Shown one piece after another: positions 1 through 64,000 of a DNA stretch of 64,000 nt. Position numbers and translations under genes: made by a program. Below the pieces are notes generated by a model that was not told the origin of the DNA, made no database searches, and saw only the letters and a program-made list of their open reading frames with translations. The stretch lies in NCBI GenBank assembly GCA_004022145.1, contig RCNU01000004.1; one strand, 5' to 3'. Within the stretch, counting starts at the first letter, position 1. Each line of letters starts with the position of its first letter. This DNA is from Paecilomyces variotii (Eukaryota).

Positions 1-3000
1 GATCTGGCTGGCTGGTCTCTAAAGATGGTAGTTAGTTAGTTTAGAACCTACACCTGGAAGAAGTACCAAAATAGGATACTTGACGCCAGCCACCCGTACA
101 TATATACTTTAGCTTTACTTTTCGACTTGTATACTTCCTACTACTACTACCACTACTACTACCGCCCCTCTAGCAATACTACTCTATCTATTTACCTACT
201 TAGATCGTGAATGACGTCGTCATGTCTTTTTGTTCTGTAATTATTTTTCTTTTTTCGGTCCCTCTCATCCGAAAAAAAAAAGGCGCAGTTGCACGTACCT
301 GGCTGCAGAATCTAAATGCCCCCACTGATCTCCCTCTCTGCATATCTGGAATAGATAACTGGGGAAAAGAGGGTGTGGCTTGATCTATTCAACTTTCTGA
401 AGATTCTATCTTTATTTGGCAAGATGGTTTATCGTTGTTCGGTACCCGTTGTTGGGAGGGCAGAGGGGATGAGGCGCCGAAATGCAAGGGGTTGCGAAAA
501 TATAAGATAGTAACGGCCTGGAGGAGTTTGGTGATAAGACACCCACCCACCTGCACCCACGATAATCTGCTGTATCTAGCCTAGCCGATTTTACGTACGA
601 GTATTGTACTGGATTGGTGAGAGAAGAGAAAAATAGAGAATATAGAGAGTTTGGTAAATATATGGCGATGGGCTGTGGCCGCGTCATACTAATGGCGTTG
701 GAAGGTTACAGTTTTGGGGGGCTTATCGAGTATTTTCGGCGTATCTAGACGATGAAATCTTAAGCTTTTGCCTTATGGCTTGCTTTTCCTTTCAGGTCTA
801 CAACCGATTGGAAGCTACAGGCTCGCTTCCTTAGGTAGTTGTTGGATATCGACCGATGCACCTGTGCCCGGGTTGACCTGCAGCTATGTCTTTGGCGGTA
901 ATAGTGGATAGATTATAGATACAGCTTGCAGTCTTGGGACGATAGCCGGCAAATGTAGCTGTGAAGGTAGAAGAGGGTTATCTGATGAGACGCATGTCCG
1001 TTTTTGGGATCGATGTTCGCTGCGAATGATATTGGATCGACTGCTAGTTCTGCAACAGACCCCTGCCTTATGATGATCATCAGATGACCCTCTGGGGCCA
1101 ATGAATAGACGAGACATTTCAAGGCCAAAATCTGCTTGGTAGGGATTTGCATCTCTATTGTCTGTACCTGCAGAAATCTTGCAGCTGGATTTGTACGTGT
1201 ATGGAAAAGACCCGCAATAGGTTTCAGTCTCAAAGCTTCGACTCGAACAACCATCTTCTACTTCGTGCGAGCTGAATTGGGAGCATGTATGCTCGCGTAC
1301 CTGCATCCTGATCTTAGCTGGGAGGGACTATTCACATACTATGCCATTTGATGTCAATTATTGACATAACTGGTAGACATGTAGCTTAGCTATCCAGCGA
1401 CTGACTTATCTACCTATTATCTTTCCCGCTGTGGACCTTTGAGAAGCCTCACCAAGAGATTTCCCTAATGGACGAAGATCTGACAGGCTTTCAGCAGATA
1501 CAAGCTATTGCGCAGGCAGTGACTAAGCTTATGTGGATTCGAGATTCGTGTTGGACAACCGGACTCGTTCTAGGTGGGCAAAGCCAACACTCGCCACCAC
1601 ATGAGAGTACCTAGAAGGAACCTATTCTCTGATCATTTCCTTGTAGGGAGAAACTAGTAGCCCTGTGGCTACACAGTATGGTTTCCTTTCTTATCCATCC
1701 CTGTATTGTTTTCCTGTCTCACAATTGCTATGGGAACCTGTGAGTTTAACACCCTCCATGGGGAAGATCACGGGGCCTCATGTCTTTTGCACACGCAGGA
1801 AAGCTCAGTTATACCAAGCAATGAGGCACTACTCATGCACTCATGCGAACACGAGATATGAGCGGAGAAAAGCCAAATAACTATGAGAATATCGGGGTCC
1901 GATCAGTGCTCGCACACAGCGCCATCGCCTGCTAGACGGATGTTACTTGTACACCCGGCGACGGCGTTGCTTAAACAGCTTCCTGTTTATTATAGATTAA
2001 GAGAAAAAAAAAATCTGGTATAGATGCTGTGTCTGCGGCGAGTGGAGTGGAATATCTTAGACCTTAAGTTACTCTCTCTATATGCGGATTAGTACCGGCC
2101 AAGAGATGGGAAGTGGCTCCGCTTCGTTGAGCGAGCAGGCGCGAGTGAGTCAATTTTCGAGAGTTTAGCTATAGTTCTCTCTATAAAAATGATAGAATTT
2201 TGTAGTTAGTAGAAACGATCCAGTTGCACGTCCTCAATAGTCCCCAAAACCCAGATACCAGTGTCGTCATTTGGCTCGGCGCAGGCGTCGCAGTTGCTAC
2301 AGTTTCTGTCCTTCCAGGAGGCTCAACTTTGATCCTAATCATTCCCCAAAAGCACCGATATGATGAAACTGCCCTATCCGGACGAATGGGACAAATGGCA
2401 CGTTGCGCACGAACCGATGCGGAAGCTAGAGAGTGTGCACGGGCAGCTCAGCCTGAGACAGAATGCCTGATGAATGGAATAGATCGAAAAGATAGTGGCT
2501 AAGTGGGCAAAGAGCAGATGAAACGACATCTTCGGTACCGAGGCGCAGAGGGATCGAGTCTGGAGATGGTAGCAGTCGTTCTCTGTTTGACAGCTTATTG
2601 GTTATTGGTGTCTTGTTCCGTCCCAGCACGCTGGTACAAGCGAAAGAGGAACAGATTTTGCCAGGGCAGCAGATGCCCCTTGCTGAGACCAGTCCTCTGC
2701 TGCAGGGGGATGCGACAAATATTGGCCGTAATTGGGTGAGATCGTCCTATTATTGTCAATGAGTAATTGACTGACTAGAGTTAGTACTATAGCACAGAAT
2801 AGCTTCCCAAAACTTCGACACGAAATGCTAGAAAGGACAAAGAAAGAAAAACTTGAATTTTTAGAATAATAATCCCATCCCCACTGTCGAGACTGATCAA
2901 AAAACGTGGATGAGCACTATGAGCCTAGCGGCCTGCGAACAAGTCGTTCATGCACTGGAATGACAAATGTCACGATTAGGTTCGGAGCTTTTCTTATTCG

Positions 3001-4293
3001 CTTCCGGGTGTCAGATCCCAAAAGCACAGAAGGAGAGTTATCAGCCAATCAAATAGGCTGAACGGCCAAAATCCGGCACAGATAGAGATCCAGGTTAGCC
3101 TGCGTGACCCAGGATCTGGGTCCGGCAGCCCGGACAGTAGTTTTAGTCAAGTCCATCCAAACTAGCGCACCACTCGGTCGGAGAGCTTGCGGCCATGAAA
3201 GATGGTGAGACGAAGTATACTACGGAGTACTAGTACTGAAAAGAGGGGTATGTTGTAGTAAGTAGTGGCCGTGCGTGGACCACCGCCTGGAAAGTGGATT
3301 GATCCAAGGCTGTGGATTGGGGTCTGCGAGAGTCCCAGCCTCAGTTGACAATACCCGCGTGGAGACGTGAGTCCAAGACTCCAAACTTCAAAGAGTCCAA
3401 ACAGATGGATGACGATAAATATCCGAGGCTACGTAGATACGGGCCTTCCGAACTGGGCCCGGCAGAAGAAACCGTCTTCCCGTCCCGCGAGCAAGTCCGA
3501 GAGCGCTCCGCCTCCGCACCATCTAGGGTTGTACCATGGTAGCGGCTCGTAAGAAGACTCGGTTGAAGTTGATATATCAACATATCGTAGGAGCCTAGGA
3601 TCAGTTTAACATTGTAGAGGGGTAGTAAGACAAAGGACACAGAATGACCAATGGCGTCCTCTTGCGAGCTTCGTCAAAGAACAGCCAAACATTGCGCACT
3701 GGATTAACAAGAAATCACAGGCGAGGGCTGAAAAAAAAAAAAAGAAGTTCAGATCTGACCACTTTATTCCGGGGACTGTACCATAGTTGATATGACCAGT
3801 AAATGTAAGAAGCCCATGGCGGGGTATCATTATTCGCATTGAAGCGGCTCTTACGCCGGCAAGAAGGTTCGCATGAAGTTCGCATGATATGGCGTGCCCC
3901 TCAAGAGAACAAGTGTTGGCACTGGCAGGGTCCGATTATCCCGGAGACGGGCCGTCAACCTTGAACAGTGGAGGCGAACTCGCAACCATGGTAATTGCTC
4001 AAGACTAATCTGAACAGAGTAGATATTTACCTGCCTCAATTTTCGACGTGACAGGTGCCAGGCAGTTGGTCTAGAGCTGCTAAGGTCGTAAGCGATCACA
4101 AAATCTGACGCAGTCTTTGGTGCTAGCATGAGCGTTGAAAAAAAAGAGCCAGCAGCACGCAATGTTCGTAATATCACATACCAGATGCTTTCCTGAGGCC
4201 AGTTACATGCAAGCCCAGCGCGACAATAAGCACACGATGCAGGATGGTTCGTGGTGGATGGTAATAATATTTACATAGCAGATGCAGGGACCG

Positions 4294-4354
4294 GAGAGAT
4301 GAGAGATGAGAGATGAGAGATGAGAGATGAGAGATGAGAGATGAGAGATGAGAT
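4294..4354. repeat. Tandem heptamer repeat (GAGAGAT)x8 plus a partial unit
   Basis: Eight perfect GAGAGAT units at 4294-4349, then GAGAT; read directly from the sequence. Confidence 0.95.
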
Positions 4355-6379
4355 CTCCGGCATTTTCTTCCAATATTCACACCCGACTGGTCGCCTGATC
4401 GGGGAATCGGATGCCTCATATAGATGCCTCAGGTGTCGTTCCGTGCGTTCCTGGCAGCAATTTTCCTCCCGCAGTCGAAGATGGCCTCTCTGGCCGTGCA
4501 CAACAACCTCATGGTTCGTCGGGGAATCGTCGATGAGCCTCAAGAAATGGACCCCGGAAGCGGCGAGCAAGTGCCAGCGAGCCAATCGGTAGCGTCATGG
4601 CCCATCTTGGTCGCTCGATCATTCCTCAACGTGATGGCTTGCTTCCAAATATTGGGACGCTGACAAGTGACAGATCATAAATCCAGATCGCGCTGTGTGG
4701 AGGGGCAACCAAACCCCATCACCTCCAATGTGCTCTACCACTGGCTCATCTTCAGAACGCCGGTCGGCCCATTACGACAGCCATTTACCATCTTGGGCCA
4801 GATACGTGAACGATGCGAGTCATGGGTAATCTAGAGTATTCGCCTCATGTTTAACCGTCATGGCGATGGTCTAGCAACAGTCGCGTCCAGAACCAAGGCC
4901 AGATTGGATTGGGACGGAAACTAATCTTCAACAACCAGTCCTACTCATACGATGATCGACGTATTGGGAAAGAATGATCGCTTCGTCGATGTACCGGTAG
5001 GGCGGAAGACCCGGCGTCTCGAGCGCTAGGTCATCATCGAGACATGCTACATTCCCAATCATTCACTGCGATCCGGTTCGCCCGCTTGTTTGGACCCAGG
5101 GTTGCGGACGTTCCTGAGCGGAAGCTCTCCAGGAAGTGGCATCTATGATTTGAAAGAGTTTTGGCTACGGTGATAGGTTGTTTGGATTCCAGGTCGACGG
5201 GACCATAATGAACCATCTTTACAAACAGTGGGTTCTCGAGCAATGACTGGAGAGTCCAGGAGCGCCAAGCAGTGGGTTCATGATGTGCGTCTGATCGCCC
5301 GTCGATAAACTCCACCATCGCCACAAATAGCACTGCCTGAGGAACGAATGACTGACTATACGAGGCACTGGCGCGGCTGTATGTTATTTACCAACAGTGC
5401 AGTGGGTAAATAATGCGTATGGGTTTTACTGTACGATGAATCTGGGCCGGTAATACTAGCCCCTGATCAGTAAGATATAGATCTCGACCGCAGCAGATGA
5501 TCGAACCAATTTCAACTAACAATGGTCTTATTTTCAGAACCGTTTGATGACGCTTTAGTCTCTTCAACATTGGAACATCCACGGTCCTTCCCGATTCTGC
5601 TAGCCAGATTTCTCCAGCTGATACTGGCCCACCTGGACAGATCGAGATGCTACTAATAGTTCCCGCCAGGAGACCAGGTTTGCACAGACCATCGCTCGCC
5701 GTCAGATCGACCTAGCCTACTCGGGATCCACGCTCCCTAGTGGGATCAATGGACGAGGGAGATCGTATCATATTTGACCTTTTCGGGGAGACTATCTAGT
5801 CTGCTGTGCCCAGACACCGGGTTCCTAAGCCGGAGAATGCAGGCATGTACCGTTTGGGAATCAAGCGCCCTTCCCCTCCATCGTCATCGCAGACATATCT
5901 CGTCCCAGCTGCTCGCGAGGGCCCGTGATAATGACCATGTCTCGTCCACCATGAGCATACAAATCTCCAAACGTCTGAAGATCACACGGCGTCCGAACCG
6001 CAATTTTCCTTAAAGAGGCCCGAATTGTGGCGTTGATCTGGAGATGATGGCTGTGGCTGTCTGGAGTGGCGCCTGGGTGGTACCTGGATAATACATCACA
6101 ATGGCATTCAGCGTAACTACCACTGGTCTTCCCCACAGGTCAATGCACGGTGGCGGCAGATCTTTCAGGGTCTTATGCTGTAATCGCATACGCAGGTCCC
6201 AGACGCCGATCCGGATAAAATACAGGGAAGTGGGTTCATGGCCCGGGCGAGGTGCTCGACGATGAGCAGCAGTTGAACTCTGGAAAGCATCCGAAAGTAA
6301 ATAAGCAGCGGGAAGCTTAAGGTTTAGCCTCGCTCACATTTCAAGAAGAGTGTCTTTGTGGGACGAGGACCGTATCAAG

Positions 6380-7148
6380 CATTCCATCGCCCCATTCCCC
6401 ATATGAGATGCATGATGGACTCTTCGAATCTGCTTAGTGGGTGCTTATGTCCAGATTGGGTCAGATGCAGAACTGCTATCGAGAGACTACCAGATGAGAT
6501 ATGATCCGCAGGGCAGTGGTGCCACCAACTGATTCTCGATACAGTGAGGGATGGCTGTGGGAGGCTTGTAAACCTACTCCAAGATACTCGACGGGCCACA
6601 ACTGCAAGGTCGAGCTGTCAGAAGCTAAACGGCAGGGGAAATCCTATAAACCATTTGAACCCACCCCTCCTTCCCTAGGGAAAGTAAGACAATTCAAACC
6701 TTTCAGTCCTGGCAGATATCTCAGTTAATCACATCCCCTTGCTGAGCCTTCCCATCCAACTCTCCATTTGCCTGAAACCCCAATTCGAGAGCGCGTCTAA
6801 GGGCAATTCTTCCACGAGGAACCAAAGGTCGCCGTCCTGTCCAACCTCCCCAGATTGACGCGCGACTGTCACGACCCTTATTCGAGCGGATTCGTATTCG
6901 ATCGTCCACTGCTAGGACGGTAGGATTGAACCTCGTTCCCGAGGAATCATAACCCACATTCCAGGCCTTGCTTTGGCATCACAGGCACGCGTCGCGTTTG
7001 CCGTCAATCTCTAAAATAGCAATGGCGTTTGAGTGTAAGTCTAATCGTCCCCGCCCTCGAGGCCGGATATATGAGGCGAGGAATTTGTTATTTGACCTCG
7101 TTGTCCCCGGTGCCCTGGACCTGCTTCTCCCTCCACCTGCAACATTCT
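6380..7148 (+). promoter_or_regulatory. brlA proximal promoter region: TATA-like box and candidate AbaA response elements (CATTCY)
   Basis: TATAAA at 6645-6650; CATTCC at 6380-6385, 6393-6398 and 6957-6962, CATTCT at 7143-7148. CATTCY is the established AbaA site and AbaA feeds back on brlA; the motifs are short, so function is inferred. Confidence 0.45.
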
Positions 7149-8630
7149 TTCTCCCGCTCATTACCTAAAGTTTTATCACGTTCCTTTCACCAACTTCAGC
7201 ACGAGTCGAATTCTTTCTTTTCTGTCTCCTGGATTCTTCTCTCTTCACACATCGCAGAAGAAGTTCAAGATCACAGGAGCCTAACAATCATTTGAACAGG
7301 CGGAGACATCATTGATCCTATCCTTAATCAGATCGACCACGAGGACACTGAAGATATGAGATCCGAGTGCAATATGTCTGACAGACTCACCATCGACGTC
7401 GACTGTGGTTCATATGGATCGAGCGAGTGTCCTTCTATGGCCTCGAGTTTCTCGCCTTTGGATTCACCCACCCCGACCCCAACCACTATCTATAGTCAAG
7501 GGTCCCTGGCCTCACCCGGCTGGCCCGACGGACAGTCATTCTCTGGCCATCACTTCGAAACAACCCATGCAACCACTCCTTTGAGGAGCAGCTTCCGTCT
7601 TGCAGAGATGACCTCGGACGGCATGCAGCTGCCCTATGCTAACATGGATGGAAACTTCGATTACTTGCCCGGCTATGCCGACAGCGGCGAGCAGCTCTGG
7701 ATCCAGTCGGACATGCCCAAGGGCTATGACAACGGCAACCCTTTTCCTTATCAGCCAACCATGCCGCAGTACAATCATATGGCTAGGAACTATTACCATG
7801 GCGGCCAGCGTGGTTACCTTCCTGAATCCGTCTCCAACCCCTGCTTGTCCCGTCCTATCTTTCATCAACCAGAACGGCTTCCGAGCTCCATGTCGATGAA
7901 CAGCATCCCACAGTGGATGCCATCTGCAGATGCCATCTCTCCTCAGACTATCACCCCGTCTCAGGCGTTCCCAGAAGCTCCCGTCACGCCGCCTCCTTCC
8001 TACTCCGCGTTCCCCGCCTCCATCCACAGTCTCCGCACTCACACACCGACGACCCCTATTCGATCTAGTCCCATGACGACCTCATCTAGCTCAGGGACGC
8101 CAATGACTCGTGTATCTTGCGGTGGTAATGAGTACATGGAAGATGACTTCAACTTGTCTCCTGGTATGCGTGAAAGTCTCAGACAACGACAGCTCCAGAG
8201 GCGCCCTTCCAAGAAGACCGTTAAGAAGCCGGTCCCCAAGCAGAGCCTCAAGCTTGAGAACTTGCCCTCCATCATCAAGCAGGTTCAGTTCCGATGCAAG
8301 GAGCCAGGTTGTAAAGGTCGATTCAAGAGGCAAGAGCATCTCAAGAGGCACATGAAGAGCCACTCCAAGGAGAAGCCTCATGTATGCTGGGTGCCAGGAT
8401 GCAACCGGGGTTTCTCCAGAAGCGATAACCTCAATGCACACTACACCAAGACTCACAGCAAGAGGGGTGGCCGCAACCGCTATGTTGCTACCCTTGACGA
8501 GACAAGCCCTGACTATGACCCAGACTTCCGCGGTCAATTGACCCCTGATGGTCGTCCCATTTATGGCTCCAAGCTGGATGACCCGATCCCGCAGGCCCAG
8601 GAGACCGACATTGACAACTGGGACGACTAA
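7022..8630 (+). CDS. brlA: BrlA-beta isoform: exons 7022-7034 and 7300-8630, adding a 23-aa N-terminal extension [23 protein letters not shown]
   Basis: ATG GCG TTT GAG T then donor GTAAGT (7035); branch CTAAC 7281-7285; acceptor CAG 7297-7299; the spliced frame is stop-free and in phase with ATG 7356. Confidence 0.75.
7356..8630 (+). CDS. brlA: C2H2 zinc-finger master regulator of conidiophore development BrlA (alpha form, 424 aa)
   Basis: Two C2H2 fingers ([47 protein letters not shown]) followed by [34 protein letters not shown], and N-terminal [19 protein letters not shown], all characteristic of BrlA. Confidence 0.97.
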
Positions 8631-9303
8631 AGGGACCATTATGGTCAGACATCCTCGTTACCGGGAGTTTCTTTTTCCTTCTTTTAGATTGGTACAGACG
8701 CAGGGCAAGGCAGGCCCGGGCTGGCGCTTCACGGCGTACTTGTACAACTCCAAATACCTTTTGTGGCATCTGTTTTTATTTTTTTCTGTCGAATAATTCC
8801 CATTTTGTTATTATCTGGCGTCCATGTTGTGTCTTGTCATCGCTGCATAGTTGGGAACCGTTGATACTCTTATTGGTCTGGATAACGTTTCTATCCTTGT
8901 GTTTTTACTTTTTTTTCTTTTCTTTTTTTGAAGACTCATGTATGATCAAAAGATTCTTGGACGCGTTTGGACATGGAATACGCGATATGGTTTAATATGA
9001 ATTAGATAGTAGTTAGCTGCTAGCTAGCGTCAAGCAATGAGGATAGTTGACAATGACATGAAGTTGAAGTCGAAGATTCCCGTCTCTTGGTCACGTGGTC
9101 AAGTCATCCATCGTATCCAATCGTCGACAACCGACATCCTCGCTTCCTGAGACCTCAATTCTCAGCGCTCAGATACCTCCGTCCCGCCTGTTCATGAAGC
9201 TATACAACAGCTATTCGTAAGTCTTCCTTGTTTTCCTCTTTGCATGGCGCCGTCTCTATGCTGAACTGTATTTTGACCCGCGTGTTCGTGCGTTTGTCTC
9301 GGA

Positions 9304-10566
9304 TCACGCAAACGCTTCCCCGATGCCATCCTCATCTACTCCCAAGCCAATCTTTCCAATAGCCCCACCCTTTTCAATAATTCTATGTCCTTCCCGCAGT
9401 CCGTTAAGTGTCAAACGCAGCCGACGCGTCAAATGACATTTGATTGTGCCGGACTCGATGAGGCCCGTGAGCTCCTTGAGGATCTTGCCATGCGATTCTA
9501 CATCCACATGGTAATATGGCTTGGTTCCAAGCAGACACCAAATGAAAGATAGCGACTTGGCCATGAATTGTGTTCCGTACATTGGTGTGTGGCCCTGGAC
9601 GATCGAGCAGACTTTCCCGAATGGTGCCGCGATTCGACCACAGACTTCCATGTATTGGTCGGTCGTGTGGGTGATGAAAATGTACCTGCGCAAGCAAGAA
9701 GGTTTGTTACAAACGAACGCCGACGGGCCGATATCCGGGAATAATGATATGCTCGGATTCTCTTACCTCAGCGGGACATCTAAGCCCAGCGCATTGATCT
9801 GCTTTTCGAGATCCTCCCTGTGATTGATTACATGCGTCGCGCCCATTTCCTTCACCCATTCGGTCGTATTCGGCCTCGAAGCTGTCGCGATCACCACAGG
9901 CAGATTGAGGACCCGACGTGCTATCTGGATGGCGACAGAACCTACCCCGCCAGATCCATTGATGATGAGTAGAGCCGCACGCTCCCCTTTCGGGATCTCC
10001 AACCTCTCCACCAACGCCTCGTACGCCGTGATATACGTCAAAGGCATGACAGCTGCCTGGGTCCAATCAAGGTTCCGGGGCTTATGGCCCACGCTTCGCT
10101 CGTCAACGACCTGATACTCCGCATTTGAACCCTGCCGGATCGGATTCCCGGAGTAGTAGACATCGTCTCCTTTCTTAAACAGTTCACAATCTTGTCCGAC
10201 TGCTATGACTGTACCCGCCGCATCAAAACCGCAGATCTGGAATGGCCGCGGAGCGTTCGCGTAATAGTCTGGCCGCAGCGTATGATGAGTCCATTGTTAC
10301 ATTAGGTCCAGCCTACGGTAGTCACATACCTGGATAGTCATCATACTTTCCCGCACGGACTTTGGTATCGACTGGATTGACTGAACAGGCTTGAATTCTT
10401 ATTGAGGCTTCGCAGTTAGCACCGATACCACCAAGGGGCTCGTAAAGGACGATGAGATCTCTTACCGCACTAATAAGTCTCGGCCGTCAGGACCTCTTGG
10501 GTCAGGGAGCAGTTTGGGCACAAGATTCTCCACTGGTCCATATTCCTCGACTCCGATCGCCTTCAT
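9304..10566 (-). CDS. Zinc-binding alcohol dehydrogenase / quinone-oxidoreductase-like MDR protein; exons 10566-10466, 10397-10330, 10268-9767, 9685-9304
   Basis: Spliced protein MKAIGVEEYGPVENL...ACSVNPVDTKVRAG...GFDAAG...PLTYITAYEAL...NGSGGVGSVAIQ (Rossmann motif)...GAIGKI; canonical GT-AG introns preserve the frame. Confidence 0.88.
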
Positions 10567-11899
10567 TGCGGTTTAACAGATGTAGTCCCAGGAAAGGAAT
10601 GAAATACCTGCGGAAAGGATCCCAATAAACTAATATTACAGCTGTCTGCATCAATGCTCTATCAATGAACGTTCCACGGGATGGAGTTCAATCTTCTCAG
10701 CTATCAACACCTGAAGCATACAGATATGTCGTCATTATGAAAGGACGTGCGCGTAACTGTCAAGCAGCACCGTTGCACGTCAGCTCTGCAACTCTAATTG
10801 ACCAGCGGATAAATCAACCGATATCTATAATCTGGTGCTGCGCGGCTAATTCTTCAGCATGGCTGTACCAGGCTGACGATCGTCTTTTGGCCTCAATAAT
10901 GCCCAATGTGAGCAACGAATCTCAGGGAGGTTGATAAGTCATAAAACGATCGGCCCCGGTACATTCGGAAGAGGTCACTGGGCTAGATATCCATGCGACA
11001 ATAATTGGTCCTGCGCTAGCTAACAGATCCTAGTCCTCGATAGGGCGCGCCGATGCAGGACCGGTGTTAACCTTTCGGCATTCTTTTCCTTCACGAACCA
11101 CGCGCGCCAACGGCCATAAAAGCCATCCGCGAACTATTTAACTTAGCTAATCTTCAATGAGAGTAAGGCAACAACGCCTGACTTTAACTAGCGAATACGG
11201 CGGCCAGAAAAACTGGAATAAAATCATAAAAACTTGGATAAACTACATAAAGAGTTCAATACTTTTATGGTGATCTTTGGGATCGGCGCTCGTATTCATG
11301 TCTACTGATATGATTGCCATTGATTGGTGTCTTTTTAGGCACGCTATTTCCTTTCCGCCCCCCGAGTTTGTGGCTCTGTTCGGGCCCCCCATCGATCATC
11401 GACACGATGTGCCTGATAGCATGGATCAAGATCTGGCTGACTAGTTAAGCTCAATGAAAATGATGAGTCTCATCAATCACAATGAGTGCCTATCTTCAAG
11501 ACCATTGGATAAAACAGTCATGGTCGGCACCAGCGTTAGTGTTATATAGTAGTCAACTTTAACAGTGATCTCTAGTTGAAAGGTTCACTTATCATTTCGC
11601 CGAAATGGAGTTCGCTCGGCGGTTCGGATATACATCCCCGATTCTTGCGCAGTGTTGGTATTTTTGCCTATTATTATTATCCATGGCATTATTATGCACG
11701 GAAGGTACTGTACATGTGGATCGGTATGATCACTCACAGACTACAGTAGTAACTACTGATTTAACCAGCCACAAAATTTGAAATCTTTCACGGTTCTCTT
11801 ACGTCAGAGTCTTTCCCTGGTTGCTAGCAATGGCAGTTTCGGGTAGTTACTCAGAGCAATTGGGCCTGAGTAACTTCTTTACAACAACTATCTCTTCTA

Positions 11900-14800
11900 A
11901 TCATGTATCGCCGCTTTTATACCTTTCAGAAATACATATATCCTCCAAATTATGAAATTTTACTTTCAGCTCTATCTGTTGTGCGCACTGCTATCGTGTG
12001 CACATAAAAACAAGGAGTTATTATAATTTCAACCGAAGTTTGAGATGATAAATGCAGCTGTCAACCAAAGTCCCTCTCTTTGACTCTAACTATATACCTA
12101 GCTGAAAAGTAGTGAACCAAACATATTCTAGGCGACATGAAGCCGGAAATCAAATTCGCCCAGTCGAGGCACACATCATGTAGAAGTTCGATTTCTTTGC
12201 TAATCTGATTAAAATACTTTTTGAGACAAACTTGTTGCGTTTTCAAGGTAGATTCATGGAATATATAGAAGCCGATCCTCTACTCGTCTTCTTGATGACC
12301 CTAAAGTATACTTTCGTGGAGCTGGCACAGTCTTCACTGCTTCGAGAAGTTCATGATCGCCTCCTCTCCTGAAACGAACCAATGCCTCATTGGCATAGTT
12401 AGTGTATATACTGTCACCCAGACAACTTGGCGAATTTGTCTGCGTAGGAAGACACCTGTCAATTATACGTCTCTCTACTCCATACCGCATGGAGATGCGA
12501 TAATCATAATTCTTTGTAATAACATACATTTTTAAGAGTAATGGGGTTGAACGGATTTTAATAATCAAAACTGTGTGCCCTTTCCACACCACAAACCAGA
12601 GGGGTATGTTTAATGAATTGCAAAGACAGGACATCGCACCTTCGTCCTCTGCTCGATGAGCTAGTCTGGCCAGCAGACCCGCCTGTCATCGTCTTGAGGC
12701 ATCTTGAAGGTTATCTATATACCGCTTTAGCAACTGAAAAGCCTAGTGGAAGGGGAATCAGATACGTATCGAAGAGGATACCAGAGGGTCTGGTAATACT
12801 GCATGATCATAACTACATGCACACAGATTGAGATAAAGTTCTAGATTAGCCTTCGAACCGGAGTGTGAGTTTCTGATGTAAGTTAATGCTGCAGATATTT
12901 ATTAGGATAGACAATGTTCTGGTGAATTGCGCTTTCTTTCGCAGACGTTGAGAGTACAGTTCACGTAACCCCCCGCTTCTGATCGACACATTCATCTGGT
13001 TGGTAGAGTCTACAGGCACATTTTGAAATCATAATAGAACCTGTCGATGAATGTTAGGTTATTTGGAGTAATAGAAATTGTTACTTATACCAGAGTACTT
13101 TTATAAATTCTAAGTTCATGGATTTTTTAAAGATTACCTATATTCATGATCTGAGGAAGACGACTTCTGCGTATAGCCAGAACTTCCCCCGTATTCTGAC
13201 TATTTCCACAGTCGTACCGTGACCTTACTGATGAAGATACCTTGGGAGTGTTATTAATCCATCATGAATGGTGCGCGACCTGAGAAATCAATACCTTTCT
13301 CATTGGCTAGCCGGATATGGATTTTATAGCGGGACAAGTCATCATAACGAGGCTAAATCCAAGGGACAAACCGACTGAAGGAGCCTATTGAGGATGAATT
13401 ATTCAATCAGGTATGAGTGGACTAGCCAATGGAGCAACTTACTAAAGCTGTTGTTGGTTCCTATGGCGCTGATATTCGTCTAGGGGTCAACATTAGACTT
13501 ATCGGATTTATCAGTCTTGACAGAATGAGAATTTCAGATATTGTAAATCTAGTAAATTCAACAGAGAATGTATAGCAAACAGATATATGGATCTGATGGA
13601 TCCAGCGGAGTTGACGAAACTGATAGAACAGGTAGCGTAGAATAGGTAGGCAGGTTTAGCAAAGATTACAGATTGAGCAGTATAGACAGCTTAGTGAGAC
13701 CAAAAAATTCAATCATTCTAGTAAAACTAGCGGATCTGACAAAGATATAGAGTAAAAAGAAACAATTAAACGATTAAGAGGACCAAATAGTCTATGATAT
13801 TTACTTCAGTTACCGTAAACAGAAGGCGGTAAAAGCATTTGACAATGCAACCAATAAGAGTTTGATGCCGTCCATTAGCGCATTTAGGAATACTCGGCTT
13901 ATATAAGGCCCATAAATCCAGCGCAGAATTTTTCCCGGCACGTTCATTATTATTATTATCATCACTATCTGGAGATGGTGCCAGCATTGAGGATGTGCAT
14001 GGAAATATCTCCGCCACTTATCCATTTCAAATCGCCAAGAATAGGCTATAATGATAGCTCACCATTGGCCTTCTAATTTACTCTTAACTACTTGATTCGA
14101 CTCTTGCGTTAGATGTTGACAACGCTCCCTGTTCGCTGACGGGTGGACAACCCATATTATTATTGAGCCATTCTATTCGGACAAGATACATGTTTCAAAC
14201 CCTAGGACAAGCCCCATTATCTATACACCTTTGCACTTTTCCCCAGCACGCACGAAAAAACAAAGCCCTATACAGACCCGACACATAAACTTGCCTGGTT
14301 CGACTTCTTCACAGACTATGATGACTCCTCTTTCTTAATTGCGCGAGGCATATGCAATGTCAATGCTATGCCGGAGAGTGCTAAAGATCAAGCTCAACAG
14401 TCTGAGTCTGGATATCATATTTGGAAGCGAATGCAGATGAAGTGACTGGTGAATTCTGTATAAATGTGTAGTGATATACCAATGAACGCTTTATTCTCTC
14501 TGCCACATCTAGATATCTCTACTTCCTTGATAGATATCCACAATGTATTGGTAGTCCTCTGTCTATTCTTCTGGAGTACACGAGAATTGCTACCTGACTC
14601 GTATCACGGGCTGTATCATTGTGAACCCTATCTGTTTCTGTGCATGCAGCATCTTCTGTCACTATGTCACGCAATATATTGGTTGACTTACAAACGGTGA
14701 TATCGAATCCCTCGAATAAGGCACCGTCTGGTCTGTTTGTCATAGATATTCTTAGGCATTTTTGGCCGCGTATGGCCGCATCGCACTCTTCTTTGTCATG

Positions 14801-17200
14801 TTTGACCACCGTAGTGTGGAGCGAGTAGTGCTATTACTATCGTATTGTGGCTGAAGACGTGTGAGAAATTTTTGGGTATGTAAAGAGACAACAAAGATGC
14901 TGATGATATTCTCGGGAGTTGGTGGTGGAAGAGAGGTTGCAATAAATAGTCAAGCGATGATCAACAAATGTGCACGCTGCTCGTATTACGCAAAGTCTCA
15001 TTAGGAATTCACTATATTATCATTCAGAAAATTGATTACGAACAAAAGTATCAGCGGTTGGATTGGGATTGGAAAATACTCACGAGTATAAATAAGTATA
15101 GATTTCCTCTTAACGGCGAGACGCGCTCTTTGAAACTGGTAATAGCAATTCATAATTGGCTTAGTATGGCTATTACAGTCTACTGAACTCGCTATGTGGG
15201 ACATTACCAGGACTTCATCTAGATAGGGTGCAGGATCTCTATTCATGTTGATCCGTTACTCTAAAGGTGTTATGAAGTGTGGTCCATAAGCCGCTTAAAG
15301 ACCCCCGGAATATAAAACTCTCAGAAAACTTGCGAATAAACTTTTATTTTTACATCCTTGCAACTCCCGTTTACCCAACCCAATGTTTACTGTGCCTTTA
15401 TCTATTATATCCGTCCGGACTATGGAGTCCCTAATACCTCTAGCGCTAGGAGCTTGATAGGATTTTCCTACCGTATTATATTCTGCACCTGTCATTCTTA
15501 GATGGCTACTTTCTAGATCTCTACTAGACTTTAGTTTATTCCCTAGCTCTCATCTCATTCCTCGGTTCCGCCCCCTATGGTGACTTTTCGAAGTTGCGCA
15601 TTAGTCCTTATCCCTCCTGATCATGTAGATTGTCACATTCCATTCAGCATCAGTGCGCTTTTCGCGGAACCTTGACTTGGGGGCATCTTTTCTTTTCGTA
15701 TATTGCCAAGGAAGTCGTGGCTGGAGCTGCCTTTCTGTATATCGACTCGACCAGCGATCTCCAGGGGGAAATACGAGTTAATCTAGCGCTCACTTAGCCA
15801 CTTGTCAGTTTACCGGCTCGGATAAGGTAATATCTAATTGACCTTTTGGGATAGGGGCGATTTGGTTACTCGGGCCTTACTTGCTCTCGGCTTCTTTCCG
15901 AAGTTAGTATGGCTGGTTTAAGGTCTCATATGTTGGCTTTCATGCACCTGTCACGGCACATGTCAGCCCATTCTCATCGTCAGCCGTACAAAGCATATCG
16001 GCCGAATCGAGACTTTATGTGGCTAAATTTCAAACGTGGGCTACAGAGGCTACAGATGAAGAAGCGGTCGATGCCCACGGTCGAGACTTTCTTAGCACAT
16101 ATATAGTGAATTATGGGACGAGGACTTATTGCCGTGCCTCTGCACCACGGCATTATTTTGCGCATAGTAGCATCTCGTTAGAACCACAATTGATGGGATT
16201 GGCCTATGTGGATCTTGACCCCAAGAGTGTGGATGCGCCACGGAAAAAACCGCAGGAAAGACATCATCTGCGGTCGTTAGCAGAGTAACGGTACTGGAGA
16301 TTCTGGTGGAGCTCCCGGATTAAGAATTTGTCTGGATTCTCGAAGTGACAGCGTGTTATAAGGAAATTCTGGGGTATACTATGTGGGGATCAAGTGGGAC
16401 AACAACAGAAGTGGACCGAGGCCACGCGGTGTCTGCAGACTCCAGAGAATAATAATAGCTGTGCTTGGAGCCAGAGGGCATCTGCATCCCTCAGGCGCCT
16501 AAATCTGTAATCGCCTATTAGATAGGGACTGTGATTGGAGATTTCTAACAATGATGCAAGAAACATTGGACTCACCACTTCACCTTCACCACTTGTGCTT
16601 TATTTCCGAGGCACAGACCATCTACGATCAGAAGAGAACCCGACAGAGCACGCATTGAGACGTATCTGCACAATCCAGGAAGCCACTCAGCTTTTACGCC
16701 GTTCTTGTATCTCCGGTAGTTACACTTGATAATGATGATAATGTGTATGCTTTGGGACAGTTTTGCAGGCGTGCTAATTTCCAAGACAAGGTGCGCAATC
16801 GGGTCGTGACGGAACCTGTATTAACCGAGTAGTACTTATTGCAGATCAACACCGAATCCCTGGCACCGGATTACAAAAATCGAGATCCAGCATTCCTCGA
16901 TTAATAGAAAGCATGTTAGTCGTTGTCTCTAGTGCGGCTGGCGGAAGCGCAGTCGGCAGCATCATACGCCAAATCAGTCCACGCCGGCTTTCTAAGGTAA
17001 CGGTCTTCCCGAACGGTCCCCATGGGCTGTGTGATTTTAGGTAGAGATTGTACTTGTAGCCATGTCGGGCTGTGATTGATGGTGCAGGTGGGGTGGCTTC
17101 CACTGGGCCATGACATCCGAATCGCTCATCGACCTCCATATGGCGCATTCCAATCGTGACTCGCGCTTGTGTACCAACAAGAATCACCGAAGCGCGAGAT
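11900..17200. pseudogene. AT-rich degenerate island with stop-interrupted reading-frame relics (possibly RIP-mutated genes or repeats)
   Basis: No intact gene in ~5 kb; low-GC, TpA-rich stretches (e.g. 13021-13140); same-frame minus-strand ORFs 15495-15295 and 15246-15001 separated only by TAA stops. Boundaries are approximate. Confidence 0.45.
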
Positions 17201-19230
17201 GTGCGATGTTTCTCGGAGCACGGAGGCGTCTGGAGAGCAGATAGAGGGCGACAATCAACCCCGCGGGTCAGAGAAGATTCGAGACGACTAGAGCCCTAGA
17301 GACTAGAGTACTGCTGCGAGGTTCCTGGCAACATCGTCATTTACTCTGGACCCTGGATCCCTGGAAGCACCCGACTAAGCAGGGGAGAGCGTTGAGATAA
17401 TCTGCGGCCACAACCCGCGGAACCAATGGTGCACGTTCACTGTTGGGCGAGGCACGATTCGACTATATCCGAATGAGACGCCAGAGAGCACTTTAAACTA
17501 ATTGATCGATAAGCGGAAACCCTCTTTTCCAGTTCTCTTGAGAGCGTTCGGATGTGGGCCCCGAACAATGGCCTGTGGGTGAGTTTTTGCAATTGCGTTC
17601 ACGTTCGTGGCCCCCGAGGACCGCGGGGAGAATCCCGCTAAAAAAAGGCCACAAAAGAAGCGGGCCAGCTGTAGTGTAGAATATAATAATAATAAATGAT
17701 CCCAGAGCAGAGAGCATCGTGAGGAGACTGCATCATTGCGCGGAGTTGTATCGCAGTTGTATCGCAGAAGTGCCCATGCTTGACACGCTTGACGTCAACA
17801 GTTCACTGAAGCGGTGGAGAGTTTCGTTCATCTAGACAGCTGGCAGTGCGGAAGAAGACGGCCGCCATCCGCGAGTTTCAGTGCCATCTTGTGAGGATCG
17901 TCTTTTGCAATTGCTGGAAATACTTATCTCGTCTCGTCTTCGAGCAATTCATCTCTCCAGGACGCCGTGGAAGTGGATACTCACGGCATCCCCAGCTTTC
18001 CCCAGACAACACAGCTTCAATTCATCATTCCCAGACGGTGAGTACACTTGCGATATACCTCGAGCCTCAATTCCTTGGGTTTCCGCAAAGGCACTGTTCC
18101 TGGCGCTCCCCTGAGCCTCTTAATGAGTCGCTGCTCGAAATGCCGGTCCGCCGCAGATCGTTTCCTGACAACCAGACAGACAGACATTTCGGGTGTGCTG
18201 CTAGAGTTGAATCCACGCTCAATGGGGCAATTGAACCATACCTTTAGCCGGCCGTCCTTCTAGCTGTCATTATCGCTCGTGTGCCAGTTGCTTCCCCTCG
18301 TTTCATCGTAGCTTGAAGGTGTGGTTCTTCTACGCCTTATTTACCACCCGGCGCGCTCACCGACCGCGATCCGTGCAGCTTCTCCGTCTCCGCAACATTT
18401 TCAAGATCATTGTTTTCGCTAACTCGGATCTGACGCAGCACGTCCTGTGTCGTGGCTTTCCGCCAACGACATTCCCCCCAATCTGCGATTCAAGTTTGCT
18501 TGCGGCCTTTGAAGTCACTCTTCTAAGGACCTATACAATTGGTCGAGTTCTCTTCCGCCGGACTTCCCAAGCCTACCGGAGCTGGTGACAACGATTACCC
18601 TGATACGAGGATACGACGACCGGCGCACAAGAACGAGGAACGGCCAATTGGCACGATACGGTTCCCCTCCAAGACGACTCTTCCACCTCAGCGTCCCTAC
18701 ACTTGGCACACTGCTCAATCTTCGTCCTCGTCCCAGCTAGCCTTTGCGGAGAATAACGGGCGTACTCTTTTAGGTCTCAACGCTACCATTGACCTTCGAG
18801 AAGAAAAAATACAGTTGCTTAAAGAGTCTTGGGAACTGATAACTGAGCGGGCGCAAAGGAACTGTACGCGGGATCTGGACTGACAGACATCGGCGCGGCC
18901 GCATTCAGCTCCAGAAGAAGCTGTCCCTGTGGTTTTACAGACCGGCTATAACGATCTGGAGATCCTACTCGTGTGTTTTGTTCCGCAATCCGGTGTCGAT
19001 CACTCTGAGGCTAAACCGCAGGATATCTGTTTCTTTTGGCGACGTAAGATAAAGCCGCAACATTCTAGCAAATCCTCCGTGAGGAATCGGAACTACAATT
19101 CTCGCAGGCGGTGCCGCGAGGGTTCACGGTCAGGAGGCTCGACCCCTGCTACGGACCTCTGTGCAGTGTTTCCACTTGTTTTAGAGGATTGTCCAAGCGT
19201 TAGGACACGTGGATTCGAGGTTTAACCAAG

Positions 19231-20458
19231 ATGCAGCCACGGTAAGTGCTGATCTAGCCCATGAAACCTCGTCCGTAAGGACATTCCCGGACGTCTCGTA
19301 TAGCGGAGACTAATTCATCAATTGTAACCCAGACGAGAATATCATATCGTCGTGTTAGGTGCTGGTAGGCTCTAGCCTCTTATCTGGCATTGTCGTAAGC
19401 GGCTTCACTGATGCGACCGACCTTAGGTGGAGTCGGGAAGAGCTGTCTTACCGGTAAATAGACCTTTTTTTTCTCCTTTCTCCCCCTATAGACATCTAGT
19501 CACAGCGGCCTCCGCTTATTCACCATTTTACCAATCCTCTGTTCACCCGACTTCTTCCGTCGCTAGAACCTTGGGACACTTAAGCTTACAATTTCATAGC
19601 CCAGTTTGTACAGAATGTCTGGATAGAGAGCTACGATCCTACAATCGAGGATTCGTACCGCAAACAGATCGAAGTAGACGTGAGTTCGAAGCCTCTTGCC
19701 CTTGCTTTACCGTGCAGCCGTTAATCTTCCGTAGGGCAAACAATGTATCCTGGAGATGTATGTGCTTCTGACCACGTGATGCGAAAGCAACTGCCTACTT
19801 TGTATCGAAACTGACAAGACATTCCATTTCAGCCTTGATACTGCAGGCACAGAGCAATTCAGTGAGTAGCACCGCCTTTTTTCCAAGTTATTTTGTTGGA
19901 AAACCTGCTAACATATCTCAGCTGCTATGAGGTATGAGATCTCAAAATACCTTCTTGACAGAACCTCAACTGCAATCGCGCCAGATAACGCCAAAAAGAT
20001 TACAAGCCCTGACTGATCTTTTATCCAGAGAGCTCTACATGAAGCAAGGGCAGGGATTCCTCCTTGTCTTCTCCATAACTAGCATGTCTTCCCTCAACGA
20101 GCTGTCAGAGCTCCGGGAGCAGATTATCCGCATCAAGGACGATGATCAAGTGCCTCTTGTGATAGTCGGAAACAAGTCAGACCTGGAGGAAGACCGCGCT
20201 GTATCACGCGCCAAAGCATTTGCTCTCTCCCAGAGCTGGGGCAATGCTCCCTACTACGAGACATCCGCTCGTCGCAGGGCCAACGTGAACGAAGTCTTTG
20301 TAGACCTCTGTCGACAGATCATCAGAAAAGATCTACAAGCCACCCAATTGAGACAGAATGAAAACCCCTTGCGCAAGCGCGAAGGGCCCAACCGTCATGA
20401 TCGCAAGCGAGAGAGAAAGCGAGACTCCAAACGTAAGGGGCCCTGTGTGATTTTATGA
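19231..20458 (+). CDS. rsr1: Ras-family Rap1/Rsr1 (Bud1) small GTPase; exons 19231-19241, 19333-19364, 19427-19453, 19600-19679, 19735-19757, 19833-19861, 19922-19931, 20029-20458
   Basis: Spliced: [23 protein letters not shown] (P-loop), YDPTIEDSY (effector), DTAGTEQF (Rap-type Thr61), GNKSD, ETSA, and C-terminal CAAX CVIL after a polybasic tract. Confidence 0.93.
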
Positions 20459-21117
20459 GATGGATTGAGAGCGACGCATGAAGGGAAAACAATAGGAAAA
20501 GAAAAAAGTGAATTAAAGAAGTCAAAAAAAGTGATTTTTTTGTGCTTCTAGCTTTTTGTTTTTGTTTTTATTTTTTTCTACTTTTTTTTTTCCTTTTTTC
20601 ATATTCCCCACTAAGCATATAACTGCCATATTTATTCTACTTGCTTTTCTATCTTGATTCCGTTTCATGTTTATGATTATCCTTTCCTCAGAATCGCTTG
20701 TTGACAACCGCGCCTACTAAATGGCCATTACATGGGCTATTCCTAACGGAAGATTCTACTGATCCACCACGCCTCTTCTTTCTCCACTCCATCCTGTCCA
20801 TGATTTAATTTCTGACGATTTGAGATGTGGTTAACGTCTTAGAGATTTTGTCTGTTTTGAGCCTCTTCACATCTGTCGAGCATCAGAAAAGCTATTTCAT
20901 TTTCGTTTTGGTTTAAGTACAATAATAGATCTTTATCTTTTATAGTCCATTGGAGCGTTTCATAGTCATATCGTCCGCGAAAAGATAGATTTGATGGCAT
21001 GTTTGAAATCTATGCTTTCTTTATGGATTGCTAGGCACGACGCGTGTTCTGCTACGCAAAGATGCACCGGACAGATATCCTTGACAAATAACCGCACCGT
21101 CGCTTGAAAAGGAATTT

Positions 21118-22931
21118 TTACATCCTGAAGACACCGAACTTTGTCTGAACGTCGGCGTCCACATTTCCTCCTAGAGCTGCCGCTAAGCTAAGACCCAGGA
21201 CTCGTCGGGTCTGGGACGGAGGGATGACGCCATCATCCCATAGACGAGCAGAGGAGAAGGTCGCTTCGGACTCCAGATCGATACGAGCTTTCAGAGCGGG
21301 GTCTGCAGTACGGCCAACTGCTTCCATGACGGCAGATAGTTGCTCAGAGCCCATAACGCCGATTTTGGCGTTGGGCCACATGAAGAGAAGACGGGGCGAG
21401 TAAGCCCGACCGCTACGGACAGCGTTAGCTTGAGGATAATTAATACTGAAGAGTAAAGAGGAACGGATATATTGTGAACTCACCACATTCCGTAATTGCC
21501 AGCACCGGCACTGGAACCGAACACGACAGTAAATTTAGGAACATCGGCACAGGCGACAGCGGTGACTAGCTTGGCGCCATTTTTGGCAATACCGCCTCTT
21601 TCTGCATCAGCACCGACCATGAACCCCGAGATATTCTGCAAGAAAATCAGTGGGATGTTTCGTTGGGCGCAGAGCTCAATAAAGTGAGCTCCTTTGAGTG
21701 AGGACTCGGAGAACAGGATGCCATTGTTGGCAACAATGCCAACCTGGGTTCCATAGATTCGGGCGAATCCAGTGACCAGGGTGCTGCCATAGTCACGTTT
21801 GAATTCGGCGAATTCACTGCCATCGACGATTCGTGCGATAACCTCATGCGCAGGTATCTGACGGCGGAGGTTTGTGCCCACAATTCCCGATAGTTCCTCT
21901 GGATCGTAGAGAGGTTCCTTAATGGCCTGCGTAGTCGACTGTAGAGGGAAAGAGGCCTTGGGATAGTTCAGGTTTGATATGCACCTGCGCGCAAGAACGA
22001 GGGCGTGTGCGTCATCAACCGCCAGATAATCCGTGACACCGGACACCGTGCTATGTAGATGTCCACCGCCTAGGTCTTCTGCGGACACCACTTCTCCCGT
22101 CGCTGCCTTGACAAGTGGAGGGCCCGCAAGGAAGATAGTGCCCTGGTTCTCGACGATGATTGTCTCGTCGCTCATAGCAGGGACATATGCGCCTCCAGCG
22201 GTGCAAGGTCCCATCACGACCGATATCTGGGGTATCCCCTGTGAGCTCATCCTTGCCTGGTTGAAGAATATCCGGCCAAAATGGTCTTTATCTGGAAAGA
22301 CATCGGCTTGGTGAGGAAGGTTGGCACCGCCAGAATCCACGAGATAGATGCAAGGTAGTTTGTTTTCCTGTGCAATTGCCTGGGCACGGAGATGCTTCTT
22401 CACGGTGATCGGATAGTACGTGCCTCCTTTGACGGTACTATCATTGGCGACAATCATGCATGTGACACCCTCAACAGTGCCTATCCCAGTAATGATTCCT
22501 CCAGACGGTACCTCTTCTCCGTACATGTCATATCCCGCCAACGGGGAGAGTTCCAAAAGAGATGTCCCAGGGTCGATAAGCGCCGACACTCGATCTCGAG
22601 GCAGCATCTTTCCTCGTGCCAGATGTTTCTCCTTCGATTTCTGTGGTCCTCCTTGTGCAATCTTCTCGTGCAGCTTCGACATTTTCTCCAACAACTCGTT
22701 CATTTGTGCCGCGTTCTCCTGAAAATCAGCGGAGGATGTATCCACCGCCGTGGGGAGGACCGATATCGCGGAAGCATGGTGTCGGTGCGTATAGCTGGCA
22801 ATTGTCCGTGGACGTGTCGTGAATCCTCCTAACAGCAGCCGTCGTCGAGGTTGTAGTTGGCGACCGGGTAGTGTTTTCGAGGGCAAATTGCGGAGAAGGA
22901 CTAGGGACGGGCCTCGGATTGTGGGGGCCAT
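21118..22931 (-). CDS. mccB: 3-methylcrotonyl-CoA carboxylase beta (carboxyltransferase) subunit, mitochondrial; exons 22931-21484 and 21412-21118
   Basis: [49 protein letters not shown] (across the intron), [16 protein letters not shown] end; Arg-rich presequence from the ATG at 22931. Confidence 0.96.
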
Positions 22932-23306
22932 GGTGGAGAACGTCGCAAGGATAAAAGGAAAAAGGAAATAGAGAGATGTCAGACAGTTTTTCAGATTATT
23001 ATTCTTCAGATATCTCCTTTGCAAAGAGGGGAGTAAGAGTAGTGCAATGGGAGGTACGCAGCAGGAAGAGAGGACGAGGTGCGGTAAGGTACCTAGGTAT
23101 GTAGTAGTAGTACGCCAGAGCGTGGAGAGAGGATGATTGTCCGGGGGCGGGGAAAATGCGGAGAGCGAGGATTGCCGCGTCCAACCGTCGCATGTGAGCC
23201 GGGGCTTACCCGTCGATTACTATCGGCTTTACTTCTGCTCGTGTCTAGCACATATACCCCGTTCTCTTTTGCTGAATTGTGCATCTTTTCAGATCAAATA
23301 GACAAC
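22932..23306. promoter_or_regulatory. Compact bidirectional promoter shared by mccB and ivdA
   Basis: 375 bp between the divergent start codons of two consecutive leucine-catabolism enzymes. Confidence 0.7.
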
Positions 23307-24902
23307 ATGGCCGCTCTTAGAGTTCCGCAATTGCTCCTGCGTTCCTCCAGGACGCTCAATCAGGTACAGCGACCGCTTGTGCAGACCCCTGCATGGCGCA
23401 TGTTGTCAACAAAACATCCGAAGGGCTTCCAACTACCGACGGAAGACGATTTGGTCGAATTGAGGGAAAGAGTGCAGGAATTCACGAGTAAGTCTTGCTC
23501 TACGGGAAAGGCTCCATTTGATGGGTTTAGCCATATACATCTCAATACTATATTTCACGTGCTTGATATTCTAATGCTTGCTTCATCAAGGACGTGAAAT
23601 TCCCGAAGAAGTTGCTGCACGGACGGATCAGCAAAATGAATTCCCCATGGAAATGTGGCAGAAGTTGGGAGACGCTGGGTGAGTAACTAGCATACCCCCG
23701 GTATTATTCTGGATTACAGCTAAGCCAGAATCCTCCTTATATCTCAGGTTCCTTGGGGTTACAGCAGACGAAGAATATGGCGGATTGGCCATGGGATACC
23801 AGGCGCATTGTATAGTCCTCGAAGAGATCAGCAGAGCTTCAGGTACTGAAGACCTATACCAGAACTTGATAGCATTATTATCCTAATCGTCTAAATAGGA
23901 AGCATTGGTCTCTCCTACGCCGCTCACTCGCAGCTTTGCGTCAATCAGCTTTCATTGAATGGATCGCCAGAGCAGAAAGCCAGGTTTCTCCCTGGTCTGA
24001 TATCTGGCCAGAAGGTCGGTGCGCTAGCCATGTCTGAACATTCTGCCGGTTCGGATGTCGTGAGCATGAAGACGACGGCGAAAGCTGTCGACGGTGGCTG
24101 GCTGCTCAACGGGACAAAGATGTGGATCACGAACGTTAGTCGACTGCTCTCTCAAAGATCTTCTACGATTCATCCTATCCATAAAACCTGACATTTTGGC
24201 AATATATAGGGACCCGATGCGGACTTCATTGTCGTGTATGCGAAAACGGAACCCGAGAAAGGATCGAAGGGCATCACGGCCTTCGTGGTCGAAAAGACCT
24301 TCAAGGGTTTCTCCTGCGCTCGAAAACTCGATAAGCTAGGAATGCGTGGCTCGAATACGGGCGAGCTTATCTTCGAGGATGTCTTTGTCCCCAAAGAGAA
24401 CATCCTTGGAGAGGTAAACAAGGGCGTCAAGGTCCTTATGGAAGGCTTGGACCTCGAGAGACTTGTTCTGAGTGCTGGTCCTTTGGGAATCATGCAAGCT
24501 GCACTCGACCTCGTTCTTCCCTACACCCACACCCGAAAGCAGTTCGGGACTCCCGTTGCATACAATCAACTCATCCAAGGCAAACTTGCAGATATGCATA
24601 CCAAACTCGCGGCTTCCCGTGCGTATACCTATTCCACAGCTCGTGGCATCGATGCTTCTGCTGTCTCAGGCCACGGGACCGTTGTTCCCACGAAAGATTG
24701 CGCCGGTGCTATCCTCTACGCTGCGGAACGAGCCACTGAGTGTGCCTTGGATGGTATCCAGCTGATGGGAGGAACCGGGTATATTAATGAGATCCCGGCT
24801 GGTAGATTGCTTCGCGATGCGAAGTTGTATGAGATTGGTGCCGGCACGAGCGAGATTCGACGAATGGTAATTGGAAGGGCATTTCACAAGGAATATTCAT
24901 GA
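23307..24902 (+). CDS. ivdA: Isovaleryl-CoA dehydrogenase, mitochondrial (5 exons; introns approx. 23488-23590, 23679-23747, 23843-23898, 24134-24209)
   Basis: [92 protein letters not shown]; mitochondrial-type presequence. Confidence 0.96.
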
Positions 24903-25222
24903 ATAGGAGGGCAACGCCAACATGTTTGTCTTATCCACAAGAGATCTTATGATCCCTTCTCAGAGGGTAAAAGCAGTAAATGATCTTATGAGAGTGCTGA
25001 AGAAAGCCAAAACGCAGATCCTAAAACCGCCTGATCTAGTTGTTCGAGTTTATCACACACCTTATGTATTCTGAAGTTACTATGGAACTTTCCTCATATC
25101 ATGTGCATGTCTGCTAGAGAAAAAGCTAGCAGTGGGGCCTGAATCTATAAGCAATGAATTATAACTGTACAGAATCGAGAATAAATGTGTTGTTTATCAT
25201 CAATCATGCTGCTCGGCATGAC

Positions 25223-26505
25223 CTATTTTTGACCATTTCGCGTCCTGGTCGACCGTCGAACGTTCGTTTTTGGTGGAGACGAAGCTTCTTTTACTTGATC
25301 GTTTGCCTTTGTTCTTCTCGCCGGGGCAGCACGCTTCGGTCGAGGCTGAGTATTCTCCGTTTCCTTATCCACGGATTCTGAAGCCCGCCGTTTGCGCTGC
25401 GAACGTCGCCCCGCAGTAGAGAGTACAGGCACCTCCACAGCGATAGATATTTTCTTATTCTCGTCGCTTCTCGTTGATTTCTGCTGTGAGGCTTTGGTAG
25501 ATGCCCTTTGCTCAGGTTCCGCTGCGTGGTCACTCGCACCAGGTGGTTTATCCTGCACTGTGGCCGTACGTCTGAGTCGGGATGTAGATTTCCGCTGTGG
25601 CCCGTCTTTCGTCTTTACGGCAACAGCTGGCTTTTCGGCACCATTGATGGATAGAGGGGGTGGCGTGAATGATGTGCCCGTATCAGCTTCCGTAATCTGT
25701 TGAGGAACATCTGCTCTAGACACATCGCCTGACAACGGATGACCTTCTGGAGTGATATCTGCAGACCCACTTGAAATCTTTTGTGTCTTTTCTCGTCGGC
25801 TCCTTGTAGCAGTACCATTACTACTAGAAGCAGACTTGGTAGTGTTGGACTTTCTTATCCCATTTCCGTTGCGTTTGGGCTGAGAGTCCTTAAAGATCTC
25901 TCGCCAGTTCCTGAGGAGAGCCACCTTCTCCCCAAAACCGGGTTCATACAGCTGTGCTCTCTGGACAGCGGCATCGTCCGATTTCTTCCATACGACGCCC
26001 TTGAAGGACGACGCGTCTATCAGCTCGAAGGGCGGTGGAGTCTCTTCATCGTCCAAACTCAACTCCGGTATGTCATCCACCCGTGCAAGTTCTCGCTTCT
26101 TTGTGTTCCTCGTCTCATCACCATTCCCTTGGGACTTTGTACGGCTTCTGTATGGAGACGCTCGAGTGCTCCGCAGTTTACGAACCACGGATGCGTCGTC
26201 ATCGTAATAATCGTCCGAATAATATTCCCAGTCGCTGAAGATCTCTACGAGTTCGAGGGCAGGGTCATCCACGGGTATAGGAGAATGCTGAGCAGTTTCC
26301 GCTAGGTTATCCTGTAATATCCGAATTTCAAAGTCAGTTCTCGTTTTCGGTTGCATTTCACCCAGACAGATTTCCACTGCAGAAAATTTTTTCACGAGGG
26401 TTGATGGGGTGTTGAGAAACGCACAGCAATATCAGGGTTTGCGTCCTCAGCCCAATACCATTCGTCCTCGTAGTCATCGTCAACGAAGTCTTCATCGTCC
26501 GACAT
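25223..26505 (-). CDS. Uncharacterised protein within the mcc/ivd cluster (acidic N-terminus, basic disordered C-terminus); exons 26505-26425 and 26311-25223
   Basis: MSDDEDFVDDDYEDEWYWAEDANPDIA spliced (GTGCGT...TACAG) to DNLAETAQHSP...SDWEYYSDDYYDDD...LYEPGFGEKVALLRNWREIFK; long open frame. Confidence 0.8.
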
Positions 26506-27167
26506 GGTGGATAGGGACTCAAAACGCCAATAAGAACTGTTCAGAGAAAATGCGCGGTCGAAGCCAAGACAGGAGTCCGCCCCATTCAGGCTATGTTGGT
26601 GGAAGCAGCGGTTCTCGAGGCAGGAAAAGCTAACAATTCATTCCAAGCTTGCTTTCATCATATGCCGATACCAAGAATAGCTAGAAGGTCAGGTGCCAGG
26701 AACTACTACCCTGGTTTCCGTGATCAGCGAAAAAAGGGTCTCCAAAGCTGACAAGACCACACGAAAATGTGCCACGTCTGCAATCTCAATTCGAATTAAA
26801 CAGTGGCTCGGGAATAAAAGTTGTCTGAGCAAAGACGACGTCTAGGCTGGAAAATGTGACCGCAGCCTTCGAGATCTGAATTTCCCTGCGTTTCCGCTTT
26901 CCTCTTGCGGATCCCGAATTGGAATTCCAGGACAAGGATGGATCGGCGGTGTCACGTGCACGGCTCTTTCCCCGCGTTCGCTTTCCGTCGGCTTAACCAT
27001 TTTCTGGGGTTGAGGGGGCCTGCCGAGGAAAGGGAAGAATGTAATACGTCTCTTTAAGACACCTGTCGGACGGCGGTCTTGTTGATTTCGAAGCATGATT
27101 TGTGTTTCTGGAAATATTTACCACTTATTGTTTTGAGATCCAAAGCAAGAGCTGAGTGTACAGTGCA

Positions 27168-29644
27168 ATGCCTCTGTCCTCGCTTCTCCGCACTACTTCC
27201 CGACTGGGGTCGGCTGCAATCCGATCAACAGCTGCAAGAGCTGCTTCAACAGCAGCAAACCCAGCTGGTGGCCAGACCTCTCTCAACTCTATCCTCGTTG
27301 CAAACCGAGGCGAGATAGCTTTGTAAGTCTTAGTAAGGGCATCTTTGCAGAGGTCACTCTAGTAACGACCGATTGTTTAGGCGAGTCGGACGGACAGCTT
27401 CTCAACACGGTATCCGCATAACTACGTTGTACACAGACCCTGATGCAAAATCCCAGCACGCTCTAAGCTCGCCCTCTGCCTTCAATCTGGGACATACATC
27501 GGCGTATCTCGACGGCGATCGTATCATAGAGATTGCTAAGAGGGAGGGTTGTCAGGCTATACATCCCGGCTACGGCTTTGTTCGTCGTTCCCTAGCACCA
27601 GGCTGTATTTCAACTTTCTAACAGGTAGACAGCTGAGCGAGAATGCTGCTTTTGCCCAAAAGTGTACGCAAGCCGGCCTAGTCTTCATTGGCCCACCATG
27701 GAAGGCTATCGAGGATATGGGAGACAAGAGGTCAGCCCTGATAACCCTCCTACAGACTAGTATCACTGATCCAAATCTAGTCGGTCGAAGGAGATCATGA
27801 CCGCAGCAGGCGTGCCCTGCGTTCCAGGATACCACGGCAGCAACCAGGATCCAGCATTCCTCGAACAAGAGGCCGATAAGATTAAATACCCAGTGCTGAT
27901 TAAAGCAGTCAAGGGCGGAGGAGGGAAGGGCATGCGCATAGCCAATTCCAAAGCGGAGTTTCAAGATCAGCTGCGGTCAGCTCAGTCGGAGGCTCTGAAT
28001 TCCTTCGGAGACGATCATGTGTTGATTGAGAAATATATCACGACGCCACGACACATTGAAGTGCAGGTCTTTGCGGACAAGCACGGAAACTGCGTCGCTT
28101 TAGGTGAGCGAGACTGCAGCATTCAGAGACGCCATCAAAAGATTTTGGAAGAGTCTCCTGCCCCCGATCTGCCTCAAGAGACGAGGAAGGATATCTGGAA
28201 CAAAGCACGGTCGGCTGCATTGGCCGTGGGCTACGAAGGTGCAGGAACTGTCGAGTTCATTTTCGACAATGAGACGGGCGAGTTCTTCTTCATGGAGATG
28301 AATACCAGGCTCCAAGTTGAGCACCCAGTCACAGAGATGGTTACCGGACAAGATCTGGTTCACTGGCAGATCCTCGTCGCTGAAGGAGCCCCTTTGCCAC
28401 TTACCCAAGAAGAAATCGAAGCCACGATCATGAACAGCGGCCATGCCATTGAGGCCAGAATATACGCTGAAAACCCTGACCAAGGCTTCATTCCTGACTC
28501 TGGACTGCTCACCCATGTGCGAACACCTACTCTCGGCAAAGATGTGCGAATTGATGCTGGGTTCGTCGCAGGAGACGAGGTCTCTGCCCATTACGATCCT
28601 ATGATTGCGAAGCTTATCGTGCGAGGCGCAAACCGAACGGAAGCCATTCGCAATTTGACGCTCGCCCTCGAGGAGTATGAGGTTGCTGGACCCGTTACCA
28701 ACATTGAGTTCCTGAAGGCCGTGTGCCAGAGCGAAGATTTCGTCGAGGGCAAGGTTGAGACTGGGTACATTGAGAAGCACAGAGCGGAGCTCTTCGCGGA
28801 GAAGAGTATTCCGGACGAAGTGCTGGCCCAGGTCGCGCTGGCTTGTCTGATCCAGGATTCCACATCTGAACCCGCCGTCCAAACTCACTGTCGAGGACCC
28901 AGAGGAGGATCCGTGGGGTTCGGCCCTGGCTATCAGCAACGACAGTTCACCTTTGCAGAAGAAACGGCAGCTGCTGGACACGGCAAGGAGCATGCAGTCG
29001 AGGTGCACCAAACTGGGGAGGACAAGTTTCGTGTCATTGTCAACGGACAAGTCTGGGACAACGTGACGACCCAGGTTGACTTGCAGTCGAGGGTGGTGCG
29101 ATCATTTTTCCCCCACACACGACTGGACACTACGGTGATACGAGACGAGAACTCGGTGATCGCATTTCAGCGGGGTCGACAGTATCGCCTGGAAATACCG
29201 CGGGGGAAATGGATGGAAAAAGCACTGGGTATCCGTGATGTTGCTAACAGCGTACTAGCACCGATGCCGTGTAAAATCCTTCGTGTTGAGGTCCAGGCAG
29301 GCGACCGGGTGGAGAAGGACCAAGCGCTGGTGGTGATTGAGAGTATGAAGATGGAGACGGTCATCCGCAGCCCGCATCACGGGACCATTGCGCGGGTTGT
29401 ACACAAGAAAGGGGTAGGTCACGCCGCACGTCCAGCTTTTTCTTCGCTATCACCCCGGTTTGGCACGGCCCACGGGGCACTTCCATCGTCATTCTTCGAG
29501 TCTTCTAACTCCCCACAACCCAGCGGGTCTGGGCCCTCGATTGAGTTAATACATAACTATAACTGACTGAGCTGATTTGGGATGCAGGATCAATGCAAGA
29601 GCGGTACGCCGCTGGTCGAATTTGTCGGTGACGATGCAGCATAA
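27168..29644 (+). CDS. mccA: 3-methylcrotonyl-CoA carboxylase alpha (biotin-containing) subunit, mitochondrial (introns approx. 27323-27380, 27580-27632, 27731-27780, 29414-29587)
   Basis: [63 protein letters not shown], biotinylation motif ESMKME; last exon 29588-29644 [18 protein letters not shown]. Confidence 0.96.
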
Positions 29645-31057
29645 TCTGCCGGCCGTCGTGGATGTGTTGGAGATTGAAATGGACCAGAGTCACCACGGAC
29701 CAGGCCTACCATATGATATGAGAGCGTAAATCCGGAGATCGTGCGAGGTGATCGGTCGGGACACTCGGGATAAGATGGCTTCTAGCCATGTTCGGACAGT
29801 TCGGGGGCGCTCTCGGCCCCAGATCGAGGGCCAGCGCTTAGGCACACAACGGCCACGGCTTTCCCCGGAAGTCGGGGAGACAATGGAAGAACAATATGGA
29901 AGAATCATAGCCAAACTCTCTGAGGACCCAAGAACGACCTGGAAGCCGCCATGGCGGTTCCAAGGCACCACACCAGAGTTATAGCTATAGATAGTAACTA
30001 TACGATATTATGGTACGAACAATGGCAACAAATACTCTTCACAGTTAGCACCAGCAATAGAATAATTCCCGCTATCCCACATCCTTCCAGGTCCTGTATC
30101 TCAGCTTCCCCGCTCGTCGCAACTCCTCGTTTCTGTAATCGTGTCCTCGGAGCGGTGAGGGTCCGATACTGAATTTTCTTTTCTTTTCTTTTTTCTTTTT
30201 TCTTTCCTTTTTTTGGGCATCGTTTCACCGTGTACCATAGAATTGTTAACAGACCCTGGTGGTTACTACTACTATGGCCTGATCGTCAAGCACTAGACGG
30301 TAAGCGACAGGGACCAGCAGACCTATTTAATATGCCGGGAGCAGCCACCTCAATGGGCGGTGGCCGTGTTGAACGGGCCAGGCAGATGACAGAGTTGAGG
30401 TGGGATGTTGAACAAGCAGGGGAAGCTATCTTGGACAGTGCCAGGACGGTGTTTGGTCGGTGGCGTCTTTTGGGGAAAAGCATGGACAGAGCTGTCGCGG
30501 AGTGGCGGCTGCGGAGAGAAACTGATAGATAGTCTGATAGTGAAAGCATGCCGCGTAGCTTTGTCCGTTGGCCGTGTTTACCTAGTAGATTCTGGGCAAG
30601 GGGGGGAAGTTGGACAGATCCGGTCGAGACGGGCCTGAAACTGCCACCGCTGGACATCACATGGTTCGCGCACCAGCCCCGCATGTTTTGAAGCTCTGCA
30701 AGCTTTATTTATTAGTACTTCTCTCCCGTCCGAGTTGTCTTCTGTTTCCTTCGAGGTATCTTGTCAAGCACGTCGCGTTATCTGCTCTCTGTTGATCTCC
30801 CTCAGCAGCAGGCCACTGGTGTTCTGGTGCCGCCTCAATTGCTGTTTATCCTCGCCTGCGGAATCCCTTGCTAAGTAGCTTCCTGCCTTAGGCTTTAGTT
30901 CAACGTGTGTATCTAGAGCAGAAGAAGCAGAGTGAGTTAGGGTTTCCACTCGCTGTCGAGCTATTTGAGAAACATATCAAGTCAGCTTACTCTTCCTCTC
31001 CCAACTCCCTTGTTCTGCTGTCACTAAGACCATGTCAGATTCTCCAGCAAAATCACC

Positions 31058-32219
31058 ATGTTCAAGCCTGTGTTGTCACGTACGGCCGTGAGAGCTGTCA
31101 GCCGGGCTACTGCCTCTCGGGTTGTCAATGGCACCCGTCCTATTTCCACCACGCATGCGATGCTGAAGGATGAGCCCAAAGACAAGGATCCCTTCGCCGC
31201 CGCCACGACTGCTGCTCCCGGGGGCGCCTCCGGTCAACACGAGGGTGCCTGGGCGCGTACCGACGAGAACGTCAAGATTGAATACCCGGAGGACCATGAG
31301 ATGCCTCGCAGTCCTATCGTCCAGGGCCGTGGTGGTATGCACTTCAAGCGCACCCTCGCTTCCTTCTCCCTGGAGAACAAGGTCAGCGTGGTCACCGGTG
31401 GTGCTCGTGGTCTGGGTCTAGTCATGGGCCAAGCTCTTGTCAACTCTGGCTCTGATCTGGCCATTGTCGATCTCAACCAGGCGGAGGCTGAGGAGCAGGC
31501 TCAGAAGCTCGTCCAGCAGTTCCGTGACGAGAACCCGGGACTGGACCCTGAAGAGTAAGTTCGATCCAACTCCTAAGTGTGATGAACACCCCATCTAACA
31601 ACTGGAAATAAGCCTCCCTAAGGTTACTGCACACTACTCCGACGTTTCGGACCCCGAGTCCGTAAACAAGGCTTTTGCTGAAATTCTGTCCGCCCACGGC
31701 AAGGTCGACAACCTGGTCACTTCTGCTGGATTCACCGAGAACTTTGATGCGATCTCATACCCACATGACCGCATCAAGAAGCTCTGGGGTGTCAACGTGG
31801 ATGGTACTTACCTGTGGTCCACGGCTGTTGCCAAGCACCTTATGGATCGTAAATCCCCCGGTAGCATTGTCATGATTGGCAGTATGTCTGGTGCCATTGT
31901 CAACGTTCCTCAACCCCAGGCTCCGTACAATGCCGCCAAGGCCGCTGTGCGACACCTGGCTGCATCTTTTGCTGTCGAATGGGCTGGTCACAACATCCGG
32001 GTTAACTGCATTAGCCCCGGTTATATGCTGACGGCCCTCACTCGCAAGATCCTCGACGAGAACCCCGAGCTTAACAAGAAGTGGACCTCCTTGATTCCTG
32101 TTGGCAAGATGGGAACTCCCGAGGACCTCATGGGTGCCGTCACCTTCTTGCTCAGTGATGCTGCCAAGTACATCACTGGTGCGGATCTCCGTGTTGACGG
32201 TGGTTACACTCTTACCTAA
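31058..32219 (+). CDS. Short-chain dehydrogenase/reductase, D-arabinitol 2-dehydrogenase / sorbose-reductase type; exons 31058-31554 and 31613-32219
   Basis: VTGGARGLG cofactor motif, GSMSG, catalytic YNAAK, IRVNCISPGYM, DLRVDGGY; PQPQAPYN segment typical of fungal polyol SDRs. Confidence 0.88.
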
Positions 32220-35200
32220 GGGCGCCACTCCGAACAGCATTTGATATTTCACAATCTTAGCGTTCTGTTTATTTCAACTGGAGCAAAAACATGATATTGG
32301 GTTCGGTTATAGACAGCTGTGATTTTCTTACGAAGGGCAACATCATAACATGTGTCTCCTGGGCCGACTCTTCGGTTCATGGCTTGTGGTTACTATTCTG
32401 TCTATTTGATTCAACGATCCGGAGTTGCACTTTTTCGACTTTCTTGGAAGTGTATCACGTTGCGTCCAGGAGTCCTTCTGTTACGGCTTGTTGGCCTTGC
32501 TTTCTGTGTTCGAGTGCAATTTGATAGATCATGGCACTGTGGACTGTTGGGATGCGTACGACGATAGACTCGTGCGCATCTCTGTTTCTGGGACGGTTGT
32601 ACAAGGCGCTAACTAATACTCATGTTCAGGCGACCCCTGGCAGTCTGGGGTTTTTGTTCTTACTCGGGAACTAGCTTCGAACTGAAGCCTCCTTGTCTTC
32701 TGTCGGACCTTTTGCTTCATCACACTGATAGACCTGTATCACGGCCCACTTATGACTCACGAACAATAAAAGCATAGACCATAGACTATAGATAATTGAT
32801 ACCCATACAATTTATCGACACGAGGAAGAAGAAGAAAAAAGAGAGGCAAAAAAGGATGCTGATACATCTGAAGACAACGACGAAAAAGAAAAGAAAAAGA
32901 GAAGAAACGTTTCAGCAAGATGAGAGCTTGACTTGCATTTTGATTCCAGAAACATCATATGTTCGAGGCATTCCCAACGTCTTTTGAGTTCGCGTCTTGT
33001 CAAGCTTGGTCTGAAAATCATACAACAGTGAACCTCGGACATAGTCGCTCAGCAACAGTACAGCACAGCTTTCAACTCCCTCTTGCCACTTTACAAGTAA
33101 GGTTTGTTACTGAGCGATGGCCCCCCGAAGTAATAATCGATAACTAGAGCCGCAGACGCGGGTAATATAGTTCCTACTACTACTCTAGAATTTACAGATT
33201 ACAGATCAGATCGGTTCCAGATCAATAACGTGGAAGAAAATCGAAGAGGCCGCGGGTGGTTAATTGAGGGGTAGTTGATACTCTAATTGCGTCGAATTTG
33301 ATTGAGTGAATGCCGCGAAGGGATGTTGAGCATCGTGATTATTCCGATGGGTGAGCTGCGCGAGCCATTATGACAAAGGAGGGTATCGATAGTTAACTAA
33401 ACTAATTGATTTCAGTCGTACGGAGTACGTAGTTTATAAGGCTTTTTTTTTTCCTTCGAGAAGTAACTAGTGTCAAGGGTGGACTTGAGCCAGGTACCTT
33501 GATGACATACCTAAATTTGAGCTAACTAACTATGAACTTAAGTATTTACCCCGGCCAAATCGAACTGCTGTCATCCAGGTGGTTCGCATACCGCTTTTCT
33601 AGTTAGTAGGAATGGCCTGCTTCAGTCTCCGGACAATTGCATGAGTCCAGCAGGACCGCTTTTTCAGAGAACAGGATATACAAGTACGGAGTATAGCCAG
33701 GCGGTTCTCTCGACTGCATTATTGGCCGTGTATATATATGCGCTATTATTTGTGTTTAGCAGATAATGCGCCTGGTGAACTCCCAGACACGGAGTAATGC
33801 CTGCATCTGGGAATGGACAGCCATCCCTGCAGGGAGGCGATGCAGCCACCACCGATCAGCACCTTAGAATCGGGATTAACTAATATATCTTAGTGCCCGA
33901 GAAGCCTGTATTAATTACTGTACATATTATTAGATCCATTGTGCTCTGTCAGAATCTCCGGATCCTCAAGGTCGAATGGCAGTGGTCACGGTATGTATGA
34001 AGTTAGGGAAGGAAGAACTCGTAGCGGTGCTTTAGGGCTCTAGTTAAGTCCAGAGCAGAGAGTATTATTATTCGTCAAAGATTTTCGAAGCAAACTGGAA
34101 AAAACCGAATTCTTCACCTCTGGTTGCACGATCGACGATTAGATTCGCCAAGGCCGCAGGAATGGAGATTGCCCGCTTATCTGGAGTCGGGAACTCCCCC
34201 ACATGGCCACAATTGAATCTGATCCTTAACTTCTGGCGCAATTGTTATTCCGTGGCATGCGAACCAGAATCTCTCCGTTCGACGGGTCAACGTTGCAGCG
34301 AAATTGTATGGCCCAATATGGGGAGCAACTCCGATGTCTTTAAAATGACCGAACATGCATGATTCCCGAACATCCGCTTCGTGCCGTTCTGGCTGGTTTA
34401 GCCCAACAGAGCACGTATTTATGGAAGATGCGGTGAAGGATGCTGTGAGAACGGAACGAATGGGAAGTAGAAGGATCATGTACCATATCTAGTGCCACTT
34501 TTCTTTGTCCATATTATTCCCCAAGGCATGTTTTCGCATCAGAGAATGATAGCATGATTGACAGGAGTAATAACTCATAATCATTATCAGGGGACTGCTA
34601 GTCTAGTGGAAATATGGTTCTATAATCTACTCCGTATACCCAACCGACGTCTGTGCTAGGGAAGCTGGGCATCTAGCTCGTTCTCTGGTGCCGGGCCGCG
34701 CCGAGAACCAAAAAAGCTCCTGTTTTTGATGACAAGCTATGACGGGACTCGGCGACCGGCTGATCGTCTCAGCTGTAATAAACTGTAAAGGATTTTCTCG
34801 AAGATCTTCACTCTTGTCTGGAGTCCAGTGTTGCGGACGTGGCCTAGCAGAGGTTGATCCTACAGCGGTGGCAGAGTTACCATAGCCGTGCCTTGCGGAG
34901 CTCACTTCCGCCCTTCCCCAAACGAACGGGTTGACCTTCTGGAAGCCCAGCATCGACCAACAGTGCCTCCTGGCATCGTGATCCGTCTCGTTTGAAACAG
35001 AAAAGTCCTACCAACGCTAAACATCTATCCCATCACCTATCCCTGTCTGGTCCATCTTCTCGCTTGCATACCAGCTCCGGATACAGGCTGCGGTCACCAG
35101 CGTTGCCTCTTTGATCATTGCTTTGTCCTTGCTGGCCCGGAGTGAAGAAAGGAGGCGAAGCCAGTCACAGGCTTTCGGGGTGAAGATAAGTCGCAATCAG

Positions 35201-35507
35201 CGGGTCGGGTCCTCTATCCCTCGATTCAGACGTTCTTCCTTTATCTTCTGGACATAGCCCCCCACATACGAGAAGAGAGTCAGCGCCTCGCTCAGATCGA
35301 TATGGACAAGATTCGTGCAACATGAAGTCTCTCTCTTCTTTGGCACGTGTGAAAGTGGCAACCGTACTTCGATAAACGAGCAGGTTATTCCTGCTTCGAA
35401 CTGATTATCGGGCCGCTAAGCCTTGGCCATGCTGGTTATGTAGTTGTCGGAACAGACGTCCTGAAGCCAATGCCAGTGGTGCACAGCTACCACTTGATTC
35501 TTTTGCG

Positions 35508-37210
35508 ATGACGGAGAATCTACCCAAGGATCTAGTTCTCACGAAGGGGGATGTCGGTTCTGAGTTGGCCGTCTTAGGTGGTGTCGATGTCGACGATATC
35601 ATCAAATTATGGAGAGGTATTGTGCCATTAACCCTTTCCATCTCTCTTTGTGCGGACAGAACAGCAAAGGACTGACTACGACGTTCCATCTAGTATACAA
35701 CACAAACAGTTCTATTCTACGGGATGGAGTAGGACAACGGCTAGAAAACTTCTTCTGGAGAATCTGGAGCAGCAAGCGCATATACAGCTCTCTCTCTGGT
35801 TCCACTCTGGCTACCTTATTCGTGCACATATCTGACGATCGTGCTATCGAAACAATACCAACTGCGACAACGAAAAGGCTTCGTGCATTAGAAACAGTAT
35901 GGGATATCACACAATTAACTATCTAAGTGTCTGCTAACTGTTCTAGGCTCAACAATGCGCTGATCAAGACACCACCATTTGGTCCGCAGCAAAAGCAACT
36001 TCAGAACAAGGCAGCAAGGATGACGGGAGCAAGAAGGGAGAACAGGCTCGCTCCGGACGAACTCAAACGCGTCTTCCGCCCATCCTGAAGAAGTCGCAGG
36101 GAACACAAGCAGAACATCCGAAGACCACTCGAATCTTAATCTCTGATAAAGCCGGAGAGAACATCATGCGGACAACATCCTCCAACCCCCCAACTCCACT
36201 TGCCGGTACGCAAACCCACAAGGAGCCTCCACCAAAACAGAGTCGTAAGAAGACTGCTTTCGTAGCCAACACGGCCCTGAACTCAAGGAGGAGACCGGTT
36301 CTCCTCAGACGCAAGTCATCGCAACAGTCGTCCGGGCAATCATCTGCAAGAGTCTCACCTTTACCAACACCACAACTCACATCAACACCTGCTCGAGAGT
36401 CTCAAGAGTATTTCCCAAAGATTACTACTCAAGTAGAAAAGCCACTTCCTGTGGAAGGTAAGCACATCCTTATCTTGAAGAGTAATACGTCCCCGGGCTC
36501 TCCCGTATTTCCCGACTGTGACTCGTCCCTATCCCTGATACTAATACATCCTATTGGTAGAACCGATCGTGGTTGAACAACCGTCGAAAACAGAGGACCT
36601 GCTTCAGAAAATCCCTCTTCTCATGACCGATGAAGTGCCAATAGCGACGGGACTTCCAGTCGCTGAAGGACCTCCTCCGACTGGTTTCAAAGCGAGCAGC
36701 GTTTACCGCCACAGAAGCCCGGAAAGAAAGCATGATCGTCCACAAGACAAAACCAGCAAGTCTCTCGTCGAAGACGACTTTCGCAGCCGTTTCGCTGAAA
36801 AAGTACATCGGGAATCTTTCGGGGCCTCATCAATGGTAGTATCTGATGTAGTATCATCCGAAGCAACAGAGGAGGCTGATTCAAGATTTGAATCTGGTAT
36901 TTCGAACACGTCCACGAGATCTCCTGGACCGACTGCAGGCAGTGGTTCAATATTATCCGGAAACCTCCAGCGCAGCTCTACACCATCTGACAATCCCCAC
37001 CACCCTATTCTCGAGTCTCGGGGCTCCCCGTATTCATGGTCACATTCTCGTTCTACATCCCCATCCCGACCACGCAGCCAACTAAGCATGATGATCGCAC
37101 AGAGTCGGCGGACAAGCGAGAGCCAACCGAATATATCATGCGGCGAGAGAACCCAAGTTTCTAATAATGTCGATGGCTCCTCCGCCAGTCGACCAGCATC
37201 AGCAGTCTAA
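35508..37210 (+). CDS. DUF1752-like (RLENxxWR) fungal regulatory protein with a long Ser-rich tail; 4 exons
   Basis: MTENLPKDLV...DIIKLWR|VYNTNSSILRDGVGQRLENFFWRIWSS, later LPPILKK and SLVEDDFRSRF; GT-AG introns at approx. 35617-35692, 35897-35946 and 36458-36560. Confidence 0.72.
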
Positions 37211-38317
37211 TTCACAAAGCCAATCCGGAAAAAAAAAAAAAAAAAACAAACCACAAATAAACAATATCATTCCACGTATGCATATCACTCCCTACAGGTT
37301 CATAGAGCCAGCCTGTAATAAATCCGCCTTCCCCATATGTCCCAAATGTTGCAGATATATGGGAGTCAGTTTATCCACTGGCCTCAGCACGATCGATCAC
37401 CACAGAACACCTCTGCCCCGTATTTATATTATTACTCTATTCTTCGATCCATCCTCCTAACAAAGAAGAAAGATCCAAGAGTAGCTAGCTAGCCACGGGT
37501 ATCGAAGAGATATCGCATTTAGCAAATACAATTATGAAACTGACGGTTCAGATGAGCTTACTATGTATGTACTTACTTCTTCTTGCTGTCTCTTCTGTAA
37601 TTCAAATTTCCACCGAATGAGACCAATGATAGTTCGTACGTGATCAAATTGCCTGTGCTGTATCTATATTCTGTCTGTTCTAGTCAGATAGAGTGGGGAA
37701 TTTAATTTGCGATTGAAACGAGCATGAATATAGTATCCAGTATCCGGTATGCCTGGCCACTCATTACTGAGCAAAACTCTGTATCTTCCGCAGTATGGAC
37801 TGCATGTACTATGTAACAAAGAAACACATCTATCGTCAGGTACTCGATCCTGAATGATTGGACAAAGTATGGACTTGTTATTGACCTCGATACGCCTAAG
37901 TAGATGCCCCCTAACTCCTAACTGAATGAAACACTAAACAAGCAGATAGCAACAAAGGAAAGGGTAAGAGACCAAGAATAGAGCAGAAAAAAGGATGCCA
38001 GACACCATACACACAGCACATGATAATGTACATACGCAGATAGAGTGCAGGGCTCAAAGGGGTTAAGCAACCTTCATCCAAGCCAAAAAAAAGGGAAAAT
38101 ACCCGAGAAGATCGGGGCTGCCGAGTGTAAAGCGTGGACGGGAATTTCAATTAAATGACCACCTGACTTCCAGAGTCTATCGTCGTGTGGTCCCTGCAAA
38201 TAAAGGCAGGATCCTGCTTAACTCAAAGACGTATGTCGAGGGCGCCGCCGAAAGGACAGTAATAACAAGGCCGAATAGTTGACCGATAGAGGTTGTACCG
38301 TTGTCTGGACCCGTAGC

Positions 38318-38968
38318 TTATTCGGTGGCCTCGGCCTTTTCCTTTTCAAGGTCACCGACACTTTCAGTATCCTGTGGCACGACCTTGTTGCTCTGCCGCC
38401 AACGCAGACCTGCCCAGAGACCAGTGATGACCCAGAGCCCCAAGTTCGCAATATCGATCCAGACGGCATTCTTCATCTTGTCGACGTTGCTATTATTCTT
38501 AGTGTTGGAGTTTCCGATATACATCTTGCCGAAGATCCCAAAAAGAACCAGCCACAAGATGCATAGAACGGACTGCCATAAAAACAGCGGCAGGTGGAGA
38601 TGTGGGCGTGTTCTCAGAGGCCTGTCTTTGGCGACGAATGCTGCAACCAAGTATATGAACGCCGTGAGTGCTGCGAGACCGCCAGCGACGACGGCATAGA
38701 CCCATTTAGCGTTCACATATACTCCATTTTGGTGGTTGCTGCTGAGGTCTTGACCGTATAGTCCAATGACAACAAGCGCCATCACTAGTTGTATGAAGCG
38801 AATGACATCTTCGAGCAACGCTTTCTTGGAACCGGCCTGGTCGAGAGCCATAGTGGAAGATCCGGACCGGATACCCTGAGGATCGTAGGCTTGCTGCTGC
38901 TGCTCAGCGGTTCGTTTCTTAGCCTGAGAACGAGCGAATCTGAAGATCCTGAGAACAAGAAACAACAT
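38318..38968 (-). CDS. MARVEL-domain four-transmembrane protein (216 aa from the ATG at 38968)
   Basis: IRFIQLVMALVVIGLYGQDL, KWVYAVVAGGLAALT, ILWLVLFGIFGKMYI, MKNAVWIDIANLGLWVIT: four hydrophobic helices in the fungal MARVEL pattern. Confidence 0.8.
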   Translation of the reverse strand: MLFLVLRIFRFARSQAKKRTAEQQQQAYDPQGIRSGSSTMALDQAGSKKALLEDVIRFIQLVMALVVIGLYGQDLSSNHQNGVYVNAKWVYAVVAGGLAALTAFIYLVAAFVAKDRPLRTRPHLHLPLFLWQSVLCILWLVLFGIFGKMYIGNSNTKNNSNVDKMKNAVWIDIANLGLWVITGLWAGLRWRQSNKVVPQDTESVGDLEKEKAEATE

Positions 38969-40955
38969 TGGAAATTTCGACAGCGGTGATTGAAATGAAG
39001 GTGGACCGTGATTCAGCGGCTCAGGCCAAGGAGAGCGTTGGTTTTGGATAAGAAAAGAAAACAAGGTAACCAGTATATACCGGAATGCTTTGAAGGGAAG
39101 CCGCGATGAACGATGACAGGGGTGAGATGCGCACAGCGCTTCCGTAGTCACAACTAAGGGAACGTGAATATTCTCTCCCTCGTCGACCTTGTTGTGTCCA
39201 ATAGAATACCATTCAATGGTAAAGTGAAAGCAAAAGGGAGTATCAATAGCAGGTCGGAAAAGAGAATGAGCCCAGTGAATGATCAAAGGGCGGTTTCTAT
39301 GACCTGAAACAGAAAATATGAAGGAAGATTTGTATCGCAAGGACTGAAGAAACGAAGGAGATAAAGAGGGGATTATCTCAGGGTCGAGGGGATCCGTACC
39401 TCAGATCTTATAGATATGTGGCCCTGATCTTGATTGAAGTCTTCGTAGTCTCTCTCTCCTTCGACAGACGAACCTCCTAGCTCATCAAGTAAATTCAGTA
39501 GCGACTTGCTACGTAGTCCTACTCAGGTCGTGGTGAGCTGACTTGTCCAGTAGACTGTTGTTGTTTCAATTGGCGCCGTGTAGAATAGACTGTACCGTTA
39601 GTGTAATGGGGTTCGGTTGGAAGCTCAACGACTCGACAGCTGCCCTATCTCCAAGAATACCACAAAGTGAGACGTAGAAGTCAGGAAACTAGTGAAGGAC
39701 GGCGCCATGGTGGAGGTCATCGCAAGAGTAAGTACGATTCAAGTTGGGGCAGAGACAAAGGGAGGGGACTCGCCGCCACAGGAAGGTATGGACTATGGGA
39801 CACAAAACGAATCCTACACCCAAGACGGCCGATGAGAGTCATGCCATGAAGCGCTAGGCTCCTCATGAGGTTCCTCACCACCATGCTGTGGATGTCTTCC
39901 TGTTGGCTGTTGTTCATTGTAGAAGCGCTGCGACAAAGACGTCGCGCGGATCGCCCGCAACATTCCCGCTGGTGGTTTGTTTCGGACTGTCGCTTCCGCC
40001 GCGGATTCCAGCCGGCGGCAGGGTTCGACTGGCCCTCGTTGAACTCCGCCGCGCGCGAAAATAGAACAATGATAAGTCACAATGGAAATGTCTCTGGCCA
40101 TTGAAGTGGGCTCAACGTGGTCTAGCAGACTGCACAATGAGCCCGCCGTCACTCCTGCGCTGAGATCCGAAAGCGAACAAAAACACCGATCGCAGAAGTC
40201 ATCAGCTCCTTCAGAACGTTGGCAATCCTATACGAGGCTTAGGCCTCTGGACTCGATCTCTCTTGCTCAGTAGTCCAGATCGCTGCACCATTACGATAAT
40301 TGGTCGAAAACTGCCCAGTTTGTTTACTTGATACCATTGTCATTCATTCTCTCGTTGGCGCAAAGTTAGCCAGATCTCGTGTATGTGAACGGGACTAGCG
40401 AGACCTTCGCATGGGGCCAAAAATATCTGAATCCATCAAACGAAAAGACAACTTTCCACAGAAACCATCACAAGGAATAGAAGGGGGTCGTGTTGACTAC
40501 ACAATGACAATGAATAACATTAGACTGGAAACGTGACCATCATGACATTGGGAATGCGGCCCATCGATACCCAAACCAGACCACACTCCACCATCCTAGA
40601 ACACGCCAGGGAACAAGGACCATGCACACATACACCGTGAATCGAAAGCGAATACGGAGGCGCTGATGTGACGTAGATGCTATGCAGAAGGACCATGCGA
40701 GACAAAACGCTGAGTGGGGAGTCAAGGGATGCAAGAAAGAGTCGACAAAAGTGGGTGACAGACATGTTCTTAATGATGATAGAGAATGCACAAGAACAGG
40801 TGTAGTAGGTGAAAAAGAAGGCATAAGGAACAGGAAAACGTCAGGCATAACACAGGAGAAAAGGAAATGCATGCTGCAGACGCTCAGCGACCGGCAGGCA
40901 GAACAGTGATGGAAGTATGGTTCGCAACTTCCATCAGACTGCGAGAGCTAGATTT

Positions 40956-42874
40956 TCAGGAGGCAGACCCATTGCTAGAATCTGTACCTCCTCCTGCCAC
41001 GCCTCTAGTATCTGCTGATATAATGCCCCCATTCACAGTAATGCCATTAGCGGCTGGATGCTTCACCGGCGTCTGGTGAGGTGGTGCAGGAATCGGGATG
41101 GGCTCTTCGTCGTACTCGTGGTCAAGATAGTCGTCACCGTTTGATCCATGGCCATCAACAGCCGCTGGATCCCCTGGGTGTCGATCATATCCCTGCGCAT
41201 GCGTGGCAGCCGCGTTCTTGGCAGCGTTCTTAGTGGCCTTCTTGCCCTTACGGCCCTTCATCTTCGCCTTCTCAAGCAGTCGCCTTTTCTCTGCTAGTCG
41301 TTTTCGTTCCTTGCGGTCTTTGATCTCATATTGACGGATAAGTGCTTCTGGAGGATGACCAAAAATGGCCTCGTACTCGCAGAACTCACAAATCCATATG
41401 TCTTCCGGGTTTGGCGGACGGTGGAGGTTCGCATACTGCTGCTGGATCTTACGCTGTCGCGCAGCCAGAGCATAGATACTGCTTGGCGAACGTCGTGTTT
41501 TCTTGGGCTGCGCATTGGACTGCGAGCCTGGTACTTGCTGTTGTGCAGCAGCCTGGTTTGCCTGCGTGGCCATATTCGGACTTGTTTGAGTACCCTGGGT
41601 AGCAACTCCTCCCTGCGAATTCTGTGCGGAGTTTGTAACGGCCGAACTGGGTGATCGAGGGTGTTGCGGAAGGGGGAACGGATTCGTCTGCAGGGCCATG
41701 CCTTTAGACGAATCCGACTCGCAAGTAAAGGTGAACTGGGTCTTGGTTGGTGTTGTCTTCTTCGTCTGCTGATCGAGCAGGCTGACATTTTCCTGGCCCT
41801 TTGGTGAAGAGGATAACGCTGCCGCGTTGGCAATGGCCGCAGAGATAATCCCCTGGTCAGTCTTGGATCCCGTGTCACCTGCAAGTTTGGTGAGCAACAT
41901 TCTGAAGAATGGACCGGTGACCAGCATCGCTGTGCGAACACCGATCAACCACAATAGTACATACCTGCTCGTCCTCCGGGCCAAGTGTTTTGTGAGTAGA
42001 CAGAAAGGGGAATTCTGCCACTGCTGCTGCGAGCAGAACTGCGCCCAAACCGACCTCTTCCGGGTCCAGAGATCCCAGAGCCTGCAGGTGATGCCGGATT
42101 TCCAGAACCATAGTAAGTACCAGTGCCAGCATCGTTTACGGATGCCGACGAAGATGCGGAGCCAGAAATTCCCATGTTTGCGAGGTCTGCAGAGAGCGTC
42201 GAGTGATGGCTACCCAAATTTCCGGAGGTAGGGATTTTGCGCTTTTTCTTGTTATTGGTGTTCTCGAAGGCGTCGTAACCATCAGGCCCTGAGGATGGTT
42301 TGGTCTGCGAGCTATCCACATTGCCTGGGTACGCTTGTCGGCTGGCCGCGGCCGCAGAGGGTGACAGAGATGCTCCGCGAAAACCAGCATTTCGACGAAC
42401 CATTACCGGACCATCCTCGTCATCACTCACACAGTCAACTCCATTTTCATATGGGTGATGATGATCCCCATCGGTACTACCATCCTGGCCATAGTTTTCG
42501 GCATTTTGTTGTACGTATACCTTTGCATCATTCACCATCTCCCCATTTTCCGTATAAGCACCGTAGAAAAGCTGTGTCACTGGAGGGGCGGGAGGGTAAA
42601 GGATCGATTCCGCGGCTTCTGGAGACAGTCGGGAACGAAGCGGACGTTTTGGTAACGGTCTAATTAATCGATCTGGATACACCGGGGACGGTGTGTCTGG
42701 AGCGGAGTTATACGTCCCGCCTGCGGATCGACCATGTCAGCAACTGAACACATAGACGGCCCATATATCACCAGCTATCCAGTCAAGCTTCCTGGTTAAG
42801 AGATGACATCTCCAAGCCCTTTCTGTGAGTGTCTAGAGTTTTGTAGTAGAAGACGTACTCAACGTAGCAGCCAT
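40956..42874 (-). CDS. Uncharacterised fungal protein (probably nuclear); exons 42874-42858, 42720-41965, 41878-40956
   Basis: Spliced MAATLSGTYN...YPDRLIRPLPKRPLRSRLS...FENTNNKKKRKIP (NLS-like)...QFTFTCES...IWICEFCEYEAIFGHPPEALIRQYEIKDRKERKRLAEKRRLLEKAKMKGRKGKK; introns preserve the frame. Confidence 0.8.
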
Positions 42875-45109
42875 CGTGCGGGTTATCAAAAACTCGCACC
42901 CAACAACAATGTCGATGATGCTTATCTGAGAAGTCTTGTCTGACAATATGTCCCTCTCGCTTGGTTTCTTCCTCTTTGGTATAATATATGGCAGACTCCG
43001 TGCAGAGGGGGGTGGGATATCAGGAGGACTCTATCCAAAAAACTGGCGAGTGGCCACAGTCAGCACTGCTGTTCATAGCTGCTACTCCGGGCGATGCCAT
43101 AGTGCGTTTCCCCAGGAGATCCTCAAGTATTCAGCATACGCTGGCATCCTTGCAGGCCGTGGGCATCTGCTGGACCGCCCCAGAGCAATCAGGGCCGACT
43201 TACACACAATCCGTAATTATTCAGCACAAATGCAGACTTTTAAGGAGAACGGAAGTGTGAAGCTGGCGAGATGGAGCGGAGAGTCCTTAGCAACACGCTA
43301 CTGGATGACGGAATGAAGGGTCGGATGAAAATGGAACGGCACAATGGGGAAAGATCGAGACTGGAAGCGGGGGCGAGGGATATCGATCGGATTCGCGGCG
43401 TTGAGCTTTCAACGGAGATGAAGCAGAAGTAGTAGAAGAACCGTGGCAGCCACTCTGCTCGGCCCATACCACGCTAAGCCCCTTTGGGAACCCATCTTCG
43501 TCCGGTCGTTGAGGATGTCGAGGATATTATTATTATTCTTATTATTATTTGTTGCTCTACGATGGACCATCGGGCTGGCTGGTGCTCCAAGCCGCTCTTA
43601 CAAAATGCTTGCTTTCCTCTATAATCATTTCCCCCGTGCGGTTTGGGGGACTCCAGCGCGGTGTGACCTGGCCCACGGACGTGGTGGTCTCGAGCACGTA
43701 TCGATTGACGGTGGTTCACGGCTGTTGCCGAGTCTCTGCCCCTTTCTACCGAAGTCTACTATGAAGTATGACCAGGCAGCTGGAAAGAGTCCAGACCACG
43801 GTGCCTGCATCGGATGGTGAGCTCTACAGACAAGAGCACGTCGTCAGCAGCAAGCAACCTGGCAGCTCCTCCTAGTACTACGATGATCGTCTCTCGCGTC
43901 CGCTTAGTAGAACACTATATTGCGGAGAAACCAGACGACTGGTGGCACCAGCTCCGCGGAGCCGTCATATCAGACGACAGGTGAAAGAAGACCGTCGACT
44001 TGAGATGAACAATGGGACTCCTTTGGTAGATTAGTAGAGACTGCCACATCAGTGACAATGGCCTTTGGTATCGTCACCAGGCCATCCGATAGGCCACCCA
44101 TTGTATGTATGTACAGTACAAGATGATCAAGGACTGGGGAGCAACGTCTTGGGCATGCTCTATAATATCGGGAGGAAAGTTCCTTCACAGCTGTCCCATG
44201 GAGTTTCTGGAGCAACGGTCTTGCCTTCGAGCAGTACGCTGTTCATAACGCCTTTTTCCCACGATCCCAACCCTGCGATGAGCCCTGCGCGCATCCGGGT
44301 TCCCGCCGTGCTCCCTTCGGCATCCCACCCCAACGGCCCTTCCAGTATACGTATGCGTAGCGACGGAAGACTCGAAGGACAGACGGTAGGAAACAATCCT
44401 CATCGCGGAGTAACCGAGAGCGGGGATCGTGAAGCCGTGCGAGAACTGGCGTAAGCGGGGTCGAAGTGGAAGATGTCCAAGCGGCGAGATGGTTAGCAGG
44501 TGAATGGCAAAAAGCAGGAGTGAATCAGTTTAAGCAATATCATGTCTCGTCAAGATGATGCCAACGCGCGAGGAACCGAACAGAAGAATACGTGGACGAG
44601 CACAACGCGGTTCCCTGGCTGGCAGTACCGAGCGCGTCTCTCTGCTGCTTTTCTTCATTTGGAGCGGGGAAAGGCGGATGCACCAATATTAATTAATGCT
44701 TCCGTCGAGCAGAGAGCAAAAGACCGAAGCCAAGCCGTTGCGAGCGAAAGCGCCATCCCGTTCCGTCTCCCTGCTCGACTTCTTCCCCCCATCCCTCTGC
44801 TCCCCGCTCCTCATTTCACTGCTTCTTCAGACTATGTAGCCGGTGGGCTGTTGCTGGAGCTTCCAGAGAGTGTTTTTTGTCCCGTCATCTCTCTGATTCC
44901 TCTCGCAATTGGCCCTGTCGAATCCTTCTTCCGTTTTTCAGCGGGCTACTTTCGAATCCTCCTCTCCGCCGCGTGCGACAGCTTATCCTCGAGCTGTTCC
45001 TGCTCGAGCTGCCCTGGGATCGAACTGATCCCGCTACGAGGGGACGCTCTTCCAGTCATCGACTGATCGTACCTTCGAGACTTGGACGAGTTCAGCAGAA
45101 ATTCCAATC

Positions 45110-47365
45110 ATGTCGCCCCGTCGCTCCTCTCGCGCTCGCACCACCCAGCCGTCGCCTGCCCTTCTCCAGCACACCAACTCCTCAAGCTCGTCGAACTCTC
45201 TGAGTCGGGGTGAACGGAGTACGCGGTCGAATAATAAAGCCTCTCCACAGAGAAGGAATTCGACTCAGCGTTCGCAGTCCACCGATGACCCGGACACATC
45301 CTCGAAGAACGATTTCCCACAAACGCGCCAGCGCCAGCGCGCTCGAGAGGAGGATGACAACGAGGAGGCTCTGAAGCTTTCCGGAGAAGAAGACGAGGAT
45401 GGCGAAGAAGAGGAGGTCACTAGATGTCTCTGTGGACAGCAAGAATATCCTGGCCTGCCGCCTTCCCGCCGGGAGGCTCTCGGTCGCGCCGGGCTAAATC
45501 CTGGCGTCAAGGATGAGTCCGGATTGAACTCGTCAGCAGATACCTCAGATCTTCTGAATGATGACATAGGTAGCATGTTCATCCAGTGTGATGCTTGCAA
45601 GGTCTGGCAGCATGGTGGCTGTGTGGGAATCATGGATGAGGCCATGAGCCCTGACGAATATTTTTGTGAAGAGTGTCGGGCGGACCTCCACAGAATCACC
45701 AATGAGTCTAATGGGTAAGTTCAGGCGGCCTCCCCGGTATCGTTTGTGTCTTGATTGTTTTTATTGTCAATTCACTGCCTCTTTTGCTTTCACTGGACGC
45801 CAGAGCAACTATGCCGGCCTCCCCTGGTGCTCTGACTCTTGAGGACCGTCAGGGGAACACAATAAGCAACATCCTGGTTATCACACAACTACTATCGTGG
45901 ATTTTGTCTCTCTACAAGCTTGTCTTATGACTCTTCATAATGCGGTCATATCGCTTACGATTTCGCAGCAATCGTTCCTCCCAGTACCTACCAGTTGCTC
46001 CAGTCTCCTCCCCACCGTCCTCACGAGCTTCTTCCAGAGACGACGCAGGACGTGCGAAAGAACCAAAGAATCGGCAGAATGACAATGCTGCCACCAAGCG
46101 TCGTTCGACTATGAACAGCCGCGATGCGGCATATGATGAAGAAGAGCAGCTACGCCGGGCCATCGAAGAGAGCAAGGAAGAGACCAGGGCCGCTAATGAC
46201 GAGGTCGCAAGCCGCCGTGGAAAGAGGAGTCGTAGCGACAGTGAAGCGTATGTTGTGACCCCCTCTCTCGCCTGCTTTGCAATGTTCTAGAGAATGCCAC
46301 TGACACATCCGTTCGCAGTATCAAGCAGGTCGTTAAAAGACAACGAACCGCGTCGCCATCTCCGTCCGCCGTATCGAAGCAAAGCAACCCGGCTTCTCAA
46401 CCTCCTTCTGATGATGAATCGAAAAAAGCCAGTACAAATGGCGCAAAGAAGCGGAAGGGCTCGACATCACGGAATCAGCGGGAGAGGGAAACCAAGGAGC
46501 CCGAGGAGACATCCGAAACCGGACCAGCCGAATCTAACAATCGTAGAAAAGGACGATCGGATCGTCGCAAGGGCGACGGTGAGTACTGCCAACCTATGAA
46601 GCCATATACATTGTTACCTCCGGAGAATATTTGGCTGACGCTTCTGCAGCGGAATCTGACCAGGAAGCCGGTTCTCCAGCCAAGGCAGCGCCCCCTCCTC
46701 CTGCCCCAGAACCTCCCCAGCCCGCGCCCGTCACACCCGTGCTCAACCAAGAACCTATCGCTCCTCGTCCTTCGACACGCAAGACTGGCCGGCCAGCTAG
46801 ACGTGGGGGTCGCCTTGGGCGCAATCAATACACGCGAGATCGTGACCTGAATGGCTTCGATATGCATCATTCCCCACGTCGCGGTCAATCGCACGATACT
46901 GGCGGGGACTCTCCCCGAGAACAAGCAAATGGTGTGCATACCAATGGAGGGGAGTCTGGAAGGCCCAGCAGGCCACGCTACATGAACCCTCACCGCACTA
47001 CAATGAACGAAATGAAGAGACGCGTTGCGGCGATTCTGGAATTCATCTCGCGGATGCAGGTCGAAATGGCTGTCAGTGGGGAGAGCATCACACCACCAGG
47101 AAACGGTGATACGGCAAGCAGCCTCGCGAATAGTAAAACGCTTGCGAAAAATGTTGGCGCCCACTTGGAGACTCTCATACAAGCGACGAATGGCGAAGAT
47201 GAAGACGGCACACCATCAGCCGCACCGACAGAGAGCGAAGGTGGCTCTGATCAGCCTCCTAAGGAGAGAGACTTCAAAGACTTGAGCAGTGTCGAGATGA
47301 TGGATGTTCTCACCCGGCACCTGCTTAAATGGCAGCAGGAGTATGGCAAATACGGTGAAAAGTGA
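45110..47365 (+). CDS. cti6: PHD-finger protein, Cti6-like (Rpd3L histone deacetylase complex subunit); 4 exons
   Basis: EVTRCLCG...FIQCDACKVWQHGGCVGI...YFCEEC (PHD finger); RRSTMNSRDAAYDEEEQLRRAIEESK; MNEMKRRVAAILEFISRMQVEM; MMDVLTRHLLKWQQEYGK. Confidence 0.85.
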
Positions 47366-49056
47366 CATGACATCTTACAGGCGCTGTTACTCGACACGAT
47401 CTTTCTCCATCAATTTACCTCGCTGTTCCTGTACTTCTACGCCTATACTTCGGGGGGGTTGCACATACGATACCCAACATGTCTCTTTATTTCAGCAAAT
47501 GTACACTAGCTAGGGGACGGTATCTTGGTCATCATCGGCTTCGGCGTCGTGCGGAATCTCATGACATACATCTTATCGGATCGGACGTTTGTTTTCTGGT
47601 TGGTCCCATCTCATAGACAAAGATGGTTATGGCCATTTTTTTCTCTTGAAAATCGATGCGGCATTGTGAGCTTTTACTTGTGTCTGGTGCTGTCATCTTT
47701 GGTTCTATTTCTCTGGTTTCTTTCTTCCTTTCTTTCACATCAGCAACGCCTCTTCCGGGAAACGGACTCAGTGTGGCTGGTAGATTGTCTTATTCATTTT
47801 CCATTTCATGCACTCGACTTTTGCGTTTTTCTCCTTCTTCTCGACGGTAATGATAATCACGCTCTATTCTCTCGGGCGGGCAAAGGCGGTTTCCAAATTC
47901 TAGATCTAGGTCGAGGTTTAACATATCCTGTTCTATTTTCCTTGTCTTGACGATGTTTTTTTTTTTTTCTTCCTTTTAGTTTGTATGTATGTACGGAGTA
48001 TGTATCATGAACCCATCATCATCATCAACATCAACAACGATAGGGGAAATGTAAAATCTTTATAATGTAAGGTTACAAATGAATCAATTCTATCTGATTG
48101 TGAGAATGTACATACTATATCCTTCCTAAGAATAAAGAAAGGAAGGAGTAAATATCTGTCTGGCGAATAACGAGTGGACAGAATGAAGTCATCCTCCTGG
48201 CTGGCTGGCTGAGTGTATACATATATGTATATCGAATAGAATAGAGAATTCACTTGTTCAATAAATAAATAGACAGGGGAAAAAAAAAAAGAAAAAAGAA
48301 TATGAACAGAGAGCTAACCAGTGACTGAAGACAATAGTGCTACGATACAATATGATACGAAAGCGAGATATGTATGGATTTGGAATCACCTCGAGCTGAT
48401 TATAGACTATCCTTGAACGAACGACAGACAGGTACAACAAAGGCTCAGCCAAGTAAATCTACGAGGTTGGAGAGCACGAGTCCTCTACGATGAAGATACT
48501 TTTCCATAACACGTATTTCATTCACACTTGGCTAATGACAGGAAGTCAAAATCGAGCCATCTCCAATTCAGGAAAGGCGACAAAGTCCTCAACCGCCATC
48601 AAACCAAGATCATCATGGGTACATACAACTTCCCTCCATCATAGATTCAAATGTTCATGTGCAACGTCAGGGAAAGTGAAATAAAGGGACATGAAAATAG
48701 GAGGGGGGCATTATCGTCGATAGGTACAGTAAGGGGTGATCGCATCTGATACATGAGTGTTGTTTGTTGCATTGTGTCGTGCGCCTTTTCTCCCCTGGCA
48801 TTTTTTATCCATCATGCATGATCCATCATAGTTCGCGTACAAGGGAAATCCAAGATCATGAGGCTGCGATCCAGTAGGGTTGCTTGAGAAGAAAAGAAGT
48901 CATCTATCTTCAGAGAAGAAATCATATGTTGCGTAGATACAGAAGAAGCAGCAGCCTACGGACCGAGTCGAATGACGTCAGCGGGGAAGTTGAAGAAGCG
49001 CGGACACTTCGACGGGAACTAACCTTTTCCAGTTACACTCCGACCCTTCCATTCGT

Positions 49057-49680
49057 TTACAGTCTGGATCCGTGGATCACCTTGTAGTCGACCACCAGCT
49101 CGCGACCTCCGTCGTTGATGACCAGAGCACGAACGCTGCCACGGCCGTCAGCAAAGGCGTCGCTGAGTCTCTCGAAGAGACCACCCTGGTTGAGGACGGG
49201 GACACCCTGCTTGACATCGCCGGTCTCGGTCATGGCGACGACGTGGCCGTCCTCGATGTCCAGGACGCGGTAGGTCTTGTAGACGGGGCCCAGCATGGTC
49301 TGGACGACGACCGAGTCCGAGGGGTTGGAGACGAAGCTCGACTCCTCGTGCAGCTGACGGGTGAACAGGTCGACACCGAGGTAGCGGTGCTGGCCGGTCT
49401 GGGAGGAGACCGAGATGCGGATCACCTGGCAAGGACGGCCCTGGAGGACCAGGAGATCGCCAATGCGGATGAAGTGGCAGGGGATCGGGACGGTGTCGGG
49501 CGGGTGGCCGCTGCGAGGACGAACGACGCGAACATTCTCACGGCGGCGGGCGGGGGCACGCTCCTGGACGACGACGTCCTCCTTGGCCTCGCTGTGGAAG
49601 GGGTGGAGGAAGCGATCGGCCGCACGCTCGACGCCGCGGCGGAAGGAGTGGTAGTGGCCTTCGTCGTCGTAGTAACCCAT
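49057..49680 (-). CDS. hexA: Woronin body major protein HexA/Hex1, AUG-initiated form (207 aa), eIF5A-like fold with C-terminal PTS1 (SRL)
   Basis: MGYYDDEGHYHSFRRG...IPCHFIRIGDLLVLQGRPCQVIRIS...GQHRYLGVDLFT...VVQTMLGPV...ELVVDYKVIHGSRL*. Confidence 0.96.
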   Translation of the reverse strand: MGYYDDEGHYHSFRRGVERAADRFLHPFHSEAKEDVVVQERAPARRRENVRVVRPRSGHPPDTVPIPCHFIRIGDLLVLQGRPCQVIRISVSSQTGQHRYLGVDLFTRQLHEESSFVSNPSDSVVVQTMLGPVYKTYRVLDIEDGHVVAMTETGDVKQGVPVLNQGGLFERLSDAFADGRGSVRALVINDGGRELVVDYKVIHGSRL

Positions 49681-50688
49681 CTTGGTCTTGGGGTCTTTCT
49701 CGTAGACGGTGGTCTTGCTCACGTTGACCTCGGTGGGAGCGGAGTAGCGGCTGCTGGTACGGTAGGCGTCGACGTCTACCTCACGAGTGCTGCTGCGGGA
49801 GTTGTTGCTGCGGTAGGACTCGACGGGCTCGTAAGCACTGGAGGAGTAGGCAGCGTCGACTTCGTAGGTCGGTGGGTGGACGCGACGGCGATATTCACGC
49901 TCGGTGATATCAAGCTGGGACTCAACTTCGGCGCGGTCAGGACCAGGACGGTGATGACCAATGGGGGCACGGTATCTATATGTTTTTTTCAGAGCAGTCA
50001 GACACTATCTCAGCTGGCGCCAGTGGAGAACAACAGTGCCAAACAGTTGATTGGCCGACTAGCAGGATCTTTTCTGAGACACGTAACAAAAGCCATGCGG
50101 TGTGCGGATTTGTTGATCCGGACAGACACGGGATGCGATGCTTGTGCGCCTGCAGGGAATATGGAAAATAGCCTGGAGATCGCGCCACAGCCACCGGAAA
50201 CATGGGGTCTGTGTTTTGTTTTGTTTTGTTTTGTTTTTGTGTTTTTGTTTTATTTTGGGGCTGCAGAAGCACCCGCATCTCGCTCCCAATTGCAAGGAAA
50301 CTGGCCCAGCACTAGAGAACGCTAAAGCAAGGCAAGAAAAAAAACAAAAAAAAACCAAGAGATTGTTAACTTACCGTTCACGAGAAAGCTCTACCTCGGG
50401 GTAACGCTCACGTTCCTCGTAGACGAGATCGGACTCCTCGTAGCGACGAGCTGGGCGACGACGGTCGTCAGAAGTGTAGCGAACGTCGACGTCGACTTCT
50501 TCCTTTCCGTAGACGTTGGGGTCAGGGAGAGGAGCGGCGATTCGAGTATCTTCCCGTCCGACGCGCGAAGTGCGATCCAAGTTGACTTCTCCTTCTACTC
50601 GGGTGTGAGTAGCCTCAGAGACAGCGTCACTCCGGTACGACGACGGGAAGACACTGAAGGGGATGGGGACGCGAGCGTCAAAGTCCAG
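49057..50688 (-). CDS. hexA: Putative long HexA isoform (~410 aa) initiating at CUG 50688; exons 50688-50375 and 49975-49057
   Basis: Donor GTAAGT at 50374, CTGAC branch and TAG acceptor ending at 49976 join LDFDARVPIPFSVFPSSYR...YPEVELSRER to YRAPIGH...LDITEREYRRR...KTK-MGYY in frame; no in-frame Met. The start codon is inferred. Confidence 0.55.
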
Positions 50689-53600
50689 ATTGACTGTCCT
50701 TCGGGCGTCCTTTCTCGAATGCCTTTCGAACTGTTGAAAAACAACTCGAAAGGCGAGACAAGAAAAGACTAAGGGGCTTGAGTCTTCTTGTGAAGGAACT
50801 GGGAGGTGGCGGACGGCGTCTGCGTTCGCTCAACCAGTTTTGATTTACAGAGATACTCAAGAAAGAGGAGAAGAAGGGAAGAAAGACAGAAGAAGCGTGC
50901 ACTGGAATGCTGGGGAAGATGCTAAGCTTCTGGAGTCTGGGGTAAAGTAAGTAATTGTACGGTTGGAATGTTAGCTGTGGAATGGAAGGGAGAAAGAAGG
51001 AGAAGAGGAAAAGAAGAAGAGAAGAGAGGAGAGCGAGAGGAGGGGGATCTTTGTATATCTGACGGGGGGCTGGCGGGGGACGACGGGCTGGCTGGGAAAG
51101 TTATTATTATTATTATTGTTTGGATGTCGTGAAGAGATAAACAACGCGTTACTGCTCCGGGCATCGCGCCGATCCCTGTCTAGATGTGATTCTTTCATTG
51201 TTATTCTTATTGTTTCTCCCCAGCCGAGGAGGAGAGAGAGATAGTCTACAACAGATCCTCCTTACTTCGTTGCCATTGCCATTGCGGACTGCTCCTCTCT
51301 CACTCTGCCATTGGGGGTTCGTATATGTATATTTATATGTACTCCAGGCGTTCTTCGCTGGCAACTCTGGTGGGCTTGTTCATTATTAGTAGACTATGGA
51401 GCTGTCCCCGATCGCTGGAAAAGCTGTCTAAGGTATGGCCTGCAGCAGCAGCAGCAACCAGCGATCCGTTCGTCCATGATTCCCCAGCCATGCAAGAACA
51501 AGAACTCTCTCGCATCGTCTCCTCTTTTTCTTACACGAGGCTGGGTTATGGTAACCTTACGCCTCTAGACTAGTTACCTAGTTAATGATCCATAGATAAT
51601 CAATCCCATGGAAACGCCCCTCGGCTCCCGCTTCTCGTTGCTCCACCTTGCAGCTTTCCTTTTCAGCTCCCCAGCTCAGCTCGCGATGAGGAAGCTCTCT
51701 CTCTCTCTCTCTCTCTTGGCTCTTTGCCATGGCAACCCCCGTCGGGAAAACACACAACTGGTCGGTCTAGAACCCATCTGGACAACCTCGGCGCCACCAT
51801 CCCCTCAAGATTGTGTGCTGAGTCGGACAATCACAGGCCTGTTAACCCGCTGTGTGATAATAATAATAACAACAACAATAGAATCCAGAATCACACCCTA
51901 CTAACTAGTATGTACAAGAGGCAACCGGATCCATTATTATTCTACCCTCTTCTACGCCAGAGCGGAGAATGAGATGGGCTGCATCTTCCCAAGAACTCCA
52001 GCCTCAGCTCCACTGGGCTGAAGGAGGGAACCCCATCAGTATCTAGCAATAATAATTGCTCGCAGAAGGCCAAACAAAAAAACCAAAAAAAAGACGCACA
52101 GGGAAGCGAACCCAGCCTGACTGGGCGAGACAAGCAGCAAGCAAGCAAGCAAGCACGCTTTATCGATACAACTAGAGTCTAGATAGCTCTAGACTACGGA
52201 GTAGACGCGCTGCAAAAGACCGACCTGCCACCATCGTGGTCTGTGTTTATTGGCCCCGACTCAACTCTCTCCATCCTGTTGCTTTCCGTCTCATCCGTGC
52301 ATCGACCTAGTTTAACCACTCACTCTCCACAAGACGCCCCATCCTCTCTCTCTTGTTTCCAAGATCCCAAGCTTGGTCCTTTCCAAAAATTGAAATGGGG
52401 TATTCCCATCGAGGCCGGTGTGCTTTGTGGGTAGTGCGCACTGACCAGACGCATTGATGATATTATTGTTTCTCAGCCCATCGCAGATCTTCTTTATCGA
52501 CAAGACTAGTGGTATCTATCTACGAGTTCTACGGAGTAAATTAATTAATTAATACTCTCTGCAATTCTGATACATATATATTTAACTTACCGCAGGGTAA
52601 GTCAAAAAAAGAAATACTAGACTAAAGGGTGCTAGACTTCAACGCCACCCGACTATGGTAAAACTGCAGCTGTTGCAAATAATAACCTCATACAGTTTTT
52701 GTGTCGGTGAAGGCAGTAAAATACCTAGGTAGGTAAGGCGGACAGCCTAGTAACTATCAGCAGTATTGTTTATTACTAGGTAGTTAGTTAGGTAGCCTAG
52801 CCTTCCTTCCTTCCTTCCTTCTTCCTCTTCTACCAGTGGCTAGTTAGACGCTTTTCAGTCCATGCCTGTGCCCTTCCATCGGGGTCCTCTCTGCGGGCCT
52901 GAATCAGATCTATCTATTTGCTGGGCCCAGCCTTTCTATTTATGTTACCTAGACTATAGATTACTCTTGGCAAGCACACTCAGCTCAGGGTAATTGCTGC
53001 ATGGGCCATGAACGAATGGTCAGCCTTATTTACCGAGGGAAAATAATGGGCTGGGGGATCGAATTCTGCATTTTCGTCTCGTTGTGGCTATATACGGCAA
53101 TTATTAGTGTAAACATACGGAGTAGTTACTGCGTAGTAATTCTCTAGAATCCTCGATATAGAGAGGTTGCTACTTTAATATCACTCAGTACAACCCCCAG
53201 CTTAGATAAAGATGTACGCAGTAGACCATACAGTTGTTCGCAGCGCCCCTGACTGCGCATATTAAATCTGATCGATTACTCAGGTCCGCTCAGGCCTATA
53301 TTATGATTATCTGGATCATGTCTTTTCTGAAACGAGAGAAACCACAAAAACCACAAGCGCACATTACCATAACTGGTTCATTCGACCAAAAAGACACGGA
53401 GGCATGGACATGCTATACTCAGTCAATTAATCGTCCGTTCGTGGCTGCAATATAACATCGGGCACGTATCACATAACGGACAAGAAACAGTATTATGGGG
53501 ATTACTTCTTCCATGCGTAGATTTGAAAAGAAAAGAAAAAGAAGAACGAAAAAAGAAAGAAGAAAGAAGAAGGAAACAAAAAAGGTGATTAGAAGAATTG

Positions 53601-53975
53601 GTGAATCCAGGCAGAAGGCAATTTTGGGTTGAGGTAACCTCGTGGATGATCATTTCCGCGTTTGGCGCTTGATACATCTCGTCCCTCGATGACAAGTGAA
53701 GATAAGACATATATGTGGTGTCAAAAAAAGGTCAAAATCAGTCATACATCCCTTTTGTCTCCGATGAAGAAAACTGAACTGAAGACAGGGAGGAAAGAAT
53801 GGAAGCAGACAATATGATATGGGCATGAAGACGACAGCCGTACTCTCCCAGAAAGTAACTGCCCCGCAAATCGTGGCAATCCGAATTGTACAGGAAGAGG
53901 AAATAAAGAATGTAATACTAATGGCAGCATTCCAGCTGCGATGGAAATAAGAAAAGAGAGGAAATAATGCAGTGT

Positions 53976-56900
53976 CTAGTCGCGCAGACCAAAGGCTCGT
54001 CTGAGCATCGGGAAGCGTTTCTTCTTCCCATTACGGCCCACGACTACGTCTGATGCCGCGCCGATAGTGCTTTGTGTCCCACGGCGACTATGCTTAGGTC
54101 TGAAGCGCAAAGCCCACAGACTCTCGCTCGCCGTATCTCCCAAATTGCGAGATCCTCTGGCATTTCCGTTCTTGGGAACGCCATCAGAGGTGAGAGGTCG
54201 CGGCGGAGGACCAGCAATTGATGCTGTCTCGTCTTCGTTCTCGGTCTGGAGTGTTTCAGCAGGTGGCCCGGACGATCTCAGCGGCCATGAGTCATGAACA
54301 TCCGTCTTGCTGAGAGAACGCTTGTGCAGCTTTGGCGATGAAGCGTAGCCGCTATCCAATGTGACTGTCCTGGTATGTCCATACCCGCTGCTGATGGAGC
54401 TGTCGCCTCGTACGTGATTGAGCTCAACTGGCGATTGTTCAAGTGGTGTACCTCTCCCGATCGGGATTTCAAGATCCGATTTACGGAATCGTTTGCCATT
54501 GTCTCGGTTTTTCTTTGGCGTCAGTCGATTGAAGATGCCTGGTCTGCCCCTTTTGCGCGACCCTGACAGCCATTGTTCGAGTTCCGCCTGGCTCATGCCT
54601 CGAACGAGAGAAGCAGCTATCGCTGCAGGGTCCGATGGGGTATCTGCGGAGACTGCCTCTTGGTGCGTTGTCGGAGGCGCCTCGTCATCAGAGCTATCTT
54701 CTAGATCAGTCGAGTCGCCGTCGTCTGCACCGCTGCGGCGTGGGATTCCCCGTACGGGGCGCAACGTCGTCACAGTTGGTTCATCATCGCTCGAGTCGTC
54801 AAAGCGGCTCCGGAACCTATGCGCTGGACCTGTCGCATCATCATCGGAGTCATCGCCGAAGCGCGACGAGAACTGGCCGGAAGGTTTGCCCTTTGAATGT
54901 TTGCCCAGTCCAGAGAATATGGATTTGTCTTGCTGGTTGCCAGCTGCTCCAGCGCTACGCAAAGTTGTGCGCATCATTCCTGATGTAGGGCCGGATGAGA
55001 ACGATCTGGTTCCATTTCGTTTCGATACAAATCCCTCGGGAGATTGAGGACGACCGCCCCCTGAACCCCTCATGGTCCGTCTCAGTGTGATTTGGCCGTC
55101 ATCTTTCGAAGCGCGCCCGGATCGCTTGAAGCTGCTGGATGAATCGCTACCATTTGACGTCGTCCGGCGGAGTACTCCGGCAAAGCCTTGGGACGACTGA
55201 GATGCTCTCTTTCCACCAGCGTTGGCTTTGATACCGTTCTGAAGAGAGGAGCTGGGAGACATAGTGTGTCTATCAGTTCCTTGGATTGGAACCCTGGCTC
55301 CCGGAACAGGGGAAACGCTCATGGATTGTCTCTTGGTCTCCAGCGTCTCAGAAGTCCGCAAGGCACTGCGCAATTGCGACGCCTGGTACGGGTCAGCGGA
55401 CATGGGTCGCATCGGTCTCTTCATATTTGCAACCGGAGGCGATGCAGGCCGTGGTTCCTGAACAGGACGGCTGATTGGCCAAGGAGGATATGGTGACGAA
55501 AAGGGACCTTCGCCAACCGAACCCAGAGAAGACACTGGTGATACTGCTTTTCCTTCGTCAGACTGCAAGGCCTTTGTTTCTAGCGCAGGCAGTAGCGCAG
55601 TACCCCGATCGGGAGCAGCCGCCGCCGTGGTCTTCACTTGACTGTCGACAATGGCGTTTATCGAGCCGAAGCCATCGCCCTCAACTGCCACTACATCTTC
55701 TGGAGCATCACTGTAAACGCTGTTACCAGAGTCGGATTCGGTATTGGACTCGAGGTCAGTCGAACCATCCCCTGTCGCAGATACGGGAAGTTTAGTTCCT
55801 GGTGCTGTGAGAGGTGTTTCCTTCTCGATAGGTGGGCTAGTCGACAAGGGGAACCCGCCTGGGATTCTGACCAACTCAAGGCTGGGCCTCACTTCCTCGA
55901 CAGCGGGAGTTGCTGGCTGCACTGCTATGACAGGCACAGTTTCTTGGCCGTCTGCTCTGGTCGACTCATCTTGAAGTAGAACACCATCGGTGTGTCCCTT
56001 GACAGGGACACCATTAGTAGACGTGGGCTCTCCTCCGTTGACTTTGATGGGAGCAGGGCGCGCACTGGCTAGTGACGAATGATCCTCGGGGCTGGAGGCG
56101 TGTTGTGCAGGTCCTTTAGGCTCTGATTCTGAATGTATTTGGAGGGCTTTCGGGTTGGAGTTGGCAATAATACCAGCGATAGCGTGATCGCTGGATAGAC
56201 CGGCCACCACACTAGCGGCATCATTAGAACGCACTGCCGCGACCGATTCGCTGGTGTTCACAGACTCCTTCACAGGCTCTTCTGGTTCAGTCTCCCTAGC
56301 ACCCCGTATACTGCCGAATGAAGGCAGAACAGGTCGAGGTTTCAAGTAGTCACCGAACTCCTCGCCATCTAGCCTGTCTGCAAGTGGCGACTTTTTCCTC
56401 CCTAGGCCAAACCAGTTTGTCTTTGATGACTTCATCTTGTCTGGTGGACTCTCGGGAACAATGTCTTCAGGAGAGGTGGGAGGGCTGGCTGCGATGCCCA
56501 CGACCTCTGCTTCATCATCAAAGCTCACTTTAGCGGTCTTTTTCTTGGACCCGACTCTCGAACCGTCATCCGATGCGATGGATGTGGCATCGGAAATCTC
56601 GCTTGGAGCCTGTCCAGTTCGAATCACCAGCGGCGTACGTCTTTCCGGAGACAATGACTGCTGAGGTGACTGCTGAGGCGACTGCTTCATAGCAGACTTG
56701 GCAGGTGACATCGACCGTGGAGGCGGTTCGTGGAGTGTCTCGCCATAATTTGAGACTGTAAGCTGTGTTGAGAACCGGGCAGACCTGCTGGGACTGAGCG
56801 AGTGAGGCCTTCCCACCCGATACTCCTCCCACTCATCGTGGGTCGTAAGCCTGCTCTGCGCGGGAGGCGGCGGTTGCGAGACCGGGGATTCGTAGACTAC

Positions 56901-58337
56901 TTCGGAAGCTGAAAGACCTGGAATAACAACAGCGTCATCTCCCTGTCCATCTTGAGCGAGCACCCCAGTGGACTGTTCAGGAGTCGAGACTCGGACCTGC
57001 AGAGGACGGCTTTCCGCAGAATCTCTGCCTGCCTCAGCCGCAGCCGCAGCGGCTTCCGCCCGTTCCTCAGCTTCATGGTCCTCACGGACAGTCGACGGCC
57101 GTTTCTTCGGTTTCGGACGCGGTATCTGATAGTCCTCCCCCGTTTCCGGTGATGCTGCAGCGCTGGGAGGCTGGGTGCTAGGAACAGCGATTTGATCCGC
57201 TGAGAATGAGCGCGGCCTCGTTTTCCCTTTCGTCTGTTGGGGCCTTCTCCTTATGTTTGCTGGGGTTGGATGATGCCTTTGAGCAACTGGCTTAGACGGT
57301 TCTTCTACTGGCGAGGAAGCCGCCTGTGCAGCTGCAACAGCAGTTCCAACTGGGCGGCCACCAGCAGTCCCGGCCGCCAGATGACTGCCTTCCGCAGATC
57401 CGGGGGCGAGAGCCTTCGTCTTCTTCTTCACTGGCTTTTCGGCAGCGTGTGAGACGGTATATTGGACATCCTCCGTTTCAGCAGCAGAGATTGCGTCATC
57501 TGATGCCCCATAACCGGCATTGTTCTTGGCCGACTCGGGCCCGCCAAGCGTGGGGGAGTGACGGGGCGAATTGACGGGATAAGAAAAGTTCACGGACGCT
57601 CTGCTTGACGCTCGTTCCAACTCTGGAACTGTGCTGAGATTGGAGGTACGATGGGCCGAAAGACTGGTTGGGGCATTAGGTGCCCTGTCCAGGCTAACGC
57701 CGCGACCAGATGGTCGTTTTACCGGGGGCGACATCGCACGCATCGGGGGCTCCATGCTTACAGAGCGTCGATGGGGAGCCGTCCGAGATGGAAGGTCCTG
57801 AGGTAGCGGAGGTACTGGAGGAGCATTCCTTGGGGGTCCTCCACTAGACACTGGACGGCGAGGCGACTGGTCCCTGAATGTCCTCGCGGCCATCGAGCCA
57901 GAACTGCTGGCTCGTCGTAGAGTCTGCACTCCCATCTGGGAGCGTATGGGAGGCCCGATGGTCGTATGCGCGGACGATATCGACGACTGCCGCTGCAGCA
58001 TCCTCTTTGTCTGGACATTTTCGACCGGTGTCGGGGTTGGAGAGAGCGTGCGGAGAGCTGTAGCCGCAGCGGCCGAGGAGAGGTTACTGCTCGATGCGCG
58101 AGATGCGAGGTATGCATGAGAGGCAGCCGTTTGAGCTGATAGTGACGGAGTTGTATTTAACGGCTATTGTGGTATACCGTCAGCGAGCTTGGACCGAGAT
58201 AGAGCAGTAGAGTAGAGATGATAAGCGAATCCATCGATTCAATGGCCACTCTTCAACTCCGCGCTACATTCTGTGATAGAGAACGAGAGCGATTGACATA
58301 CCTGGTGATGAGACGAGCTCCTCTTGCGACGAAACAT
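53976..58337 (-). CDS. Large Ser/Pro-rich disordered protein (~1400 aa), possibly eisosome Seg1-like; exons 58337-58302 and 58163-53976
   Basis: MFRRKRSSSHHQ|PLNTTPSLSAQTAASHAY...LSSAAAATALRTLSPTP; >4 kb open frame; basic amphipathic C-terminus KKKRFPMLRRAFGLRD. The CDS is clear; the Seg1 similarity is recalled, not tested. Confidence 0.75.
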
Positions 58338-59255
58338 GGTGGCGCTGAGCGTGTCTGCTGCCGCAGACGCGCGAGAAGGAGGACAGCAGCAACTGCAGAG
58401 CCACGAGGTGAGGCTGAACCGCTCACAGAGTCAACCAGACCGGCCCTGACTGTATGCCTATTCTTTCCCTGCCAACCTGCAGCAAAGAGAGAACGGACGA
58501 CGGCGAAGGCAAGCAGACGTTGCCGAATTGGGGGCGAGTGAGCCTGAGACGAGGAACGATCGCCGCAACCAGCAAAGCACGGATCGACCTGTCGCGGCCA
58601 CAGGGCTGACGGTGGGAGCGCAACAGCACGATTGAGCAGGAGACCGTCGGACCGCAAGAAGGGCCAGAGGATGATTAGCAGTGAAGAAGTGAAGAAGAAA
58701 AGAAGAAAAGAAGAAGAAAAGAGCGAACAGATGAAGTCGACATTGAGTTCGCTGTTGAGTTCGAACCGGATCAAAAAGGCCCAAGAGCTCTTCGTTGCGT
58801 CATGACCAGGAAGATCGCTGGAGATTCCGCTCAGCCTCGCCGCAGGGGAATCTGGATCGTGAGTCTTGTCCGTCATCGATGTGCCTGGCAGTTATTTAGT
58901 CTAACTAACTAACTTAGTATCATCGTTCTATAGTAGTATGGTAGTTAGGGTAACTCGTCCAGATAGCCCTGTTGTGTCAAGATCGATATATACATCCAGT
59001 ATGGATCACCGCGACACAAACTGCTTAAGTCTCATCAACTGCTCTCCACCACGGCTAATCGATATGGCTAATCGATCGCCAGATCTTCCCCGCCTGCCTT
59101 CTCACCTTGACCATGACCTGCTGCCTCTATGGTACTTTAACCCCGGGTTTTTCCTGTGGTGCATGCTGCTTCATCACGACTAGAGTAATAATCGCCGCAG
59201 CGGAACGAACTAACCTAGCCAGACAGCTACAGTTAGCACCTAATTACTTACTCTG

Positions 59256-60470
59256 ATGATGGCCGACACTACTACAAAAGCATCCCCCGTGGAGTCGTTG
59301 CCACTCCCTGCGGGTGTCACGTCCAGAATCGTCAAGACGGCCGCCCTCTCGTTCCACATTCTTGAGGCCGGATACTCTCCAGCGCGCGATCGTCCTCTCG
59401 TGCTGCTGCTGCATGGCTTTCCCGAGTTGGCCTTCTCCTGGCGCAAGGTGATGCCGCGCCTCGCGGATGCTGGGTTCTATGTCGTCGCCCCCGACCAGCG
59501 CGGGTTCGGCCGCACGACGGGCTGGGACGACCGGAGTTTTGAACTGGTCGATCTCGCAACCTTTTCGCTGACCACGCTGGTGCGCGACATGGTGGTCTTG
59601 GTCCATGCCCTGGGCTATCACTCCGTCCGATGTGTCGTGGGCCATGACTCGGGCGCCGTGTCCGCCGCCATGTGCGCGCTTGTCCGCCCAGATTTCTTCC
59701 GCAGCGTCGTCCTCCTGAGCCATCCGTTCAATGGCACGCCTGTGCTGCCCTTCAACACGGCCAACGACCCGGCTGCTGCTTCGGCGGCGAGGGCCAGCGG
59801 CGGCGCAGAGGGCGCGGCACCCGATGTCCACGGCGCACTGGCAGCGCTGGGCCGGAAACACTACAAATGGTACTACTCGACCGAGTCTGCCAACTCGGAT
59901 ATGATGACGGCCGCCCAAGGGCTTCAGCATTTCCTGCGGGGATATTTTCACCTCAAGAGCGGGTCGTGGGCCCGCAACGACCCGCATCCTCTCGGCGCCT
60001 GGACCGCATCCGAACTGGCCCAGCTGCCATACTACTACATCATGCCCTTGGATGCCACCATGCCTGAGGCTGTTGCGCTGGATATGGCCAACGAACCTCC
60101 CGCAGACCAACTCGCATCTCACTCCTGGCTTCCAGACGCGGACCTGGCCGTCTATGTTGCTGAATACTCCCGCACCACCTTCCAGGGCGGCCTGAATTGG
60201 TATCGAGTCCGTACGGCAGCCGGTGGCCGCTACACCCACGACTTGGATACGTTTGCAGGGAAGAAGATCGAAGTCCCCTGCGCCTTTATCTCTGGTCGAC
60301 AGGACTGGGGGACCTACCAAGAGCCTGGGGCCGTCGAGAAGATGGCTAACGGTACTGTGTGTACGGATTTTCGCTTCTTGCAGATTGTTGATGGCGCGGG
60401 CCACTGGGTGCCCCAGGAGAAGCCGGAGGAAGTCGTCGAAGGGATCCTTCGACTGATCAACAGCACTTGA
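59256..60470 (+). CDS. Epoxide-hydrolase-like alpha/beta hydrolase (single exon, 404 aa)
   Basis: LLLHGFPELAFSWR (oxyanion HGFP), APDQRGFG, VGHDSGA (Asp nucleophile), GLNWYR (lid Tyr), GAGHWVPQE (catalytic His). Confidence 0.9.
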   Translation: MMADTTTKASPVESLPLPAGVTSRIVKTAALSFHILEAGYSPARDRPLVLLLHGFPELAFSWRKVMPRLADAGFYVVAPDQRGFGRTTGWDDRSFELVDLATFSLTTLVRDMVVLVHALGYHSVRCVVGHDSGAVSAAMCALVRPDFFRSVVLLSHPFNGTPVLPFNTANDPAAASAARASGGAEGAAPDVHGALAALGRKHYKWYYSTESANSDMMTAAQGLQHFLRGYFHLKSGSWARNDPHPLGAWTASELAQLPYYYIMPLDATMPEAVALDMANEPPADQLASHSWLPDADLAVYVAEYSRTTFQGGLNWYRVRTAAGGRYTHDLDTFAGKKIEVPCAFISGRQDWGTYQEPGAVEKMANGTVCTDFRFLQIVDGAGHWVPQEKPEEVVEGILRLINST

Positions 60471-60894
60471 GTGACACGACATGTAGTATTCTGATTTCAT
60501 TCTTCGGTCTCGATTTGATCTGTACCTCATGTTTTAGCTCTGTGGGCCGTATGCCGCCACACTCACTGCGGGCAGTGCTCCATAAGTAATATATCCAGAA
60601 TACACCTGCTGATAACATGTATTTGCACTCGTAGGATAATACGTCTATTTCTTATTGTCTCAAGATGCACATGCCGCATTCTTAATACATATCATTTTCC
60701 AGAAAAACATGCATTGCCTATTCTGGCATTTGGACCAGCGGCACGAGCATGTCTATATAGTATTCATTTATCATATCACGACAGGCCACTTCTCAAGAAA
60801 ACTAAAAATCAAACTAGAGATTTCTACTCCATATAGCTAGATAATAAATAACTTGCTCCAACCTGCTCCAACCCACCCACCGCCTCTAAACCAC

Positions 60895-61780
60895 CTAACA
60901 ACCCTCTCTCACCAAGTCTCTATAAGGATTATTCGGATCCTGCTCCTCTTCCTCCACAGACTGAATCGTCTTCTTCACCCGACACGGATTACCAACCGCA
61001 ACCGAATACGGTGGAATATCCGCCGTGACAACGGATCCCGCCCCGATCGTCGAACCCTTCCCGATCCTAACTCCTGGTAAAATCACCACATTACCTCCGA
61101 TCCAGCAATCATCCTCGATGAAAATCGGATGGCCGAACTCGACGCCCTTCCGTCGTGACAGAACGCTGGTATCATGACCGGCGGTGAAAATACTCACTCC
61201 GGTAGCGATCTGGACTCGGTCTCCGATCACAACGAGGCTTGTGTCGAGGACTGTTAGGCTATATTATTCATTTCTTATTATCAGCAATTCCATTCCATGC
61301 GGAAAGGAGAAAACGCCGGGCGAGGGGAAGGGGGGTATACTAACTTCCAATTAATAAAACAATCCTTCCCGATAATGATATTACATCCGTAATCAGGTAA
61401 GAAAGGCGGCTCTATAAATGTCCCATCGCCAACTCTTCCAACGACTTTGCGTAGGAGTTCGAGACGCTTCTCGTAGATTTGATCATATGGGATACTCTTC
61501 GTGTCTAAACTGTTGTAGTCGGATGTCACGCCACGACAGTAATGGCGAGCTTCGATGAGTTTGGGGTTGATGGGGTTGTACCTGTATACATATATAGATA
61601 TTTGATGAGTAATTTAAAAATTCATTATTATTATTGGAGTGATTTGGTTGTATGTTCCGTCGCAAGCCCAACAACTTACATCATTCCGGAAATCATGCGT
61701 TCGTATTCCTCGCACATTGGCACCCTAGGCAGATCGCGGGCGAGGGCGATGATTTCAGGACGCTTTGCGGTCGCAGCCAT
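60895..61780 (-). CDS. Maltose/galactoside O-acetyltransferase family (hexapeptide repeat); exons 61780-61680, 61581-61345, 61258-60895
   Basis: EYERMISGMMYNP (Mac domain), FIEPPFLPDYGCNIIIG, WIGGNVVILPGVRIGKGSTIGAGSVVTADIPPYSVAVGNPCRV. Confidence 0.9.
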
Positions 61781-62474
61781 GATGTTGGTTGGTGGTCTTT
61801 CTGATGTGTGTTGATGAGGAGAGTTGGTATTGATGTGTGTGCGGGACAGAGAAATAGATATATGTCTAGGTATGGTGTTTATTTTTGCCCCCACTTTTCT
61901 GTGAATGAATCAAACACTGCCAATGGACTGATCGTCTCCATCCATGTACCTACCTAGGTACCTTCTGAGATATAGTAAGTAAGTAGCTCGCCAGGTTCTG
62001 TGCAGAAACTCTCTGGTAGAGTATGGCTATGGCGTCAGGTTCAGGCCGGGCTGCCGCTTTAAGTAGGTGTTCGGTCAGCCCCGAGGTTTCCCCGCGTAGA
62101 CTACTTGTGGCTTGCTTCCAGATGGGTAACAGAGAGCGTCTGGATTGTCTTGGGTTCAGGAAAGATATATAGTATTCTAAGCTAAAAAAATAGTGATGTG
62201 CAATAGAGTGCCTGGAATCTGTGGCGTACTAATGCCCTTAATAGTACTATTGCTGTGTTCTTTTCTTTGAGAGCTACCTCATCGTTTATGGATTGGCCTC
62301 GAGTATGTGGAGGGAAGATGGGAAAGCCTGATAGAGCCCAGACAAATATCTATCTATATATCTATATAGAAATAAATTTACGCGGCACAATGTTCGAGAT
62401 AGAAAATACCCAAGGCCCCACGATTCATCTTTCTGAATATCCTGGATACCCGAGTCTAATCCGTTCAGTCCCCT

Positions 62475-63993
62475 TCATTTGCCCAATCCATCATATATAA
62501 TCTTCTCCACGCGCTCCGAACAACCCATGACCTCGACATCTACACCATGAACTTATCAGTCTCCAACCGCATACTAGAACCTGGATTCCGTACCTACCTC
62601 CAAAAGGAAGAATTTGCGACGCAACCATTCCACCAATTCCATTCTGTCGGTCAGCAAACCAGAACAAATTCGCTATCCCTGACCAGGAGGCCGACCCTAC
62701 TGCGCTTCCAGTTGGACTTTTCGTATGGCTCAAAGAGAACGATAGCCCCCATCCCTCAGTTAAGTCATCGGCAGTAGGAACCATAGGGAAAGTTTTGGTG
62801 AGTAACGGCTTCGCTGCCGGTATATACTCGTTGCAATGCCTCGGCATGTGTGGAATTTGATCCGTAAACATCTCTGCAAGAGCATTAGACGGGTTATGAG
62901 TGATTTTTGAAACCCGGTAATAATGACTAATTTCCTACCTTTAACAGTTTCTGGTCTGAGAATCTGCACGCCAGTGTGTGGACTCGTCCCATCGTTTAAC
63001 AGAAGAGCTAGAATCCCTAGACGCTTTCTATCAGCATCTTCTATCCATCAAGTTACGTTACTTTTCCCACTTAGACGAATCATACGGCAGTACTCAACTG
63101 GATTCCCAAAACAACCTGCACCACCCATACAAAAGCGCCTTTCCTTTCCAGATCTAGGAGGAAGGAAAGGATATCGAAAGACATGATCCGTGACGCTCAA
63201 TGACCCATCCTTTCCTCGTTGATGCATAAAAGCCAGGTTAGCCTTCATCTTAGCATTTGGAAAGAAAGAGATATTCTCGATCCCCAAAGGTTGGAGAATG
63301 AACGTTTGGAAATAATCTTCTAGTGACAGGCCTGTTACCCGCTCAACGAGGACACCTGCCCAGTCTAATCCGACACCGTATTGGAAACGGGTTCCAGGCT
63401 GATTAACGAGTGGGAGATGCAGGACGTCGTTTTCATGGCCTGAAAAGTCGTCGATGCCGATGGGACGAGACCAGTCGCGTAACTTGAGGTCCTCATGGGC
63501 ATATCCGAAGCCGGCTGTTTTTAGCCCAAAGAAGTCAACTAAACAGGACTGCTATTACAAAATATCGCTTAGGTTTCGATCTCTCACATGTATGACATAG
63601 TAACATCCGCATCGTGATAGCTCTATCCTTCTCCACCAGGCAAAAGTCGCCATCAGGAGCCCGCTCCAGGACCCGAACATCTCTTAACTCCGGCGCAAGA
63701 GATTCGATCTGACTGGAATCATCCAAGGATATTTTCCCTTTCTCGACCAGCTGCATAACAGCGATACTCGTGATTAACTTCGTACACGAAGCTATCCAAA
63801 ACGTCGTGTCCAGAGTCATTGGGGTCTTGTTACCGAGACCCGTCTTACCGGAGGCGTGGCTGAAGATGATCTCTCCGTCCTTGTTTACGGCGCAGTAAAC
63901 AAGGCCAGGAATACCGGGTGAAGTGCCAGAAGTCCTGCTGTCTATTTCTGTGCGAGCGGCGGCTTCTGCGCTGGGGGAAAGTATCGTCGACAT
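62475..63993 (-). CDS. Beta-lactamase-family serine hydrolase / LovD-like transesterase (multi-exon)
   Basis: FWIASCTK (SxxK), ITMRMLLCHT|AGFGY, PLVNQPGTRFQYGVGLDWAG, MGGAG, WSGIANLFWFADR, SQILPFG; last exon ends YDGLGK* at 62475. Confidence 0.88.
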
Positions 63994-64000
63994 TGTGAGG

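Follow-up and report, generated by a model that had tools for sequence, protein, structure and literature searches.

Paecilomyces variotii hexA very probably makes a ~47-kDa form from a CUG codon kept in distant filamentous ascomycetes, beside the 23-kDa HexA

HEX-1/HexA is a textbook builder of an organelle core, and research on many fungi has treated it as a factor in virulence and stress. In animals, FGF2 and MYC produce CUG-initiated long isoforms beside their AUG-initiated forms through leaky scanning. For cpc-1 of Neurospora crassa, an N-terminal extension initiated at near-cognate codons has been described across the Pezizomycotina (Ivanov et al. 2017, PMC5487733); the main text of that paper makes no mention of hex-1 or Woronin bodies. 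Hex1/HexA itself is known to form splice isoforms from an intron near the MGYYDD codons, such as the 188- and 209-aa forms of V. dahliae (PMC7762394). The parts of PMC7762394 drawn on here treat N-terminal extensions as annotation errors and summarise antibody work in which only small Hex1 forms appear, which counts against a long form. We found no report of a CUG-started long HexA in the searchable literature, and the peptide strings of its extension were not found in the paper texts searched. Here we compare the hexA locus of P. variotii with its relatives. The comparison suggests that hexA very probably makes the 23-kDa HexA, which is already known, and a form of ~47 kDa, started at a CUG kept in distant filamentous ascomycetes.

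The window, a stretch of 64,000 nucleotides of P. variotii DNA, carries hexA on its minus strand, on which all features given below lie. The canonical HexA core runs from MGYY to the PTS1 SRL and its stop (49057..49680; 207 aa, 23.2 kDa) as one uninterrupted exon, with A at -3 and G at +4 of its AUG at 49680 and the stop codon at 49059-49057. It begins with MGYYDDEG and terminates in HGSRL, the MGYYDD start and the PTS1 being invariant in 15 of 15 aligned cores. Matches to Pfam PF21485 (32.8 bits, cut-off 27.1) and PF01287 (26.0 bits, cut-off 24.2) identify an eIF5A-like two-domain core, and many of its 1,240 homologues at E <= 1e-5 are named Woronin body major protein. Upstream of the ATG the frame stays open for 98 codons, to 49974; together with the last base of a split codon, these make up the AUG-free exon-2 part of the extension (49681..49975). 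A GT-AG intron of 399 nt in phase 2 (49976..50374), with a GTAAGT donor, a CTGAC branch-like site and a TATAG acceptor, joins this open frame to the next one and has an in-frame TAA at its start. Exon 1 contributes 104 codons and two bases to the extension (50375..50688); this part holds the conserved N-terminal peptide (residues 1-21) and opens with the proposed CUG start of the long HexA (50686..50688). The nearest in-frame stop upstream of this CUG is a TGA 48 codons away (50830..50832). Our sequence checks agree with the initial annotation on the MGYY AUG, the 98 open codons, the 399-nt intron and the frame reaching back to the TGA. A second GT-AG intron, of 68 nt (48956..49023; GTTAGT...TAG), lies in the 3' UTR and begins 33 nt past the hexA stop codon.

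The structure of the mRNA was read from RNA contigs of three studies (X1, X4 and X9). The only joints reported within hexA are those of the 399-nt intron (49975/50375) and of the 68-nt intron, each in X1, X4 and X9. The contigs are unspliced over 50731 (X1, 50375-50976; X4, 50644-50945; X9, 50690-51153). The X1 contig 50375-50976 has a word depth of 5,553, and upstream of 51040 the depth is 2.75-23. At its 5' end the abundant RNA contig reaches 50976 or further, which places its limit upstream of 50688 and gives the CUG an AUG-free 5' leader of at least 288 nt in continuous RNA (50689..50976). Transcription itself probably begins within or close to a CT-rich tract at ~50990-51040, and low-depth contigs that extend to 51153 (X9) and 51181 (X4) imply that some transcripts begin further upstream. 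Contig-based evidence can miss rare splice variants. A further run, X2, was left out as RNA evidence because its depth was even over the intron and its flanks and its contigs were long and chimeric, as in DNA or a mixed assembly.

As the initial annotation had stated, the exon-like parts are free of ATGs in all frames (none in the 787 nt of 50375-51161 and none in the 295 nt of 49681-49975, a spliced leader of 1,082 nt) whereas the intron bears three. From the TGA at 50832-50830 through the intron joint to MGYY, 250 codons pass without a Met. The ~17 ATGs once given as the expectation hold for uniform composition but not for the leader's own dinucleotide content, under which 3.7 are expected; 1.25% of 2,000 dinucleotide-preserving shuffles had no ATG. 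The ATG-free gaps of 886 nt and 416 nt exceed all others on the window's minus strand. Taken from this window by itself, the depletion is suggestive and not overwhelming, and it becomes decisive only together with the orthologues. In 23 distinct contigs the frame runs from CTG to MGYY without interruption, and 22 of them end in SRL. Their sequence upstream of the MGYY AUG totals 24,659 nt and contains 0 ATGs where 81.4 would be expected, while the core downstream in the same contigs holds 220 versus 205 expected. The open frames span 216-363 codons in all 23.

The CTG at 50688-50686 stands within GTCAAT-CTG-G (C at -4, A at -3, G at +4) and opens LDFDARVPIPFSVFPSSYR, as a renewed reading of the sequence bore out. 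The LDFDARV block, which the initial annotation had linked to long annotated Hex1 models, is indeed present there, in named models from Eurotiales, Onygenales, lichen-forming fungi and many Sordariomycetes. When related metagenome and metatranscriptome loci were fished with a pattern that left the Leu/CTG codon out, the Leu codon before DFDARVPIPF turned out to be CTG in 80 of 80. Many of these loci are near-duplicates; they amount to 56 distinct sequences in 34 clusters at 90% identity, and the CTG, the A at -3, the C at -4 and the G at +4 are each present in 56/56. The codon preceding the CTG encodes N, I or K, yet its first base is always A. Four-fold and six-fold sites a few codons past the CTG use 3-6 codons each, indicating free synonymous change. 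The bases around the CTG are also highly conserved (GAC in 52/56, TTT in 53/56, GAC in 51/56), so that an invariant CTG alone cannot separate a start codon from another constraint at the RNA level.

The boundary of conservation bears on the same codon. Across the 56 distinct sequences, amino-acid conservation starts exactly at the CTG; at codons -3 to -5 the sequence is hypervariable, with TGA occurring four times and TAG three times, and in-frame stops lie 4-5 codons upstream of the CTG in 7 distinct sequences. Upstream of it, gene models from various species translate the conserved leader sequence in three different frames, indicating that this sequence is not coding, and the switch from frame-independent to frame-dependent conservation is sharp at the CTG. 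In P. variotii no CTG, GTG, TTG, ACG or ATH lies in frame between the TGA at 50832-50830 and the CTG, and 44 of 59 distinct leaders likewise have none between the nearest stop and the CTG. Some gene models begin with M exactly here: P0314 from Chrysothrix sp., an Arthoniomycete (402 aa, carrying no 'partial' label), for which the ATG is deduced from the protein, and the gene calls P0134, P0197 and P0190, in which M may mean a non-ATG start. Searches of the loci with the M-starting gene calls (tblastn) gave relatives of at most 81% identity only.

Downstream of the CTG, the extension behaves as a protein-coding region in comparisons between species. Its dN/dS is 0.20-0.51 in 11/11 pairs, with 0.04-0.29 for the core, indicating that the extension is under purifying selection. 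The exon-1 part is matched by 76 library proteins at E <= 0.001, and of 233 candidate stretches 206 contain relatives by tblastn. Conservation within the extension is highest in the peptide that immediately follows the CTG, and the conservation profile reveals a further island, DITEREYR, in the exon-2 part. No Pfam family matched the exon-1 part, for which AlphaFold2 predicts no secondary structure (mean pLDDT 56); a predicted complex of the HexA core with the exon-1 extension scored 0.00 in a run without controls, which is no verdict for or against binding. The initial annotation had named four findings that would speak against a CUG start. Three of these came out in its favour: contigs X1, X4 and X9 are unbroken where an AUG exon was to be spliced into 50731, the 5' limit of the RNA contradicts a transcription start downstream of 50688, and the Leu codon does not vary among its synonyms. 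The computational tests it had proposed, namely whether coding conservation begins at the Leu codon, whether that codon stays CTG in a conserved context, whether orthologous leaders are AUG-free and what dN/dS the extension has, all gave the answer that it favoured.

A conserved two-tier RNA hairpin of 11 + 15 bp (63 nt; 50707..50769), defined by folding and a covariance model, has its 3' end 18 nt from the CUG. Its loop and 3' arm consist of the acceptor-like TTTTCAACAG ending at 50731. A fold of 151 nt reaches -50.5 kcal/mol (z = -4.65), and 0 of 200 shuffles equal it. The consensus of 22 sequences contains 25 pairs at -31.9 kcal/mol, with 96.5% of cells paired versus 41-62% when slid, and six pairs are changed on both sides. 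This subset was used because MAFFT with RNAalifold on all 35 leaders yielded 5 pairs only, a result of divergent hairpins being misaligned. The covariance model matches the sense strand in the window and in 74 of the 80 loci. It misses L050, L051, L053, L054, L062 and L076, of which L050, L051, L062 and L076 fold as single sequences into a similarly shaped hairpin of different sequence. The hairpin matched no Rfam family. Inside the intron, Rfam hits to mir-3910 (24 bits versus a cut-off of 95) and CrcZ (15 versus 95) were taken as chance. A stable hairpin in the leader counts against initiation at the CUG, since it is expected to hinder scanning.

We consider it highly likely that one spliced hexA mRNA carries two starts in the same frame, the CUG at 50688 (410 aa) and the AUG at 49680 (207 aa). 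In the proposed mechanism, 43S complexes would scan an AUG-free leader of ~300 nt, traversing the conserved hairpin, and a fraction would initiate with Met-tRNAi at CUG 50688, whose context is near-optimal. The product would be a HexA of 410 aa and 46.8 kDa, composed of the N-terminal peptide M/L-DFDARVPIPFSVFPSSYR, a presumably disordered linker of ~180 residues in which Arg, Glu, Ser, Val, Asp, Pro and Tyr are frequent, and the core, which forms the lattice and carries the PTS1. Complexes missing the CUG would scan on through 609 nt without an AUG in any frame and initiate at AUG 49680 to give the known 207-aa HexA. The data directly show how the mRNA is built, that it lacks AUGs, that the CTG and its context are fixed, where coding conservation sets in and that the extension is under purifying selection; use of the CUG in vivo, and the ratio of the two forms, we infer.

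Other readings of the locus were weighed against this one. The deposited NCBI model of P. variotii (P0003, 472 aa) begins with MAMATK from an ATG at 51282 and uses two extra introns, so that the long form would start at an AUG of an upstream exon joined by splicing to the acceptor-like site that ends at 50731. The contigs of low depth reaching 51153 and 51181 are compatible with such an exon, and a rare splice variant could escape contigs. However, no joint from upstream ATG exons into 50731 is reported in X1, X4 or X9, and the 'acceptor' belongs to the conserved hairpin; P0003, moreover, drops the genuine SRL-bearing C-terminus. Ahead of the conserved block, 14 long models have mutually unrelated sequences, as do the 120 motif-bearing proteins listed, and 21 cDNA-like orthologous contigs are without any upstream ATG. 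Because the RNA contigs continue across 50731, the ATG exons annotated upstream appear to be artefacts, and we regard a start in one of them as hardly credible.

It is also conceivable, if very improbable, that the extension is untranslated and that the open frame and its conservation reflect constraint on a long structured 5' UTR controlling translation or localisation of hexA mRNA. The conserved RNA structure of the leader and the high nucleotide conservation around the CTG fit such a UTR, as do the small Hex1 proteins that are the only ones described in the portions of PMC7762394 drawn on here. Yet RNA constraint of this kind does not account for frames open in every one of the 23 contigs, for the dN/dS of the extension, for amino acids that are kept while four-fold sites change freely, or for the sharp onset of frame-dependent conservation at the CTG. 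In a further reading, which we find improbable, the extension would be translated, but initiation would be shared among several near-cognate codons before or after 50688 and not confined to this CUG, as in N. crassa cpc-1, which according to the text of PMC5487733 cited here uses several. In 15 of 59 distinct leaders there is indeed a further in-frame upstream CTG, TTG, GTG or ATH; but these extra codons have no positional conservation, the other 44 leaders have none, and nearby stops bar them in the 7 distinct sequences mentioned above. Starts downstream of the CTG would make the best-conserved peptide pointless, which counts against them.

If initiation does occur at the single CUG, the fate of the long form invites speculation. 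Possibly, although we hold this with considerable doubt, it cannot be packed inside the HEX lattice and would come to lie on the surface, where its peptide could be offered to the membrane sorting or tethering machinery or to the septal pore, or could limit crystal growth; the hairpin might set the CUG:AUG ratio or the localisation of the mRNA. The broader form of this proposal strikes us as unlikely: at least four classes would make CUG-started HexA, the peptide on its disordered arm would link the HEX crystal to a membrane or tether or cap lattice growth, and the hairpin would be an RNA switch for the ratio of forms or an mRNA localiser. Should that unlikely reading hold, Woronin-body assembly or tethering would rely on a protein missed by 25 years of AUG-based work.

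Knock-ins, GFP fusions and complementation constructs commonly start from the MGYYDD AUG. Constructs of this design would omit the long form, or delete it along with the short one, and a 47-kDa proteoform that is conserved and has an N-terminal motif of its own would have to be studied by separate genetics. A CUG start would explain the hundreds of mutually inconsistent long Hex1 models made by predictors, which the text of PMC7762394 considered here dismisses as errors. The long hexA CDS would be annotated from the CTG and not from invented ATG exons. The locus would also offer a very clean natural case of CUG initiation, with one fixed codon, ~0.9 kb of AUG-free mRNA and a flanking conserved hairpin.

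The two-start hexA mRNA can be set beside the systems described above. It resembles FGF2 and MYC in an upstream in-frame CUG that would be passed by leaky scanning to yield an N-terminally extended proteoform; it differs in kingdom and protein, in the unusual length of its AUG-free stretch, and in a hairpin upstream and not downstream of the CUG. The splice isoforms of Hex1 share with the CUG form the gene, the common core and the PTS1, and differ on the N-terminal side. As described in the portions of PMC7762394 used here, both splice isoforms begin at the MGYYDD AUG and are ~20 residues apart, whereas the CUG form would start 203 codons upstream and double the mass. [quoted passage not shown] The cpc-1 leader, however, has AUG uORFs and at least three candidate near-cognate codons, while hexA has ~900 nt of spliced mRNA without an AUG and a single fixed CUG at the boundary of conservation, with a hairpin just upstream, and encodes an abundant structural protein instead of a transcription factor.

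On its minus strand, at 48.9-51.0 kb, the window encodes the Woronin body major protein HexA/Hex1; the gene's best database match is the deposited model P0003, labelled Paecilomyces variotii, with 100% identity across the shared part. The core ORF translates from ATG 49680 (MGYYDDEG...) to a C-terminal ...HGSRL, followed by the stop at 49059-49057 (minus strand), and a Pfam search found two eIF5A-like domains in it. Upstream of AUG 49680, 98 codons stay open in the core frame up to a 399-nt phase 2 intron (GTAAGT...TATAG, 50374-49976, minus strand), which joins them to a further open stretch extending upstream to a TGA at 50832-50830. Three ATGs lie inside the intron, and none is found in any frame in the exonic leader parts (50375-51161 and 49681-49975, minus strand). 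The initial annotation had described the open frame, the intron, the TGA limit and the AUG-free exonic parts correctly, as re-reading the sequence confirmed. Its 17 expected ATGs were too generous: the leader's own dinucleotide content predicts 3.7, and 1.25% of 2,000 shuffles were ATG-free. The intron also carries (AAAAC)n-like simple-repeat runs (50215-50262, minus strand), and sub-threshold Rfam matches are likewise intronic.

Public RNA contigs were placed on positions 48500-52300. Run X1, which carries the same organism code as the window's DNA runs, reached a word depth of 5,500-10,800 over the exons, as against 38-94 within the intron and 2.75-23 on the upstream side of 51040. Contigs of X1, X4 and X9, from three studies, all show the joint 49975/50375. 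An upstream AUG-containing exon spliced to the acceptor-like TTTTCAACAG (ending at 50731), or a transcript 5' end downstream of 50688, had been named as fatal to a CUG start. No joint into this site was reported among the RNA contigs on 48500-52300, data from which rare splice variants could escape; contigs from X4 (50644-50945) and X9 (50690-51153) cross 50731 unspliced, and a single unbroken X1 contig spans 50375-50976. The abundant hexA mRNA therefore has a leader of at least 288 nt before CTG 50688, and after splicing 609 more AUG-free nucleotides separate CTG and main AUG. Low-depth contigs extend to 51153-51181, so a small share of transcripts may be longer; such weak X4/X9 transcripts would take in an out-of-frame ATG at 51164 that begins a reading frame of about 80 codons. 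Beyond the hexA promoter, the upstream region has a low-depth X1 contig (51152-52300; word depth 23 versus more than 5,000 on hexA) and a (GA)n run (about 51690-51715, minus strand). In the 3' UTR, a 68-nt GT-AG intron 33 nt past the stop (49023-48956, minus strand) has been removed from the dominant contigs in all three runs.

The deposited P0003, of 472 aa, takes ATG 51282 as its start and uses two introns without RNA support. It reads the 68-nt 3' UTR intron as coding, and a further invented intron removes the PTS1, so that read-through replaces the true C-terminus including SRL. We rejected it as the true HexA model: it is an artefact of a forced ATG start, and the RNA contigs lack its two upstream introns. 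Fourteen long HexA models from Thermoascus, Penicillium, Talaromyces, Aspergillus, Monascus, Histoplasma and Coccidioides all reach the same conserved block after starting with M-peptides that bear no relation to one another. Hundreds of public long Hex1/HexA models (P0003-P0122 and P0198-P0313) have predictor inventions as their unrelated first 10-120 residues, and some, marked 'partial', start directly at NLDFD. One paper blames 'hypervariable N-terminal extensions' of Hex1 on faulty annotation (PMC7762394). Systematic re-annotation from the CTG start would supersede these mispredicted models.

A protein motif pattern that left the residue at the CTG position free matched 120 of 197 collected proteins, and Leu occupies that position in all 120. 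The residue before it is N, K, T or I in the protein alignment, and the codons of all four begin with A. Just upstream, the window's FERHSRKD appears as RKAFEKG or SKGIRE in other species' models, the same nucleotides being read in the other two frames, which indicates, at the level of sequence comparison, that this stretch is conserved as nucleic acid and not as protein. Metagenome contigs were scanned with a peptide pattern downstream of the Leu codon, leaving the codon itself unbiased; 233 candidate stretches yielded 206 confirmed relatives, and CTG is present in all of the best 80 of these 206, which were kept as loci. Deduplication gave 56 distinct sequences including the window; compared over their first 300 nt, they form 34 clusters at 90% nucleotide identity and 26 at 85%. 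Every one has the CTG codon with A at −3, C at −4 and G at +4, and 55 have G at −6; the preceding codon is AAT (37), AAC (14), ATC (3) or AAA (2). The Leu codon thus does not vary freely among synonyms, the behaviour that the initial annotation had named as counter-evidence, and coding conservation begins where it had placed the start. Each column of codons −3 to −5 holds between 6 and 9 kinds of residue or stop (TGA four times, TAG three times). From codon +1 the amino acids are conserved, with variation at 4-fold/6-fold sites: Ala uses 4 codons, Arg 5 (with Lys as a replacement), and Pro and Ser 4 each. No in-frame CTG, GTG, TTG, ACG or ATH separates the CTG from its nearest upstream stop in 44 of 59 distinct leaders, and in seven distinct leaders that stop lies only 4-5 codons away. 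Because the three codons following CTG are also almost fixed in nucleotide sequence among the 56, CTG invariance alone is no proof of start-codon constraint; the comparative case draws on the coding boundary, the sequence context and the upstream stops as well.

The frame runs uninterrupted from CTG through MGYY in 23 distinct contigs, 22 of them to SRL and one stopping at the contig edge. Twenty-one are cDNA-like, with no intron and 102-426 nt before the CTG, and the remaining pair are genomic and intronless. Ahead of the main AUG the 23 contigs contain 0 ATGs in 24,659 nt (81.4 expected), versus 220 in the core downstream (205 expected). The CTG-to-AUG distance ranges from 648 to 1,089 nt with the frame open in all 23, and dN/dS in 11 of 11 pairs was 0.20-0.51 for the extension and 0.04-0.29 for the core. 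The AUG-free leader and coding extension proposed for the window therefore recur in its orthologues. Open frames of varying length, AUG absence and dN/dS values point to a protein-coding extension under moderate constraint, with no AUG to start its translation and, as judged from these contigs, none that would keep scanning ribosomes from the main AUG. The two genomic loci, L048 and L061, fall in a single 90% cluster; the intron interrupting the window's extension is absent from both, and their CTG-to-SRL frame spans 444 codons. In one clade, the L034-L046 group, position −3 of the main MGYY AUG is G (CTTGAC-ATG-G); outside the related L034/L055/L056 group, all 14 contigs have A there. Lineages may differ in how initiation is divided between the two starts.

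We consider CUG 50688 very probably a real start codon. Leaky scanning on one mRNA would then serve two in-frame starts, the CUG giving the long form and the AUG the short form. That the long form begins instead at an AUG in an upstream exon is scarcely credible, being contradicted by both the RNA contigs and the orthologous cDNA-like contigs. A leader conserved yet untranslated is very unlikely, since its frames stay open, its dN/dS values point to coding and synonymous variation is seen. Initiation could also be diffuse, spread over several near-cognate codons; upstream in-frame stops near the CUG and the conserved peptide immediately behind it argue against this reading, which we regard as improbable.

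Started at the CUG, the window's HexA is predicted to have 410 residues (46.8 kDa with Met first; core 23.2 kDa). Its extension comprises 203 residues with a pI of 5.3 (R 14%, E 12%, S 11%, V 10%, D 8%, P 8%, Y 7%). Among 23 full-length forms, conservation is focused on residues 1-21, islands at about 31-35 and 43-46, and DITEREYR in exon 2. A Pfam search found no family in the extension, and AlphaFold2 on the first 104 residues (40-row alignment) gave a mean pLDDT of 56, a pTM of 0.14 and no secondary structure, so that the extension looks like a disordered arm tipped by a short conserved motif. Such a 203-residue arm should be unfit for packing inside the crystalline core, and for this reason a surface or adaptor role of the N-terminal peptide is our preferred, if tentative, guess.

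The leader also contains a two-tier RNA hairpin of 11 + 15 pairs (50769-50707, minus strand), a frame-independent conserved segment whose 3' end is 18 nt from the CUG; its loop and 3' arm make up the acceptor-like site of the initial annotation. A 151-nt fold of the region reached −50.5 kcal/mol (z = −4.65). Judged by eye from dot-brackets, nearly all single-sequence folds of 48 distinct leaders have the same nested shape, the exceptions being L038 (different) and L017 (inner stem only). In those leaders whose final structure ahead of the CUG is the outer helix, the gap measures 12-18 nt, mostly 16; across L001-L080 the hairpin sits about 16-21 nt before the CTG, a conserved spacing. The RNAalifold consensus of 22 alignable sequences contains 25 pairs and has an energy of −31.9 kcal/mol; pairing holds in 96.5% of cells, versus 41-62% with the partner slid, and six pairs are altered on both sides in a compensatory manner. 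The covariation score was 0.257 versus 0.204 shuffled (0 of 500 shuffles as high), statistics uncorrected for how closely the sequences are related. The covariance model derived from these 22, which match by construction, has sense-strand matches in 74 of 80 loci plus the window, with scores roughly double those of the antisense echo. Of the six loci it missed, four were folded singly and give a like-shaped hairpin of different sequence. An Rfam search matched no family to the hairpin. It may refold at the 40S mRNA channel exit with the CUG occupying the P site, may throttle scanning, or may be a localisation signal.

Named models with the conserved block come from Eurotiales, Onygenales, lichen-forming fungi and many Sordariomycetes, including Fusarium, Ilyonectria, Xylaria, Hypoxylon, Colletotrichum, Rhypophila, Ophiocordyceps and Cytospora. 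By genus name the lichen-forming fungi are Lecanoromycetes, and the other class placements, Sordariomycetes included, likewise follow the genus names. The Chrysothrix sp. model P0314 (402 aa) has M precisely at the CTG position, followed by DFDARVPIPISVFPSSY. As a eukaryotic model listed without a 'partial' label, it presumably has an ATG first codon; if so, this would be a classical AUG/non-AUG interchange, a hallmark of a start site. No report of a CUG-started or N-terminally extended HexA was found in the full-text literature searched, and subscription hex1/hexA papers and supplements may hold prior notice. Hex-1 is absent from the main text of the cpc-1 paper (PMC5487733), and 'Woronin body' and 'non-AUG' occur in unrelated places in PMC11413187; both terms are also present in PMC11842775 and PMC9549241. 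The mechanism is already known; the hexA case is new and unusually clean.
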